Positions 1 to 64,000 of a stretch of 64,000 nt of DNA are shown here, in pieces. Source of the DNA: Eledone cirrhosa (lineage: Eukaryota). Below the pieces are notes generated by a model. It did not search any database and was not told where the DNA came from. It saw only the letters and a program-made list of their open reading frames with translations. Location of the stretch: the NCBI GenBank assembly GCA_964016885.1, contig OZ024740.1, forward strand, positions 437,038,001-437,102,000, in the 5' to 3' direction. The first letter of the stretch is position 1. The number at the start of each line of letters is the position of its first letter. A program made the position numbers and the translations under genes.

Positions 1-709
1 ACGCTCCAAAGAATCCCTGTCAAGCAGCGTCCGTACGTTCCAGCAGCCAAGACTAAATGCCCTGTTTGGCTCTATTACAATGGCACGATGACGAGCGGGC
101 CCAGGCTGTGATAACTTGGGGCCCCTGCCCTTATTGCCAATGATCTTTTTTGTTCCAGAACCTAAATTGCCAATTATCTCTTTTACATTGTTCTGGAACA
201 TCATTGAATTGGAAAAAAAGAAAAAAAAAAAAGTAATAATAATAGTAATAATAATAATAATAGTACACTCTTTTACTCTTTTACCTGTTTCAGCCATCCG
301 GCTGAGGCCATGCTGTGCAATGCCTGTGCGTGACGAATATTTTTAAAGTGAGGAAAGACTGTGCACTGAGCCAATCCCACTCTCTGAGCGACAGTAGCTA
401 TAACCCGAAAAGAAGAAAAGATCAACATCATCGGTAACTACTGAGCCGCAGGTTTTATATCGGAGTTAACTCAGTTTCCTGAGATGCCTTCTCCTAGAAG
501 AATGCCCTGACAAGGGCTAGGGGTTCTTCACTCCCAGTGGTTTAACTGCGCGATCGGGCATCCAGCCCGATTATTTCTATGTCCCCGCGCAAAAAAAAAA
601 AAAAATCACTTATTGACACTTATACGTACGACATACACACACACGCATACATATGCGCGCACACAGCAACACTCATACATACAAACAAACACACACACGC
701 TACTCACTT

Positions 710-759
<50 letters not shown>

Positions 760-825
760 CCGTCATTACTGATACAAGATTACAAGATTATGTCAACTGT
801 TGACTTTCAAGAGTTTGTATAGTTG

Positions 826-985
826 AAGCCGATCGTATTACAGTCCAGTATTACTATAATTGCTTTACAGCATAGAGTTATGGCTCTCCACGCTCTGAGC
901 TCAAATCCCGCCGAGATCAGCCTTGCCCTTCATCCCCACGGAGTCAACAAAAGAGAGTACCAGTGATGCGCTGGGCAGTCGCTGG
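826..985 (+). mobile_element. Diverged tRNA-derived SINE (octopus OR-type-like)
   Basis: B-box-like gagctcaaatcccgccgag followed by gcccttcatccccacggagtcaacaaaagagagtaccag; homologous to copies at 24610, 44080 and 61300. Confidence 0.65.
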
Positions 986-1089
986 ATCCGTGCCAAAAGC
1001 AGAAAAATTATTATTAAAGTTGTTTTCTTAAGGCCCGGTCGCTGGTGATGGTGATGGCGGCGGTGGTGGTGGTGGTGGTGGCAGTTGAT

Positions 1090-1195
1090 GTTGTTGTTGT
1101 GTTGTGTGTGTGTGTGTGTGTGTTTTGTTATATACATACATACACATATATATATATATATATATATACATATACACACACACACACTTATATAT

Positions 1196-1248
<53 letters not shown>

Positions 1249-1441
1249 CACACACACACACTTATATATATACACATATATATATATATACACACAAACG
1301 CATACACATATATACATACACATACAATATAAAATATAAATGTATATACACACATACACATATACACACACACACACACCTATATATATATATATATACA
1401 CATATATACACATATGTATATATATATATATATATACACAC

Positions 1442-1531
<90 letters not shown>

Positions 1532-1632
1532 ATATATATACACACACATATATACATATATATATTTACACACACAGACGCACACACACACATATATATA
1601 CACACACACATACATACATATATATACATATA

Positions 1633-1701
<69 letters not shown>

Positions 1702-1704
1702 CAT

Positions 1705-1735
<31 letters not shown>

Positions 1736-1860
1736 CATACACATACATAGACATATATACATACATATATACATACATATACACACATACACACACACAT
1801 GTATGTATACATACGCACACATACATACACACATACACACACACACATATATATATATGT
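1090..1860. repeat. Compound (TA)n/(CA)n/(TG)n microsatellite
   Basis: Directly visible dinucleotide runs. Confidence 0.95.
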
Positions 1861-2353
1861 GTCTTTATATGTGTCTTTATATGTCTTTATATGTTTTTGT
1901 GTATGTATGTGGATGTATATGTACATGGGTGTGTGATTGATGGTGTGTGCCTATATATTCCTACATATGCCCGTGTGTGTATGTACGTATATACGCACAT
2001 ATGTGTGTGTTGAACAAAGGACTAATTTTGGGATGGATGTAGAAAAATTCTTTAGAAAAAAATAATTGTTTACAAGCTTGGCAGGTGCGGTTTGCCTATG
2101 ACCATTTTCGATACAAAGGAATACTAAAAGCTTGTTCCCCTGAATAAAGGAATTTTTCGAGAATGACCGGGGCAGGCCGCGCTTGCTACATTTCTCCCCA
2201 CCCAACCCTACTCACTGTCTCAACTCATTACTGCTATTAACATTTTTTCAACACACCTACACCCCTACACTTATTAAAGGGGGAGAAAAAAAAACCCACC
2301 GCACCACAGACATGTTAAATCCCTATATTTAGAACGACACACCACATACACAT

Positions 2354-2392
2354 CAGTTTGACAAGCGCACCTCAGCGTGAAAGGTCTTTCTA
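2354..2392 (+). ncRNA. Degenerate minimal hammerhead candidate with U3-A8 core
   Basis: TTGACAA gcgc-acctca-gcgt GAAA ggtc TT; stem II pairs but stem I is poor. Confidence 0.35.
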
Positions 2393-2623
2393 AAAACGAA
2401 ACAATACCTCCTACGTTAACCAAGAATTCCTAAGACCTAACCAACAACCAACGACTTAATTTATAAAAAATTTTATTTTTTTATTTTTTCTAATCCGAAA
2501 AAAATTCTTTTTGGATTTTGTGAAGAAAATAAATTTGTTGAAAGCACAAGTGAAGCCCTTTTATTATTTTGTTTCTCCCCCCTGTCTTAATATACCTAAC
2601 TGTACCAAGGATTACACACATTT

Positions 2624-3870
<1,247 letters not shown>

Positions 3871-4051
3871 ACAAATAAATAAGTACTCAATAAATATACG
3901 CATATACACAGGCACATAAAAACAGCTCTACAGGCAGAAAATGCAGATAGGTAAGAGGTACTCACATAACCATAGTGGCCGTATTTCAGGTTGAGGAGGG
4001 GGTGGGGTAGGGTGGGAAGGAGGTATAAGGGCCAATAGGGGGAGGTCATTT

Positions 4052-4870
4052 TTAACCATCGGGCTTTAACACTGGCTTAAAGTGTTTGAAAGTTGCAAAG
4101 TTCTTGTGCATGCAGTTCGGGCAGTGTTCAGAGAGTTTGTTCAGTAGCGGGCCCTTGGCGAATAAAATTTCGTTGCTCTCTGAGATACAAAGGTCGCAGC
4201 CCTTGTGTCCTCCGTTGTAAGAGCGCGCTTTCTGGAGTATTTTCCATTTAAGCGTGAAGGGGGTGGAGTTCCTTTTGAGGTCCCAAACATAGGAGGCGAG
4301 TGTATTCTGGTTTGATTTGTCCGGTCTTCTGAAGGAGTGGGTATGGGCATACCAATGGGTCTTAAAGTTGTTGGAGGTCATGCCGATGTAAATTTTTTGG
4401 AAATCATCGGTGTCTGAGATGACATCGTATTTGTATACGATATCATTTGTGAGGCATTTGTTTTCAAGTGGGCATGCTTCCTTATTTAGGCAATTACACA
4501 GCGCCCCAGTCCGGGGATTGGGTTCGGAGGTGGTTGGCTTATTTAATTTTTTAGAATTGTGGTTGGCTATATTCCTAGCTAGGTTAGGTGTGGTGGAGTA
4601 GGAGAGTCTTATTGTGTTCTTATTAAAGATGGTGTGGTACCTATGTTGTATGGGGAAGTGTAATTTCAGCAAAGTGAAGAAAATCCTAGCTATCGGTGTA
4701 GAGACCTCTCTATTGAAGGGAGGGTTGTACGAGCTAATCTGCCTATGTCTATTCCTCCTCTGCAATCTTGCGGTGGTTTCTAGGTATGTTATCTTTTCTT
4801 TAAATCCGCTGCGGGCCAGGGCGTCATTGTAGTAGGAGGCAGATGCGTTAAAAATATCTTTGTTGGCGGA
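4052..4870 (-). pseudogene. 5'-truncated PLE (Naiad-like): RT thumb end + GIY-YIG endonuclease
   Basis: YNPPF, CNC..CPL..KCL..DIVYK, YIGMTSNNFK..WYAH, CDLCISE and CMHK motifs. Confidence 0.85.
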
Positions 4871-4902
4871 CTTTCTAAAGTCAGTACTATATTTTTCCAC
4901 AA

Positions 4903-5367
4903 GAGGAAAAATATAGTACTGACTTTAGAAAGTACATTGAAAAATCTTGGAAGAGATACCTTGACGACTGTTTCATCATCTGGACAGAATCTCTAGATAC
5001 TCTGGATGAGTTCAATATCCTCCTGAATAACCTACACCCATCTCTCCAATTCACAAAAGAGATGAGTAGGACCAAATTACCATTCCTAGATATAATGATA
5101 ATCAAAAACGACACCACCATTACCACGGATATATATTATAAACACACAGACACCCATCAATATCTGAATTTTAAGTCGTGCCATCCACCTCATACAAAAC
5201 GCAACATCCCATACTGCCTAGCCAGAAGAATGTGTACCATTGTAGAAGATACGAATACCAGGTACAAACGCCTAACAGAACTAAGAGAATTTTTGCTCAA
5301 ACAAAAATACCCATCTCTACTTATAGAAAATGGCATACAGCGGGCTATAAGTTCAATTAACACTTAG
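4903..5367 (+). pseudogene. PLE reverse transcriptase fragment (Neptune-like)
   Basis: WKRYLDDCFIIW..LHPSLQFT..LPFLDI..DIYYKHTDTHQYLNFKSCHP; preceded by a foldback (4871-4898 vs 4905-4932). Confidence 0.85.
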
Positions 5368-5497
5368 AATTTAATATTCTATCATACTATTTCATTATAA
5401 TACCATATTATATATATTTTAAAGGATTGTAAATAAAACGAGTAAATCAGACAAAGTTGGAATTCCTCTTATTAATATATATATATATATATGTATG

Positions 5498-5529
<32 letters not shown>

Positions 5530-5587
5530 CATATATATATATATGTGTGTATATGTATATGTATGTGTGTGTGTATGTATGTGTATA

Positions 5588-5684
<97 letters not shown>

Positions 5685-5945
5685 AATTCATTTGTCGAGC
5701 AATATTTGGCCATGACTGCTACTATGGTAGTAAGCTGGCCGCTGTCTTAATAACCACTCGCTTTCCACTGATTGACCTCGATGTCACGTGATTGATTCTT
5801 TTTGAATTTGCCACAGACGTAGAGGCAGTGATTTTCTCAATGGCTTGGAATCCAGTCCACGCTTCGCTATTTCCATTCCACTGAATTATTTTTTTTAATA
5901 AGTTTCCAGTGTCCTCGCTATGCCTGGAGACCTATACGGAAAAAG

Positions 5946-6028
5946 ACTTTCCTGATGACGGAATGATTTTCTATATGTTTTTTCGGAAAATATATTTACT
6001 CCATTCCAGAAACTAATTAGTTGGAAGT
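5946..6028 (+). ncRNA. Type I hammerhead ribozyme (family A) in a non-coding unit at ~5682-6080
   Basis: actttc CTGATGA c-ggaatg...cattcc-a GAAA ctaattag TT ggaagt; palindromic stem III; homologous to the 27160-28430 unit. Confidence 0.8.
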
Positions 6029-6673
6029 GATTTTTTAGTAAGTAAGTTAATTTTATAATTTTCTTATGTTACGTCTCTCATATATATATATATATGTATA
6101 TATGTATATGTGTATATGTGTATATATATATATATGTATGTATATATATATTTATATATGTGTGTGTGTGTATATATATATATATGTATATGTGTATGTG
6201 GGTGTGTCTATGGATGCGCGCGAGTGTGTGAGTGAGTGTGTTTTGTGAATGTGTCTGTTGATTTTGGCATATAGTTGAATAGTTTAAGAGAAATTTGAGG
6301 ACAATTGTAAGATATGCACTCAATATTTTGAATTTGTCTACAGAATTCTCTAAACCTTTGTCACTTAGTAAAGAATTTAGCTTTTAAAGAATCTCCCTTT
6401 CCTTTAAATCTATCTACCATGACTGACCCTAACTGATTTCATAGACACCTGTTAGCTTAAGAGAAACTTAATAATAAGGATTGGCATGCCATCCTGAACC
6501 TGTTTATAGAATTCTTTCTGCCTTTGTTACTCTAAAAATAAAAAATAAACTATAGCTTTGTAGAATTAGCTTTTAATGAATTCTATCAACCAATGACCTA
6601 CACCCATCCCACTCCTCACCCTCTCCTACCACTTGTAGAGACCTATATATACCATACTTATTTGTTGATACCC

Positions 6674-6724
6674 AGATTCCTGATGATTTCTAATGAATGA
6701 AACAGTTCTAGTCCTGTAGAATCT
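6674..6724 (+). ncRNA. Type I hammerhead ribozyme (family B) in a PLE pLTR-like repeat at ~6250-6807
   Basis: agattc CTGATGA tttc-taat-gaat GAAA cag-ttctagtc-ctg TA gaatct; 6-bp stem I, GUA cleavage triplet. Confidence 0.88.
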
Positions 6725-6806
6725 CATCTATATTAAAACTTTTATACTCTGCTATGTATTGAGTACCTTACTTACTGTGGTTACCTCCGATTCAACCCGG
6801 AATAAC

Positions 6807-6871
<65 letters not shown>

Positions 6872-6873
<2 letters not shown>

Positions 6874-7830
6874 AGGAGACAACAAACAGTGGTCAAAAGT
6901 ATTATTCATTTCACGCTTTTTATTGAAAAGAGGAAAGAATGTTGGGGACCTGTCGGGCTTAAGCCCTTCTTCAGAAGTATAAATAGAGACAAGATCTCAC
7001 TGGAGAAACAGAAAGAAGGTCCAGTAAAGACACACACAAAATAAACGAAATGAAGAAGGAAAACAAGTGATTAGGTAGTCTTGGTAACGAGTAGGAAGTG
7101 GAGTGTGTGTGTGTGTTAGTGTCGTTATTTGTATGAGTGTAAGTGTAAGTTTAAACGTGTGATTTTAAAGGTAAATTGTGTAAAGTAACAAAGATAGTGT
7201 GTGTATGTGTATATCTATATGCTAGTGGTAGTGGACATGTATGTGTGAGTGGATGTAAGTTTGGATGTGTTACTGTTTATGTGCGTTGAAGTAATTTTGT
7301 GTGTGTGTATACAGTATCGGTGGTGTAGCGTATGTCCGTGAGAAGAGTGGATTAGTATGTGTGAGTGTATGATAAATTATAACATGTGTATGTATGTTGA
7401 AGTATGTATGTGTAGGTGGAAATATCTAACTGTGATATGTATGTAAGTGTGTATGTATTAACGAGTATGTCACGTAGGATAAAGTACATAGTTTAGTGTG
7501 TGATAGAAAGTATATGACAGAGCTGATTAAAGGAAGATGGGTGACGCATTAAGGTGAGGGGGAAGGAAGGTTTGTTAGCAGAAAATAAGTTGCTGTTCTC
7601 TCCGCCAGCGCGAGTGAAGGGGTCCGGCACAATGTGTGAACCCGAAGAAACTGAAGTGGCGTGTGGAGTGGCCGGCGGATCGAAAATATTGGGCGATTGG
7701 AGTTGGGTTGCCGACCCGGATGTCACGAAGGTATTCAGCAAATCTGTCAGCCAGAGGGCGTCCAGTCCGGCCGAGGTAGATAGCTCTGCAAAGAGTACGA
7801 TGGAGACAAGGCTAGTGGAGGTGCAGTTGT
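6872..7830 (-). mobile_element. 3' end of Neptune-like PLE with decayed HHR
   Basis: Minus strand CTGAAGAagggcttaagcccGACAggtc near 6945-6978; similar to the terminus at 20892-21010. Confidence 0.5.
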
Positions 7831-8009
7831 AGGAGTCCCTAAAGCGTGAAACTAATAAGACATTTTGTACCTCTGTTGTCTCCTTCAACTATATTTTCCA
7901 CGCTTACGAGGAATCTTTATATTTCGATCCTAGATATTTACTTACACTCTGTGACTGCTCTAATTACCACCCTGTCCAATCCACGAATTACGAACGGACC
8001 TCGAATATT

Positions 8010-8067
<58 letters not shown>

Positions 8068-8675
8068 CTAATGATTAATTGATTAATTTAATTTGACAAT
8101 TCCATTGATTGGTTAATTATTTAAGTTTGTTTAATAACGGTCTGGTTGAGTGCTTAATTCAGTTTGTGTATGGAATTTTTTCCATTGCCCATAATTTTTG
8201 AATTGACCGCCAGAAACCGGGGTTACCTCCCTTTGGAGTAACATGTGCTTCACAACTGGTTTTGGGTTAGAACGAAAGCCTGTTGAGAAAGTAAATTCCT
8301 CTGTTCGATCTTCCAGAAACCTAACTTGCATACACCACAAGCGGATTTTGTTGATTTCGGATTTACAGAAACCTCGCTTGGATATTCAGTAATTTCCAAG
8401 GTACGGTCCAGGTATGTTATATATACAGATATGTGCATATATGTATGTATATATATATGTGTGTGTATGTGTGTGTGTATATATTTCCTTTTCTCACTAG
8501 TCAGTTCTTTCGTTGCTACAGATCACGCGGCTAAATTAGCGGTCGCTATTTTCAATTTGCAAAGCCCTTTAAACTGTGTTATTACTCTGAGGTTTATTCC
8601 TTGTCGAGTGCTTGGCTCCACTGCTGAAGGCATTCGTTGGCTTGGCTTCTGATCGAACTTCGAATATGCTGTACT

Positions 8676-8740
<65 letters not shown>

Positions 8741-8885
8741 ATACTTTGGGAGGGTCATGTTGCCAATAAGAAACACACGCACCAGTTTCTTTCACTTCAA
8801 ATTATTATAATAAATTTATAATAAATTTATAAATTTATAAATTTCTGGTTGGTTGGTTCCACAACCAGATAGTTGTTTATATATT

Positions 8886-8928
8886 GTCATAGTTCTTTCG
8901 TCACACACTCTGTGACCTCTTCAGTGAC
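8886..8928 (-). ncRNA. Minimal hammerhead (family C) in pLTR
   Basis: gtca CTGAAGA ggtcaca-gagtg-tgtgac GAAA gaac TA tgac; further copies at 12965-13007 (-, C3>U) and 48064-48106 (+). Confidence 0.8.
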
Positions 8929-9129
8929 TGGGGATTCCTTTCTTTGTTTCTGTGCCTCTCCTTTGTTCTGTCCTACGCCATTTTGTTTCTGTGTGAGTGT
9001 TGTGTGCTCAGTCTGCGCATGCACCACATCCGGGTGTCTGTGTGTGTTTATGTTCATTTATTTATTTATTTATTTACATGTTACTGGTTGGTTGTTTGTT
9101 CTATGTGTGTGTGTGTTTTCATTTTGTCC

Positions 9130-12100
9130 TTAATTGTAAGTTGTGATGTTGCTGTTCCACTCATATTTTCTATTTAATTTTGGTTGTAATTCATTTATGT
9201 TTATTGCCTCTGTAATTTGTCTAAACATTGCGTCTTTTCTGTGTGTAGATTCTATTTTTATTTCTATGTTCTCTAATTTACCCTTGTGTTCTATTTTAGC
9301 ATGTTGGTAGAGTACAGATGATTCTTTACTATCTTGAAGGTCTCGCCAGTGTTCATTTATCCGTTCCCCTACACTATGAGCTGTCTCACCTATGTACACT
9401 ATATTTTTGTCTCTACATTGTCCTTCAGTACATCTTATGCTATACACTACATTTCTAGTTTTACAGTTAATATGGGGGCTTATTTTACAGGTTATACATT
9501 TCTTATCTATACATGAGGGTCTTTGAAAAGGGTATGTCTTGCTAATAAGTGTTTTTACGGAGGTACCTGGTCTTTCTACTATCTTAATATTGAGTTTATG
9601 TTTATTTAGGGCCCTTCTAAATTTGTAAGCTAATTCACCTCTAGGGGTTGTATCAATGAACATTACACTCTGGTATTTATTGCTATCATACCATGAGTTT
9701 ATTCTATTAGCCTTGTTCCTAGTTCTTTCTATTCTATTCCAAAATTTGCTCCTATACAAGGGGCAGGTCCCATTTATGTCATTATTTACCATTTTTTCCC
9801 ATTTGGTTCTGGCTCCTCTATACACTCTGATTCTATCTCTCTGATTGTAGCCAGAAAACTGCATACGGTGGATGAAGTGTTGTATGTGTCTCTCTAGATC
9901 TTCGGGGTTGCACATGCAGGACACATTTCTCATCACCCGTACCAAATCCGCAATCAGTATGTTGATTTTGGTATGGTCCGAAACGGCCGAGTTTCGGTGG
10001 ATCAGATGTTTGGAAGTCATGGGTTTGGCATAATGGGAATGGAGGATTTGTTTTTTGTTGTTAATGGTATCTAACCAGAGCTCTGTGTCTAGTACAGGTA
10101 ATCGATGGTTGGGGTGTTTACTTGGGTAGTCTATTGTAACTCTAATGCTCTGGTGGATGGAGTTTGCTATGTGCTGGATGCTTTCCATTGTGTTTTTCTC
10201 TAGTTCCTGACTGTTCTCTAGTGGGGATGTCTTAACTACGATGTTTATATCATCAACGTAGCGGGAGGACATTATCAGGGTTAAGGGGTCTTCTAATTGT
10301 TCTTTAAGTTTAAGTTTAAGTCTACTGTCCCACCATACCATGAATAAGTTAGCTATGTCGCCTGCAATGCTAACACCAATGGCTGCTCCTTCCTCTTGGG
10401 CATATGTTTTTCCATTAAATTTGAACATATGTTCCTTAAGGGTTAGTTTTATGCTGGCCCCTACCGCATGTGCAATCATTTTCTTCAGTTCATCGTGGTT
10501 TTCGGGTGTCCGTATGGCTCTGGTCCACCCGTTCCATCTATCTGTGTGGGTTTTCTTGGCCATTGAGGTAATGGTAGGTGGTCTGCCTCTTGCTGGTCTT
10601 GTAGGGCACAGGTTGCTAAGGTCATATGTGTCTAGGTAATTATTACTATAGGTAAGCTTAAGTAGGAGTCCCAGCTCACTGGTATCAATCCCACAGAACT
10701 CATCCTTGCTCTCACTGATCATTTCTACGCATTTCTCCACAGCAAAATCCACGTCAATAGATGGATACAGGGACACAACATCCATACTGCCTATTATGCA
10801 GTTTGTTAGGTCCCTAGATGGGTTACTCACGCCGATTCTGCTGAGGAGGTCCTCCGTGCTGTCACATACATCTGGGGACATTTCAATGATAGGGCGTATG
10901 ATCAGGGAGAGGAAGTAGGACAGTCTGTAGTTACTAGCAATGTTAGCTCCACAGACTGGCCGTGTTGGTGGTCCTGCGACAGGGTCACTGCCCGTTTTAT
11001 GGTCTTTTCGAAGCCCATACAACGCCGGCACGTCATTGTTCCAGGCCTGGAAGTTGTTGGCAGTCCTTTTGTTGGGCTGCATTATATTCGTCCACATCAC
11101 CATATGGGCATTGAGGGCTTTTTCTCTATCCTCATGCTCCTGTGGTGTTACCTCTCTTGTGTTAGTGATGTGGGGTTGCATTGCCTGGATGTAGTTTGGC
11201 AGGCTGTCAACCGACATTCTGCCAGACTTGTCTGTTGGAAAGCATGCTATCTCTCCATTACGTGAGCGCTGCATGAGCTTACGCAAGCCATTTGCAGATT
11301 TTTCTCCCAGTTGCTGGGCCTCCATTCTATTATGCTTCTTGCTATACTGTTCTATAATATTTCTAAGTTCGGATCTAGCTATACTAAATTGTGCTTCTGT
11401 TTGTTCATCGACCTGCGACGGCAATTGCGTGCGTTTGTTAAATGGTAAAGTCGTGGCGTGGACTCGTCGCAGGTCGAATGATTTATCGGAGGGATTATAA
11501 AACGGAGAGTTCCAGGCTGCTGCTTTATGTGTACTAGTGCTATTGTTATTGTTAGTTGTGTTTTTTCTATTTCTATTTCCACCAACAGCCTCATGGTTAT
11601 TTCTATGTCTCTCATAATTACTCCTGTCTCTTTCCACTGGCTCATTGTTGTTATCTACCCTATTTTGTGTGTCTGTGTGTTCGTCTTGGTTATTTTCTTT
11701 GTCCTTAGTCTCCCTTCTCCTTTTAATCCTATTACTTTCCCTTATTTCTGTAATTTCTGTGCTACTGTCATTACTTGTTTTCTGTGTCTGTGTGTTTGTT
11801 AAGATTGTGGTGGTGGTGAGAGGCATTGAATGTGTGTGTGTGTGTTGTTGTTGTTGATGTGTGCTGTTGTTGATGTGTGTTGTTGTTGTCTCCGTGTGTG
11901 TTATTGTTGTTGTGTGTGTTGTTATTGTTGTTTGTGTCTGCGTGTCTGTTGTTGTTGTTTCTGGGTATGTTGTTATTGTTGTTGTTTGTGTATGTGTTGT
12001 TGTTATTGTTGTTTGTGTCTGTGTGTCTGTTGTTGTTGGGATGTGTGTTGTATATGTGTGTGCGTATATTGTTGCTTTTGTTTTTGTTTTTTGTTTTTGA

Positions 12101-12147
12101 GGCTCCAGCGTAGTTTTGTAAATGATTTTTCTATTTCTGACAGACAA
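9130..12147 (-). CDS. PLE polyprotein, RT + C-terminal GIY-YIG (main frame)
   Basis: PTDKSG, YGLRKDHK, PTRPV, SMDVVSLYPSI, GAAIG, SRYVDD, LPVLD, Cys linker, NVVYSI..YIGET..ER..EH. Confidence 0.9.
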   Translation of the reverse strand: MSVRNRKIIYKTTLEPQKQKTKTKATIYAHTYTTHIPTTTDTQTQTTITTTHTQTTTITTYPETTTTDTQTQTTITTHTTTITHTETTTTHINNSTHQQQQHTHTHSMPLTTTTILTNTQTQKTSNDSSTEITEIRESNRIKRRRETKDKENNQDEHTDTQNRVDNNNEPVERDRSNYERHRNNHEAVGGNRNRKNTTNNNNSTSTHKAAAWNSPFYNPSDKSFDLRRVHATTLPFNKRTQLPSQVDEQTEAQFSIARSELRNIIEQYSKKHNRMEAQQLGEKSANGLRKLMQRSRNGEIACFPTDKSGRMSVDSLPNYIQAMQPHITNTREVTPQEHEDREKALNAHMVMWTNIMQPNKRTANNFQAWNNDVPALYGLRKDHKTGSDPVAGPPTRPVCGANIASNYRLSYFLSLIIRPIIEMSPDVCDSTEDLLSRIGVSNPSRDLTNCIIGSMDVVSLYPSIDVDFAVEKCVEMISESKDEFCGIDTSELGLLLKLTYSNNYLDTYDLSNLCPTRPARGRPPTITSMAKKTHTDRWNGWTRAIRTPENHDELKKMIAHAVGASIKLTLKEHMFKFNGKTYAQEEGAAIGVSIAGDIANLFMVWWDSRLKLKLKEQLEDPLTLIMSSRYVDDINIVVKTSPLENSQELEKNTMESIQHIANSIHQSIRVTIDYPSKHPNHRLPVLDTELWLDTINNKKQILHSHYAKPMTSKHLIHRNSAVSDHTKINILIADLVRVMRNVSCMCNPEDLERHIQHFIHRMQFSGYNQRDRIRVYRGARTKWEKMVNNDINGTCPLYRSKFWNRIERTRNKANRINSWYDSNKYQSVMFIDTTPRGELAYKFRRALNKHKLNIKIVERPGTSVKTLISKTYPFQRPSCIDKKCITCKISPHINCKTRNVVYSIRCTEGQCRDKNIVYIGETAHSVGERINEHWRDLQDSKESSVLYQHAKIEHKGKLENIEIKIESTHRKDAMFRQITEAININELQPKLNRKYEWNSNITTYN

Positions 12148-12833
12148 CTAATCATATTTACCTTCTTGAATGTCGCAAATTTCGGGGGTAAACACAACAC
12201 AGATCTCTCATCATTATCTATTATTGTGTTGCCGTATATATTTGTGTTGTTGTTGTTGTTGAACTCATCTGTTAATGAGGTGTCGGCCATATTTATACCG
12301 TCAATTTTGTCGGGATATCTATTGGTATTCTCTATAGTATCCTGATTTAGCTTTATCTGCTTAAGCCACTTTAGTTTCTTGTTAAAGTGCTTATCACAGT
12401 CTTGAGTGATGTACTGTTCTTCAGGACGTATAAGGCTTATAAATATTAGTTTCTCTCTTGGTGTGGTGATCCTAGCTATTTCTTGTATTAGGTTACGCTT
12501 ATGTTTTTCTTGATGACTTAATTCTCTATAGATCTTCTTTTTTATGTTTAGAATTAATGTTCGTTTTAGCCTATCTGCTTGTTTTTTGATGAGTTGTAAT
12601 CTTCTTACGTCGGTGTTGATGGTGTTGGTGTAAACTCGGGACGAGGCACATTCTTTTATGAAGTGTAGTTGTCGAGATGTTATGGTTTTTCGTAGACAAC
12701 AGAACATGGTGGTTTTCAGTATCTTGTTAGCCTGGCTAAGGCTTACGATATTTCGTTTCTGAATTTGCTTAGCAAGATTCTTTATCTGAAATCGTGTGTT
12801 GAAACCGATATTGTTATACTTTGGGAGGGTCAT
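12003..12833 (-). CDS. N-terminal part of the same PLE ORF (different frame)
   Basis: ATG in pLTR tail (MTLPKYNN); PLE pre-RT motif LCLPPKF...EIEKSFTKLRW; frame breaks in the ACA-rich tract. Confidence 0.75.
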   Translation of the reverse strand: MTLPKYNNIGFNTRFQIKNLAKQIQKRNIVSLSQANKILKTTMFCCLRKTITSRQLHFIKECASSRVYTNTINTDVRRLQLIKKQADRLKRTLILNIKKKIYRELSHQEKHKRNLIQEIARITTPREKLIFISLIRPEEQYITQDCDKHFNKKLKWLKQIKLNQDTIENTNRYPDKIDGINMADTSLTDEFNNNNNTNIYGNTIIDNDERSVLCLPPKFATFKKVNMISCLSEIEKSFTKLRWSLKNKKQKQKQQYTHTHIQHTSQQQQTHRHKQQ

Positions 12834-13119
12834 GTTACCAATAAGAAACACACGCACCAGTTGCTTTCACTTCAATTTATTATAATAAATTTATAATAAT
12901 TTTATAAATTTATAAATTTCTGGTTGGTTGGTTGGTTCCACAACCAGATAGTTGTTTATATATTGTCATAGTTCTTTCGTCACACACTCTGTGACCTCTT
13001 CAATGACTGGGGATTCCTTTCTTTGTTTCTGTGCCTCTACTTTGTTCTGTCCTACGTCATTTTGTTTCTGTGTGTGTGTTGTGTGCTCAGTCTGCGCATG
13101 CGCCACATCCGGGTGTCTG

Positions 13120-13920
13120 TTGCACATGTGTCCCGCATGTGCAACCCCGAAGAACTAGAGAGACACATACAACACTTCATCCACCGTATGCAGTTCTCTG
13201 GCTACAATCAGAGAGATAAAATCAGAGTGTATAGAGAAGCCAGAACCAAATGGGAAAAAATGGTAAATAATGACATAAATGGGACCTGCCCCTTGTATAG
13301 GAGCAAATTTTGGAATAGAATAGAAAGAACTAGGAACAAGGCTAATAGAATAAACTCATGGTATGATAGCAATAAATACCACAGTGTAATGTTCATCGAT
13401 ACAACCCCTAGAGGTGAATTAGCTTACAAATTTAGAAGGGCCCTAAATAAACATAAACTCAATATTAAGATAGTAGAAAGACCAGGTACCTCCGTAAAAA
13501 CACTTATTAGCAAGACATACCCTTTTCAAAGACCCTCATGTATAGATAAGAAATGTATAACCTGTAAAATAAGCCCCCATATTAACTGTAAAACTAGAAA
13601 TGTAGTGTATAGCATAAGATGTACTGAAGGACAATGTAGAGACAAAAATATAGTGTACATAGGTGAGACAGCTCATAGTGTAGGGGAACGAATAAATGAA
13701 CACTGGCGAGACCTTCAAGATAGTAAAGAATCATCTGTACTCTACCAACATGCTAAATAGAACACAAGGGTAAATTAGAGAACATAGAAATAAAAATAGA
13801 ATCTACACACAGAAAAGACGCAATGTTTAGACAAATTACAGAGGCAATAAACATAAAAGCATTACAACCAAAATTAAATAGAAAATATGAGTGGAACAGC
13901 AACATCACAACTTACAATTA
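13120..13920 (+). pseudogene. Inverted copy of PLE thumb/GIY-YIG region
   Basis: Near-identical to 9130-9925 reversed, with a frameshift near 13757. Confidence 0.9.
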
Positions 13921-14107
13921 AGGACAAAATGAAAACACACACACACATAGAACAAACAACCAACCAGTAACATGTAAATAAACAAATAAATAAATGAACA
14001 TAAACACACACAGACACTCGGATGTGGCGCATGCGCAGACTGAGCACACAACACACACACAGAAACAAAATGGCGTAGGACAGAACAAAGGAGAGGCACA
14101 GAAACAA

Positions 14108-14720
14108 AGTCCGTGAGAAAGTCCGAAAAATTTCTAGTTGATAAGAAAATTAGGATGTTGTAATTCAATCCGGAGTTTGTAGTTACGTAAGAGGTGTTTC
14201 GAGACGTGTGGACAACGTGTGGAGAATTCATTTCTCGTGTTTAGGCAATCGCTATTGGATAATCTCTTTAGAATATTTATTCGTTCATCAATACATAGTC
14301 CACACGACGGATTTCCCCTTGCGTATGGCTTGGATTTAACCGACACAAAGTAAAACTAGGATACTCCTGCGCTAAGAACATGAAGGCCCACATCACCAAC
14401 AGCCCTAAGAGCAGGGTGCTCTTGCCGTAAGCCCGAAGCTTGTCCCCTTCAACAGCAATGCAACACACCCGCTGTAGTTTATGAAGCTCCGGATAGAATT
14501 ACAACATCCTAATTTTCTTATCAACTAGAAATTTTTCGGACTTTCGCAGTTATCTCCCTTACACCTCTCGCACGCATTTTAGTATTGCCTGTGTGAAATG
14601 ATCGTTTCTGCGCATTCGCGTTCGTACGGTTGTCCTTCCTGTTCCGTATAACCATGTCCATTAGGATCCTCTAAGGTGAAACAATTGTTCTCGGTATGGT
14701 GAACTAACTGTTGTGTAACC
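14108..14720. mobile_element. Naiad-like PLE 3' end with inversion (family also at 38010-38370)
   Basis: Minus frame CGLCIDE..LNTRNE..RCPH; 14112-14175 is inverted at 14487-14545; HHR remnant GAAAcaattgTTctcgg. Confidence 0.7.
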
Positions 14721-14788
14721 GCTTCCACCTAACTCGTCCCATGGATTGAGTGCTCTACCACTACGGATATTACCTTCCAGTGTTCTAC

Positions 14789-14822
<34 letters not shown>

Positions 14823-16067
14823 AGTAAAATGACAGGAGGCCGGGCTGGTGAAATTCCTTCATAGATTTATTTAAGCAAACACTATGTACATTTCAGTGGA
14901 CAAGTTACGTAAGATCCTGGTGACATTATTAGGTGTATATTGCATAATAGTTGTATTTGTATATATATATATATATAATACCTGTGCGAAGACGCATGGC
15001 TTAGTAGTTAGAATGTTGGGCTGAATTTTGAGGTTGTCAGTTCTATTCTATATATATGATGGCCGCAACTCGATTTCGATTAATGTTATTGCTTGGTACA
15101 TAAGCACGAGCAGCACGACCGTAGCTTTGTAGTCCTGCCAGCGACTTGCACACTCTTGCACAGACGTCGGAACAATGGGGTCCTCTCACAGTAGGTGTTA
15201 CGATCCTGTTTTGCAGCACTTTCAAATGACCCCCCAGTCCACCAACTAAGGCACTCTCTTTTCAACACTCCTCACAAACAGAAGTTCCATACATTCCACA
15301 GTTGACAGTGTTTCTGTGTACGTGGCTTCTCCGATGACTTCCAATGAGCGCCCTACATAGACATAGCTGGCCACATTCTTTACAGGTTACATCAACCTTC
15401 ATGCCAACATACTTAGATAAACCAAACTCAAGGCTCTTATGAACTCACCGTTTCAGCTGTTCATGCTTAACACGGTTTCTTTCAAATTCTCCCCTCCCAC
15501 CATTTCCTTCCTCCGGGGAATTGTTACCTTCCTCGGTGTATTTTTAATGCAATTACTCTACCTCAATTATGGTTTGTGCGCCGGTCGGTCAACGGCCATC
15601 CAAATAGGTATGTTTTTATATAATGCATATATAATTTTTATTTATAAATACATTTTAATGAATATATATATATATATTACTACTACTACTATGACTATCT
15701 CTCTCTATATATAAGGTTCCATTTTAGACCAAGTCTTCACAACAAGAAGAATGAACAGGCCTCTTCAACACTTCATTTTAAGTTTAACATTTTTAATTCT
15801 TTTTAATTCTTTTTTATTGTAATATTCAACATTTGATAAGATGGTTTACACTGATACATCGAAACCCGTTATATTTTATATATTGTATACCTTATATATT
15901 TTATATACATTATGAAACTCTTTTTTCTAAAAAGAATTGTCCCTCTCATTTTTTCAATAATGTCACTTTGATGAATCAAAGAAGAAAAAAGAAAAACAGA
16001 TCCTTAAATATATTTCCCGCGCTATTTCCAATTCCACTTTTTCTATATATATATATATATATAGTGA

Positions 16068-16182
<115 letters not shown>

Positions 16183-16189
16183 GGAGAGA

Positions 16190-16269
<80 letters not shown>

Positions 16270-16297
16270 CATATACATATAAAGACACACACACACA

Positions 16298-16500
16298 CTT
16301 TGGAGGGTCATGCTGCCCCAAAAATACACGCACCTGTTTGTTTTCACTTCAATTTATTATAAATTTCCGGCTGGTTGGTTGGTTTGTAACACATTCTGTG
16401 ACCTCCTCAGTGACAAGCTTTTTATTTATTTATTTATTTATTTTGTGACTCTCCTCTGTTCTGTACTACACCATCTTGTTTATGTGTGTTGTGTCTTTAT
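16298..16500 (-). mobile_element. Degenerate solo pLTR of the family-C PLE
   Basis: ctttggagggtcatg...ttcacttcaatttattat...tgtgacctcctcagtgac resembles 8745-8930. Confidence 0.7.
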
Positions 16501-16670
16501 ATGTATATGTCTATATATGTCTCTCTCTCTCTATATATATATATGTCGGCTTTTTGCTTACATTAATTTCTCTATTTTCATTTATATATATATATGTCAC
16601 TATATATATATATATATATAAATGAAAATAGAGAAATTAATGTAAGCAAAAAGCCGACATATATATGTGG

Positions 16671-16724
<54 letters not shown>

Positions 16725-16727
<3 letters not shown>

Positions 16728-19707
16728 TAGTAGGGGTGTTAGTGGGATGAGTGAGTGTGGAGTGGGGAGAGAAGGGTGTGTGTGGTTCTAAGAAGGGAGT
16801 GTGGTGTACTGGTGTGTGTGTAGTTTGGTGAGGAGGTGTTAGTGGGTGTTAGTAGACGGGAGGTGGGGAGGGGTGGAATGCAGGTGTGAGTGGGGGTTAG
16901 TGGGGGTAGGGTGTGTAGAGTGGTGGTGTACGAGGGTGTGTGGGTACGTGTGCGTGGGGTTGGAGGGTGTTAGTGATGTTAGTTGCGTGTGGGGTGGGTG
17001 GTGTAAGTGTGTGCGTGTGATAAGGAGGGGGGAGGAGGAGAAGAGGGGAGGGAAGGGATGTTAGTATGTTAGTTGGGGAAGGGTGGTTAGATGAGGGGTG
17101 GAGTGGGGGTGTTAGTATTGTTAGTGTGGGGTGGGCGGTGAAAAGGAGGGGTGTGTTAGTGGTGTTAGTGGGGGATAAGTGGGGGAGGGGGGAGGGGGGC
17201 GGTCGAACGCTAAAGTAATAAGGGTGGGGAGTTCAGGCCGGGGGGGTGTGGGTCTGTAAGATGAAGATAGTACGTTGTTCGACCGTGAGGCGATGGGCGG
17301 GTGTTCCGTGGCACTGGAGTAGGCCACAGACTGTGAGATGGTGTGCGGAGTGTCCAGGGCCACCAAAGTGGCGGGCGATGGGGGAACTGCCCCCGAGACG
17401 AATGTCCCGGAGGTGCTCCGTGACTCGGTCCGCCAGGCGGCGTCCCGTCTGTCCGACATAAGTCGCGCTGCACCTCGTGCAACGAAGTCCGTAGACTAGG
17501 TTGGAGGAGGTGCAGCGGAAGGCATGCCGGACCGAGAGAGGGTGGCCGTTGGGACCCTGGAAGGTGGTGGTGTTGGTGATGTGGGGACAGGTGTTGCAGC
17601 GGGGCCTAGAACAGGGGAAGGAACCGGGGGGGGAAACGGAGCGTGGGTTGGGGGGTAGGGAGCTGTGGACGAGGAGGGTGCGGAGATTGCGTGCGCGTAT
17701 GGAGGGGAGTGGTGGGGTTGGGAAGATGTGGGAGGTGGAGGGGTCGGACTGGAGGTGTCGGAAGAGGCGGCGGATGGTGCGGTGGAGGGGTGGTAGGTGA
17801 TGGGGAAGGGGAGACGGTGGGTGGGTGTGCGGTGGCGTGGGGTGAGGGTGGTAGAGCGGGGGATAGCACGGGCGCGGGTGAGAGCGGTGTGGACGAGAGA
17901 GGGGGGGTAACCTCTGCGGATGAAATGGCTGACTAGGGAAAGGGCTTGGGACTCGAAGTCAGCATCTCGGCTACAGAGGCGGCGGATCCTGAGAAGTTGG
18001 GAGTAGGGAATGGAGAGTTTAGTGTGGGTGGGGTGGGAAGAGGTGAAGTCGAGGTAAGAGTGGGAGTCGGTGGGTTTGAAGAAGGCGGAGGTGACGAGGG
18101 AGTGGTGGGAGGGGTCGAAGGCGACGGAGATGTCCAAGAAGTGGACGTGGGTGGTGGAGATAGAGGTGGTGAAGTGGAGGGAGGGGTGGAAGGAGCAGAA
18201 GAAGGAGAGAAAGGAGTCGAGCTGTACTCGGGTGAGGGTCGTGGCTCCGATACAGTCGTCAATGTAACGACCGTACAGTTCGGGCGTGGGGCCGGTGTAC
18301 TGGGCAAAGATTTGGGCCTCAACATGGCCAACAAAAAGGTTGGCATAGTTCGGGCCCATTCTTGTGCCCATGGCTACCCCCGTGACCTGTTGGTAAAACT
18401 CACCCGAGAAGGAGAAACAATTTAGGGTGAGGACCAGCTCGGCGAGGCGAAGGAGGGTGGGGGTGGAGGGAATGGGGGAGGGGCGAAGGTCGAGGTAGTG
18501 TTTGAGGGCGCGAAGGCCGTCGGCGTGGGGGATGACGGTATAGAGGGACTTGATGTCTAGGGTGAAGAGGAATGGCTGAGGGCCGGGTAGGTAGGTGAAG
18601 GAGTCGAAAAGGCGCAGGGCGTGGTTGGTGTCAGAGATGAGGGAGGGGAGGGTGGTGACAAGGGGGGCGAGGAGGGAGTCGAGAAAGGCGGAGATGAGTT
18701 CGGTGGGGCAGTTGCAAGCGGAGACGATGGGACGGCCGGGGTTGTCGGGTTTGTGGAGTTTGGGGAGGAAGTAGATGGTGGGGGTGCGGGGGGTGCGGAC
18801 GATGAGGTGGGAAGCGGTGGGGGGGAGGAGGGAGGAGGCGATAAGGTCTTTGATGGTGGAGGAGACTTGTTGTTGGTAGAGGGGGGTGGGATCGGAGGGT
18901 AGAGGGCGGTAAAAGAGGGGGTTACAGAGCTGCCTGAGGGCTTCGGCCTTGTAGAGGTCCGCGCGCCATACCACCACGGCGCCTCCCTTGTCCGCCGGTT
19001 TGATGACGATGTCATCTCGGCTACGGAGGGAGCGGAGAGCGAGGAGTTCGCCCCGTGAGATGTTGTGCCGTTTGGAACGGTGGCGGAAGTCGAAACGATT
19101 TACTGCGCTACGGCTGGCATCGACGAAGGCGTCCAGGGTGCTAAATTGCCCTGGGGCCGGCGTCCAAGAAGATGGTCGTCGGCCCAGGGCGAGAAACGGG
19201 TCTGGGGCGTCCGGAGCCGGTGGCGTTTGACCGAAATGTGCCTGTAGCTTAGTGCGTCGCACGAATCGCTCGACTTCCGTTCGGGTGCGGAACTCGTCGC
19301 TGAGCGGAGTGTGGGGTATGAAGCGAAGGCCTCTACTAAGGAGTGAGCGCTCAGGTGCGGTGAGGGGGAGGTCAGGGGGTATGGTGACCACAAGGGGTGG
19401 GGTTTGGGTGTTAGGGGAGGGAAGGGAGGGCGTGGTGAGTGGTGGAGATTGGGTGGGGGTGGCGGTCGGGGGAGAGGTGGGGAGTGGTGGGCGTATGGGG
19501 ATGGGCGGGTGGTGGTGGATGGGGGGGGGGGGGGGAGTGAGTGTAGCTTGCGGGCTTTGGTGGAGCTGAGGAACGAGAAGAGGTTGTGGTTGAGGTTGTG
19601 GATGAAGGAGAGGATGGCTTGGGCGAGGAGGGGGTGGCAGGTGGAGTAAAGGCGGAGGAGGGTGGGGGTCAGTTGGTGGTCAAGTAGGCGGAGGGTGGAA
19701 CGGGAGA
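16725..19707 (-). mobile_element. GC-rich Neptune-like PLE, 5'-truncated and frameshifted
   Basis: ORF 17496-19391 has KPADKGG, YFLPKLHK, PGRPIV, DIKSLYT, GVAMGT, RYIDD; another frame gives the Cys linker and YVGQTGR GIY-YIG. Confidence 0.92.
17496..19391 (-). CDS. PLE reverse transcriptase (631-aa frame; endonuclease continues out of frame to ~17210)
   Basis: Complete set of PLE RT motifs. Confidence 0.85.
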   Translation of the reverse strand: MVTIPPDLPLTAPERSLLSRGLRFIPHTPLSDEFRTRTEVERFVRRTKLQAHFGQTPPAPDAPDPFLALGRRPSSWTPAPGQFSTLDAFVDASRSAVNRFDFRHRSKRHNISRGELLALRSLRSRDDIVIKPADKGGAVVVWRADLYKAEALRQLCNPLFYRPLPSDPTPLYQQQVSSTIKDLIASSLLPPTASHLIVRTPRTPTIYFLPKLHKPDNPGRPIVSACNCPTELISAFLDSLLAPLVTTLPSLISDTNHALRLFDSFTYLPGPQPFLFTLDIKSLYTVIPHADGLRALKHYLDLRPSPIPSTPTLLRLAELVLTLNCFSFSGEFYQQVTGVAMGTRMGPNYANLFVGHVEAQIFAQYTGPTPELYGRYIDDCIGATTLTRVQLDSFLSFFCSFHPSLHFTTSISTTHVHFLDISVAFDPSHHSLVTSAFFKPTDSHSYLDFTSSHPTHTKLSIPYSQLLRIRRLCSRDADFESQALSLVSHFIRRGYPPSLVHTALTRARAIPRSTTLTPRHRTPTHRLPFPITYHPSTAPSAASSDTSSPTPPPPTSSQPHHSPPYAHAISAPSSSTAPYPPTHAPFPPPVPSPVLGPAATPVPTSPTPPPSRVPTATLSRSGMPSAAPPPT

Positions 19708-20539
19708 CATATATATGTATATATACATGTGTGTGTGTGTGTGTGCATACACACACACGCGCGCGCGCCTGACGTAATAGTGATGCTGTAAATATACATG
19801 TGTAGAAATATGTGACATTATGAATTATGCATATAATTGTGTGTATATGTGTGTATATATTTACATTGGTATATATATTGAGTGTATGTGTGTGTTTTTA
19901 TAAATGTATATATTGATGTATATGTTTATTTATATGTTTTTATACGTGTATGTGTGTATGTGTGCGTATGTGAGTGTGTATGTGTATGCGTATATGTGTG
20001 TATGTGTGTATATGTGTGTATGTGTGTATGTATGTGTGTATATGTGTGTTTGCGTGTATGTGTGTATGTGTGTATGTATGTGTGTATATATGTGTATGTG
20101 TGTATGTGTGTATGTGTGTATGTGTGTATGTATGTGCATGTGTGATGATAAAAAGAGCGAAGGAAAAGAAAGTGAGATATGACAACAGATAAAATAATAA
20201 CAAAACTATTTCAATGTTGTTGTTGTTGTTGTGATGACATAAAACAATGGAGAGGGGAGAGAAAATGGAGAGAAGATAGGAAACAAAGGCCTGAGAGAGG
20301 AAGGGAGGGTGAGGGGTGGGTAGAGGCAGAGAGAGCGAGGGGGAGAGAGAGAAGAAAGGAGGGGAAGAATCTGGGCAGGAAGCAATGAAAAACTACTGAC
20401 CACTGGGAGCAGTGGTCAGAATTATGATGACGTCACTAACCAGTGACCAACCCAAGGACGCATAAACAGGATGAAAGTGGACGATATAGACCAGTAGGGT
20501 CAGAACAACAGAAAGAGGATCTGCTCCGAAATCAATAGA

Positions 20540-20627
20540 CGTGTCTGAGGAACCTGCGAATCCAGAGTCAGGTCGATCTACACAGATCGCACCTCGAGCT
20601 GTTCGCCGGGGAAACAATTGTAATACG
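20540..20627 (+). ncRNA. Type I hammerhead (family D) with long stem II
   Basis: cgtgt CTGAGGA acctgcgaat...gttcgccggg GAAA caattg TA atacg; nested hairpin cgatct-acac-agatcg; palindromic stem III. Confidence 0.8.
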
Positions 20628-20832
20628 CAATAAATTGAGTTCTGATGCATCACTGATTTTCCGTTATCCATTCTATATATATATATATATACATAAGTCC
20701 AGAAATAGCCGTCGAAACGGCTTGAGCTCTGCCGTCGAGGTCATACTTTTTCCTATTTCCCACTCTACTACCCTAAGTATTGAGTACTCTGGTGCGTTAT
20801 GGACCATCTGGTCCCTTACCACAATTCCTTTG

Positions 20833-20891
<59 letters not shown>

Positions 20892-20896
<5 letters not shown>

Positions 20897-22687
20897 CAAA
20901 TTTATAGGGGAACAAAACAGAGAGGCAGACAAATAAAGGTTTATTAGGTTCACGCTTTTGAGAGTGGGGAGGGGGGACGTTTCGGGCATAAGCCCTTCTT
21001 CAGGAGTAAATAGATTAGGAAGAGAGTTCAGAGGGTGTGTGGAAATACATTTAGAAAAAAGGGGGAAGAAGAACAAATAAAAATAAAAATAAACGTAAAA
21101 ATAAACATAAGAATAAACAATAAGATGGACAAGTGGTGGAAGGGTGTGAGGCGTGTAAGAGTGGTTGCGGGTGAGTTGGGAGAGGGAGGCGGGGGGTCGA
21201 AGCGAGGAAGGCTGAAGGTGGTGTTTGTGTATGTGTGTAGGTGTACGTGAGTGTGTGTGCGTGTGTATGTGAGAGTTTGAGGAAGAACGAGGTTCCATGT
21301 TCATGAAAAGGTGTGTGCGTGGGGTGGGGTGTAAGTCGGTGTGTGCGTGCGTGTGGAAGGAGAGGGGTCAAGGGTGGGGGAGGTGGCGTGTGGATTCCGG
21401 AGGTTGTGTATATGTGGGGGTACGCACGTATGTGTTTGTGTTTATATGTGGTGTGGATGTGGGTGGCGTGGTACGAAAAAAAATGTGTGAGTGTATGTTC
21501 GGGGTTAAGGTCCTGAGGTAGTTCCGTCAGATGTGTGGAGGGGTGCTGGATATTTTTCAAGTTATGGAGTGGATGGTTGGAGAGATGACCGAAGGTGTAG
21601 AATCCAAAGTTGGTGGTGGTAGGAAGTGGAGGGAAGTGGGGTGCTCACGCAACAGGAAGTGGTCAGAGGGTCAAGACAGGGTGTAGAGATAGCAGTAGAG
21701 CGGGATGACAGATGGAGGGAGGTGGGGACTGTGTGTGTGTCTGTGTGTGCGGAGGTGCGGTGGACAGGGGAGAGGATGGGTAGGTGTGAAGGGTGGAGGG
21801 GGAAGGTGGTGAAGTGGGGTGATGGGGTGTATATTAGTAGAGGTGTTAGTGAGATGTGTGTGCGTGAAGAGGTGTGGGTGGATCGGGGAGAGGGAGAGAG
21901 AGAGGGAGAGAAGAGGTGTTGGGGCTGGAGGAGGGAGTGTAGTATACTGGTGTGTGTGTGCGTGTTTGGATGAGTGTGTGTGGTAAAGGGGGTGTTAGTG
22001 GGTGTTAGTATTACATGTGATGGGGAAAGGGTGGAAAGCGGGTGTGTAAGTGGGGGTTAGTGGTGGTTGGGTGTGTAGAGTGGGTGGTGTACATAGGTAT
22101 AGGTGTGTGTGTTCGTGTGATGGTGTGTGTTCGTGTCCGTGGGGTCGAGGGAGGTTAGTGATGTTAGTTGTGGGGTGGTCGGAGTGGATGTGTGGGTGAG
22201 GGTTAGTGGTGGTAGTAGGGTGTGTGGATAGTGTGAGTGCGTGTATATATGTTCAGGTGGGTGTGTGCGTGTTAGGGGGGGGGGGGTTAGTATAGTTAGT
22301 TGGGGGAGGGCCGAGGGGTGGGTGGGGGTGTTAGCATGTTAGTTGTGGGATGGGCCACGGGGGGGTGAAAGGGGAAGTGTGTTAGATGTGTTAGTGGGAA
22401 AAGGGTGGGGGATGGGGGCGGTCGGGGGGCGGTCGAAGGCTAAAGGAATAGGGGTGGGGAGTTCATGTCGAGGGGTGTGTGGGTCTGGAGGGTGAAGATG
22501 GTGCGTTGTTCGACCGTGAGGCGGGTGGCGGGTGTTCCATGGCATTGGAGAAGGCCACAGACTGAGGTGGTGGGCGGAATGTCCAGGGAGCGAAATAGGC
22601 GGGCGATCGGGGAACTCCAGCCGAGGCGAATATCCCGGAGGTGTTCCGTGAAACGGTCTGCCAGGCGACGTCCAGTCTGCCCGACGT
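20892..22687 (-). mobile_element. 5'-truncated Neptune-like PLE (GIY-YIG C-terminus + 3' region)
   Basis: YVGQTGRRLADRFTEH at 22440-22687; HHR-like CTGAAGAagggc-ttat-gcccGAAAcgTC at ~20975-21007; (TA)n on both sides. Confidence 0.85.
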
Positions 22688-22749
<62 letters not shown>

Positions 22750-23490
22750 GTTAGAACACGAAAAGTGTGAAACAACAGAATGTTCACTTTTCGTGTTCTA
22801 ACATATATGCGTAGCTTCTTAAAAAATTTTTCGGGGATAGCCGTGGTGGTGGTGATCGTATGTCATTGGCTAATTTTCAACCAATCAGAGTACTTCTCTC
22901 TATATCTCTTCCACTGTTACTTACGCCTGTTTCTCTCTATCTGTTCTGTCTCTATTTATATCTCTTACTCTTTCGCTTTGCACTCCTCCCCTTCAATACC
23001 ATCTCTCCCCCTCTCTATATATTTGTTACTCTATCGCTGCACGCTCCTCTCCTTCAATATATCAATTACACACGCTTTACACTCCTTTATCCCCAGCGCC
23101 CCTATATATACACCCCCCCTCTCCCGCATCTATATTTTAATGTACCGTTACACCGTGAATATATGTGTCTATATATATATACATATATATTGTATATACA
23201 CATTCATGTATGTGTATACACACTCATGTATGTATATACACTGGTTTTATGTGTGTATTGTAAATTTGTACTGTTAAAACACGAAACTAACATTCGATTG
23301 ACACTTTGATTACCTGTACAGGCAATAGTTATTAGAATGCTGTTGAAGTGTGTATATATTTTTGGGGGACATCCTGTATATACACACATTATATATAATA
23401 CAATAAACAGATAAATACACACATATATATATGAGCTTATTTAATTATAAATATTGTGAATTTTTAACTCAGTTCAATTATATATATAAA

Positions 23491-23536
23491 TGGCTTCTAC
23501 AGGACTAGAACTGTTTCATTCGAAAGAAATCATCAT
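23491..23536 (-). ncRNA. Truncated family-B hammerhead remnant
   Basis: ggcttctacaggactagaactgtttcattcgaaagaaatcatca; C3 and stem I are lost. Confidence 0.55.
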
Positions 23537-24174
23537 AATATTGAGAGGGGGGACTAGATAAAATATTTCAAATCAAATGTGTATAAGTTATAAGTTAAAA
23601 TGTATAAATAGAGACGATAGTGGAGGTATATCTGTTTAGTGGAACAGTAGACGATAGAATTAAATACAGACGATAATCTCCCTTTAATGAAACAGCAGAC
23701 GATAGAATTAAGGCAATTTAAATTTTAAGCATTTGCATTTTTGCCTTTCATCGTTACGGGGTCGATAAAATAAAGTACCAGTAATACACTGTCACTAGAC
23801 GACTTTCAAATTGAATTGTTGGTTCCATTTCTTTAGTATTTTCAATTGTAGTTATCTACTTAAAAAGCGTTACACGGTTAGAGACATAATTCGTAAGTTA
23901 TATCTTCCCTATTAAACCATTGCATTATTTCGCCTACAATAGAACAAAAATGAAATGTTCTTTAAAGAAGCAGGAATATAACTTTATAAAAAAAAAAGTT
24001 GCATCCGCTTCTTTTATCATTGATAATTTTTTCGTTTTAATATTAATTGTTTTTTGTAGTTGTTTATATTAAAAATCTTACTGTAATATTTACTTAAACG
24101 AAGGCAAACATCTAAACTTATAGATTAATCTTGAGCGAAGGACTAGATAAATCTCTCTCTCTCTCTCTCTCTCC

Positions 24175-24218
<44 letters not shown>

Positions 24219-24609
24219 GAAGAATGATAAAATTTCAAGCAAAGAGTTTAATTAGGTATATTTTGTAATATTATTAACTAATTATTATAATTAACGCGCA
24301 TATTTTGCTATCCTCAAACACGTTTACACATGGCATGAAATATAACTAATCCGAGATGGCTAGGTTTCATCTTCTAACTGGATATACGAAATCCATTATG
24401 TCTTGACAACAACATGAGGTAACATTATGTTATTCACAGACACACTTTGTACACTGTTCCATATCAGAATGTATTTCCTTCGTCACATTCACAAACAGTA
24501 TTGAAAATATGTTCTTCGGCAAATAAAAATGTTTTGTTCATAATATTTCAACTAGCGATTGCTCTACTCCACGCACGACCACCATAAATTAATGACCAGC
24601 TCAACACAA

Positions 24610-24780
24610 GTATTGGTAGAACGTCAGACACCATGCTTTGCAGTATTGTTATGGTCCTTTGCATTCTAAGTTCAAATCCTGCCGAGGTTAACTTCGACTT
24701 TCATACTTACTAATTCGATAAAATAAAGTACCAGTAATGGACTGCCGTAATGGATTTGTGCCGAAAAATAGAAACACTAT
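24610..24780 (+). mobile_element. tRNA-derived SINE (OR-type-like), diverged
   Basis: gttcaaatcctgccgaggttaacttcgactttcat...gataaaataaagtaccagta. Confidence 0.65.
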
Positions 24781-25332
24781 TAATGTGCAATAAGAGCAAA
24801 ATATAACGACATTGCTCAATTATTTTATCTAATGTTGTAATAACACAAGGAAATGTTGTTTGTGTATTTTTTTTTATATTTGCTCATAGGCTTTTACAAT
24901 TTCGCTCAGCCAACAACTATTAAAAAGTGAGTTGCTTAAGATAACAATTTAATCACAAATTGTTGCTATCTTTTAATACACTCCAACAAGTCATCAAATT
25001 ATGTACAATAAAAACAAATCTTATTAATTTGCTCAGGGAATATAAAGAAAATGTATATACACTGATAATTGCAATTGTATGTAAATATTTTGTTTTTGTA
25101 TTGTATATTTTATGTTTTCTATTATGTATAATATATTGATTTAATATTGATTGTTTTTTGTAGTTGTTTATATTAAAAGTCTGAAAATATTTTTATACAT
25201 CTTACACTAATATTTATAAGATAATTTATAATAACAATTACATAATCTAATTACATTACAACGATAATTTATTATTAATATATATCCTGTTTAACTAGAG
25301 TTATTACAAGCGTTGCCTTAAAAAAATATTAA

Positions 25333-26289
25333 ACTAGACATGAAAAATGCGCAAGCTCAAAAGTGCCACAGAATGTTATAATAAACCTTCAAAAGTGTGG
25401 GACTAGAGTTGTTGCTAAAAAATATTGTAATCATTATATATCGTACATTCTGTGGCATCCTTTATAAAAATAGCTTAAACCAACGAAGCCTTTATTTTTA
25501 CGCTATTTCACTTAGTTAATTCTTAGAGTGTAACATATAAAAATAAATACATCTATGTTTAATGTAATAACAGCTATAAATAATTACGTAATATTATTAT
25601 CATATACTCATAGTAACAAAATAATTGTGTTGAAACTTAATATGATGCTTATATGAACGATCAAATCTATAATGATAATTTCTAAAATATACTAATAGTA
25701 AAATAATTTAGTTATCTATTGTTACATTTTCATAGAACTATAATATTAACAATCGTATTGCATTATCAAATTTTTATCACTACAAACTTTCATATTGGAA
25801 TTACCTTAAGCCACTTATTATTACTTCGCTTTCGTACTTTTACAGCTGTAGATATTGCGCTGTATCTTATATCTAATATCAATATCTCGTGGTAATTTGC
25901 ATGAAGTTTAAAATAGGTTTATTAATAACTTTAATATGAAATGTATTATACAGGGCTGCGGAGTCGGCCAAAAATTGACTGGCTCCAACTCAGGATCCGA
26001 TACTCCATTATTTCCTAAATTTCAGCTCCGCAGCTCTGTTATTATATTAATTAATTTATTTTATAGTTGTAAATGATATTTTTATATGTTACACTCTAAG
26101 AATTAACTAAGTGAAATAGCGTAAAAATAAAGGCTTCGTTGGTTTAAGCTATTTTTATAAAGGATGCCACAGAATGTACGATATATAATGATTACAATAT
26201 TTTTTAGCAACAACTCTAGTCCCACACTTTTGAAGGTTTATTATAACATTCTGTGGCACTTTTGAGCTTGCGCATTTTTCATGTCTAGT
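25333..26289. repeat. ~205-bp near-perfect inverted repeat pair (25333-25540 / 26077-26289)
   Basis: actagacatgaaaaatgcgcaag... reappears as the reverse complement ending ...ttttcatgtctagt. Confidence 0.9.
25951..26038. mobile_element. 88-bp hAT-type MITE
   Basis: TIRs cagggctgcggag / ctccgcagctctg; 8-bp TSD gtattata / ttattata. Confidence 0.75.
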
Positions 26290-26294
26290 ATATA

Positions 26295-26526
26295 TATAGC
26301 TAGGCTCATTAAAAACCTTAAATTAAGCAACGTTCAACACTCACTAAAATGGGATATCGTGGCTAGGGCCCAACCGTTCAATGGACGAAGAAAATCTTGT
26401 GATCTCTGTATTACAGAAGCATATTACATAACTCTATCACCGATTAACGATAGAACGGAGGTAACTATTAGCTGTCAACCTCGAAGGGCTAATTCCTTCG
26501 CCAATAGAATATTTGACCCAACTTAG
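26295..26526 (+). pseudogene. Naiad-like GIY-YIG C-terminal fragment
   Basis: LKWDIVARAQPFNG..CDLCITE. Confidence 0.7.
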
Positions 26527-27221
26527 TCATCTAGCCCCATTTTTACTTGTAGCTAATAAGTTAAATAGCTATGACTAACTTAGATAATTATAAGTTACCT
26601 CCCCTACATTGTCTCTCAATTAAAAAATTTAAAAATTAGCACTTAACTATAAACTACCCACAATTTCTAATCTCTCGAGGAGTTACTTCCCCTGAAACCA
26701 TCCTCTAATTAGTAAGGTAAACATGTCCTTTGGCAGCCATCTTGTTACCCATAGGCAGATCTCACACAACGCAGCCTCGACAGGTGAATACTGCTTGATT
26801 ATGGCTGACAACTGATACAACCAAGACACCATAGTGAAAAACCAATATATGGAACATTATATTATGTAACATTCTCTCATTATTTTAATTTATATTCATT
26901 TGAAGTTCCGATGAACCGCACTGTTTTTTAAATATGTTAATTATGTTCAACTGAACCAGATCAATTATGATATATAGTCATCTGATCCAGAAATATCATA
27001 TGGAGTAGCGAAACAATTGTAAACGGACATTATTATTATTAATATTATTATTATTCTCTACATTCCTTACATGTTGACAATCTTTTAATAATGTCTTCCT
27101 TGTGAAATTTGTGGTCTTGTTTTGCTTAACTAATGAATATATATATATATATATATATGAAAGACGTAAAATAAGAAAATTAAAAAAAAAATTAACAATT
27201 AACTTACTTACTAAAATTTTC

Positions 27222-27303
27222 ACTCCAACTAATTAGTTTCTGCAAAGGGATAAAGATAGTTACGTAATGTAACCATTGAGAATTCATTACGTCATCAGGG
27301 AGT
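27222..27303 (-). ncRNA. Family-A hammerhead, copy 1 (stem II mutated)
   Basis: actcc CTGATGA cgtaatg...cctttgca GAAA ctaattag TT ggagt. Confidence 0.7.
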
Positions 27304-27760
27304 CTATTCTCAGCTAAGTCTCCAAGCAATGCGCGGACACTAGGGACTCATATAAAAATAATAATAATTCGGTGGATGGAACAGCTAGCGGGGACTTAAT
27401 TCCATGCACTGAAAAAGTTTGCTGTCTCTGGTCAAATGGCAGATTCTAAAGAATCAATCACGTGACACTGAGGCTAGTCGGAAGGAGTGGGTTGGTAAGA
27501 TGACAAAAGCCTACTACCACACCAATGAATTAGTAGTGGATTTGGCAGGTTTGCTCAACAAATAAATAATTTGGAGATAAATAGAGAGAATTAGTATATC
27601 TACCAACATATGCGTACAGATGTACACTAATGCTAGCAAATACATAAGTTATGTCATAGTAGCTAGGTGGTTCAATGCAGGAGGATGCAGAACAATTATA
27701 TGAAAAACGTAAAATAAGAAAATTTAAAAAAAAATTATAAATTAACTTACTAAAATTTTC

Positions 27761-27842
27761 ACTCCAACTAATTAGTTTCTGTAATGGGATAAAGATAGTT
27801 ACGTAATGTAACCATCGAGAATTCATTACGTCATCAGGGAGT
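27761..27842 (-). ncRNA. Family-A hammerhead, copy 2 (intact)
   Basis: actcc CTGATGA c-gtaatg...cattac-a GAAA ctaattag TT ggagt. Confidence 0.85.
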
Positions 27843-28419
27843 CTATTCTCAGCTAAGTCTCCAGGCAATGCGCGGACACTAGGGACTCATATAAAAATAA
27901 TAATAATTCGGTGGATGGAACAGCTAGCGGGGACTTAATTCCATGCACTGAAAAAGTTCGCTGTCTCTGGTCAAATGGCAGATTCTAAAGAATCAATCAC
28001 GTGACACTGAGGCTAGTCGGAAGGAGTGGGTTGGTAAGATGACAAAAGCCTACTACCACACCAATGAATTAGTAGTGGATTTGGCAGGTTTGCTCAACAA
28101 ATAAATAATTTGGAGATAAATAGAGAGAATTAGTATATCTACCAACATATGCGTACAGATGTACACTAATGCTAGCAAATACATAAGTTATGTCATAGTA
28201 GCTAGGTGGTTCAATGCAGGAGGATGCAAAACAATTATATGAAAGACGTAAAATAAGAAAATTTAAAAAAAAATTAAAATTTAAAAAAAACTTACTTACT
28301 AAAATTTTCACTCCAGCTAATTAGTTTCTGTAATGGGATAAAGATAGTTACGTAATGTAACTTATGTATTTGCTAGCATTAGTGTACATCTGTACGCATA
28401 TGTTGGTAGATATACTAAT

Positions 28420-28491
<72 letters not shown>

Positions 28492-28629
28492 GGGAGAAAG
28501 AGAGAAAGAGAGACTTATATATAATACATAAATATATACATATATAGTATATATAACAGAGATATTGTAATACAGTTTTTTCAATGCTTTTTTCTTCTCT
28601 ATATACATATCCATATTATATATTATGTG

Positions 28630-28675
<46 letters not shown>

Positions 28676-28723
28676 TATGTATGTATACGTACATACATAT
28701 ATGTATACAGACGTACAGTAGCA

Positions 28724-28787
<64 letters not shown>

Positions 28788-28956
28788 CACACACATATAT
28801 ACATACAGGTACACATACATATATGTACGTATCAGTTTAGCGGACGCTTATTATAGCGCCCGCTTTGTTCGTTTGTAAACAAACTGAACAGCCTGAATTT
28901 ATGCCGCACGTTGTTAAGGCAACCACGTCACCTTTTTGTTCAACACTGACACAGGA

Positions 28957-28999
28957 ACGATGTACTAGTTTCAAGCTTGTTAGCTATCATCAGCACCGT
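28957..28999 (-). ncRNA. Minimal type I hammerhead (family E) in a terminally redundant unit at 28672-29330
   Basis: acggtg CTGATGA tagct-aaca-agctt GAAA ctag TA catcgt. Confidence 0.88.
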
Positions 29000-29327
29000 A
29001 TACCCATCTGCCAGATAGTTGAACGTTCGAAAGTATATACTTTCCTTATGAAAATTAACGGCTGAGCAGCCTAATTTGCATATCGAGTGAGTTAAATCGG
29101 TCAGGCGCACCGAAAACGATGAGTTGTAATAAAATGAAAACGAAATTTCATTTCTCACTCTTAGTACGGCACTTACTTAAATGTAAGTATGTATGTATGT
29201 ATATATATATATGCATGCTACTGTACGTCTGTATACATATATGTATGTACGTATACATACATACTTACATTTAAGTAAGTGCCGTACTAAGAGTGAGAAA
29301 TGAAATTTCGTTTTCATTTTATTACAA

Positions 29328-29373
<46 letters not shown>

Positions 29374-29422
29374 TATATATACAGAGAGAGAGGGAGAGAG
29401 AAATAGATACATACATGCATAG

Positions 29423-29555
<133 letters not shown>

Positions 29556-30323
29556 ATCTACCAAAAGTTTACGGTAGTGTCCAATCCGTATGAAGAACTC
29601 AATGTAATCCGGATATCATGAAAAGAAGAGATGCATTCAAAAACCACTTTCGGTGAAAGATAAACGGAAAACAGTGTCAAGATAAATTATTAAAAAAATA
29701 ATGAAAAACAAAGAAACAGTTCCTTATATTAAACAAAAAAAGTTCATTATTTTACGATCGTTTCTAGGACATATATGTGTTAGAATTGGTATGCATATTC
29801 AAAAGATCTATGTACAAAATTATACAAACTATCAGAGGGAATATACATACCTTCACATATATATGCTGTCTTCAGAAATAATGATGCTTGTTTATTGATA
29901 ATAACAACAATTCAATACAATAGGTCTGTTTGGGAACAGATTTTGAATAGACCAATGAAATGGAGATTGAAATACATAAAAATCTATCAAGAAAATATAG
30001 TTAGGTGTGTGTATATGTATGTAAATACGCTCACAGATGTGCATATATGTGTATGCTCATATGTATACGTATAGTGAAAAAGTGTGTGTAAATCTAAAAT
30101 TTAGGGCTAATGTATCTGTATGTCTGTAATCAACAGACAGAATAGATACATCATAAGTATATGAATATTGAGGCGCTCACATAAAACACGCCCACACACA
30201 CTTACATTTAGATGCGGAAGTAAAAGAGGTAAGGGAATATAATAATTAAAGGAAAGTGTCAATCTATATATATATATATATATACGATATTAACAAATGG
30301 AAACTATATTTATAAAACCATAT

Positions 30324-30390
30324 TTATTTCATTATACATATTTCAAGGATACCAAGTTAAATTATGGTATGCCTTCATCAGACAAAATAA
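30324..30390 (-). ncRNA. Hammerhead (family F, Naiad pLTR type)
   Basis: ttattttgt CTGATGA agg-c-atacca...tggtat-c-ctt GAAA tatgta TA atgaaataa. Confidence 0.82.
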
Positions 30391-30645
30391 ATATATATCA
30401 GTTTTACAAATAAGCATTGACGTACCCTTTCAAAATGCGACCATTACTTTTGGAGGACATCAGGATAGTGGTTTGTTTATATTATTTTAGTAAGTCGTAG
30501 TGTTAAGGATAAGTACAAAAGACGGAGAGAGAGAGAAAAGCGTGGAGAAAAATGGAGAGATAGATAACGAAAAAGAGGAAAGAAAAGAAGAAAAAAGAAA
30601 AAATAAGAAAACAGAGGAAAGCAACAGAGAGATATCAAACCATCA

Positions 30646-30697
<52 letters not shown>

Positions 30698-30758
30698 ATG
30701 TTGTTTAGACAGTACCTTGCTCACAAGTGTCTTTTTTAAGCTTCATAGCATGTCTCCC

Positions 30759-30829
30759 TATTTTCTTTGATGAGAACGCAAATATCGTCCCTGGATGATA
30801 TTTGTTTTTGAAATGCGCATAATAAAATA
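30759..30829 (+). ncRNA. Hammerhead, family-F-like, C3>U
   Basis: tattttct TTGATGA gaa-c-gcaaatatcgtcc..ggatgatatttgt-t-ttt GAAA tgcgca TA ataaaata. Confidence 0.7.
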
Positions 30830-30944
30830 CATGGAACTTTTTTAACCATCTTTTAATTTCTTCTTATATATATATATATATGTCCCAAGGCTCTGATACC
30901 ATCAACACTATAAACACAGAGCTAGCATATCTAAGAACTTTCTA

Positions 30945-31000
30945 ACTGGCTGATGAGGTCATAGCCATTCAATGGCTATCATCGAAATATATATAGCAGT
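30945..31000 (+). ncRNA. Hammerhead, family-F-like
   Basis: actgg CTGATGA ggt-c-atagccat-tca-atggctat-c-atc GAAA tatata TA gcagt. Confidence 0.82.
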
Positions 31001-31210
31001 AAATAAAGGATTATGAGTTCATGCAATTGACTTATGTTTCGTCACTATATATATATATATATATATATAAGAGAGTATTGAAGTTTGCTTGAAGCATTGT
31101 GGTATTATAAAAAAAAAAAATTTGTCGATTTGGAAGCCTCAACAATGTAGATGGGTAAGTCTCCGGGTAACAGAATCCGGTGGTGAAGAGAGGGATGTAA
31201 GGGAATGTAG

Positions 31211-31319
<109 letters not shown>

Positions 31320-31371
31320 AGTGTGTGTGTGTGTATTATATATATATATATATAATATATAATATAGAAAT

Positions 31372-31422
31372 GGCTTCTACAGGACTAGAACTGTTTCATT
31401 CGGAGGAAATCATCAGAAAGCC
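31372..31422 (-). ncRNA. Family-B hammerhead
   Basis: ggcttt CTGATGA tttcctccgaat GAAA cag-ttctagtc-ctg TA gaagcc. Confidence 0.82.
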
Positions 31423-31469
31423 GACAGTGAATGTAAATTTCTGGTATTTATACATTTTGTCATAACTAT

Positions 31470-32446
31470 AGATTCCAGTTTAACTAAAGCCAACTTCTTA
31501 TATGTAACTCTCGATTTAGAAACCTCCCTTCATTATCCTACCACAAACCTAACGAATCCCTTAGATATATAGACGTTAACTCGAATCACCCCAAGAACAT
31601 CACAGATAATTTAGTTAAAAGTGTCTCCCTTAGGATTTCTGGCCTCTCCGCAAATGAGGATATCTTTAGGGCCGCGGCCCCCTATTAAAACGAAGCCTTA
31701 GCCCGTAGCGGTTCTTATCTCAGAATAGCCCCACGCCCACCCAGGAGAAATAGGAAGAGGCAAATTAGATGGTACAACCCCCTCCCCCCCTTCAACCGCG
31801 AGGTATCTACACCTATAGCAAAAACTTTCTTTACTCTATTGCACAAACACTTCCCCACCCAACATAGGTACTACACCATCTTTAATAAGAATACAATACA
31901 CCAAATCTAGCTAGGAACTTAGCCAATATTAATATTACTAAGTTAAATAAGTCTACTACCTCCGAAACCCATCCCGGTACGGAGGTCCTGTGCAACTGCC
32001 ACAATAAGGCTGCATGCCTCTTCAGCAATAAATGCCTTACAAAGGATATTGTATACAAATGTGATGTCATCTCAAGCCCTGATGAAGAGAGAAAGACGTA
32101 TATCGGGATGACCTCCAACAACTTTAAGACCCGTTGGTACGCACACACCCATTCTTTTCGACGCCCGGACAAGTCCAACCAAACAACACTCTACGCCCAT
32201 GTCTGGGACCTAAAAAGGAACTCCATCCCCTTTACGCTCAAATGGAAACTACTCCAGAGAGCACGGTCTTACACAGGAGGCCATAATTGTTGTGACCTTT
32301 GTATTTCCGAGAGTTACGAAATACTATTCGCCAAAGGACCCTTACTCAATAGACTCACAGAACACTGCCCGAATTGCATGCACAAAAACTATGCAACTTA
32401 CAAGTCATATAGACCAGTTCTTCCCCTGAACGATGATCCAATATGA
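31470..32446 (+). pseudogene. 5'-truncated Naiad-like PLE (RT end + GIY-YIG), frameshifted
   Basis: NFL.VTLDL, SNHP, WYNP, YIGMTSNNFKTRWYAH, CDLCISE; paralog of 4052-4870. Confidence 0.85.
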
Positions 32447-32668
32447 CAACGGAAGCGACATTAAACATTAAACACACTCCCCCGCGCCCCCTTCCATCCC
32501 AAGCCTACCTTCGTTTTGTTACCTTTCAAACTTATAACTTATACTTTACTTTTCTCTACTTGTATTTTATGTTACTTAATTTTAATTTATGTCATTTCAT
32601 GGTTTTTCATATCTTGATTGTTTCCTTAAATTTTCCCCTTTGTGTATTTTTATACGTGTTTATATGTG

Positions 32669-32711
<43 letters not shown>

Positions 32712-32713
<2 letters not shown>

Positions 32714-32900
32714 CGAAGGAAATGTGGTAAGGAACCAGATGGACCATAATGCACTAAAGTACTCAATACTTAGGGTAGTAGAGTCGGTAATAGGAACGAG
32801 TACGACACCGACGGCTGAGCTCAAGCCGTTTCGACGGCTAATTCTGTCCAGAATTAACCGTCGAAAAGGCTTGAGGTCAGCCGGCGAGGTCCTTCTCGTT

Positions 32901-32903
<3 letters not shown>
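32712..32903. mobile_element. Palindromic mini-insertion of the family-G pLTR 3' half
   Basis: Head-to-head agccgtcgaaacggcttgagctcagccgtcgg arms in (TA)n; see 57487-57592. Confidence 0.85.
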
Positions 32904-32951
<48 letters not shown>

Positions 32952-33001
32952 TGATTAAATCTTAGCCATTTAACATCTCAGGGTATGTCATGTATCATTA
33001 T

Positions 33002-33054
33002 ATTTTGTCTGATGAGGACGTACTGTTGTACCTCTGAAATATGTATAATAAAAT
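33002..33054 (+). ncRNA. Family-F hammerhead
   Basis: attttgt CTGATGA gga-c-gtac-tgtt-gtac-c-tct GAAA tatgta TA ataaaat. Confidence 0.85.
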
Positions 33055-33292
33055 TTAATTGATCAAAAGAACATCTATTTTATTAATATTTGTATTTTAA
33101 TATATATATATATATACGTATATGTGTGTATATGTATGAATGTATATATATGTGTGTGTATGTGTGTGTGCGTATATGTATATGTATGTATATGTATGTG
33201 TATGTGTATGTATATGTATGTATATATGTATATGTATGAGTGTGTATGTACATATATGTGCGTGTGTGTATATATATATATATATGTATATG

Positions 33293-33388
<96 letters not shown>

Positions 33389-33389
<1 letters not shown>

Positions 33390-33578
33390 AGGAGTAAGTA
33401 AGACCCCGACGGCTGAGCTCAAGCCGTTTCGACGGCTAATTCTGAGAATTAGCCGTCGAAACGGCTTGAGCTCAGCCGTCGGGGTCTTACTTACTCCTAT
33501 TTCCCACTCTACTACCCTAAGTATTGAGTACTTTGGTGCGTTATGGTCCACCTGGTTCCTTACCACTTTTCCCTCGCT
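33389..33578. mobile_element. Palindromic mini-insertion, family G
   Basis: ~55-bp inverted arms centred near 33443. Confidence 0.88.
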
Positions 33579-33697
33579 ATATATATATGTATGTATATAT
33601 ATGTATATATGTATATATATATATATATGTGTATGTATATATATGTATATATGTATATATATATATGTATGTGTGTGTGCATGTATGTATGTGTATT

Positions 33698-33746
<49 letters not shown>

Positions 33747-33750
<4 letters not shown>

Positions 33751-34455
33751 TAAAACGTGTCTATAGAATCAATCAGATATTAAAATATATACTATTTCTT
33801 CCTCTAATCAGCATAATTAACCATATACATAATCAAATCTAGCAAGCTTTAAGAGTAAATTTTCTAACTGGGAAATCTCCGACAAATAATTGACCGCAGC
33901 CAGTTCGCGTTAACTCCGTTCCATTATTTATCAAATATTTCGGCCGCATGCAGAATCCGATCAAACATACCGTCAACCGCGCGTAATTAGTAGTAAAATT
34001 AAACTTCGAAGAAATGCGCACATACCGTAATTATATCTAGACCATGGTTTCTTCCTTGTTTAGGACATCCAAATGATATGGATTTTCCTGAGTCAGGATT
34101 TTCTTCAGGAGACAAACTCATAAATAGACATTTAATTTCTCGGACAGACCCCGCCAAATTTAGATTCAAAAATGGCTAGGATCGCTATGTAGCTGTGTAC
34201 CAGCCAGAGAGAAAGCGTGTGATTGGTCGCTTACGGCGGGTAGGCATGCTGCTAGAAAGCGCAGCCATATATCGCCAAATTTAATCTCAACCGATAGGGA
34301 GATTATCAAATATAGAGGTTATCACATACATAAAATTTAATTAAATTAAATCAATGATACATATATGTATTGCAACTGTTCACTTTTAAGCTCAATGAAG
34401 AATTAATAAGTTAAAATCAAAAGATCAGAGCATTACATCATAAAACGTGTCTATA
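33747..34455 (-). mobile_element. 690-bp non-coding HHR unit with 19-nt terminal redundancy
   Basis: atcataaaacgtgtctata at 33747 and 34437; flanked by (TA)n. Confidence 0.75.
34034..34114 (-). ncRNA. Hammerhead (family H) with extended stem II
   Basis: tgtctc CTGAAGA aaa-tcct..agga..atcca..tggat..tcct..agga-a GAAA ccatgg TC tagata; palindromic stem III, GUC triplet. Confidence 0.75.
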
Positions 34456-34571
34456 TATATATATATAGCGAGGGAAAAGTGGTAAGGAACCAGGTGGACC
34501 ATAACGCACCAAAGTACTCAATACTTAGGGTAGTAGAGTGGGTAATAGGAGTACGGGGTCTTACTTACTCC

Positions 34572-38009
<3,438 letters not shown>

Positions 38010-38297
38010 CCTAAAGAGATTACGCAATAGTGATTGCCTAAACACGAGAAGTGAATTTTTCACACGTTGTCCACACGTCACCAAACATCTATTGCATAAC
38101 TACAAGGCTCCGGACTGATTCTTTGTAATTTTTTTTTTTTTTTTATTTTATTTTCAAACTAAAAACTTTCCGGACTTTCGCAGTTATCTCCCTTACACCC
38201 TCCGCACGCAGTCTAGTATTGCCTGTGTGAAGTGACCGAGCTTCTGCGCATGCGCGTTCGTACGGTTGTCCTTCCTGTTCCTATAACCATACACATC

Positions 38298-38337
38298 CCG
38301 AGCTCAAGATCTGCGAAGGTGAAACAATTGTTCTCGG
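38298..38337 (+). ncRNA. Hammerhead with G5>C lesion in Naiad-like 3' end (38010-38370)
   Basis: ccgag CTCAAGA tctgcgaaggt GAAA caattg TT ctcgg; accatac/gtatggt extends stem I. Confidence 0.65.
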
Positions 38338-38366
38338 TATGGTGAATTACCTGTTATGTCACCTCT

Positions 38367-38445
<79 letters not shown>

Positions 38446-38659
38446 CTGTAAGAGTTTGTGTATATGTATATATGTGTATATATGTGTGTATACGTATATG
38501 TATGTGTATATATATATATATATGTATATGTACGTATATATATATACATGTGTGTATGTGTGTCTGTATATATGTATTTGTATGTGTAAATATGTATTTA
38601 TGTGCGTATGTGTGTGTGTGTGTTAAAAGTTTTCTTGATAGAATGAAATTGACAAACCA

Positions 38660-39235
38660 AGTCACCAACAACAACAACAACAGTAACAACAACAACACCA
38701 ACAGTAACAACAACAACAATTACAATAACAACAACACCACCAACATTAATAACAACAACAATTACAGTAGCAACAACAACAGTAACAACAACAACACCAA
38801 CAGTAACAACAACAACAATTACAATAACAACAACACCACCAACATTAATAACAACAACAATTACAGTAGCAACAACAACAGTAACAACAACAACATCAAC
38901 AGTAACAACAACAATTACAGTAACAACAACAACAATAACAACAACAACAGTAGCAACAACAACACCAACAACAACAAAAAAAACAGTAACAACAACAGTA
39001 ACAATAACAGCATCAACAGTAACAACAACAACAACAGTAACAACAACAATAACAACAATAACAGTAACAACAACAACAGTTACAACCACAACAACAAAAA
39101 CAACAGCAGTAACAACAACAACAGTAACAACAACAACACCATAAGTAACCACCACCACAACAACAATAACAACAACAGTAACAACAACAACAATAACAGC
39201 AACAACAAGAGTAACAACAATAACAACAACAACCA
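38660..39235. repeat. (AAC)n-rich trinucleotide tract
   Basis: Directly visible. Confidence 0.95.
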
Positions 39236-39324
39236 GAAAGAGAGAGAAGTATGTTAGATGTATCGTATCTGATGTGTCTCGTGGCTTTCTAACTTAATAT
39301 CTCCAGTGAACTTTAAACAATATA

Positions 39325-40587
39325 GTTATTGTTGTTGTTGTTACTGTGGTGGTGGTGGTGATGGTGGTTGGGGGGGGGATGGTGGGGGTGCTGGGTGCTG
39401 GTGGTGGTGGTGGTTGTGGTGGTGGTGTTGGTGTTGGTGGTGGTAGTTGTGGTGGTAGTGGTGGTGGTGGTGGTGGTGGTTTTGGGGTGTGGTGGTGGTG
39501 GTGGTGGTGGTAGTGGTAGTAGTGGTGGTGCTAATAGTGGTAGTAGTGGTGGTAGTAGTAGTGGTGGTAGTAGCGGTGGTAGTGGTGGTGTTAGTAGTGG
39601 TGGAAGTAGTGGTGGTGTTAGTAGTGGTAGTAGTGGTGGTAGTAGTAGTAGTGGTGGTGTGGTGGTGGTGGTGGTAGTAGTGGTGGTTGTAGTGGTGGTA
39701 GTAGAGGTGGTAGTATTGGTGGTAGTAGTGGTGGTAGTAGTGGTGGTAGTGGTGGTGGTAGTGGTGGTAGTAGTAGTGGTGATGCTAGTGGTGATGGTAG
39801 TGGTGGTGGTAGTGGTGGTGGTAGTGGTGGTGGTAGTGGTGGTGGTAGTCGTGGTGGTAGTCGTGGTGGTGGTGGTGGTGGTAGGGGTGGTGGTAGTAGT
39901 GGTAGTAGTGGTGGTAGTGGTGGTGGTAGTAGCGGTGGTGGTGGTAGTAGTAGCGGTGGTAGTAGTGGTGGTGGTAGTAGTAGTGGTGGTAGTAGTGGTG
40001 GTGGTAGTAGTGGTAGTAGTGTTGGTAGTAGTAGTGGTACTAGTGGTGGTGTTAGTAGTGGTGGTAGTAGTGATGGTAGTAGTGGTGGTAGTAGTGGGGG
40101 TAGTAGTGGTGGTAGTAGTAGTTGTAGTAGTGGTGGTGGTAGTGGTGGTGGTAGTGGTGGTGGAAGTAGCGGTAGTAGTGGTGGTGGTAGTGATGGTGTA
40201 GTGGTGGTGGTAGTAGTGATGGTACTAGTGGTGGTAGTAGTGGTGGTAGTAGTGGTGGTAGTAGTGGTGGTATTGGTGGTGGTAGTGGTGGTAGTAGTGG
40301 TGGTGGTAGTGATGGTGGTAGTGATGGTGGTAGTGGTGGTGGTAGTTGTGATGGTAGTAGTGGTGGTAGTAGCGGTGGTGGTAGTGGTGGTAGTGGTGGA
40401 GGTAGTAGTGGTGGTAGTGGTGGTAGTAGTAGTGGTGATGCTAGTGGTGATGGTAGTGGTGGTGGTAGTAGTGGTGGTAATGGTGGTGGTAGTGATGGTG
40501 GTAGTGGTGATAGTTGTGATGGTAGTAGTGGTGGTAGTAGTGGTGGAGGTAGTGGTGGTAGTGGTGGAGGTAGTAGTGGTGGCGGTG
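39325..40587. repeat. (GTG/GTA)n trinucleotide tract
   Basis: Directly visible. Confidence 0.95.
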
Positions 40588-40857
40588 TACATACACACAG
40601 GTAAACCCACACACATTAACGAATAAGAATCAAACTGTTATTAAATGCAACAATTCCCCCCCCCCTCTGACTCAATATATAGCATAAACATACACACACA
40701 TATACAAACGCACACATATAGATATACATACATACACATATAGATATACATACATACACATATATTAGTTATGTATACAGTTAGATATACATACACACAT
40801 ATAGATATACATACATACACATATATTAGTTATGTAATAAACAACATAAGATAATTA

Positions 40858-40917
40858 TCTCATTTACCAGTGGTTTCTTCAAAGCAAGCAAAATGTGCTT
40901 TCAGTCATCAGAATGAA
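40858..40917 (-). ncRNA. Hammerhead (family I)
   Basis: tttcatt CTGATGA ctgaaagca...tgctttgaa GAAA ccactgg TA aatgaga. Confidence 0.8.
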
Positions 40918-41062
40918 AAAATCCCGGTGTATTTATTGACAGTTGATTTTAAAAACAAAAATATAATCTATATGAAAGTGAGGTTGGAAAAGGAAGAAGG
41001 AAACGAAAAGTAATAAATATAAAAGTAGATAAACACACATGCACACACACATATACATACAC

Positions 41063-41146
<84 letters not shown>

Positions 41147-41321
41147 AATAGGATTTCGCTTCAAGCATAGCTTTATACAATGTGTTTAAATATTTCGTAT
41201 CTCCAAGGAAATACGGTTTTAGGAAGCCGTAGCTATGTAAACACCGGGGGGGGGGGAGCTAACGCCCTCTGGTGATGTCCAGCAGAAGCAAGTGGGACAA
41301 CAGTCTATGCATTTCAGGCTT

Positions 41322-41424
41322 TATCATCAACATCACCATCATCATCATCACCATCATCATCATCACCATCATCACCACCATCATCACCATCATCATCGCC
41401 ATCACCCATCATCAACATCATCAC

Positions 41425-41456
<32 letters not shown>

Positions 41457-41900
41457 CCATCACCATCATCATCACCATCATCATCACCACCACCATCACC
41501 ATCATCCCCATCATCATCGCCACCACCATCATCACCATCATCACCATCATCACCATCACCATCATCACCATCATCACCATCATCACCATCACCATCTTCA
41601 CCATCACCATTATTATCACCATCATCATCACCATCACCATCAACATCACCATCATCATCACCATCATCATCACCATCACCATCACCATAATCACCATCAT
41701 CATTATTATCACCATCATCATCATCACCACCATCAACATCACCATCATCATCACCATCATCATCACCATCACCATCACCATAATCACCACCATCACATTC
41801 ACTATCATCACCATCATTACCATCATCATCACCATCATCATCACCATCATCACCTTCATCATCGCCACCACCATCACCCTCATCATCATCATCATCACCA
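41322..41900. repeat. (CAT/CAC)n tract
   Basis: Directly visible; second tract at 42885-43800. Confidence 0.95.
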
Positions 41901-41953
41901 CCTATGCAAACACCGGGGCTAACACCCTTTGGCCTTCACGAAATTTCTATACA

Positions 41954-42861
41954 TCTATATATATAAAATTGTCTGTCTGTCTATCGATTTTTGGCACACA
42001 TCTCCTCTTAGAATCTCTCACGGAATTGCACCGAAATTGCTAGACTTGTACATTGAGCCCTAGCGAAGACATCGGAAAAAAAAAATTTCAAATTCACCCA
42101 CCCTATGTGACGAAATCGAATATAATGTATCGATTTTTGAGCGTAAGTGATCAGTTATTTCCCTTTGTTCTGTTTACATTGAGCGTCTTACGTAAAAAAT
42201 TACGCTGGCTTTAACAGTTGTTGAGCCAGCAAAATATTGACCTGCAAAATTCATCAGTTCGAACACTAAGCTTCCGTTTTGCTTCATTTCCATTTAAAAG
42301 CATTTTAAAACAATATTTTTACTTGAAAACAAGTCTATTTAAAGACTACGTAAAACAAGCAAATATTTCGTCGTTAGGCGTGCAGACAGACAGTCGTGCA
42401 GACAGATAGTCGTGCAGAGAGGTGATATACGCGTGCAGACAGACAGTCGTGCAGAGAGGTGATATAGGCGTGCAGACAGACAGTCGTGCAGAGAGGTGAT
42501 ATAGGCGTGCAGACAGATAGTCGTGCAGAGAGGTGATATAGGCGTGCAGACAGACATAACTGATAATTTGGTTACGCTAATGTTTTTCTCTGCGTTGCAG
42601 TGTTTACATTTTCGATCTTTGTTAATAAATAACCAGTGCAGTTTCTATCCCCAGCATCCTCTTTTGTTATAACATTCGGGTTATCGTTATGTTTTCTTAA
42701 CTTCATAAGGCATATTGTTGGTTGAGGGAATATTAATCAAAAACACCACATGCAAGTCTGCACAGTAGACACTACAGTTTTTAAGCCAAGAAAGAAACTT
42801 AACATTGTAACTTTAACACAGCTACTGAGCGACCCCGAGCAACGCCGGGCTTTACTGCTAG
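41954..42861 (+). mobile_element. Non-autonomous Helitron
   Basis: 5' A|TCtatatatataaaa + (gtct)n; 3' hairpin cccgagcaacgccggg then CTAG|T; internal ~37-bp minisatellite at 42378-42555. Confidence 0.8.
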
Positions 42862-43896
42862 TATTTTATAAAGCTAGGCTTGAAATCATCATCATAGTCA
42901 TCATCATCATAGTCATTGTCATCATAGTCATCGTCATCATAGTCATCATCATCATAGTCATCATCATCATAGTCATTGTCATCATAGGCATCATCATCAT
43001 AGTCATTGTCATCATAGTCATCATCATCATAGTCATTGTCATCATAGTCATCATCATCATAGTCATCATCATCATAGTCATCGTCATCATAGTCATCATC
43101 ATCATAGTCATTGTCATCATAGTCATCATCACCAGAGTCATCATCATCACCATCATCACCATCATCATCATCATCATCACCATCATCATCACCATCATCA
43201 TCACCATCATCACCATCATCACCATCATCACCATCATCGCCACCATTATCACCATCATCATTATCATCATCACCACTACCATCACCAACATCATCATCAT
43301 CACCACCATCATCATCATCATCACTATCATCACCATCACCATCATCATCACCATCATCACCATCAAACCATCATACCATCATCACCATCACCATCACCAC
43401 CATCCTAACCATCCTAACCATCCTAACCATCAGACCATCATCACCATCACCATCATCATCACCATCATCACCATCGCCATCGCCATCACCATCACCATCA
43501 CCATCACCACCACCATTACCATCATCATCACCATCAACATCACCATCACCACCATCACCATCACCATCACCATTACCATCACCATCATCATCACCAACAC
43601 CATCATCACCACCATCACCATCACCATCATTACCATCACACCATCATCACCATCATCACCATCATCACCATCATCACCACCATCATCATCACCACCATCA
43701 TCATCATCATCAACATCACCATCACCATCACCATCATCATCATCACCATCACCATCATCATCATTACCACCACCATCACCATCACCATCACCATTATCAT
43801 AACATTGTTTCGGGAATTAATATCAAATATAGAAATAATTGTTTACTTTATAACGGGAATATTAATCTATAATTGTTACATTTGTCATTATTATTA

Positions 43897-44270
43897 TTGG
43901 CGGTGGATTGGCAGTAACGGTGGAGGGTAGGACGCCATGTTAGGGCGGTGGATTGGCAGTATCGGTGGAGGGTAGGACGCCATGTTAGGGCGGTGGATTG
44001 GCAGTATCGGTGGAGGGTAGGACTCCATGATAGGGCGGTGGATTGGCAGTATCGGTGGAGGGTAGGACGCCATGATAGGGCGGTGGATTGGCAGTATCGG
44101 TGGAGGGTTGAACGCCATGCTTTCTAGCACAGTTACGTCCCATTACAGTCTGAGTTCAAATCCCGCCGAGGTTAACTTTGCCTTTCATCCTTACGGGGTC
44201 GATAAAATAAAGTACCAGTAATGTACTGGATATTTGCTGGCCTTGTGCCTAAAGTAGAAACCATTATTAG
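43897..44270 (+). mobile_element. tRNA-derived SINE with five tandem 45-bp copies of its 5' head
   Basis: ggcggtggattggcagtatcggtggagggtaggacgccatg x5, then B box gagttcaaatcc and gcctttcatcc..ggggtcgataaaataaagtaccag. Confidence 0.85.
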
Positions 44271-44530
44271 AAACAAGAAATAGATATGAGATTAAGAAAT
44301 TCATTTTGAAACACTATTCTAGTGAGTTCGATTCTAATGCCCAACAGCTGGAGCAAGTGTCTTCTACCAGTCATATACTGGGGTCGATATAATCGATTTT
44401 CGCCTTCCCTCCAAATTACTGGCCTTGTCACAAATGTAGAAATAATGATTATCATTATTCACAAATGTCTATTTCGAAATATTTTTATCAATCGTTGGAT
44501 AGTGAGAGATGGCGTCCCCTGCGGAGGTAA

Positions 44531-44608
<78 letters not shown>

Positions 44609-44785
44609 TAAAAGGAAAAGAAAATGATGACAAATTGTTCCCAGTGAAAAATAGTTTAATTAGGAATAAGTAAAAATTAGTAATAAGTATTGGTTAGTAT
44701 TCAGTTTTGGTTTAAGTTTTTACCGGTTGCGCATTTCTAATGTTTTTCAAAAATAATTTTGAGATAGAGCGCCCGTGATGTTTGC

Positions 44786-44888
<103 letters not shown>

Positions 44889-44918
44889 ATATATTTAGAA
44901 ACACACAGATATATATAT

Positions 44919-45229
<311 letters not shown>

Positions 45230-45311
45230 TAGAAGTGGTATTTAATTTGTATATGTGTATATATATATATATATATGTTTATATATGTATGTATATATAT
45301 CTATATATACC

Positions 45312-45396
<85 letters not shown>

Positions 45397-45402
<6 letters not shown>

Positions 45403-48308
45403 ATCCTTTGGGAGGGTCATGTTGCCAATAAGAAACACACGCACCAGTTGCTTTCACTTCAATTTATTATAATAAATTTATAAATTTATAAATTTTATAA
45501 TCCCTCCGATAAGTCGTTCGACCTGCGACGAGTCCACGCCTCGACTTTAGCTTTTAACAAATGCACGCAATTGCCGTCGCAGGTCGATGAACAAACAGAG
45601 GCACAAATTAGTATAGCTAGATCTAAACTTAGAAATATTATAGAACAGTATAGCAAGAAGCATAATAGAATGGAGGCCCAGCAACTGGGAGAAAAACTGA
45701 AAATGGCTTGCGTAAGCTCATGCAGCGCTCGCGTAATGGAGAGATAGCATGCTTTCCAACAGACAAGTCTGACAGAATGTCGGTTGACAGTCTGCCAAAC
45801 TACATCCAGGCAATGCAACCCCACATCACTAACACAAGAGAAGTAACACCACAAGAGCAAGAGGATAGAGAAAAAGCCCTCAATGCCCATATGATGATGT
45901 GGACAAATATAATGCAGCCCAACAAAAGGACTGCCAACAACTTCCAGGCCTGGAGCAATGACGTGCCAGCGTTGTATGGGCTTCGAAAAGACCATACAAC
46001 GAGCAGTGACCCTGTCACAGGACCACCAACACGGCCAGTCTGTGGAGCTAACATTGCTAGTAACTACAGACTGTCCTACTTCCTCTCCCTGATCATACGC
46101 CCTATCATTGAAATGTCCCCAGATGTATGTGACAGCACGGAGGACCTCCTCAGCAGAATCGGCGTGAGTAAGCGATCTAGGGACCTAACAAACTGCATAA
46201 TAGGTAGTATGGATGTTGTGTCCCTGTATCCATCTATTGACGTGAATTTTGCTGTGGAGAAATGCGTAGAATTGATCAGTGAGAGCAATGTTGAATTCCG
46301 TGGGATTGATACCAGTGAGCTGGGACTCCTCATTAAACTTACCTATAGTAATAATTATCTAGACACATATGACCTTAGCAACCTGTGCCCTACAAGACCA
46401 GCAAGAGGCAGACCACCTACCATTACCTCAATGGCCAAGAAAACCCACACAGATAGATGGAACGGGTGGACCAGAGCCATACGGACACCCGAAAACCACG
46501 ATGAACTAAAGAAAATGATTGCACATGCGGTGGTGGCCAGCATAAAATTAACCCTTAAGGGACATATGTTCAAATTTAATGGAAAAACATATGCCCAAGA
46601 GGAGGGAGCAGCCATTGGTGTTAGCATTGCAGGCGACATAGCTAACCTATTCATGGTATGGTGGGACAGTAGACTTAAACTTAAACTTAAAGAACAATTA
46701 GAAGACCCCTTAACCCTGATAATGTACTCCCGCTACGTTGATGATATAAACATCGTAGTTAAAACACCCCCACTAGAGAACAGTCAGGAATTAGAGAAAA
46801 ACACAATGGAAAGCATCCAGCAAATAGCTAACTCCATCCACCAGAGTATTAGAGTTACTATAGACTACCCAAGCAAACACCCCAACCATCGATTACCTGT
46901 ACTAGACACAGAGCTCTGGTTAGATACCATTAATAACAAAAAACAAATCCTCCATTCCCATTATGCCAAACCCATGACTTCCAAATATCTGATCCACCGA
47001 AACTCAGCTGTTTCGGACCATACCAAAATCAATATACTGATTGCGGATTTGGTACGGGTGATGAGAAACGTGTTCCGCATGTGCAACCCCGAAGAACTAG
47101 AGAGACACATACAACACTTCATCCACCGTATGCAGTTCTCTGGTTACAATCAGAGAGATAAAATCAGATTATATAGAGGAACCAAAACCAAATGGGAAAA
47201 AATGGTAAATAATGACACAAATGGGACCTGCCCTTGTATAGGAGCAAATTTTGGAATAGTATAGAAAGAACTAGGAATAAGGCTAATAGAATAAACTAAT
47301 GGTATGATAGCAATAAATACCAGAGTGTAATGTTCATCGATACAACCCCTAGAGGTGAATTAGCTTACAAATTTAGAAGGGCCATAGATAAACATAAACT
47401 CAATATTAAGATAGTAGAAAGACCAGGTACTTCCATAAAAACACTTATTAGCAAGACATACCCTTTCCAAAGACCTCCCTGTATAGATAAGAAATGTATA
47501 ATCTGTAAATTAAGCCCCCATATTAACTTTAAAACTAGAAATGTAGTATATAGCATAAGATGTACTGAAGGACAATGTAGAGATAAAAATATAGTGTACA
47601 TAGGTGAGACAGCTCGTAGTATAGGGGAACGGATAAATGAACACTGGCGAGACCTTCAAGATAGTAAAGAATCATCTGTACTCTACCAACATGCTAAAAT
47701 AGAACATAAGGGTAAATTAGAGAACATAGAAATAAAAATAGAATCTACACACAGAAAAGACGCAATGTTTAGACAAATCACAGAGGCAATAAACATAAAT
47801 GAATTACAACCAAAATTAAATAGAAAACATGAGTGGAACAGCAACATCACAACTTACAATTAAGGACAAAATGAAAACACACACACATAGAACAAACAAC
47901 CAACCAGTAACATGTAAATAAACAAATGAATAAACGAATATAAACACACACAGACACCTGGATGTAACACATGCGCAAACTAAGCACACAACACACACAC
48001 AAAAACAAGATGGCGTAGGACAGAACAAAGGAGAGGAACAAAAAACAAAGAAAAGAATCCCCAGTCACTGAAGAGGTCACAGAATGTGTGACGAAAGAAC
48101 TTTGACAATAAATAAACAACCATCTGGTTGTGGAACCAACCAACCGGAAATTTATAAATTCCTAAATTTATAAATTTATTATAATAAATTGAAGTGAAAG
48201 CAACTGGTGCGTGTTTCTTATTGGCAACATGACCCTCCCAAAGTATAACAATATCGGTTCCAACACACGTTTTCAGATAAAGAATCTTGCTAAACAAATT
48301 CAGAAACG

Positions 48309-48313
<5 letters not shown>
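45397..48313 (+). mobile_element. Second, 5'-truncated copy of the family-C PLE with inverted pLTR tip
   Basis: 45397-45495 is inverted pLTR; ORF pieces 45708-47264 and 47330-47863 match 9130-11500; pLTR plus tail to 48313; (TA)n flanks. Confidence 0.93.
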
Positions 48314-48340
<27 letters not shown>

Positions 48341-48345
<5 letters not shown>

Positions 48346-48996
48346 GAAAATATATAGCTTTCACCGTATTTTTGACTAAAGGAATTTTAGCTTGATAACG
48401 GGGTTTAGAACCCTCAAATAAATGGAAAAAGGTGAGTATTGACGTACATGGGAGTCGAACCCACATCTGTGGTTATTGCGACCACTGTGCTACCATTATA
48501 CCAACACATCACCCATCTCTTTCCATTCAAATTAGAAACTACATTCTTAGCGAGTTTAAATGGCAAGTAAGTATGTTTTGAAACAGTGAGCGAGTTTGAA
48601 ATTAGAAAATATATAGCTTTCACCGTATTTTTGACTAAAGGAATTTTAGCTTGATAACGGGGTTTAGAACCCTCAGATAAATGGAAAAAGATGAGTATTG
48701 ACGTACATGGGAGTCGAACCCACATACTTACTTGCCATTTAAACTCGCTAAGAATGTAGTTTCTAATTTGAATGGAAAGAGATGGGTGATGTGTTGGTGT
48801 AATGGTAGCACAGTGGTCGCGATAACCACAGATGTGGGTTCGACTCCCATGTACGTCAATACTCATCTTTTTCCATTTATCTGAGGGTTCTAAACCCCGT
48901 TATCAAGCTAAAATTCCTTTAGTCAAAAATACGGTGAAAGCTATATATTTTCTAATTTCAAACTCGCTCACTATTTCAAAACATACTTACTTGCCA
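48341..48996. mobile_element. 259-bp tandem/inverted unit containing a tRNA-like cloverleaf
   Basis: aattagaaaatatatagc at 48341 and 48600; 48723-48996 is an inverted full unit that begins and ends with catacttacttgcca. Confidence 0.85.
48787..48859 (+). ncRNA. tRNA-like structure (not a canonical tRNA)
   Basis: Acceptor tgatgtg/tacgtca, A box tggtgtaatgg, anticodon stem gtggt/accac with 7-nt loop lacking U33, T arm gtggg-ttcgact-cccat; second copy on the minus strand at ~48439-48511. Confidence 0.7.
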
Positions 48997-49295
48997 TATA
49001 TATATATATATATATATATGTCTATATATGTCTATATATATATATATATGTATGTATGTAATAATAATAAATTTGAAGACTAAAATCCAAAGATATATAT
49101 ATGTCTATATATGTATGTATATATATATATATATATTTGTGTCTGTGTGTTTGTATATCTGTATATATATATATATATTTCATTTTTTAATATATTATAT
49201 ATAATATCAGTTTTACGCTTACACATACGTGCATTCGTATAACGGTTTCTGGGCGTTTATATATATATACATATATATATATATGTGTATGTGTG

Positions 49296-49364
<69 letters not shown>

Positions 49365-49620
49365 GTAGATCAGGAAACTGAATGTAAACTATTGTTTTTA
49401 GTTTCCAGGATTATGGTTACTTCATAATTTTCAATTGTGAAAAGTGTATAATATATTACATTATAGGAATATAATATAACATACACATCTACAGAACTAT
49501 ATATGTATATATATATAGACATAAATATACACATACACACAAATACATACATATATAGATATATATATATATATGTATACATATATACATATATATACAT
49601 ATCATTGAATATATATATAT

Positions 49621-49687
<67 letters not shown>

Positions 49688-49727
49688 GATATTAAATAAA
49701 TAGAAACTATATTTATAAAATCATATT

Positions 49728-49789
49728 TATTCTATTATATATATTTCAAGGGTACCAAAAACTTTGGTACGCTTTCATCAGATAAAATA
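49728..49789 (-). ncRNA. Family-F hammerhead, inverted pLTR copy
   Basis: Reverse complement of 52969-53030. Confidence 0.85.
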
Positions 49790-49967
49790 CAAAGTTTGTT
49801 TTATACATTTTGACATAACCAAGGAAAGATATCTTAACGGTTCAAGTTTTCCTTGGATAGTGAAGGGATAAGAGAAGAAAAGTCAGATATTTCAAATTAT
49901 TAAGATGAGTATGCAAATGAGGTTAAGGTATAGGGCTGGAAAAAAACGTTATTTTAGACGTTATGAG

Positions 49968-51860
49968 GATCCTGATAAAATCTAACAAAACAAATAATTT
50001 ATAAGGTATGGAAAAGGACGAATATAATAACCTTATATTGAAAGAACTCAGGAAAAACTACAAAATAACATCAAATGATCTTTCAACGTTAAATAGAGAA
50101 GCTTCTGAAATTATTTATAAATTAGGCATCCAAAATAGGACGGAACCCTTTATACCTAGAAAACCGAAGATTAACCTGAAGGACCACAAAAGAAATTTTG
50201 AAATTGAACTACCAGTCAGACTCATCGCACCATCTAAATCTGACTTAGGCATAATTAGCAAGCATATATTATATAGAATTATACCACTACTTAAAGAAAA
50301 ATCACACCTTAAACTATGGAACGGCACTAATGAAGTTATAGATTGGTTCAATAACATAAAATTAAAACATAACAAAAAATTCATTCAAATGGATATTGCA
50401 AATTACTACTCCTCTATTACCTCTAGCTTACTTAATAAGGCACTTATCTACGCGTCTAAACATACAGACCTATCTAGTGATGAAATGAATATAATTCAAA
50501 CAGCACGTAAAACACTAATAGAATTTAATAATCATCTCCGGACAAGAACCGACAGAAAAACAATTTTGATATGACTATGGGATCATCTGACTCGGCGCAA
50601 CTTACAGACCTCGTTGGATTATTTATTAATAATGTACGGCATAGGAAAATGCCAGAGATGGCCGGAGGTTTATATCTTGACGATATGTTACTTTTAACTG
50701 AAAACCATAGCAATAGTGAAATTAATAGGAAAAGGAAATCCAAAATACAATTTTTTAACAACTACAACCTTAATTTAGAAATCGAGAATAATTACAAAAT
50801 CGTTAACTTCTTAGATGTAACCTTAAACCTTAGCACAGGTCTTTACTATCCTTTCCATAAAATTAACGAAAATCTAAATTACGTAAGTTTCAATTCTAAT
50901 CATCCTAGAAGTATTAAAAACACTATTGTCAATAGCGTCCAGCAACGGATTTTTCGCATCTCTGCTAATAAAAATATTGTTGATGATAAGGCAGAATATT
51001 ACATTGAAGCTTTACATAGAGCAGGATACTCGAGTAAAATTAAATACATAGATAACAATAACATGACAAATCATCCTAAAATTAATTATAATAATAATAA
51101 ACAATTTAACTTAAACACTAAACCAAACAAAAAAACTAGAACTAGAAATATTATTTGGTACTCTCCCCCATTCTCATTAAGCGTTAAAACACCTTTAGCA
51201 AAGCTATTCTTTAAAGCACTAGATAAATGTTTTCCTAAAACCCACAGATACCACTCTATTTTTAAGAGACACACTATAAAACTATCCTACTCTACTACTA
51301 TGAACATTGCACAAAATACAAATAGAAACTTAAATTTAAACCCTAACCAAACTAACCAAAATAGCAATAATAATATTTCTAACAACAATATTCAGAATAA
51401 TAGTACCGTTCCGAACAACAACTCCAGAAAATGTAACTGTAGAATTAAATCAAAATTCCCTTTACAAAATAATTGCTTAGACAAGAACGTAATTTATAAA
51501 TGCACAGTTAAAACTAGAGACAAAGTATTTAACTATATTGGTGCCACTTCTACAAAATTCAAAGAACGCTGGTATAACCATAAACACACATTTAAGAAAT
51601 TCGATAAAAAATCTTCCACTTCACTTTCACATTTAATTTGGAACTAAAAAGACAAAAATATAGACTATTCAATATCTTGGAGAACGATTTCGAAAGCACC
51701 TGCATACCGAAATATGGCTTTCTCAAGATTCTGTAACTTGTGTATCGAGGAAATTTTTTATATAATTAATTGTCAAAACTCTATTAATCTTAAAACAGAA
51801 TTATTTTCTTCTTGCAGACATCGCCAAAATTCGATTTTCAGAAGTATTTTTAATTTATGA
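49968..51860 (+). pseudogene. Naiad-like RT + GIY-YIG, frameshifted
   Basis: INLKDHK..PVRLI.PSKS, DIANYYSSI, TMGS.D.A, GLYLDD, NFLDVTL, WYSPPF, YIGATSTKFKERW. Confidence 0.9.
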
Positions 51861-52968
51861 TATTCTTATACACCTTCAAAATGATCCTATTTTCTTTAAA
51901 ATTTAAATGTAATTTTTTTTTTTTTTTTTTTAAATGATCTTCCTTCTTAATTTTTTTAATATTTCTACTATTTTTACCTTTTGACATAAACTTTTTAATT
52001 TTTTTAAATATATATTTTTTTATATTTTTAATATTTTTAAATATTTTTTACTTCTGACATTTTTTTTGATGTAGTTTGATAATCTTTAATTGACATTCTT
52101 AAAATGTATCCTCTTTAGGATAGTTCTTCGAAATGCACGTTACGTTTTTCCTCTCCTTTTGATCTTCAAACTTTTACACATCTTTCGAATAAAATAATTA
52201 ATATCACACAAAATAATATATAATTTTCTCAATATATTTTCTGAGTAAATCATTCATCAAATTTAACGGTTAACAAACAAGATTGGAGTTATCTTTCCCT
52301 TTTCAATTGTGCAAAATTAAACATGATATTATAATAATATATACGATAAACTATATAACTTCGCTAAATTAACAATATTCTGAAAACATTTTCAATGTTG
52401 GAACAAAATATTCGAATTTACAAATTGTTCTCTTCTTACAACTTGAATCACCTGTTTTTTATGTAAAATGCAAAATCAACGTCCTTCGTAGTAAATTATT
52501 TCTATTTCTATAATACTTATACATGCAGAATTATTAATCTATATAGATATTTATACACTTATAACCTATTGTAATGTAATAAGATAAAATATACTTACAA
52601 CCATAATTCTTCATATAATCTAATTGATTATATATACAATATTAAAACTCATAATATAGCTAAATAAATTTAAATTCTGGAATCATTTCCACCATTCCCC
52701 CAAATTGTTAATTCCTTTAAAATTAACGTAAATGCAAGCTCTTCTTCCTTTTTCTTCTTCCTACATACATATATCCTAATTATTTAAATTCTGCATAGCG
52801 TCTAAAATAACGTTTATTTCAGCCCTATACCTCAAACTCATTTGCATACTCATCTTAATAATTTGAAATATCTTACTTTTCTTCTCTTATCCCTTCACTA
52901 TCCAAGGAAAACTTGAACCGTTAAGGTATCTTTCCTTGGTTATGTCAAAATTTATAAAACAAACTTTG

Positions 52969-53030
52969 TATTTTATCTGATGAAAGCGTACCAAAGTTTT
53001 TGGTACCCTTGAAATATATATAATAGAATA
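52969..53030 (+). ncRNA. Family-F hammerhead in Naiad pLTR
   Basis: tattttat CTGATGA aag-c-gtaccaaa..tttggtac-c-ctt GAAA tatata TA atagaata. Confidence 0.88.
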
Positions 53031-53698
53031 AATATTGTTTTATAAATATAGTTTCCATTTATTTAATATCATTGAATATTATACTCCAGAAAAGTTGACG
53101 AGTGCTCTGAATCAGTTCTAATCATTTATATTTGTTGAATTACCAACAAATTGAATATCCCTTCTGATTATATTGTTAATTTTAAAACCATTCTGTTGAG
53201 AACTTAATTCGTTTTGTGATATTTTGCAATTTGCAATAATAACACACATACTGAATTCATCCGCCAAAACTAAGGGTTGCCCCCCTTGTCGAGCCCCACG
53301 TGGGTTTTGATAACGGTCAGTCCTTGGTTTGGCACTTGAACTAAAAGCCTGTTGAGAAAGTGACTTCCTTGTTCAATCATCTTACCAAAAGCTTAACATT
53401 ATTTGTCTAAGCAGACAGTACCTGATTTAGGAGTTGCAGAAACCCAAATGCTGGATTTTACCAACCTTCCAGGGGTCCGGGTTTAATTTCAATCATATTT
53501 TATTTGTTTGACCCGAATTACTTGGTCGTTTCTATGGCTGTGCGGATAATGGTTTAACCATCGTCTCAGTGTGTTTGGCCTTTTAACTTATGTTGTAGCT
53601 CTAGTTCACTAGCTTCTATGGAGCGCTTGCCACACATCTCGGAAGTTGTTTTTCGGTAATTTCCAATAGCCGAAATACGATTCTCGCTAATTTATATT

Positions 53699-53730
<32 letters not shown>

Positions 53731-53734
<4 letters not shown>

Positions 53735-53930
53735 AACCAGTAAGACCCCGACGGCTGAGCTCAAGCCGTTTCGACGGCTAATTCTGGACTCTGCGTCCAG
53801 AATTAGCCGTCGAAACGGCTTGAGCTCAGCCGTCGGGGTCTTACTGGTTCCTATTACCTACTCTACTACCCCAAGTATTGAGTACTTTGGTGCGTTATGG
53901 TCCACCTGGTTCCTTACCACATTTCCTTCG

Positions 53931-53932
<2 letters not shown>
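53731..53932. mobile_element. Palindromic mini-insertion, family G
   Basis: ~59-bp inverted arms centred near 53792. Confidence 0.88.
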
Positions 53933-54017
<85 letters not shown>

Positions 54018-54319
54018 AAATACCCTAGATCGAGATACAACAAGGAAAAAAGTATAGTGTATGTTGAATTGATTTTACGCGATAAATATTTATAGATATG
54101 TATATATATATATATATATTTGTGTGTGTGTCTTCATATATTCACCTCTCTCCCTCCCTCTATTTATATACTTTATATATATATATATATATATAATAAA
54201 ATTAGGGACCAAAAAATATATATTTAATAAATAAATTAGATTGAACAAACTGTTTGAAACTGTGTATGTGTATATATATAAATATACACACAGGTATATA
54301 TATACACACAGGTATATAA

Positions 54320-54421
<102 letters not shown>

Positions 54422-54521
54422 TCAGCGATATATAAATATTTATATACACACATACATACGTACATACATATATACATGCACATTCATATATACATACATA
54501 CATACACATATATACTTATAT

Positions 54522-54567
<46 letters not shown>

Positions 54568-54621
54568 AATGTATATTTGCACCGATACATATACATATTT
54601 ACAGGCATACATACACACAGA

Positions 54622-54688
<67 letters not shown>

Positions 54689-54836
54689 GGCAATATAATT
54701 TAGTTTGATCTGAATTTTGTTTCCATTTACAATAAACACGCCGGGTTTGTTCGGCTTCAGTTATGTCTCCTGAGGAATAAAAAATATAAAATACATTTTC
54801 TCATATACAACATAATCTACCTTCCCTTTTTTTACT

Positions 54837-54876
<40 letters not shown>

Positions 54877-55202
54877 CTCTCGCCCTCTCTCTCGTTCCCC
54901 TCTCTTTCTCCTATCTCTCTCTCTGTCTCTCCCCCTCTCTCCTCTCTGTGCGTGTGTGTACGTGTGTTTATGTGTATATGTGTATATATGTATGTATGTG
55001 TGTGTGTGTAATATTAGAGAAGGGGTATTTTACAACTCAAGAGAACTCAATACATGTGTCGAGTACGTATTTTCAAGTGTTAATTTGTACAATCATTTCA
55101 GCTCTAGGAATCGCTTCTGAGCAGTATAAATTAATATTTGATGAACATTTACATGTTATTAGTCAATTGCAACTATAACATGTAAATGTTCATCAAATAT
55201 TA

Positions 55203-55466
<264 letters not shown>

Positions 55467-55553
55467 TATATATATATATATATGTATGAACGAAGTGATT
55501 CCGTCGGAAAGGTCCAGGAAAAAAGAGTGCTCTATGTAGGTTACAGAGCTTAT

Positions 55554-55764
55554 TAGTTATGTAATAAACAAAATAAGATAATTATTTCATTTACCAGTGG
55601 TTTCTTGAAAGCAACCAAAATTGCTTTCATTCGTCAGAATGAAAAAATCCTGGTGTCTTCCAGTAAGACACCAGGATTTTTTCATTCTGACGAATGAAAC
55701 CAATTTGGGTTGCTTTCAAGAAACCACTGGTAAATGAAATAATTATCTTATGTTGTTTATTACA

Positions 55765-55770
<6 letters not shown>
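55554..55770. ncRNA. Two complete family-I hammerheads in divergent orientation (55585-55644 minus; 55680-55739 plus)
   Basis: tttcatt CTGACGA a-tgaaagcaa..ttgctttca-a GAAA ccactgg TA aatgaaa (one substitution in the plus copy) on both arms of a ~215-bp palindrome. Confidence 0.88.
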
Positions 55771-55807
<37 letters not shown>

Positions 55808-55810
<3 letters not shown>

Positions 55811-57164
55811 AAAATGTTTAACCCCGACGGCAGAGCTCGAAAATGATCTGTACTACCCATAGACGAAGCCAAACGACAACCTGCACTACATCCACCGCCG
55901 CTCTAACCATCCTAGAAACATCACCAATAACCTGGTTAAAACTATCTCCCTCCGCATATCTCGTTTGTCCGCTAATGAGCAGATATTCGACGAACACGCG
56001 CTTCGTTACAACCAGGCCCTCAAGCGGAGTGGCTTCCGGGAGGAAATATCCTTTTATCTAGCTTCCCTTAGCGCAACCAGCAGGCGACACCGCCGCTCAC
56101 GCAACGTAACGTGGTTCAATCCTCCCCATAATGCCGAGGTGGCAACACCTATCGAGAAAATCTTCTTTAGACTCCTCGAAAAACACTTCCCACTACAACA
56201 CCGCTACCACAACATAATCAACAAAAACACCATCAAACTCTCCTACAGCACCACACCTAACTTCGCACAAAACATGGTCTCCTTAAACAACAAAAAACTC
56301 AACCCCTATGGAAGAGATAACCTAGACATCTGTGGAGAGCCGACCAGGAGGTGTAACAGCCCTGATAGATCTACGTGCCCCCTCAACAACAAATGCCGAG
56401 AACGTAACGTGATCTACCAGTGCAACGTGAGGACGGACACCTCCAACAAAGCTGATATAGGATTAACCGCGTGTGACTTCAACATACTTTCCGAAACCCG
56501 GTCCGGCGACATGCCACTACACTTTCGGGCCACATCTGGGACCTCAAAGATAATATAACCTACAATCTCACTTGGAGCTTACTGTCCAGAGCTAACTCTT
56601 ACACGGGAGGACGCCGTCCGTGTAACTTATGCTCGGAGGAAACATTACAAATGGTGTTTTCGAAGGACCAACTCCTAAACAAGAAAGACGAACTGGTACC
56701 TGCATGCAAACACAGATTGCGTAGGACTTACTTCGCCCTCAAACCCCATAACGACCCGGGTGGGTAGGAAAGGGCTGATATCCCCCCCCCCTTTCCGAAT
56801 AAGTTAGGGGAAACCCCAGCTTACTTAGGTAGATATATCTTTTTTCTTTTCTTTTCCTCTTTGTCTTCTTCCCCCTGTCTCATCCCATCACTTCCTTCCA
56901 CCCCCTATTTTCTTCCTCGTCTGCTTTTCTCCTTTCGCCTACCCCGATGCAGCCCATCGGACCTCTGTAGCATCAGTTCCCCCACCCCTGTAATTTTAAG
57001 ATAGAATTGGCCGAATACGTTTTACTAACTACTTATAGCAGACGTGTTAAACCCCTTTAATTCTGTATCAGTTCTGGTACTACTCAATTTCTACAAGTTT
57101 TTTCTATTCTCAACTTATTAACCTGTAATTGTAAGATAGCATTGTGATTTTTTTTATTCATTTC

Positions 57165-57230
<66 letters not shown>

Positions 57231-57680
57231 CTATTATCTTTTATTGTCTCCTACTCTCATTCGATTTACCTATTCTATAACCTTCCTCCTCCACTTCATA
57301 CACTATCCTTAGAATCTGCTGTATACATATCACTTTCAAGGCTTGACCGCTCCACTCACACCCTTATTGTTCTACAGGCAAGTTGAGGCCACCCCTACCC
57401 CCCACCAAATGCCATGATAGACTTATTTGTGTTTACAACAAATTTTAACCAATCCTCTTGACAACTACAATCTTCCCATATAAGGAAGTACCCCCTTGAC
57501 AAGGTCGGCTATTTATTCACCAGGCTAAAAATTCTAATTTAGTCCAGAAATAGCCGTCGAAACGGCTTGAGCTCTGCCGTCGGGGTCATACTTTTTCCTA
57601 TTTCCCACTCTATTACCCTAAGTATTGAGTACTCTGGTGCGTTATGGTCCATCTGGTTCCTTACCACAATTCCTTTGTTA
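55808..57680 (+). mobile_element. 5'-truncated Naiad-like PLE; parent type of family-G pLTR
   Basis: Decayed ORF 55843-56767 (SNHP, WFNPP, CPLNNKC, CNLCSEE); 30-nt inverted pLTR tip at 55808-55838; pLTR to 57680. Confidence 0.88.
57487..57592 (+). ncRNA. Family-G hammerhead with U3-A8 core
   Basis: cccc TTGACAA ggt-cggctattt...aaatagccg-tc GAAA cggc-ttgagctct-gccg TC gggg. Confidence 0.82.
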
Positions 57681-57715
57681 TATATATATATATATATATA
57701 GTTTTAATATAGATG

Positions 57716-57766
57716 AGATTCTACAGGACTAAAACTGTTTCATTCTTGAGAAATCATCAGAAATCT
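57716..57766 (-). ncRNA. Family-B hammerhead in repeat 57701-58170
   Basis: agattt CTGATGA tttc-tcaa-gaat GAAA cag-ttttagtc-ctg TA gaatct. Confidence 0.82.
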
Positions 57767-59059
57767 GACTGTCCAAATAAATGTGGTGGTATTTATATCT
57801 TTTCAGGTGGTAGGAGAGGGTGGGGAGTGGGATGGGTGGAAGTCATTGGTTGAAAGAAAAGGGAATTCATTAAAAGATAATTCTTTAAGGCTATAATTTA
57901 TATTTAGAGTGACAAAGGCAAAAAGAATTCTATAAACAAGTTCAGAATGGGGTGCCACTACTTATTTTTAAGTTTCTCTTAAGCCAACGATCCCTATATT
58001 TCAGGTGTCTATAAGATGGTTGAGGGTCAGTCATGGTTGATGAGTTTAAAGAAAAGGGAAATTCTTTAAAAGCTAATTCTTTAAAGCTCACTTAGAGTGA
58101 TAAAGGCAGAGAGAATTCTATAAACAAGTTCAAATATTGGGTGCCTGTCCTTATTGTCATGTTTCTCTTAAAATAAACATATGAAACAATCACAGGGAAT
58201 AATTTGTAAACGTGTGTAACCACACATAGCCAGGTAGGTAACTAATTAAAAAACCTTATAAATTGATTAATTTTCATATGTTTATTTTAGATATAGATAT
58301 ATATGTCGATCAATTTCTAGTTGATATAAAATGCTCGGATCTATTCATTGGAATCTTGGAGCGTATTCTACAGTGGATATGGCGCATGTCTCTCTGACAT
58401 GGCACCCATAACTTAATTTTGGATATATACACGGCCTCTTAATTGTAGAGCTAACTCAGTTGAAAGGACTCGGCTGCTATTTCTAGTTGTCGATAACCCT
58501 ATTCACGCCACTGGGATGAAGCTGGTACGATGTGTGTATTTTTTAAAAATGCAACACGTGCTGCTAGTCATTCGCAGATTTGAATTTGCTGTGTAAACAC
58601 AGATAGTTAGATCTTCTCCTTGTTGAAAATCCGAGATTTGGCTACTGTGGTTTACCGATCGATTAATGGTGAAATATATTTCTTTAATGAAATATATACA
58701 AGGAAGATTAATCAATTTATAAGGTATCTATTTTTGAAGTTCTAGTTAAACTTTAATTAGTTACCTACCTGGTTGTGTGTGCTTACACACTTTTACAAAT
58801 TATTCCCTGTGATTGTTTCATATGTTTATTTTAGATTTATATATATATGTCGATCAATTTCTAGTTGATATATATATATATATATATATATAATGTACAT
58901 ATATATATGTGTGTGTGTGTGTGTGAGTGTGTGTGTGTGGGGGGGGGGTTCAATCGGAGGTAGTAAGGTACTCAATACATTTAAAAAAATAGGATCGATC
59001 GACTTTCGTCAAATCGGACCGAGGCGACAATGTTTCCGTTAGTCTTTCCAGTTGCTAGT

Positions 59060-59207
59060 ACTATCTATCGGTCACAACTCCAGGTAGAAGGAGCAACGTG
59101 AAATAAAGTGTCTTGCTCAAGGACATAACGCATCGCCCGGTCCAGAAATCGAACCCACAACCTCACGATTGTGGATCCAATTCTCTAACCACTCAGCCAC
59201 ACGCCTT
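59060..59207 (-). mobile_element. tRNA-derived SINE 5' part (second SINE family)
   Basis: Minus strand ggcgtgtggctgagtggttag (A box)..ggttcgatttct (B box)..ccttgagcaagacact. Confidence 0.75.
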
Positions 59208-59732
59208 CAATACATTAGTAGATATTTTAAACACCTTTTTATGCGTGTGTGCGTGTGTGTATACATACACACACACACAGCAGTGACTTCAGAAACATTG
59301 GGAAATGTGGAGATTTGAAACGTGAGCGTCCCAACAAAAATAGCCATAATAACTGTATATCAATATAAATAATAGTTGTGAAAATCGGCGAAAAGGGTTA
59401 GAGAGGCACTAGAGAGAAATTGGATCCCGCATCTCTAGGATTCCGGTGAGTGCATTAACCACTACTCTAAACAACCGTTAGTCACCAACTTCGTCTAAAA
59501 GTTTAAGCCTGTAGCTAGAAGTGAAAACAAAGTGTTCAACGTTAGATTGGGGGATATTGATATGTGGACGTCGCAACGAAAATGACTATAATAATAGCCA
59601 TGCACTATCTATCTACAGGCTTAAATATCTTCTAAAAAGAGGGAATTTTAGCAGCGAAGTAGATAACACACTCGGATGTGGGGGTTCGATTCCTCGCAGA
59701 CACATCTCTACACGAATATATTATATTATATA

Positions 59733-60804
59733 CTAACAGCAGTACCCAGCGTTGCCTGGGTAGGTAAAATAATATCTACTTTGATGAAAAGGTGTTGATC
59801 ATAGCGACTGCTTCTCGATGACTCATCTATGGCCACACACAGGCCATGTGGGGGAGGGTGGTGATGACCTCTATCACTGAGAAACGCGGGTGACTGACGA
59901 AGGGGCATGCTGAGGGAGGTAATGACCTCTAACACTAAGCCAAATTTCCTCACGCTACTTGATTGGAAACCGATGAATTCTCAAATACACAACTAAAAGC
60001 TCAGACGACGTCAGTGGCCATCATTTTGCCTTTGACCATGTATAAGATGTGCAATGATAGGTTCTAACGTAGTATAAAAGTTGAACCAAATAAATTGATT
60101 TGTGTGTGAGGTGGAGCCGAAGTTTCGAATTTGAACGAAATCGGTTGAAAAATGTGGGAGCTAATGATAGGTTCTATCGTAATATAAAAGTTGAACCAAA
60201 TAAATTGATTTATGTGTGAGGTGGAGCCGAAAAGGCGGAAATTTGAGCGAAAAGGTGGTATTTTCGAATATTAAAGCGGCTGCCACGCCGTTCCTGAATA
60301 AAGACTCCAAAATATAAAGCCACGTTAAGACGTGAAATAATCAGATCTAGCGTAGTGTAAAATTTGAACAAAGTAGGTTGAATAATGTGGGAGCTAGAGC
60401 CGAAAAAGTGGAAATTGTGTCTAAAAGTGATATTTTTGATTATTTAAGCTGCTGCCACGCCGTTCCTAAACAACAAATGCAAAATATAAAGCCATTACAG
60501 GATGTGCAATGATAAATTCTATTTTGCTTTAAAATTTGAACGAAACGGTGGCAAAATGTGGGAGCTACAGCCAAAAATCTTATTTTTCGATACCTAAAAA
60601 AAGGTGACCACCCTATCGATTTTTATCTGCAGAATGACCCCGGAATAAAAAAAAAACCATACGCTGATATATAGAAATCATACCCCGATGACTAATCTAT
60701 GAGGCTGTAAAGTTTCATGAAAATTGGTCGTAAGATGTAGGCCCCTATAGGTAATACACAGACACACAGACACACACACATACTTAATTTTATATATATA
60801 CAGA
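59733..60804 (-). mobile_element. Non-autonomous Helitron
   Basis: Minus strand 5' A|TCtgtatatatataaaa; 3' hairpin acccaggcaacgctgggt then TTAG|T; internal repeats aaatttgaacgaaa..aatgtgggagcta. Confidence 0.75.
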
Positions 60805-60920
60805 TATATATATATATATACAATTAAGTTAAATGTACATTTTTAACTTAATTGTTTAAGCGTCAGTCATACAAAAGTGAGTTACAAACGAAACGAAATT
60901 TAATTTCGTTTCGTTATTTG

Positions 60921-60984
<64 letters not shown>

Positions 60985-61107
60985 TACTCACTCACTCTCT
61001 CTACCATCATATATATATATATATATAAGTTTATTCTGGGTTCACTCGGGGGTAACCACAGTAAGGTACTCAATACATAGCAGAGTATAAATATTTAATA
61101 TAGAAAT

Positions 61108-61159
61108 GGCTTCTACAGGACTAGAACTGTTTCATTCGGGAGAAATCATCAGGAAAGCC
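61108..61159 (-). ncRNA. Family-B hammerhead
   Basis: ggctttc CTGATGA tttc-tccc-gaat GAAA cag-ttctagtc-ctg TA gaagcc. Confidence 0.8.
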
Positions 61160-61297
61160 GACTGTCAATGTAATATGGTGGTATTTATACATTTTCTGGT
61201 GGTAGGAGAGGGTGGTGATTGGGACGGGTGGAGGTTATTGGTTGATGGATTTAAAGAAAGGAGATTCTTTAAAAACTATATTTAGAGAAAATACATA

Positions 61298-61484
61298 ATT
61301 GTTTCTACGTTAGGCACAAGGCCAGCAATTACCCAGTGCATTACTGGTTCTTTATTTTATCGACTCCGTAAGGATGAAAGGCAAAGTCAACCACGGCGGG
61401 ATTTGAACTCAGATCGTAAAGGGACGTAACTATGCTGGAAAGCATGGCGTCCGACCCTCTACCGATACTGCCAATCCACCGCCA
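61298..61484 (-). mobile_element. tRNA-derived SINE (OR-type-like), complete
   Basis: Reverse complement of the 44080-44270 unit. Confidence 0.85.
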
Positions 61485-61532
61485 CATAATGATACAAAGG
61501 CAGAAGTAAATTCACACTAAGTACCTATAGAC

Positions 61533-63988
61533 CAGGGCTCACTAAACTTCTTTCACAGTGGGCCGGATAACTGAAAGAATGACGAGCGCGGGCCCGCATA
61601 ATCATTCTGTTCAATACTTGCAAGCCAGAACGAAAGCTCTGGGAAAAAAGACGAAACACTACGTTTAGCATTTCATGTTAATCATGGGTGAGTGGCGTGC
61701 AATGCACAAAAAACAAAGACAACCAACATATTTATTTACTAGAAAGTTATCAAAGAAGGCGACGTTAGCAAAAATATAGTTACATCAGACCTAGTGTGCA
61801 CATATCTGAATCTTACAAACTAAGCAGCAAAAAAGGTTAGTGAGATTTGTGAAACTGACGTTTGGCTTTCAAGATATCATCAATGTTTGGTTTGGAATTG
61901 CTGCATCCAATCAAGAGCATTGCTTTCAAATGTTCATCAGTCAATCTCGTTCGATGTGTTGACTTCACATACTTCATTTTTGAAAATGTTTGCTCAGACA
62001 TAAGTTGTTCCAAACAATGATGCCATACCAGCGGCAAATGTCTTCAATTTCGGAAACTCAACATCAGGTAAGAAGCGGTAAAATTCAACAAGTTTTCCTT
62101 CTCTGTGCTTCTCTTTCAACAAGTCATTTGCTTGCAAATCAATGAGCTCCAACTGTAGTTCAACTGGCACATCATCAGGTTACAATGAGACGGATTCTAG
62201 AACAGAAGAATATCACTCTCAATTCTGTCGAGATCTGAAAATCTCTCCAAAAAATGCTTCTTCAAGTCACGAATAATCTTTTTAGGAAAATCGAGGTTGA
62301 CATCTTCAGCAATTGTAACGCAAAACTCTTTGAAACAGTGAAAATGAGAGAAGTTTTCTCCTTCCAGTTGTGTTTCAAACAATGACAGCTTTCTCCGAAA
62401 TCCTTTGATGATTCTGTAGAGATCACAGACGAGGTTATCCTTTCCCTGAAGTTTCAAGCTCAGTTCATTCATGTGGGATGTGATGTCGACCAAAAATGAC
62501 AACTTTGACAGCCAGGTAGGATCTAACAGCTGTGGATCAGCTCTATCTTTTTCAGTGATAAAAACATCTATTTCGTTTCGGAGCTTTTAAAAACGAAAGA
62601 TGACTTTACCGCAGCTGAGCCACCTCACTGCTGTGTGATAAGGCAAGTCACAGAAATCAGAATCAATTTCTTCAAGAAAAGCCTGGAACTGACGGTGATT
62701 GAGTACATGTCTCCGAATGAAGTTCACAGCAGAAACGACTGGTTTCAGTACACAAGAAATATCCAAGTCTTTCCCACAGAGTGCTTGCTGGTGTATGATG
62801 CAGTGTATGAACAGAGCGCCCGGAATTTTCAAATCTTCCAACTGAGTCCTGATCTGCCCGACCAGACCCTTCCTCACTCCAGCCATGTTTTTTCCTCCAT
62901 CAACTGTAACACCTCGAAGCTGATTCCACTGAAGGTAGGATCTGACAGCTGTGGATCAGCTCTATCTTTTTCAGTGAGAAAAACATCTATTTCGTTTCGG
63001 AGCTTGTAAAAACGAAACAGGACTTTACCGTAGCTGAGCCACCTCACTTGCTGTGTGATAAGGCAAGTCACAGAAATCAGAATCAATTTCTTCAAGAAAA
63101 GCCTGGAACTGACGGTGATTGAGTGCATGCCCTCGAATGAAGTTCACAGCAAAGTTTTCTGCACTTCCATGAAAATGTCTTTTCCAGTTATTGTTCCATG
63201 CATGCAGCAAATGGATGCCAACTCTTCCGTTATCTGAAAGTCCAAATTGACACCACGAATGAACACGAGAAGTTGTGACGTACTCGAGAGATCAGTAGAC
63301 TCATCCAGCGCCAGAGAATACCACAACAAGTTCCTAGCTTTCTCGCGTATCTGTAGCACTATGTTCTCTCCAAGTTCTTCTGTTCTCCGCACAACTGAAC
63401 TTGCCGAAAGGCTGATACTTCCAAACAAATCGGCTTTCTCAGGACACAAGTCTTGCTGCTTCCATCATACACTCTTTGATGAAGTTGCCATCAGTAAACG
63501 GTTTTCCTCGCTCTGCCAACTTATGCACTATTTTGTAACTTGTACGAGTGACAGATTCATTTTCAGCAAACTTTCTCGTGAAAAGATTTCTTTGAGTTTC
63601 TAAACCACGTTTCATTGACTCATATTTCTCAGAGCGTAACTTTCCAGAAAACTTTGAATATGTTGATAGATGTTTTGTTTCATAGTGACGCCGAAGATTG
63701 TACTTTCAAAACGGCAACACTTTCGCTGCATACCACGCAACTAGCTTTCTGGTCCTTTGTTTCCACAAAGAAGTACTTTACTCCCCATTCTTCATTGAAA
63801 ACGCGACACTCGGCGTCCACTTTTCTTTTCTTAGTAGCCATAATAAAGGGTGAAGAAAACGGGATCTGAAAATGAAAAAGACATTGAATTAGAAACATCT
63901 CGTGTTCCATCCGTTTTATCACGCAAATGCAAGTACCGTGGGCGGGCCTGATGAACTGACGTCGCGGGCCGTAGTTTGGTGACCGCTG
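61533..63988 (-). mobile_element. hAT DNA transposon (SPIN/Charlie, GTF2IRD2-like transposase), decayed
   Basis: TIRs cagggctcactaaact / agtttggtgaccgctg; imperfect 8-bp TSD ctatagac / ctttaaac; motifs SLALDESTD, IHCIIHQQAL, VRWLS, EQTFSKM; frameshifts and an internal duplication. Confidence 0.92.
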
Positions 63989-64000
63989 CTTTAAACAAAC

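Follow-up and report, generated by a model that had tools for sequence, protein, structure and literature searches.

A 690-nt non-coding repeat unit with a hammerhead motif in a (TA)n tract, probably copied by Penelope-like element enzymes from RNA longer than one unit

The 64 000-nucleotide stretch of DNA analysed here (the window) is AT-rich and microsatellite-rich and harbours, at 33747-34455, an insertion of 709 bases composed of one 690-nt non-coding unit with a GC content of 35% and 13-19 nt of the next upstream unit. The TA tract that holds the insert is flanked by copies of another repeat, at 33389-33577 and 34468-34572, both facing inward, and the hammerhead ribozyme (HHR) motif of the insert reads on the minus strand. 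The following features were delineated.

33747-34455, minus strand: whole insertion, one 690-nt unit plus 13-19 nt (1.03 units)
33747-33765, minus strand: 3' end of the HHR-sense RNA and putative fixed start of reverse transcription, abutting (TA)n; from the loose ends of diverged copies and the right-end depth
33779-34031, minus strand: long, imperfect hairpin predicted on the 3' side of the HHR, with 93 pairs, 20 of them G.U (z -3.85, 60 shuffles)
34034-34114, minus strand: predicted type I hammerhead motif with a long stem II, a 1-bp stem III and a palindromic loop, without the G10.1-C11.1 pair; from a structure-anchored parse
34039-34040, minus strand: predicted cut site, both flanking bases unlike nearly all other copies (GUA/G in the others, GUC/U here)
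34115-34436, minus strand: region 5' of the HHR with CCAAT (34226), E2F-like (34158) and GC-box (34155) words, all weak consensus matches
34437-34455, minus strand: probable leftover of the upstream unit after 5' truncation, the terminal TATA (4 nt) being common to it and the target; from the joint 34436 to 33747
33578-33748, no strand: (TA)/(TG) microsatellite, left part of the target
34452-34467, no strand: (TA)8, right part of the target

The insert begins and ends with exact copies of a 19-nt direct repeat (33747-33765 and 34437-34455), as stated by the first-pass annotation of this DNA, with a period of 690 and no extension possible on either side. The 13-nt core of this repeat occurs only twice in the whole 64-kb window, and no exact repeat longer than 14 nt arose in 1000 dinucleotide shuffles of the insert, only one of which had a repeat of that length. 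The leading AT of the left 19-mer and the trailing TATA of the right one merge into the (TA)n flanks; thus 2 nucleotides at the left end and 4 at the right may belong to the target, and the unambiguous redundancy is 13 nt, the TATA at 34452-34455 that insert and target have in common being a likely microhomology. The insert carries no inverted 5' piece and contains 10 further alternating-TA words. The absence of a credible ORF, also reported at first pass, was borne out by longest ATG ORFs on the circularised unit of 33 (plus strand) and 40 (minus strand) amino acids. A self-BLAST of the 64-kb window revealed no second copy of the unit, and tblastn of the unit against 11 window ORFs gave nothing better than an E value of 0.11; the unit shows no trace of a coding remnant.

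The repeat on both sides of the insert belongs to a family of about 190 nt that resides in (TA)n, with further copies at 20696, 32715, 44922, 53733 and 57541. The two copies around the insert are 99% identical, and the near-perfect palindromic end of this repeat resembles, by eye, that half of a hammerhead which comprises GAAA and stem III.

A type I hammerhead motif is indeed present at 34034-34114, where one had been proposed, and reads CUGAAGA at 34108-34102 and GAAA at 34051-34048, then GUC, on the minus strand. Its descriptor matched two of 2000 shuffles. A plain alignment of six HHRs misplaced the long stem II, and a structure-anchored parse was used instead. Rfam returned no HHR match for the insert at the gathering threshold or at E<=10, probably because of the length of stem II, the region of which spans 50 nt. 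Stem III is a single base pair, with the loop CAUG inside an 8-nt palindrome, and in the window copy stem I opens with a C.U mismatch. At positions 10.1 and 11.1 of the hammerhead numbering, an unpaired A/A occupies the place where PLE-type HHRs (those of Penelope-like elements) have G10.1-C11.1. The parse covered seven further type I HHRs of the window, each with an A at the end of the cut-site triplet; three of them display a similar unpaired, purine-rich stem II base together with a C-G stem III, as in the 690-nt element. Several other HHRs of the window are found a few tens of bases away from TA tracts. The short stem III and palindromic loop are those of the PLE-type HHR described in PMC4209133, whereas the G10.1-C11.1 pair, there called highly conserved, is absent. 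HHRs with a short palindromic stem III are described in the same source as cleaving poorly as monomers, which suggests that cleavage of the present motif would depend on a dimer.

The predicted RNA of the HHR strand is unusually stable. Relative to shuffled sequences, the linear fold gave z -3.7 (20 shuffles) and, in a second comparison with 12 shuffles, z -2.4 for the linear and z -4.3 for the circular form, the latter 64% paired; the opposite strand gave z +0.9. Most of this stability stems from the hairpin at 33779-34031, which is stable on the HHR strand only (z +1.98 for the opposite strand). Twelve of the listed sequence variants fall within 33749-34033, seven at unpaired sites, three preserving a pair and two disrupting one; sequence variation therefore does not clearly support the hairpin, neither confirming nor refuting it. 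Imposing the HHR on the predicted circular fold costs about 10 kcal/mol. By its promoter-like words, the region at 34115-34436 is a possible internal promoter. The observed/expected CpG ratio is 1.21 in the unit and 0.70 in the window.

Public sequencing data were aligned to the insert in the form of three contig sets from one sample (X1-X3) and one RAD-seq run out of three, from another sample and study (X4). The contig sets contain 27-39% of the sampled insert words. Alignments were obtained for 480, 503 and 571 contigs (X1-X3) and for 2,372 of the 12.5 million reads of X4, with 30 of 30 bins covered in each; since every bin is covered in every run, by hundreds of contigs, the 690-nt unit represents a repeated family. 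Summed contig depths were not taken as copy numbers. Pattern scans of viral contigs, metagenome contigs and prokaryote genomes gave zero matches.

Twelve of the 2,372 aligned X4 reads, with about four different starts, pass through a head-to-tail joint from 34436 back by 690 to 33747, the shorter side measuring up to 57 nt, of which 19 fit either side. This is the sole joint reported by the alignment, its register is the same in other copies, and none was seen in the three contig sets. Head-to-tail units with a period of 690 thus exist in DNA and reach past the 19-nt redundancy. Recombination during PCR through the 19-mer is an unlikely origin of these reads, because the parental right ends are rarer than the joints. 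The first reading had made much of an insert of exactly one unit and a little more; this cannot be upheld as special, since joint reads extend far beyond the 19-mer in either direction and few reads end at the right terminus. Indeed, X4 depth falls to 0.87 over 34443-34457, against 11 over 34419-34442, while 45 X4 reads run over the ends of the stretch (short-overhang junction reads would be counted among them), which identifies the left end as the common terminus. In diverged copies the loose ends begin at the same TA/element border on the left, one of them with TATAT (X3; among the 24 listed of 297 loose ends). Other copies thus have in common a left end, the RNA's 3' end, at (TA)n, while the right side continues further. 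On these limited data, a few contigs and a restriction-biased RAD library, the left end of the family appears to be fixed. The X4 read starts at 33947/33950 and 34245/34248 coincide with GCATGC sites and are presumably restriction cuts of the library, by an enzyme that we take to recognise this site.

These observations bear on two other accounts of the 19-mer. The first, which the first-pass annotation had named as the finding that would overturn its reading, takes the 19-mer for a target-site duplication, its sequence standing once in the empty allele. Some animal retrozymes are reported to have long duplications (PMC7229834), but here both flanks are plain (TA)n, family contigs and reads cover the 19-mer and hold a variant of their own at 33757, the 19-mer is also found in diverged copies, and junction reads pass from 34436 through it into the unit. 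The joint reads and its presence in diverged copies mark the 19-mer as element sequence, and the duplication, largely refuted by the junction reads and the family variant, is hardly credible. According to the second, the family has a fixed full-length form whose transcript would begin at a defined site within the upstream unit, 13-19 nt in, making the redundancy a programmed end of R-like or tail-like type, or else a second, tiny copy has landed at the 5' end of an older monomer. PLEs do possess defined tails and tend to land next to copies that were there before them (PMC8557442; PMC6765202), and the unit contains promoter-like words; however, 12 reads continue into the next unit where the depth over 34443-34457 is 0.87, and the joint is found in the same register in other copies. 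We consider this second account, in either form, very improbable.

The variant figures rest on 40 of the 163 variant rows. At 33757 both window 19-mers (33757 and 34447) have G, against A in 67-88% of other copies. Within the HHR, the base at the first position of stem I (34039) is the pairing one in 93 of 94 X4 reads, GUA is read at 34040 in 84 of 94 and CUGAUGA at 34104 in 104 of 109; the motif is therefore better formed in the family than in the window copy. In 14 of the 40 listed rows, 90% or more of the contig depth departs from the window in each of the three contig sets; the organism behind the runs may be a relative of that of the window. The possibility that the window copy is a decayed copy of the main family of the runs was rejected, as 10 of the 12 directional near-fixed differences are AT to GC in the window copy (p 0.02); it is more likely to represent a sister lineage or species.

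The insert spans the predicted HHR cut site, with 416 nt on the 5' side of it and 293 nt on the 3' side. A linear ribozyme-cut monomer can thus not have served as template, and the RNA that was copied crossed the cut site either as an uncut multimer or as a ligated circle, two templates that DNA alone cannot separate. Together with the joint reads, this upholds two parts of the earlier interpretation, namely a retrozyme-like family and a template that is longer than one unit and crosses the cut site. We consider it likely that the 709-base insert was mobilised by PLE enzymes from uncut RNA longer than one unit, and rather probable that the template itself was an uncut multimer. A 5'-truncated partial tandem, the usual PLE pattern, is the reading that fits the window copy best. 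In the proposed course of events, a tandem locus would be transcribed on the HHR strand and a PLE protein, for which the Hydra type is the best candidate, would nick (TA)n; reverse transcription would start at a fixed site at the end of the unit, on the 33747 side, copy one full unit across the uncut HHR and halt 13-19 nt into the next unit, where TATA may pair with the target. The terminal redundancy would then be a very short pseudo-LTR made by 5' truncation.

Such a course is consistent with published accounts of PLEs. The one PLE protein studied biochemically starts internally at a fixed site, prefers AT-rich DNA and does not need HHR cleavage, uncut RNA being its dominant substrate in vitro (PMC11167929), and 5'-truncated partial tandems are described as the norm for PLEs (PMC8557442). 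In the window, 28 ORFs scanned against Pfam yielded three reverse transcriptase (RT) matches, one strong and two weak, and three weak GIY-YIG matches; the strong RT match is an AP-endonuclease/RT LINE at 34673-37843. Two PLE ORFs of the window contain a CxCx5C linker, a feature of Hydra-clade PLEs, which carry HHRs and insert in (TA)n (PMC8557442), and HHR-bearing PLEs occur in the window. A non-coding 543-nt unit at 27154-28435 is present as two units plus 126 nt (2.2 units) with an inverted 5' piece and ends in (TA)n, and its (TA)n border is also where a shorter relative of 74% identity, at 5776-6087, terminates; the pair illustrates, within the window, a 3' end that is fixed while the overshoot varies. 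On the other hand, no similarity of the 690-nt unit to any PLE end or protein was found in the 64-kb window, which counts against PLE mobilisation; the PLE helper, and descent from a PLE, are thus putative. The redundancy is also shorter than the 30-40 nt PLE tail, and the fully paired HHR kept in other copies and the stable HHR-strand fold also fit a circle.

A circular template would arise if tandem transcripts cleaved themselves as HHR dimers into 690-nt monomers, which a host ligase would circularise and a PLE reverse transcriptase would copy, from a fixed internal start, once round and 13-19 nt beyond. This account, which we regard as possible though rather unlikely, agrees with an insert that runs across the cut site, excluding the linear cut monomer, with the CUGAUGA, GUA and fully paired stem I of other copies and with the well paired circular fold of the HHR strand alone. 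It would also explain the G present in both 19-mers where most other copies have A, and the change of both bases flanking the cut; RNA circles have been shown for the retrozymes of coral, mussel and axolotl (PMC7229834), and the internal initiation that it would need is seen in a PLE. However, every DNA feature follows equally from a linear multimer, the G common to both 19-mers may mark a subfamily, and the HHR combines a missing G10.1-C11.1 pair and a 1-bp stem III with the energetic cost of forming it in the predicted circular fold; moreover, eight of nine Xenopus retrozyme dimers are reported not to cleave in vitro (10.64898/2026.07.22.740005). Copying of more than a unit from circles has already been stated (PMC4209133; PMC7229834), so that the circle invoked at first pass is a published hypothesis, in print since 2014. 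The test that had been suggested for it, variable permutation points with a constant period, does not discriminate, since a PLE RT with a fixed internal start (PMC11167929) gives a fixed end on a circle and on a linear multimer, and the limited data favour a fixed left end.

Two of the 14 near-fixed differences (among 40 of 163 variant rows) are the bases on either side of the predicted cut, 34040 and 34039. The chance of both being changed is roughly 0.0002-0.002, for a doublet noticed post hoc in a single copy of a lineage other than that of the runs. The insert could be the print of an RT that went round a ligated RNA circle, with the changes at 34040/34039 as a scar left on crossing the ligation junction, which we deem improbable; the doublet could alternatively be due to chance, as a 2-nt inversion on the plus strand, or be a difference between lineages. 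No precedent for RT errors at ligation sites emerged from a brief, thin literature search that included parts of PMC4918200. If the scar were real, circle-derived insertions could be counted from DNA only, and internal initiation by PLEs would be linked to the copying of retrozyme circles; an excess of cut-site errors across copies would, if true, be direct evidence on the nature of the template.

At the level of the family, the sequence features are those expected of an animal non-LTR retrozyme or non-autonomous PLE. Like the animal non-LTR retrozymes described in PMC7229834 and 10.64898/2026.07.22.740005, the family has a non-coding repeat unit with one type I HHR and a GC content below 50%, no LTRs, head-to-tail joints, monomer copies, a predicted self-paired RNA and PLEs alongside. 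The unit, at 690 nt, is longer than the 150-450 nt given in 2020 (PMC7229834) but inside the 51-972 nt given in 2026 (10.64898/2026.07.22.740005), and the family differs in its non-canonical HHR, with a 50-nt stem II and no G10.1-C11.1. The window locus is a monomer and hence not 'active' by the two-HHR definition used for animal retrozymes; monomers are frequent among these elements, which are argued to derive from PLE ends (10.64898/2026.07.22.740005). The family resembles the non-autonomous PLEs and PLE partial tandems of the Hydra clade and MRC1 of Chlamydomonas (PMC8557442) in its pseudo-LTR from a partial tandem, 5' truncation, apparently fixed 3' end, (TA)n target and HHR with a short palindromic stem III. 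The (TA)n bias, a feature of Hydra and Naiad, is seen in the window copy and in the loose end of diverged copies in X3. Unlike those elements, the unit has no 3'-end similarity to an autonomous PLE within the 64-kb window, its HHR cut site is separated from the 3' end by 293 nt that include the long predicted hairpin, and no inverted 5' piece is present. Plant LTR retrozymes (PMC4918200) have RNAs of similar size (600-1000 nt) that are likewise non-coding, structured and HHR-bearing, but their HHRs are of type III and sit in two LTRs of about 350 bp, and they have PBS and PPT and 4-bp target-site duplications, whereas the 690-nt element has one type I HHR and no long terminal repeats. The family adds one rather long hammerhead-bearing non-autonomous retroelement to a PLE-rich animal genome. 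Whether a circle or an uncut linear multimer is the template has been an open question since 2014 (PMC4209133), and a family of many copies that has a fixed start and tandem joints, and in which most copies keep a seemingly intact HHR, would be useful for testing it.

Several other elements of the window deserve mention. The LINE at 34673-37843 (minus strand) has an open frame of 1056 amino acids, and its 3' end also adjoins a (TA)n tract. A frame of 1005 amino acids is open at 9130-12147 (minus strand); its DNA is 95% identical to a broken RT and GIY-YIG element at 45669-47863, and, although without a Pfam match at E 0.01, it is likely to be an intact PLE. Frameshifted PLE-like ORFs (50005-51647) lie within 49683-53075 between inverted and direct terminal repeats, each with an HHR. 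By eye, the 543-nt unit shows a CUGAUGA core and a stem II without GAAA, possibly a variant or dead HHR. A fold-back pair of HHRs (55637, minus strand; 55687, plus strand) at 55566-55758, with a third copy at 40839-40933, has an unpaired stem II base like that of the 690-nt element. A tRNA-derived element at 48341-48994 is partly in tandem and partly inverted, its two tRNA-like copies being called Leu(CAA) and Ser(CGA). Finally, another (TA)n-associated repeat family (55304-55461, 6579-6802, 57703-58192 and 61031-61245) displays, by eye, a minimal CUGAUGA...GAAAC core and fold-back ends.

Follow-up and report, generated by a model that had tools for sequence, protein, structure and literature searches.

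A multi-thousand-copy, hammerhead-less repeat of Eledone cirrhosa carries a tRNA-like cloverleaf and is very probably mobilised in the manner of Penelope-like elements

The sequence at positions 48341-48996 of the window (the whole 64,000-nucleotide stretch of Eledone cirrhosa DNA that was analysed) is a real tandem and inverted element and not a local rearrangement. It belongs to a multi-thousand-copy, non-coding repeat which, from the structure of its insertions, we regard with high confidence as a non-autonomous, Penelope-dependent element. The family is a real new variant among the retrozymes and the non-autonomous Penelope-like elements (PLEs), in that it lacks a hammerhead and bears a tRNA module. 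The observations as a whole are best explained by a PLE-copied, hammerhead-less unit in which the tRNA fold is the likely processing site, an explanation that we put forward tentatively, at somewhat less than an even chance.

Unit positions are numbered from u1 = 48738 on the direct arm, so that the cloverleaf occupies u51-u121. The features of the locus, in window coordinates, are as follows.

48311-48341, no strand: left (TA)n target
48341-48725, minus strand: inverted arm, 385 bp or 1.5 units long, running from u95 to u220, with its outer end in priming zone E2
48440-48510, minus strand: cloverleaf of the inverted arm (ARAGORN, Rfam), with the anticodon CAA owing to a private G>A substitution
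48722-48725, no strand: 4-nt overlap at the head-to-head junction
48722-48996, plus strand: direct arm, one 259-bp unit and 16 nt, with its outer end in priming zone E1
48769-48787, plus strand: 5' strand of the 19-bp outer stem
48788-48858, plus strand: 71-nt cloverleaf of the direct arm (ARAGORN, Rfam)
48795-48805, plus strand: A box of the direct-arm cloverleaf
48818-48824, plus strand: anticodon loop with G33, direct arm
48839-48845, plus strand: T loop, direct arm, with A58 at 48843
48861-48879, plus strand: 3' strand of the outer stem, including a T5 run (48868-48872) that resembles a Pol III terminator
48886-48974, plus strand: three predicted hairpins, H2-H4, kept across subfamilies
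48948-48957, plus strand: E2 zone (u211-220), second preferred insertion end of the family
48990-48996, plus strand: E1 zone (u253-259), main insertion end of the family
48996-49019, no strand: right (TA)n target

Within the window, a spacing of 259 separates a direct repeat of 126 nt (98% identity), and there are inverted repeats of 236 nt (98%) and 169 nt (99%). The arms meet with the 4-nt overlap, and (TA)n flanks the element on both sides. This bears out the 259-bp tandem and inverted unit in (TA)n described in an earlier note on this DNA. The terminal redundancy of about 15 nt given there is present as 16 nt on the direct arm (48722-48737 equals 48981-48996); it marks where this arm stopped and is not a feature of the family. 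Five private substitutions are found among the three unit pieces of the window, and the anticodon difference between the copies, correctly noticed before, is one of them.

The mid-unit cloverleaf with its A and B boxes, also reported in the earlier note, is recognised by ARAGORN (48787-48859, plus strand, CGA; 48439-48511, minus strand, CAA) and by the Rfam tRNA model, with 44.3 bits for the plus-strand copy and 38.5 bits for the minus-strand copy at a cut-off of 29. The acceptor stem is indeed extended by its flanks; the extension is 19 bp long, where about 17 bp had been estimated, and follows a 3-nt bulge on the 3' side. Cloverleaf and outer stem together are predicted to fold at -40.7 kcal/mol, as against a minimum free energy of -42.9. 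All six subfamily consensuses (see below) retain the D, anticodon and T stems; the first anticodon-stem pair is mismatched in subfamilies B, C, E and G (one mismatch), and in C the acceptor stem also shows two mismatches at its top. Invariant columns make up 57 of 71 in the tRNA and 67 of 125 elsewhere, a comparison of little power among six related consensuses. The outer stem is predicted to be stronger in the sense orientation (-19.5 to -25.2 kcal/mol) than in the antisense (-14.4 to -17.3 kcal/mol) in 6/6 subfamilies. One of the recurring hairpins outside the outer stem shows a U-A to C-G change, and the folding energy outside the tRNA lies within the range of shuffled sequences (z of -0.6 to -1.6).

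The anticodon is CGA, GGA or GGC according to the subfamily, and the variable loop has 4 nt. An anticodon loop without U33, as first noticed, is true of the window subfamily, which has G33, but not of four sister consensuses, which have U33. Judged from its sequence, with G33 and an anticodon that varies by subfamily, the module is not a canonical functional tRNA gene. The A and B boxes are intact in five of the six subfamilies; in five the tRNA is followed, 10 nt on, by a T5 run, with a T4 later in the unit. The consensus of subfamily D keeps the fold, has a T loop without A58 (and thus a damaged B box) and contains two T7 runs; this subfamily is abundant nonetheless, with 58 arms in the sample. 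In a panel of 35 sequences of few types, the tRNA-Gln scores were 39.5-40.5, while a second tRNA-like repeat scored 36.5-40.

Several other tRNA-like sequences were seen in the genome. A single one (L043; L066:4647-4718) has a similar D arm and the anticodon GGC and is without the unit flanks. A second dispersed family (L133, L135-L143) has a common start with a short hairpin, usually directly after TA and about 305 bp upstream of the tRNA, which scores 53-72 bits with Rfam and has a variable, mostly GGC anticodon; its 5' TC start may be reminiscent of a Helitron. The GGC anticodon is found on three unrelated tRNA-like sequences, namely this second family, subfamily D and L043. Host tRNA-Gln gene clusters lie at G000:C1:168.21-168.28 Mb and at L246, one of them with a 277-bp tandem period.

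In the genome of 3.0 Gb, a 16-mer from the locus has 5,379 exact matches, compared with 3 for its control, and two other exact patterns have 1,290 (control 4) and 1,384 (control 0); such counts may include several matches per locus and give none for diverged copies. A search with the unit yielded 2,071 candidates, of which 40 were scored, the best 30 of these having 96-100% identity. From 189 loci, six subfamily consensuses were built (A, the window type, and B, C, D, E and G), 258-290 bp long and 73-98% alike, with a median copy identity ranging from 97.6% in A down to 90% in D. A metagenome scan for the unit gave 0 matches. An ADAR signature was considered and rejected, as sense A>G changes are not in excess (12, against 26 T>C).

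The longest array observed (L061:1114-8030; G000:C1:131458913-131465827) consists of 25 tandem units and an inverted arm of 1.5 units. Relative to the array consensus each unit carries about 25 substitutions, and non-adjacent units have variants in common, a pattern pointing to probable in-place duplication into a satellite. A sister of this array elsewhere in the genome was rejected, since the closest match outside it (89%, with 40 scored of 3,385 candidates) falls below the 92% and 90% found inside.

The evidence for Penelope-type mobilisation comes from three samples of loci: 29 best-scoring ones, 85 found by a tail motif and 64 found by a tRNA motif, the latter two in chromosomal order and all from contig C1 (of 90 and 69 loci fetched, 5 and 4 were left out because they overlapped and duplicated others, along with one tRNA-like locus that is unrelated). 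The accessible part of Craig et al. (PMC8557442) gives as PLE traits partial tandems, an inverted 5'-truncated copy, a tail of 30-40 bp at one end and (TA)n targets. Here, tandem and inverted arms in head-to-head arrangement are found in 22/29, 55/85 and 40/64 loci of the three samples, 117/178 in all. The outer ends adjoin TA in 47/51, 108/140 and 84/104 cases, compared with 17% of random flank positions. One E1 end (about u253-260) is combined with one E2 end (about u211-220) in 20/22, 48/55 and 26/40 head-to-head loci, and the two zones are offset by a median of 41 nt (39 A-type junctions), so that one end only carries the tail. The earlier proposals of a unit that is PLE-mobilised and unlike ordinary SINEs are thus supported by the genome survey, which found no fixed 5' tRNA head; the contrary case, of a SINE with such a head and a local rearrangement at this locus, did not hold on examination.

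The same samples constrain the template. Arms longer than one unit (15/151 in the tail sample, 40/107 in the tRNA sample) require a multimer or a circle. The allele at u187 is common to the copies within a locus in 79/79 pairs, against 39.7 expected, and such copies nearly always agree at six other variable sites too; each insertion therefore derives from one unit sequence. Since both arms read antisense away from the target, target-primed synthesis implies, and we infer, a template of the tRNA-sense strand.

Flank repeats of at least 10 nt, sought as target site duplications, occur at 13/178 loci, compared with 1% of shuffled pairs, and are mostly microsatellite; three loci have apparently clean target duplications of 12-14 bp. 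Fold-back of a single cDNA as the only source of the inversions was rejected, as the E1 arm is the shorter of the two at the window locus and at several others. At L039:1950-2012, the junction contains several repeats of a 7-nt motif from the E2 zone, resembling telomerase-like stuttering. At L052, L049, L053 and L057 the arms are joined directly to foreign sequence, and such loci, if chimeric insertions, could give a clue to the mobilising family; the fusion partner at L052 has a hammerhead-like motif on the opposite strand.

There is no hammerhead among the 7 Rfam matches of the window element at E<=10, and no ribozyme family of any class among these or among the 69 matches of five loci covering subfamilies B, C, D, E and G. 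A descriptor was also used that allows for the 3:8 covariation of hammerheads given in the accessible text of Cervera and De la Pena (PMC4209133), accepting four 3:8 variants and up to one mismatch; it recovers 11/14 hammerhead-like motifs of the window. On the sense strand of the six subfamilies it finds nothing with up to one mismatch, in keeping with the earlier statement that a canonical hammerhead is lacking. The antisense strand gives two one-mismatch matches (C and G), with 3/60 in shuffles; this core-like motif was dropped, as the descriptor does not accept it in four subfamilies and it is not constant from one subfamily to the next. A hammerhead-bearing ancestor with the same tail was likewise rejected, with 0 genomic matches. 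Elsewhere in the window, hammerhead-like motifs lie at 6680, 8924, 21003, 28993, 30381, 30950, 33009, 40911, 49781, 52977, 55404, 55637, 55687, 57760 and 61152; they lie in short fragments, most of which end in (TA)n some tens of bases downstream of the core.

The genome contains 10,595 GIY-YIG candidates. In 50 of these loci a tail in common with the unit was not recognised, save for a likeness of about 12 nt between the main end of subfamily D and the end of the L247 family. The L247-L294 family (for example L250 and L263) is an abundant, TA-targeted PLE with a C-terminal endonuclease, and is a weak lead as a candidate partner of the unit. The first 30 tail-motif loci are all of the unit family or too short to tell, and L043/L066 was rejected as an autonomous partner, having no long ORF. 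PLE dependence is therefore argued from insertion structure. The window itself holds two frameshifted Penelope-like reading frames, at 45669-47863 and 50005-51647; the former has reverse transcriptase and GIY-YIG matches, with a hammerhead motif downstream at 48068.

The positions at which arms end give an indication of the state of the template RNA. The windows used were chosen after inspection of the data and the arms of one locus are not independent, so that p-values are descriptive. In the tail sample, 47/145 arm 5' ends fall in u106-119, compared with 7.3 expected, a peak that is inflated by three overlapping palindromes at u111-119; of the 68 loci that extend into the zone, 33 end there. 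Adjacent windows are close to expectation (5 against 5.0 expected at u92-105; 11 against 10.2 on the other side), and the edge of the zone coincides with A58 (u106). Many of the T-arm stops are symmetric joins at a 4-nt palindrome, and single-arm and asymmetric copies stop there too. In short-read contigs, the 15 best-supported of 122 joints lie at u106-124; the runs are of one sample, possibly the assembled one, and exclude an assembly artefact only. The sample selected by the tRNA 5' half has no T-arm excess (7 against 5.6 expected).

Subfamily D, which lacks A58, stops less at the T arm than E and G together (3/28 against 15/39; Fisher p=0.013, descriptive as stated), and the A58-bearing subfamilies B and C have T-arm stops in 5/64 passes, in a sample selected for read-through. 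No m1A58 misincorporation is seen (1.5% at A58, against a median of 2.2%). TRMT6/61A methylates T-loop mimics of the GUUCRA type, and m1A can truncate cDNA, according to the accessible portion of 10.1101/202747.

A second excess of ends lies near the tRNA start, at u43-62 (12 against 4.4 expected and 20 against 6.4). Of these 32 ends, about 13 are at u49-53, which fits a cut at +1, and about 9 at u43-47, which fits a Pol III start better, the rest lying 3' of both; few ends are found at u23-42 (1 and 4), and 29/41 arm passes run on upstream of u43. The stops at the T arm and near the tRNA start make it likely that the template RNA folds as a tRNA. The processing by RNase P and RNase Z suggested in the earlier note fares unevenly, since the RNase Z cut-site window has no footprint (11 arm ends against 10.2 expected), while RNase P fits the excess of arm ends around +1. 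Its suggestion of a Pol III-driven element is weakened by the T5 run after the tRNA in five subfamilies and by the abundance of subfamily D.

In the explanation that we prefer, a borrowed Penelope-like reverse transcriptase and endonuclease would copy tRNA-sense RNA into (TA)n. The geometry of the insertions suggests that both target nicks would prime cDNA on this RNA, at E1 and at E2, and that the two cDNA ends would then be joined by microhomology. The tRNA fold would replace the ribozyme as processing site: a transcript that includes two tRNA modules would be cleaved by RNase P at each +1, the 19-bp outer stem would keep the two ends together like a nicked helix ready for ligation, and the circle would be reverse-transcribed past one unit, regenerating the tandems. 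The T-arm stop may come from the folded elbow or from m1A58. RNase P and stem-splinted ligation are preferred because they account for the lack of a hammerhead, for the conservation of the outer stem, for the arm ends around +1 and for the success of subfamily D, which Pol III could scarcely transcribe. That RNase P cutting and circle formation are the main role of the tRNA is possible, and we hold it with reserve; a single haplotype per locus would be expected of a circle and of a homogeneous linear multimer alike. RNase P leaves end chemistry different from that of self-cleavage, so that another ligase would be needed for circles, and a paired leader may hinder the enzyme. Retrozyme circles are closed by a protein ligase after self-cleavage, in the accessible text of PMC7229834; in that of PMC8915964, RNase P cleaves ahead of RNase Z and can usually work with a trailer present.

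The same PLE-type mobilisation could also operate with the tRNA serving mainly as an internal Pol III promoter, for which the schistosome Sm-alpha element is a precedent in the accessible part of PMC6765202. Transcription would start a few bases upstream of the cloverleaf, where the ends at u43-47 and the scarcity of ends at u23-42 would place it, and would leak through T5 to give linear transcripts of more than a unit; tandems would be maintained where transcription passes through tandem copies, by strand transfer or by in-place duplication, and a 25-unit array does exist. The A and B boxes that five subfamilies keep intact agree with this, whereas the T5 10 nt past the tRNA and the later T4 would have to be passed, the majority of arm passes extend upstream of u43, and the conserved outer stem is left without a reason. 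Subfamily D, with its damaged B box and two T7 runs, still gave 58 arms, from which it follows that the tRNA module must do more than serve as a Pol III promoter. We regard a mainly promoter role as somewhat unlikely, and the RNase P and Pol III readings can act together. It is unlikely that the unit is mobilised in this way from Pol II read-through, with a tRNA fold that stays uncut and protects, exports or presents the RNA. The outer stem would then shield it from RNase P and RNase Z and the stops would be plain stalls of the reverse transcriptase, which suits a fold that is kept while anticodon and B box vary, as well as the missing RNase Z footprint; a cutter may not even be needed, as Naiad PLEs and non-autonomous Chlamys make tandems without canonical hammerheads in the accessible text of PMC8557442. 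This leaves unexplained, however, why ends are in excess at the 5' boundary of the tRNA, since the partner strand of the stem has already been copied there and just some of the junctions at this boundary could be stem-mediated.

Outside PLE-type mobilisation altogether, an ordinary tRNA-headed SINE, or a DNA-level satellite or MITE, with the window locus as a local rearrangement, is most improbable. Some single-arm copies do start near the tRNA start, and the L061 array bears signs of in-place duplication. Such an origin is opposed by the head-to-head arrangement of 117/178 loci with recurrent E1 and E2 ends (the position-ordered loci all being on contig C1), by arms that cross the tRNA 5' end into the previous unit and by the lack of an A-rich or LINE-like tail.

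Like the present unit, tRNA-derived SINEs are short, non-coding, retroposed repeats with A and B boxes. They differ from it in that its tRNA is mid-unit, with 29/41 passes running upstream of u43 in place of a fixed 5' head, in its tandem and inverted copies, and in its two priming zones, which join the target TA directly with no fixed 3' tail, LINE-derived or simple-repeat. The likeness to animal non-LTR retrozymes is closer: in the accessible parts of PMC7229834 and bioRxiv 10.64898/2026.07.22.740005 these have a non-coding tandem unit of 150-450 bp (258-290 bp here, with tandems of up to 25 units), low GC and copies of more than one unit, as here, and they co-occur with PLEs and are proposed to be moved by them, as is the present unit. 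Unlike retrozymes, the six subfamilies have no hammerhead and carry instead a tRNA cloverleaf on a long stem; circular RNA has been shown for retrozymes, and for the unit the DNA copies give indirect signs of such an intermediate. The pipeline of the 2026 preprint (bioRxiv 10.64898/2026.07.22.740005) starts from the hammerhead, and its accessible text has no occurrence of 'tRNA'.

The schistosome elements Sm-alpha and Sj-alpha, as far as the accessible text of PMC6765202 and PMC2770079 goes, similarly have a tRNA-derived module in a tandem, non-coding, retroposed unit, and Sm-alpha resembles tRNA-Gln, the host tRNA against which the present module scored best in the small panel. Sm-alpha has an active hammerhead and a tRNA part that acts as Pol III promoter. 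The present unit shares with it the tRNA-derived Pol III boxes in a tandem unit (5/6 subfamilies) but has no hammerhead, has a T5-T7 run past the tRNA and has one subfamily without A58. Naiad PLEs and non-autonomous Chlamys such as MRC1 (PMC8557442, accessible text) also do without a canonical hammerhead and have tandem and inverted insertions with a 30-40-bp tail; the (TA)n targets match the Naiads, and the head-to-tail non-autonomous copies match Chlamys. The accessible text mentions no tRNA module for either. It gives non-autonomous Chlamys 3' ends in common with an autonomous partner, whereas no such partner was found for the unit in the 50 GIY-YIG loci. A literature search, with repeat databases and subscription journals outside its scope, found no tRNA-bearing, hammerhead-less PLE-type unit in the accessible texts, those of PMC6685494 and PMC10275265 included.

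The existence of this family has several consequences. Hammerhead-based retrozyme surveys are blind to it, and tRNA gene counts are inflated by it, since ARAGORN calls most copies tRNAs. Tandem and inverted insertions of Penelope type can evidently persist without a hammerhead, which bears on the purpose of the ribozyme, and thousands of short copies with mapped ends provide a read-out of the poorly understood Penelope priming reaction. The 259-nt unit is small enough for direct tests of RNase P cleavage, ligation and Pol III transcription. In its fullest form, the proposal describes a ribozyme-free class of retrozymes, with an RNase P-cut tRNA mimic, stem-splinted circles, Penelope-like copying and T-arm stops that record tRNA folding or m1A58; this is conceivable but doubtful. 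If true, the ribozyme-free retrozyme would represent a route to animal circular mobile RNAs that is hidden from ribozyme-based searches.
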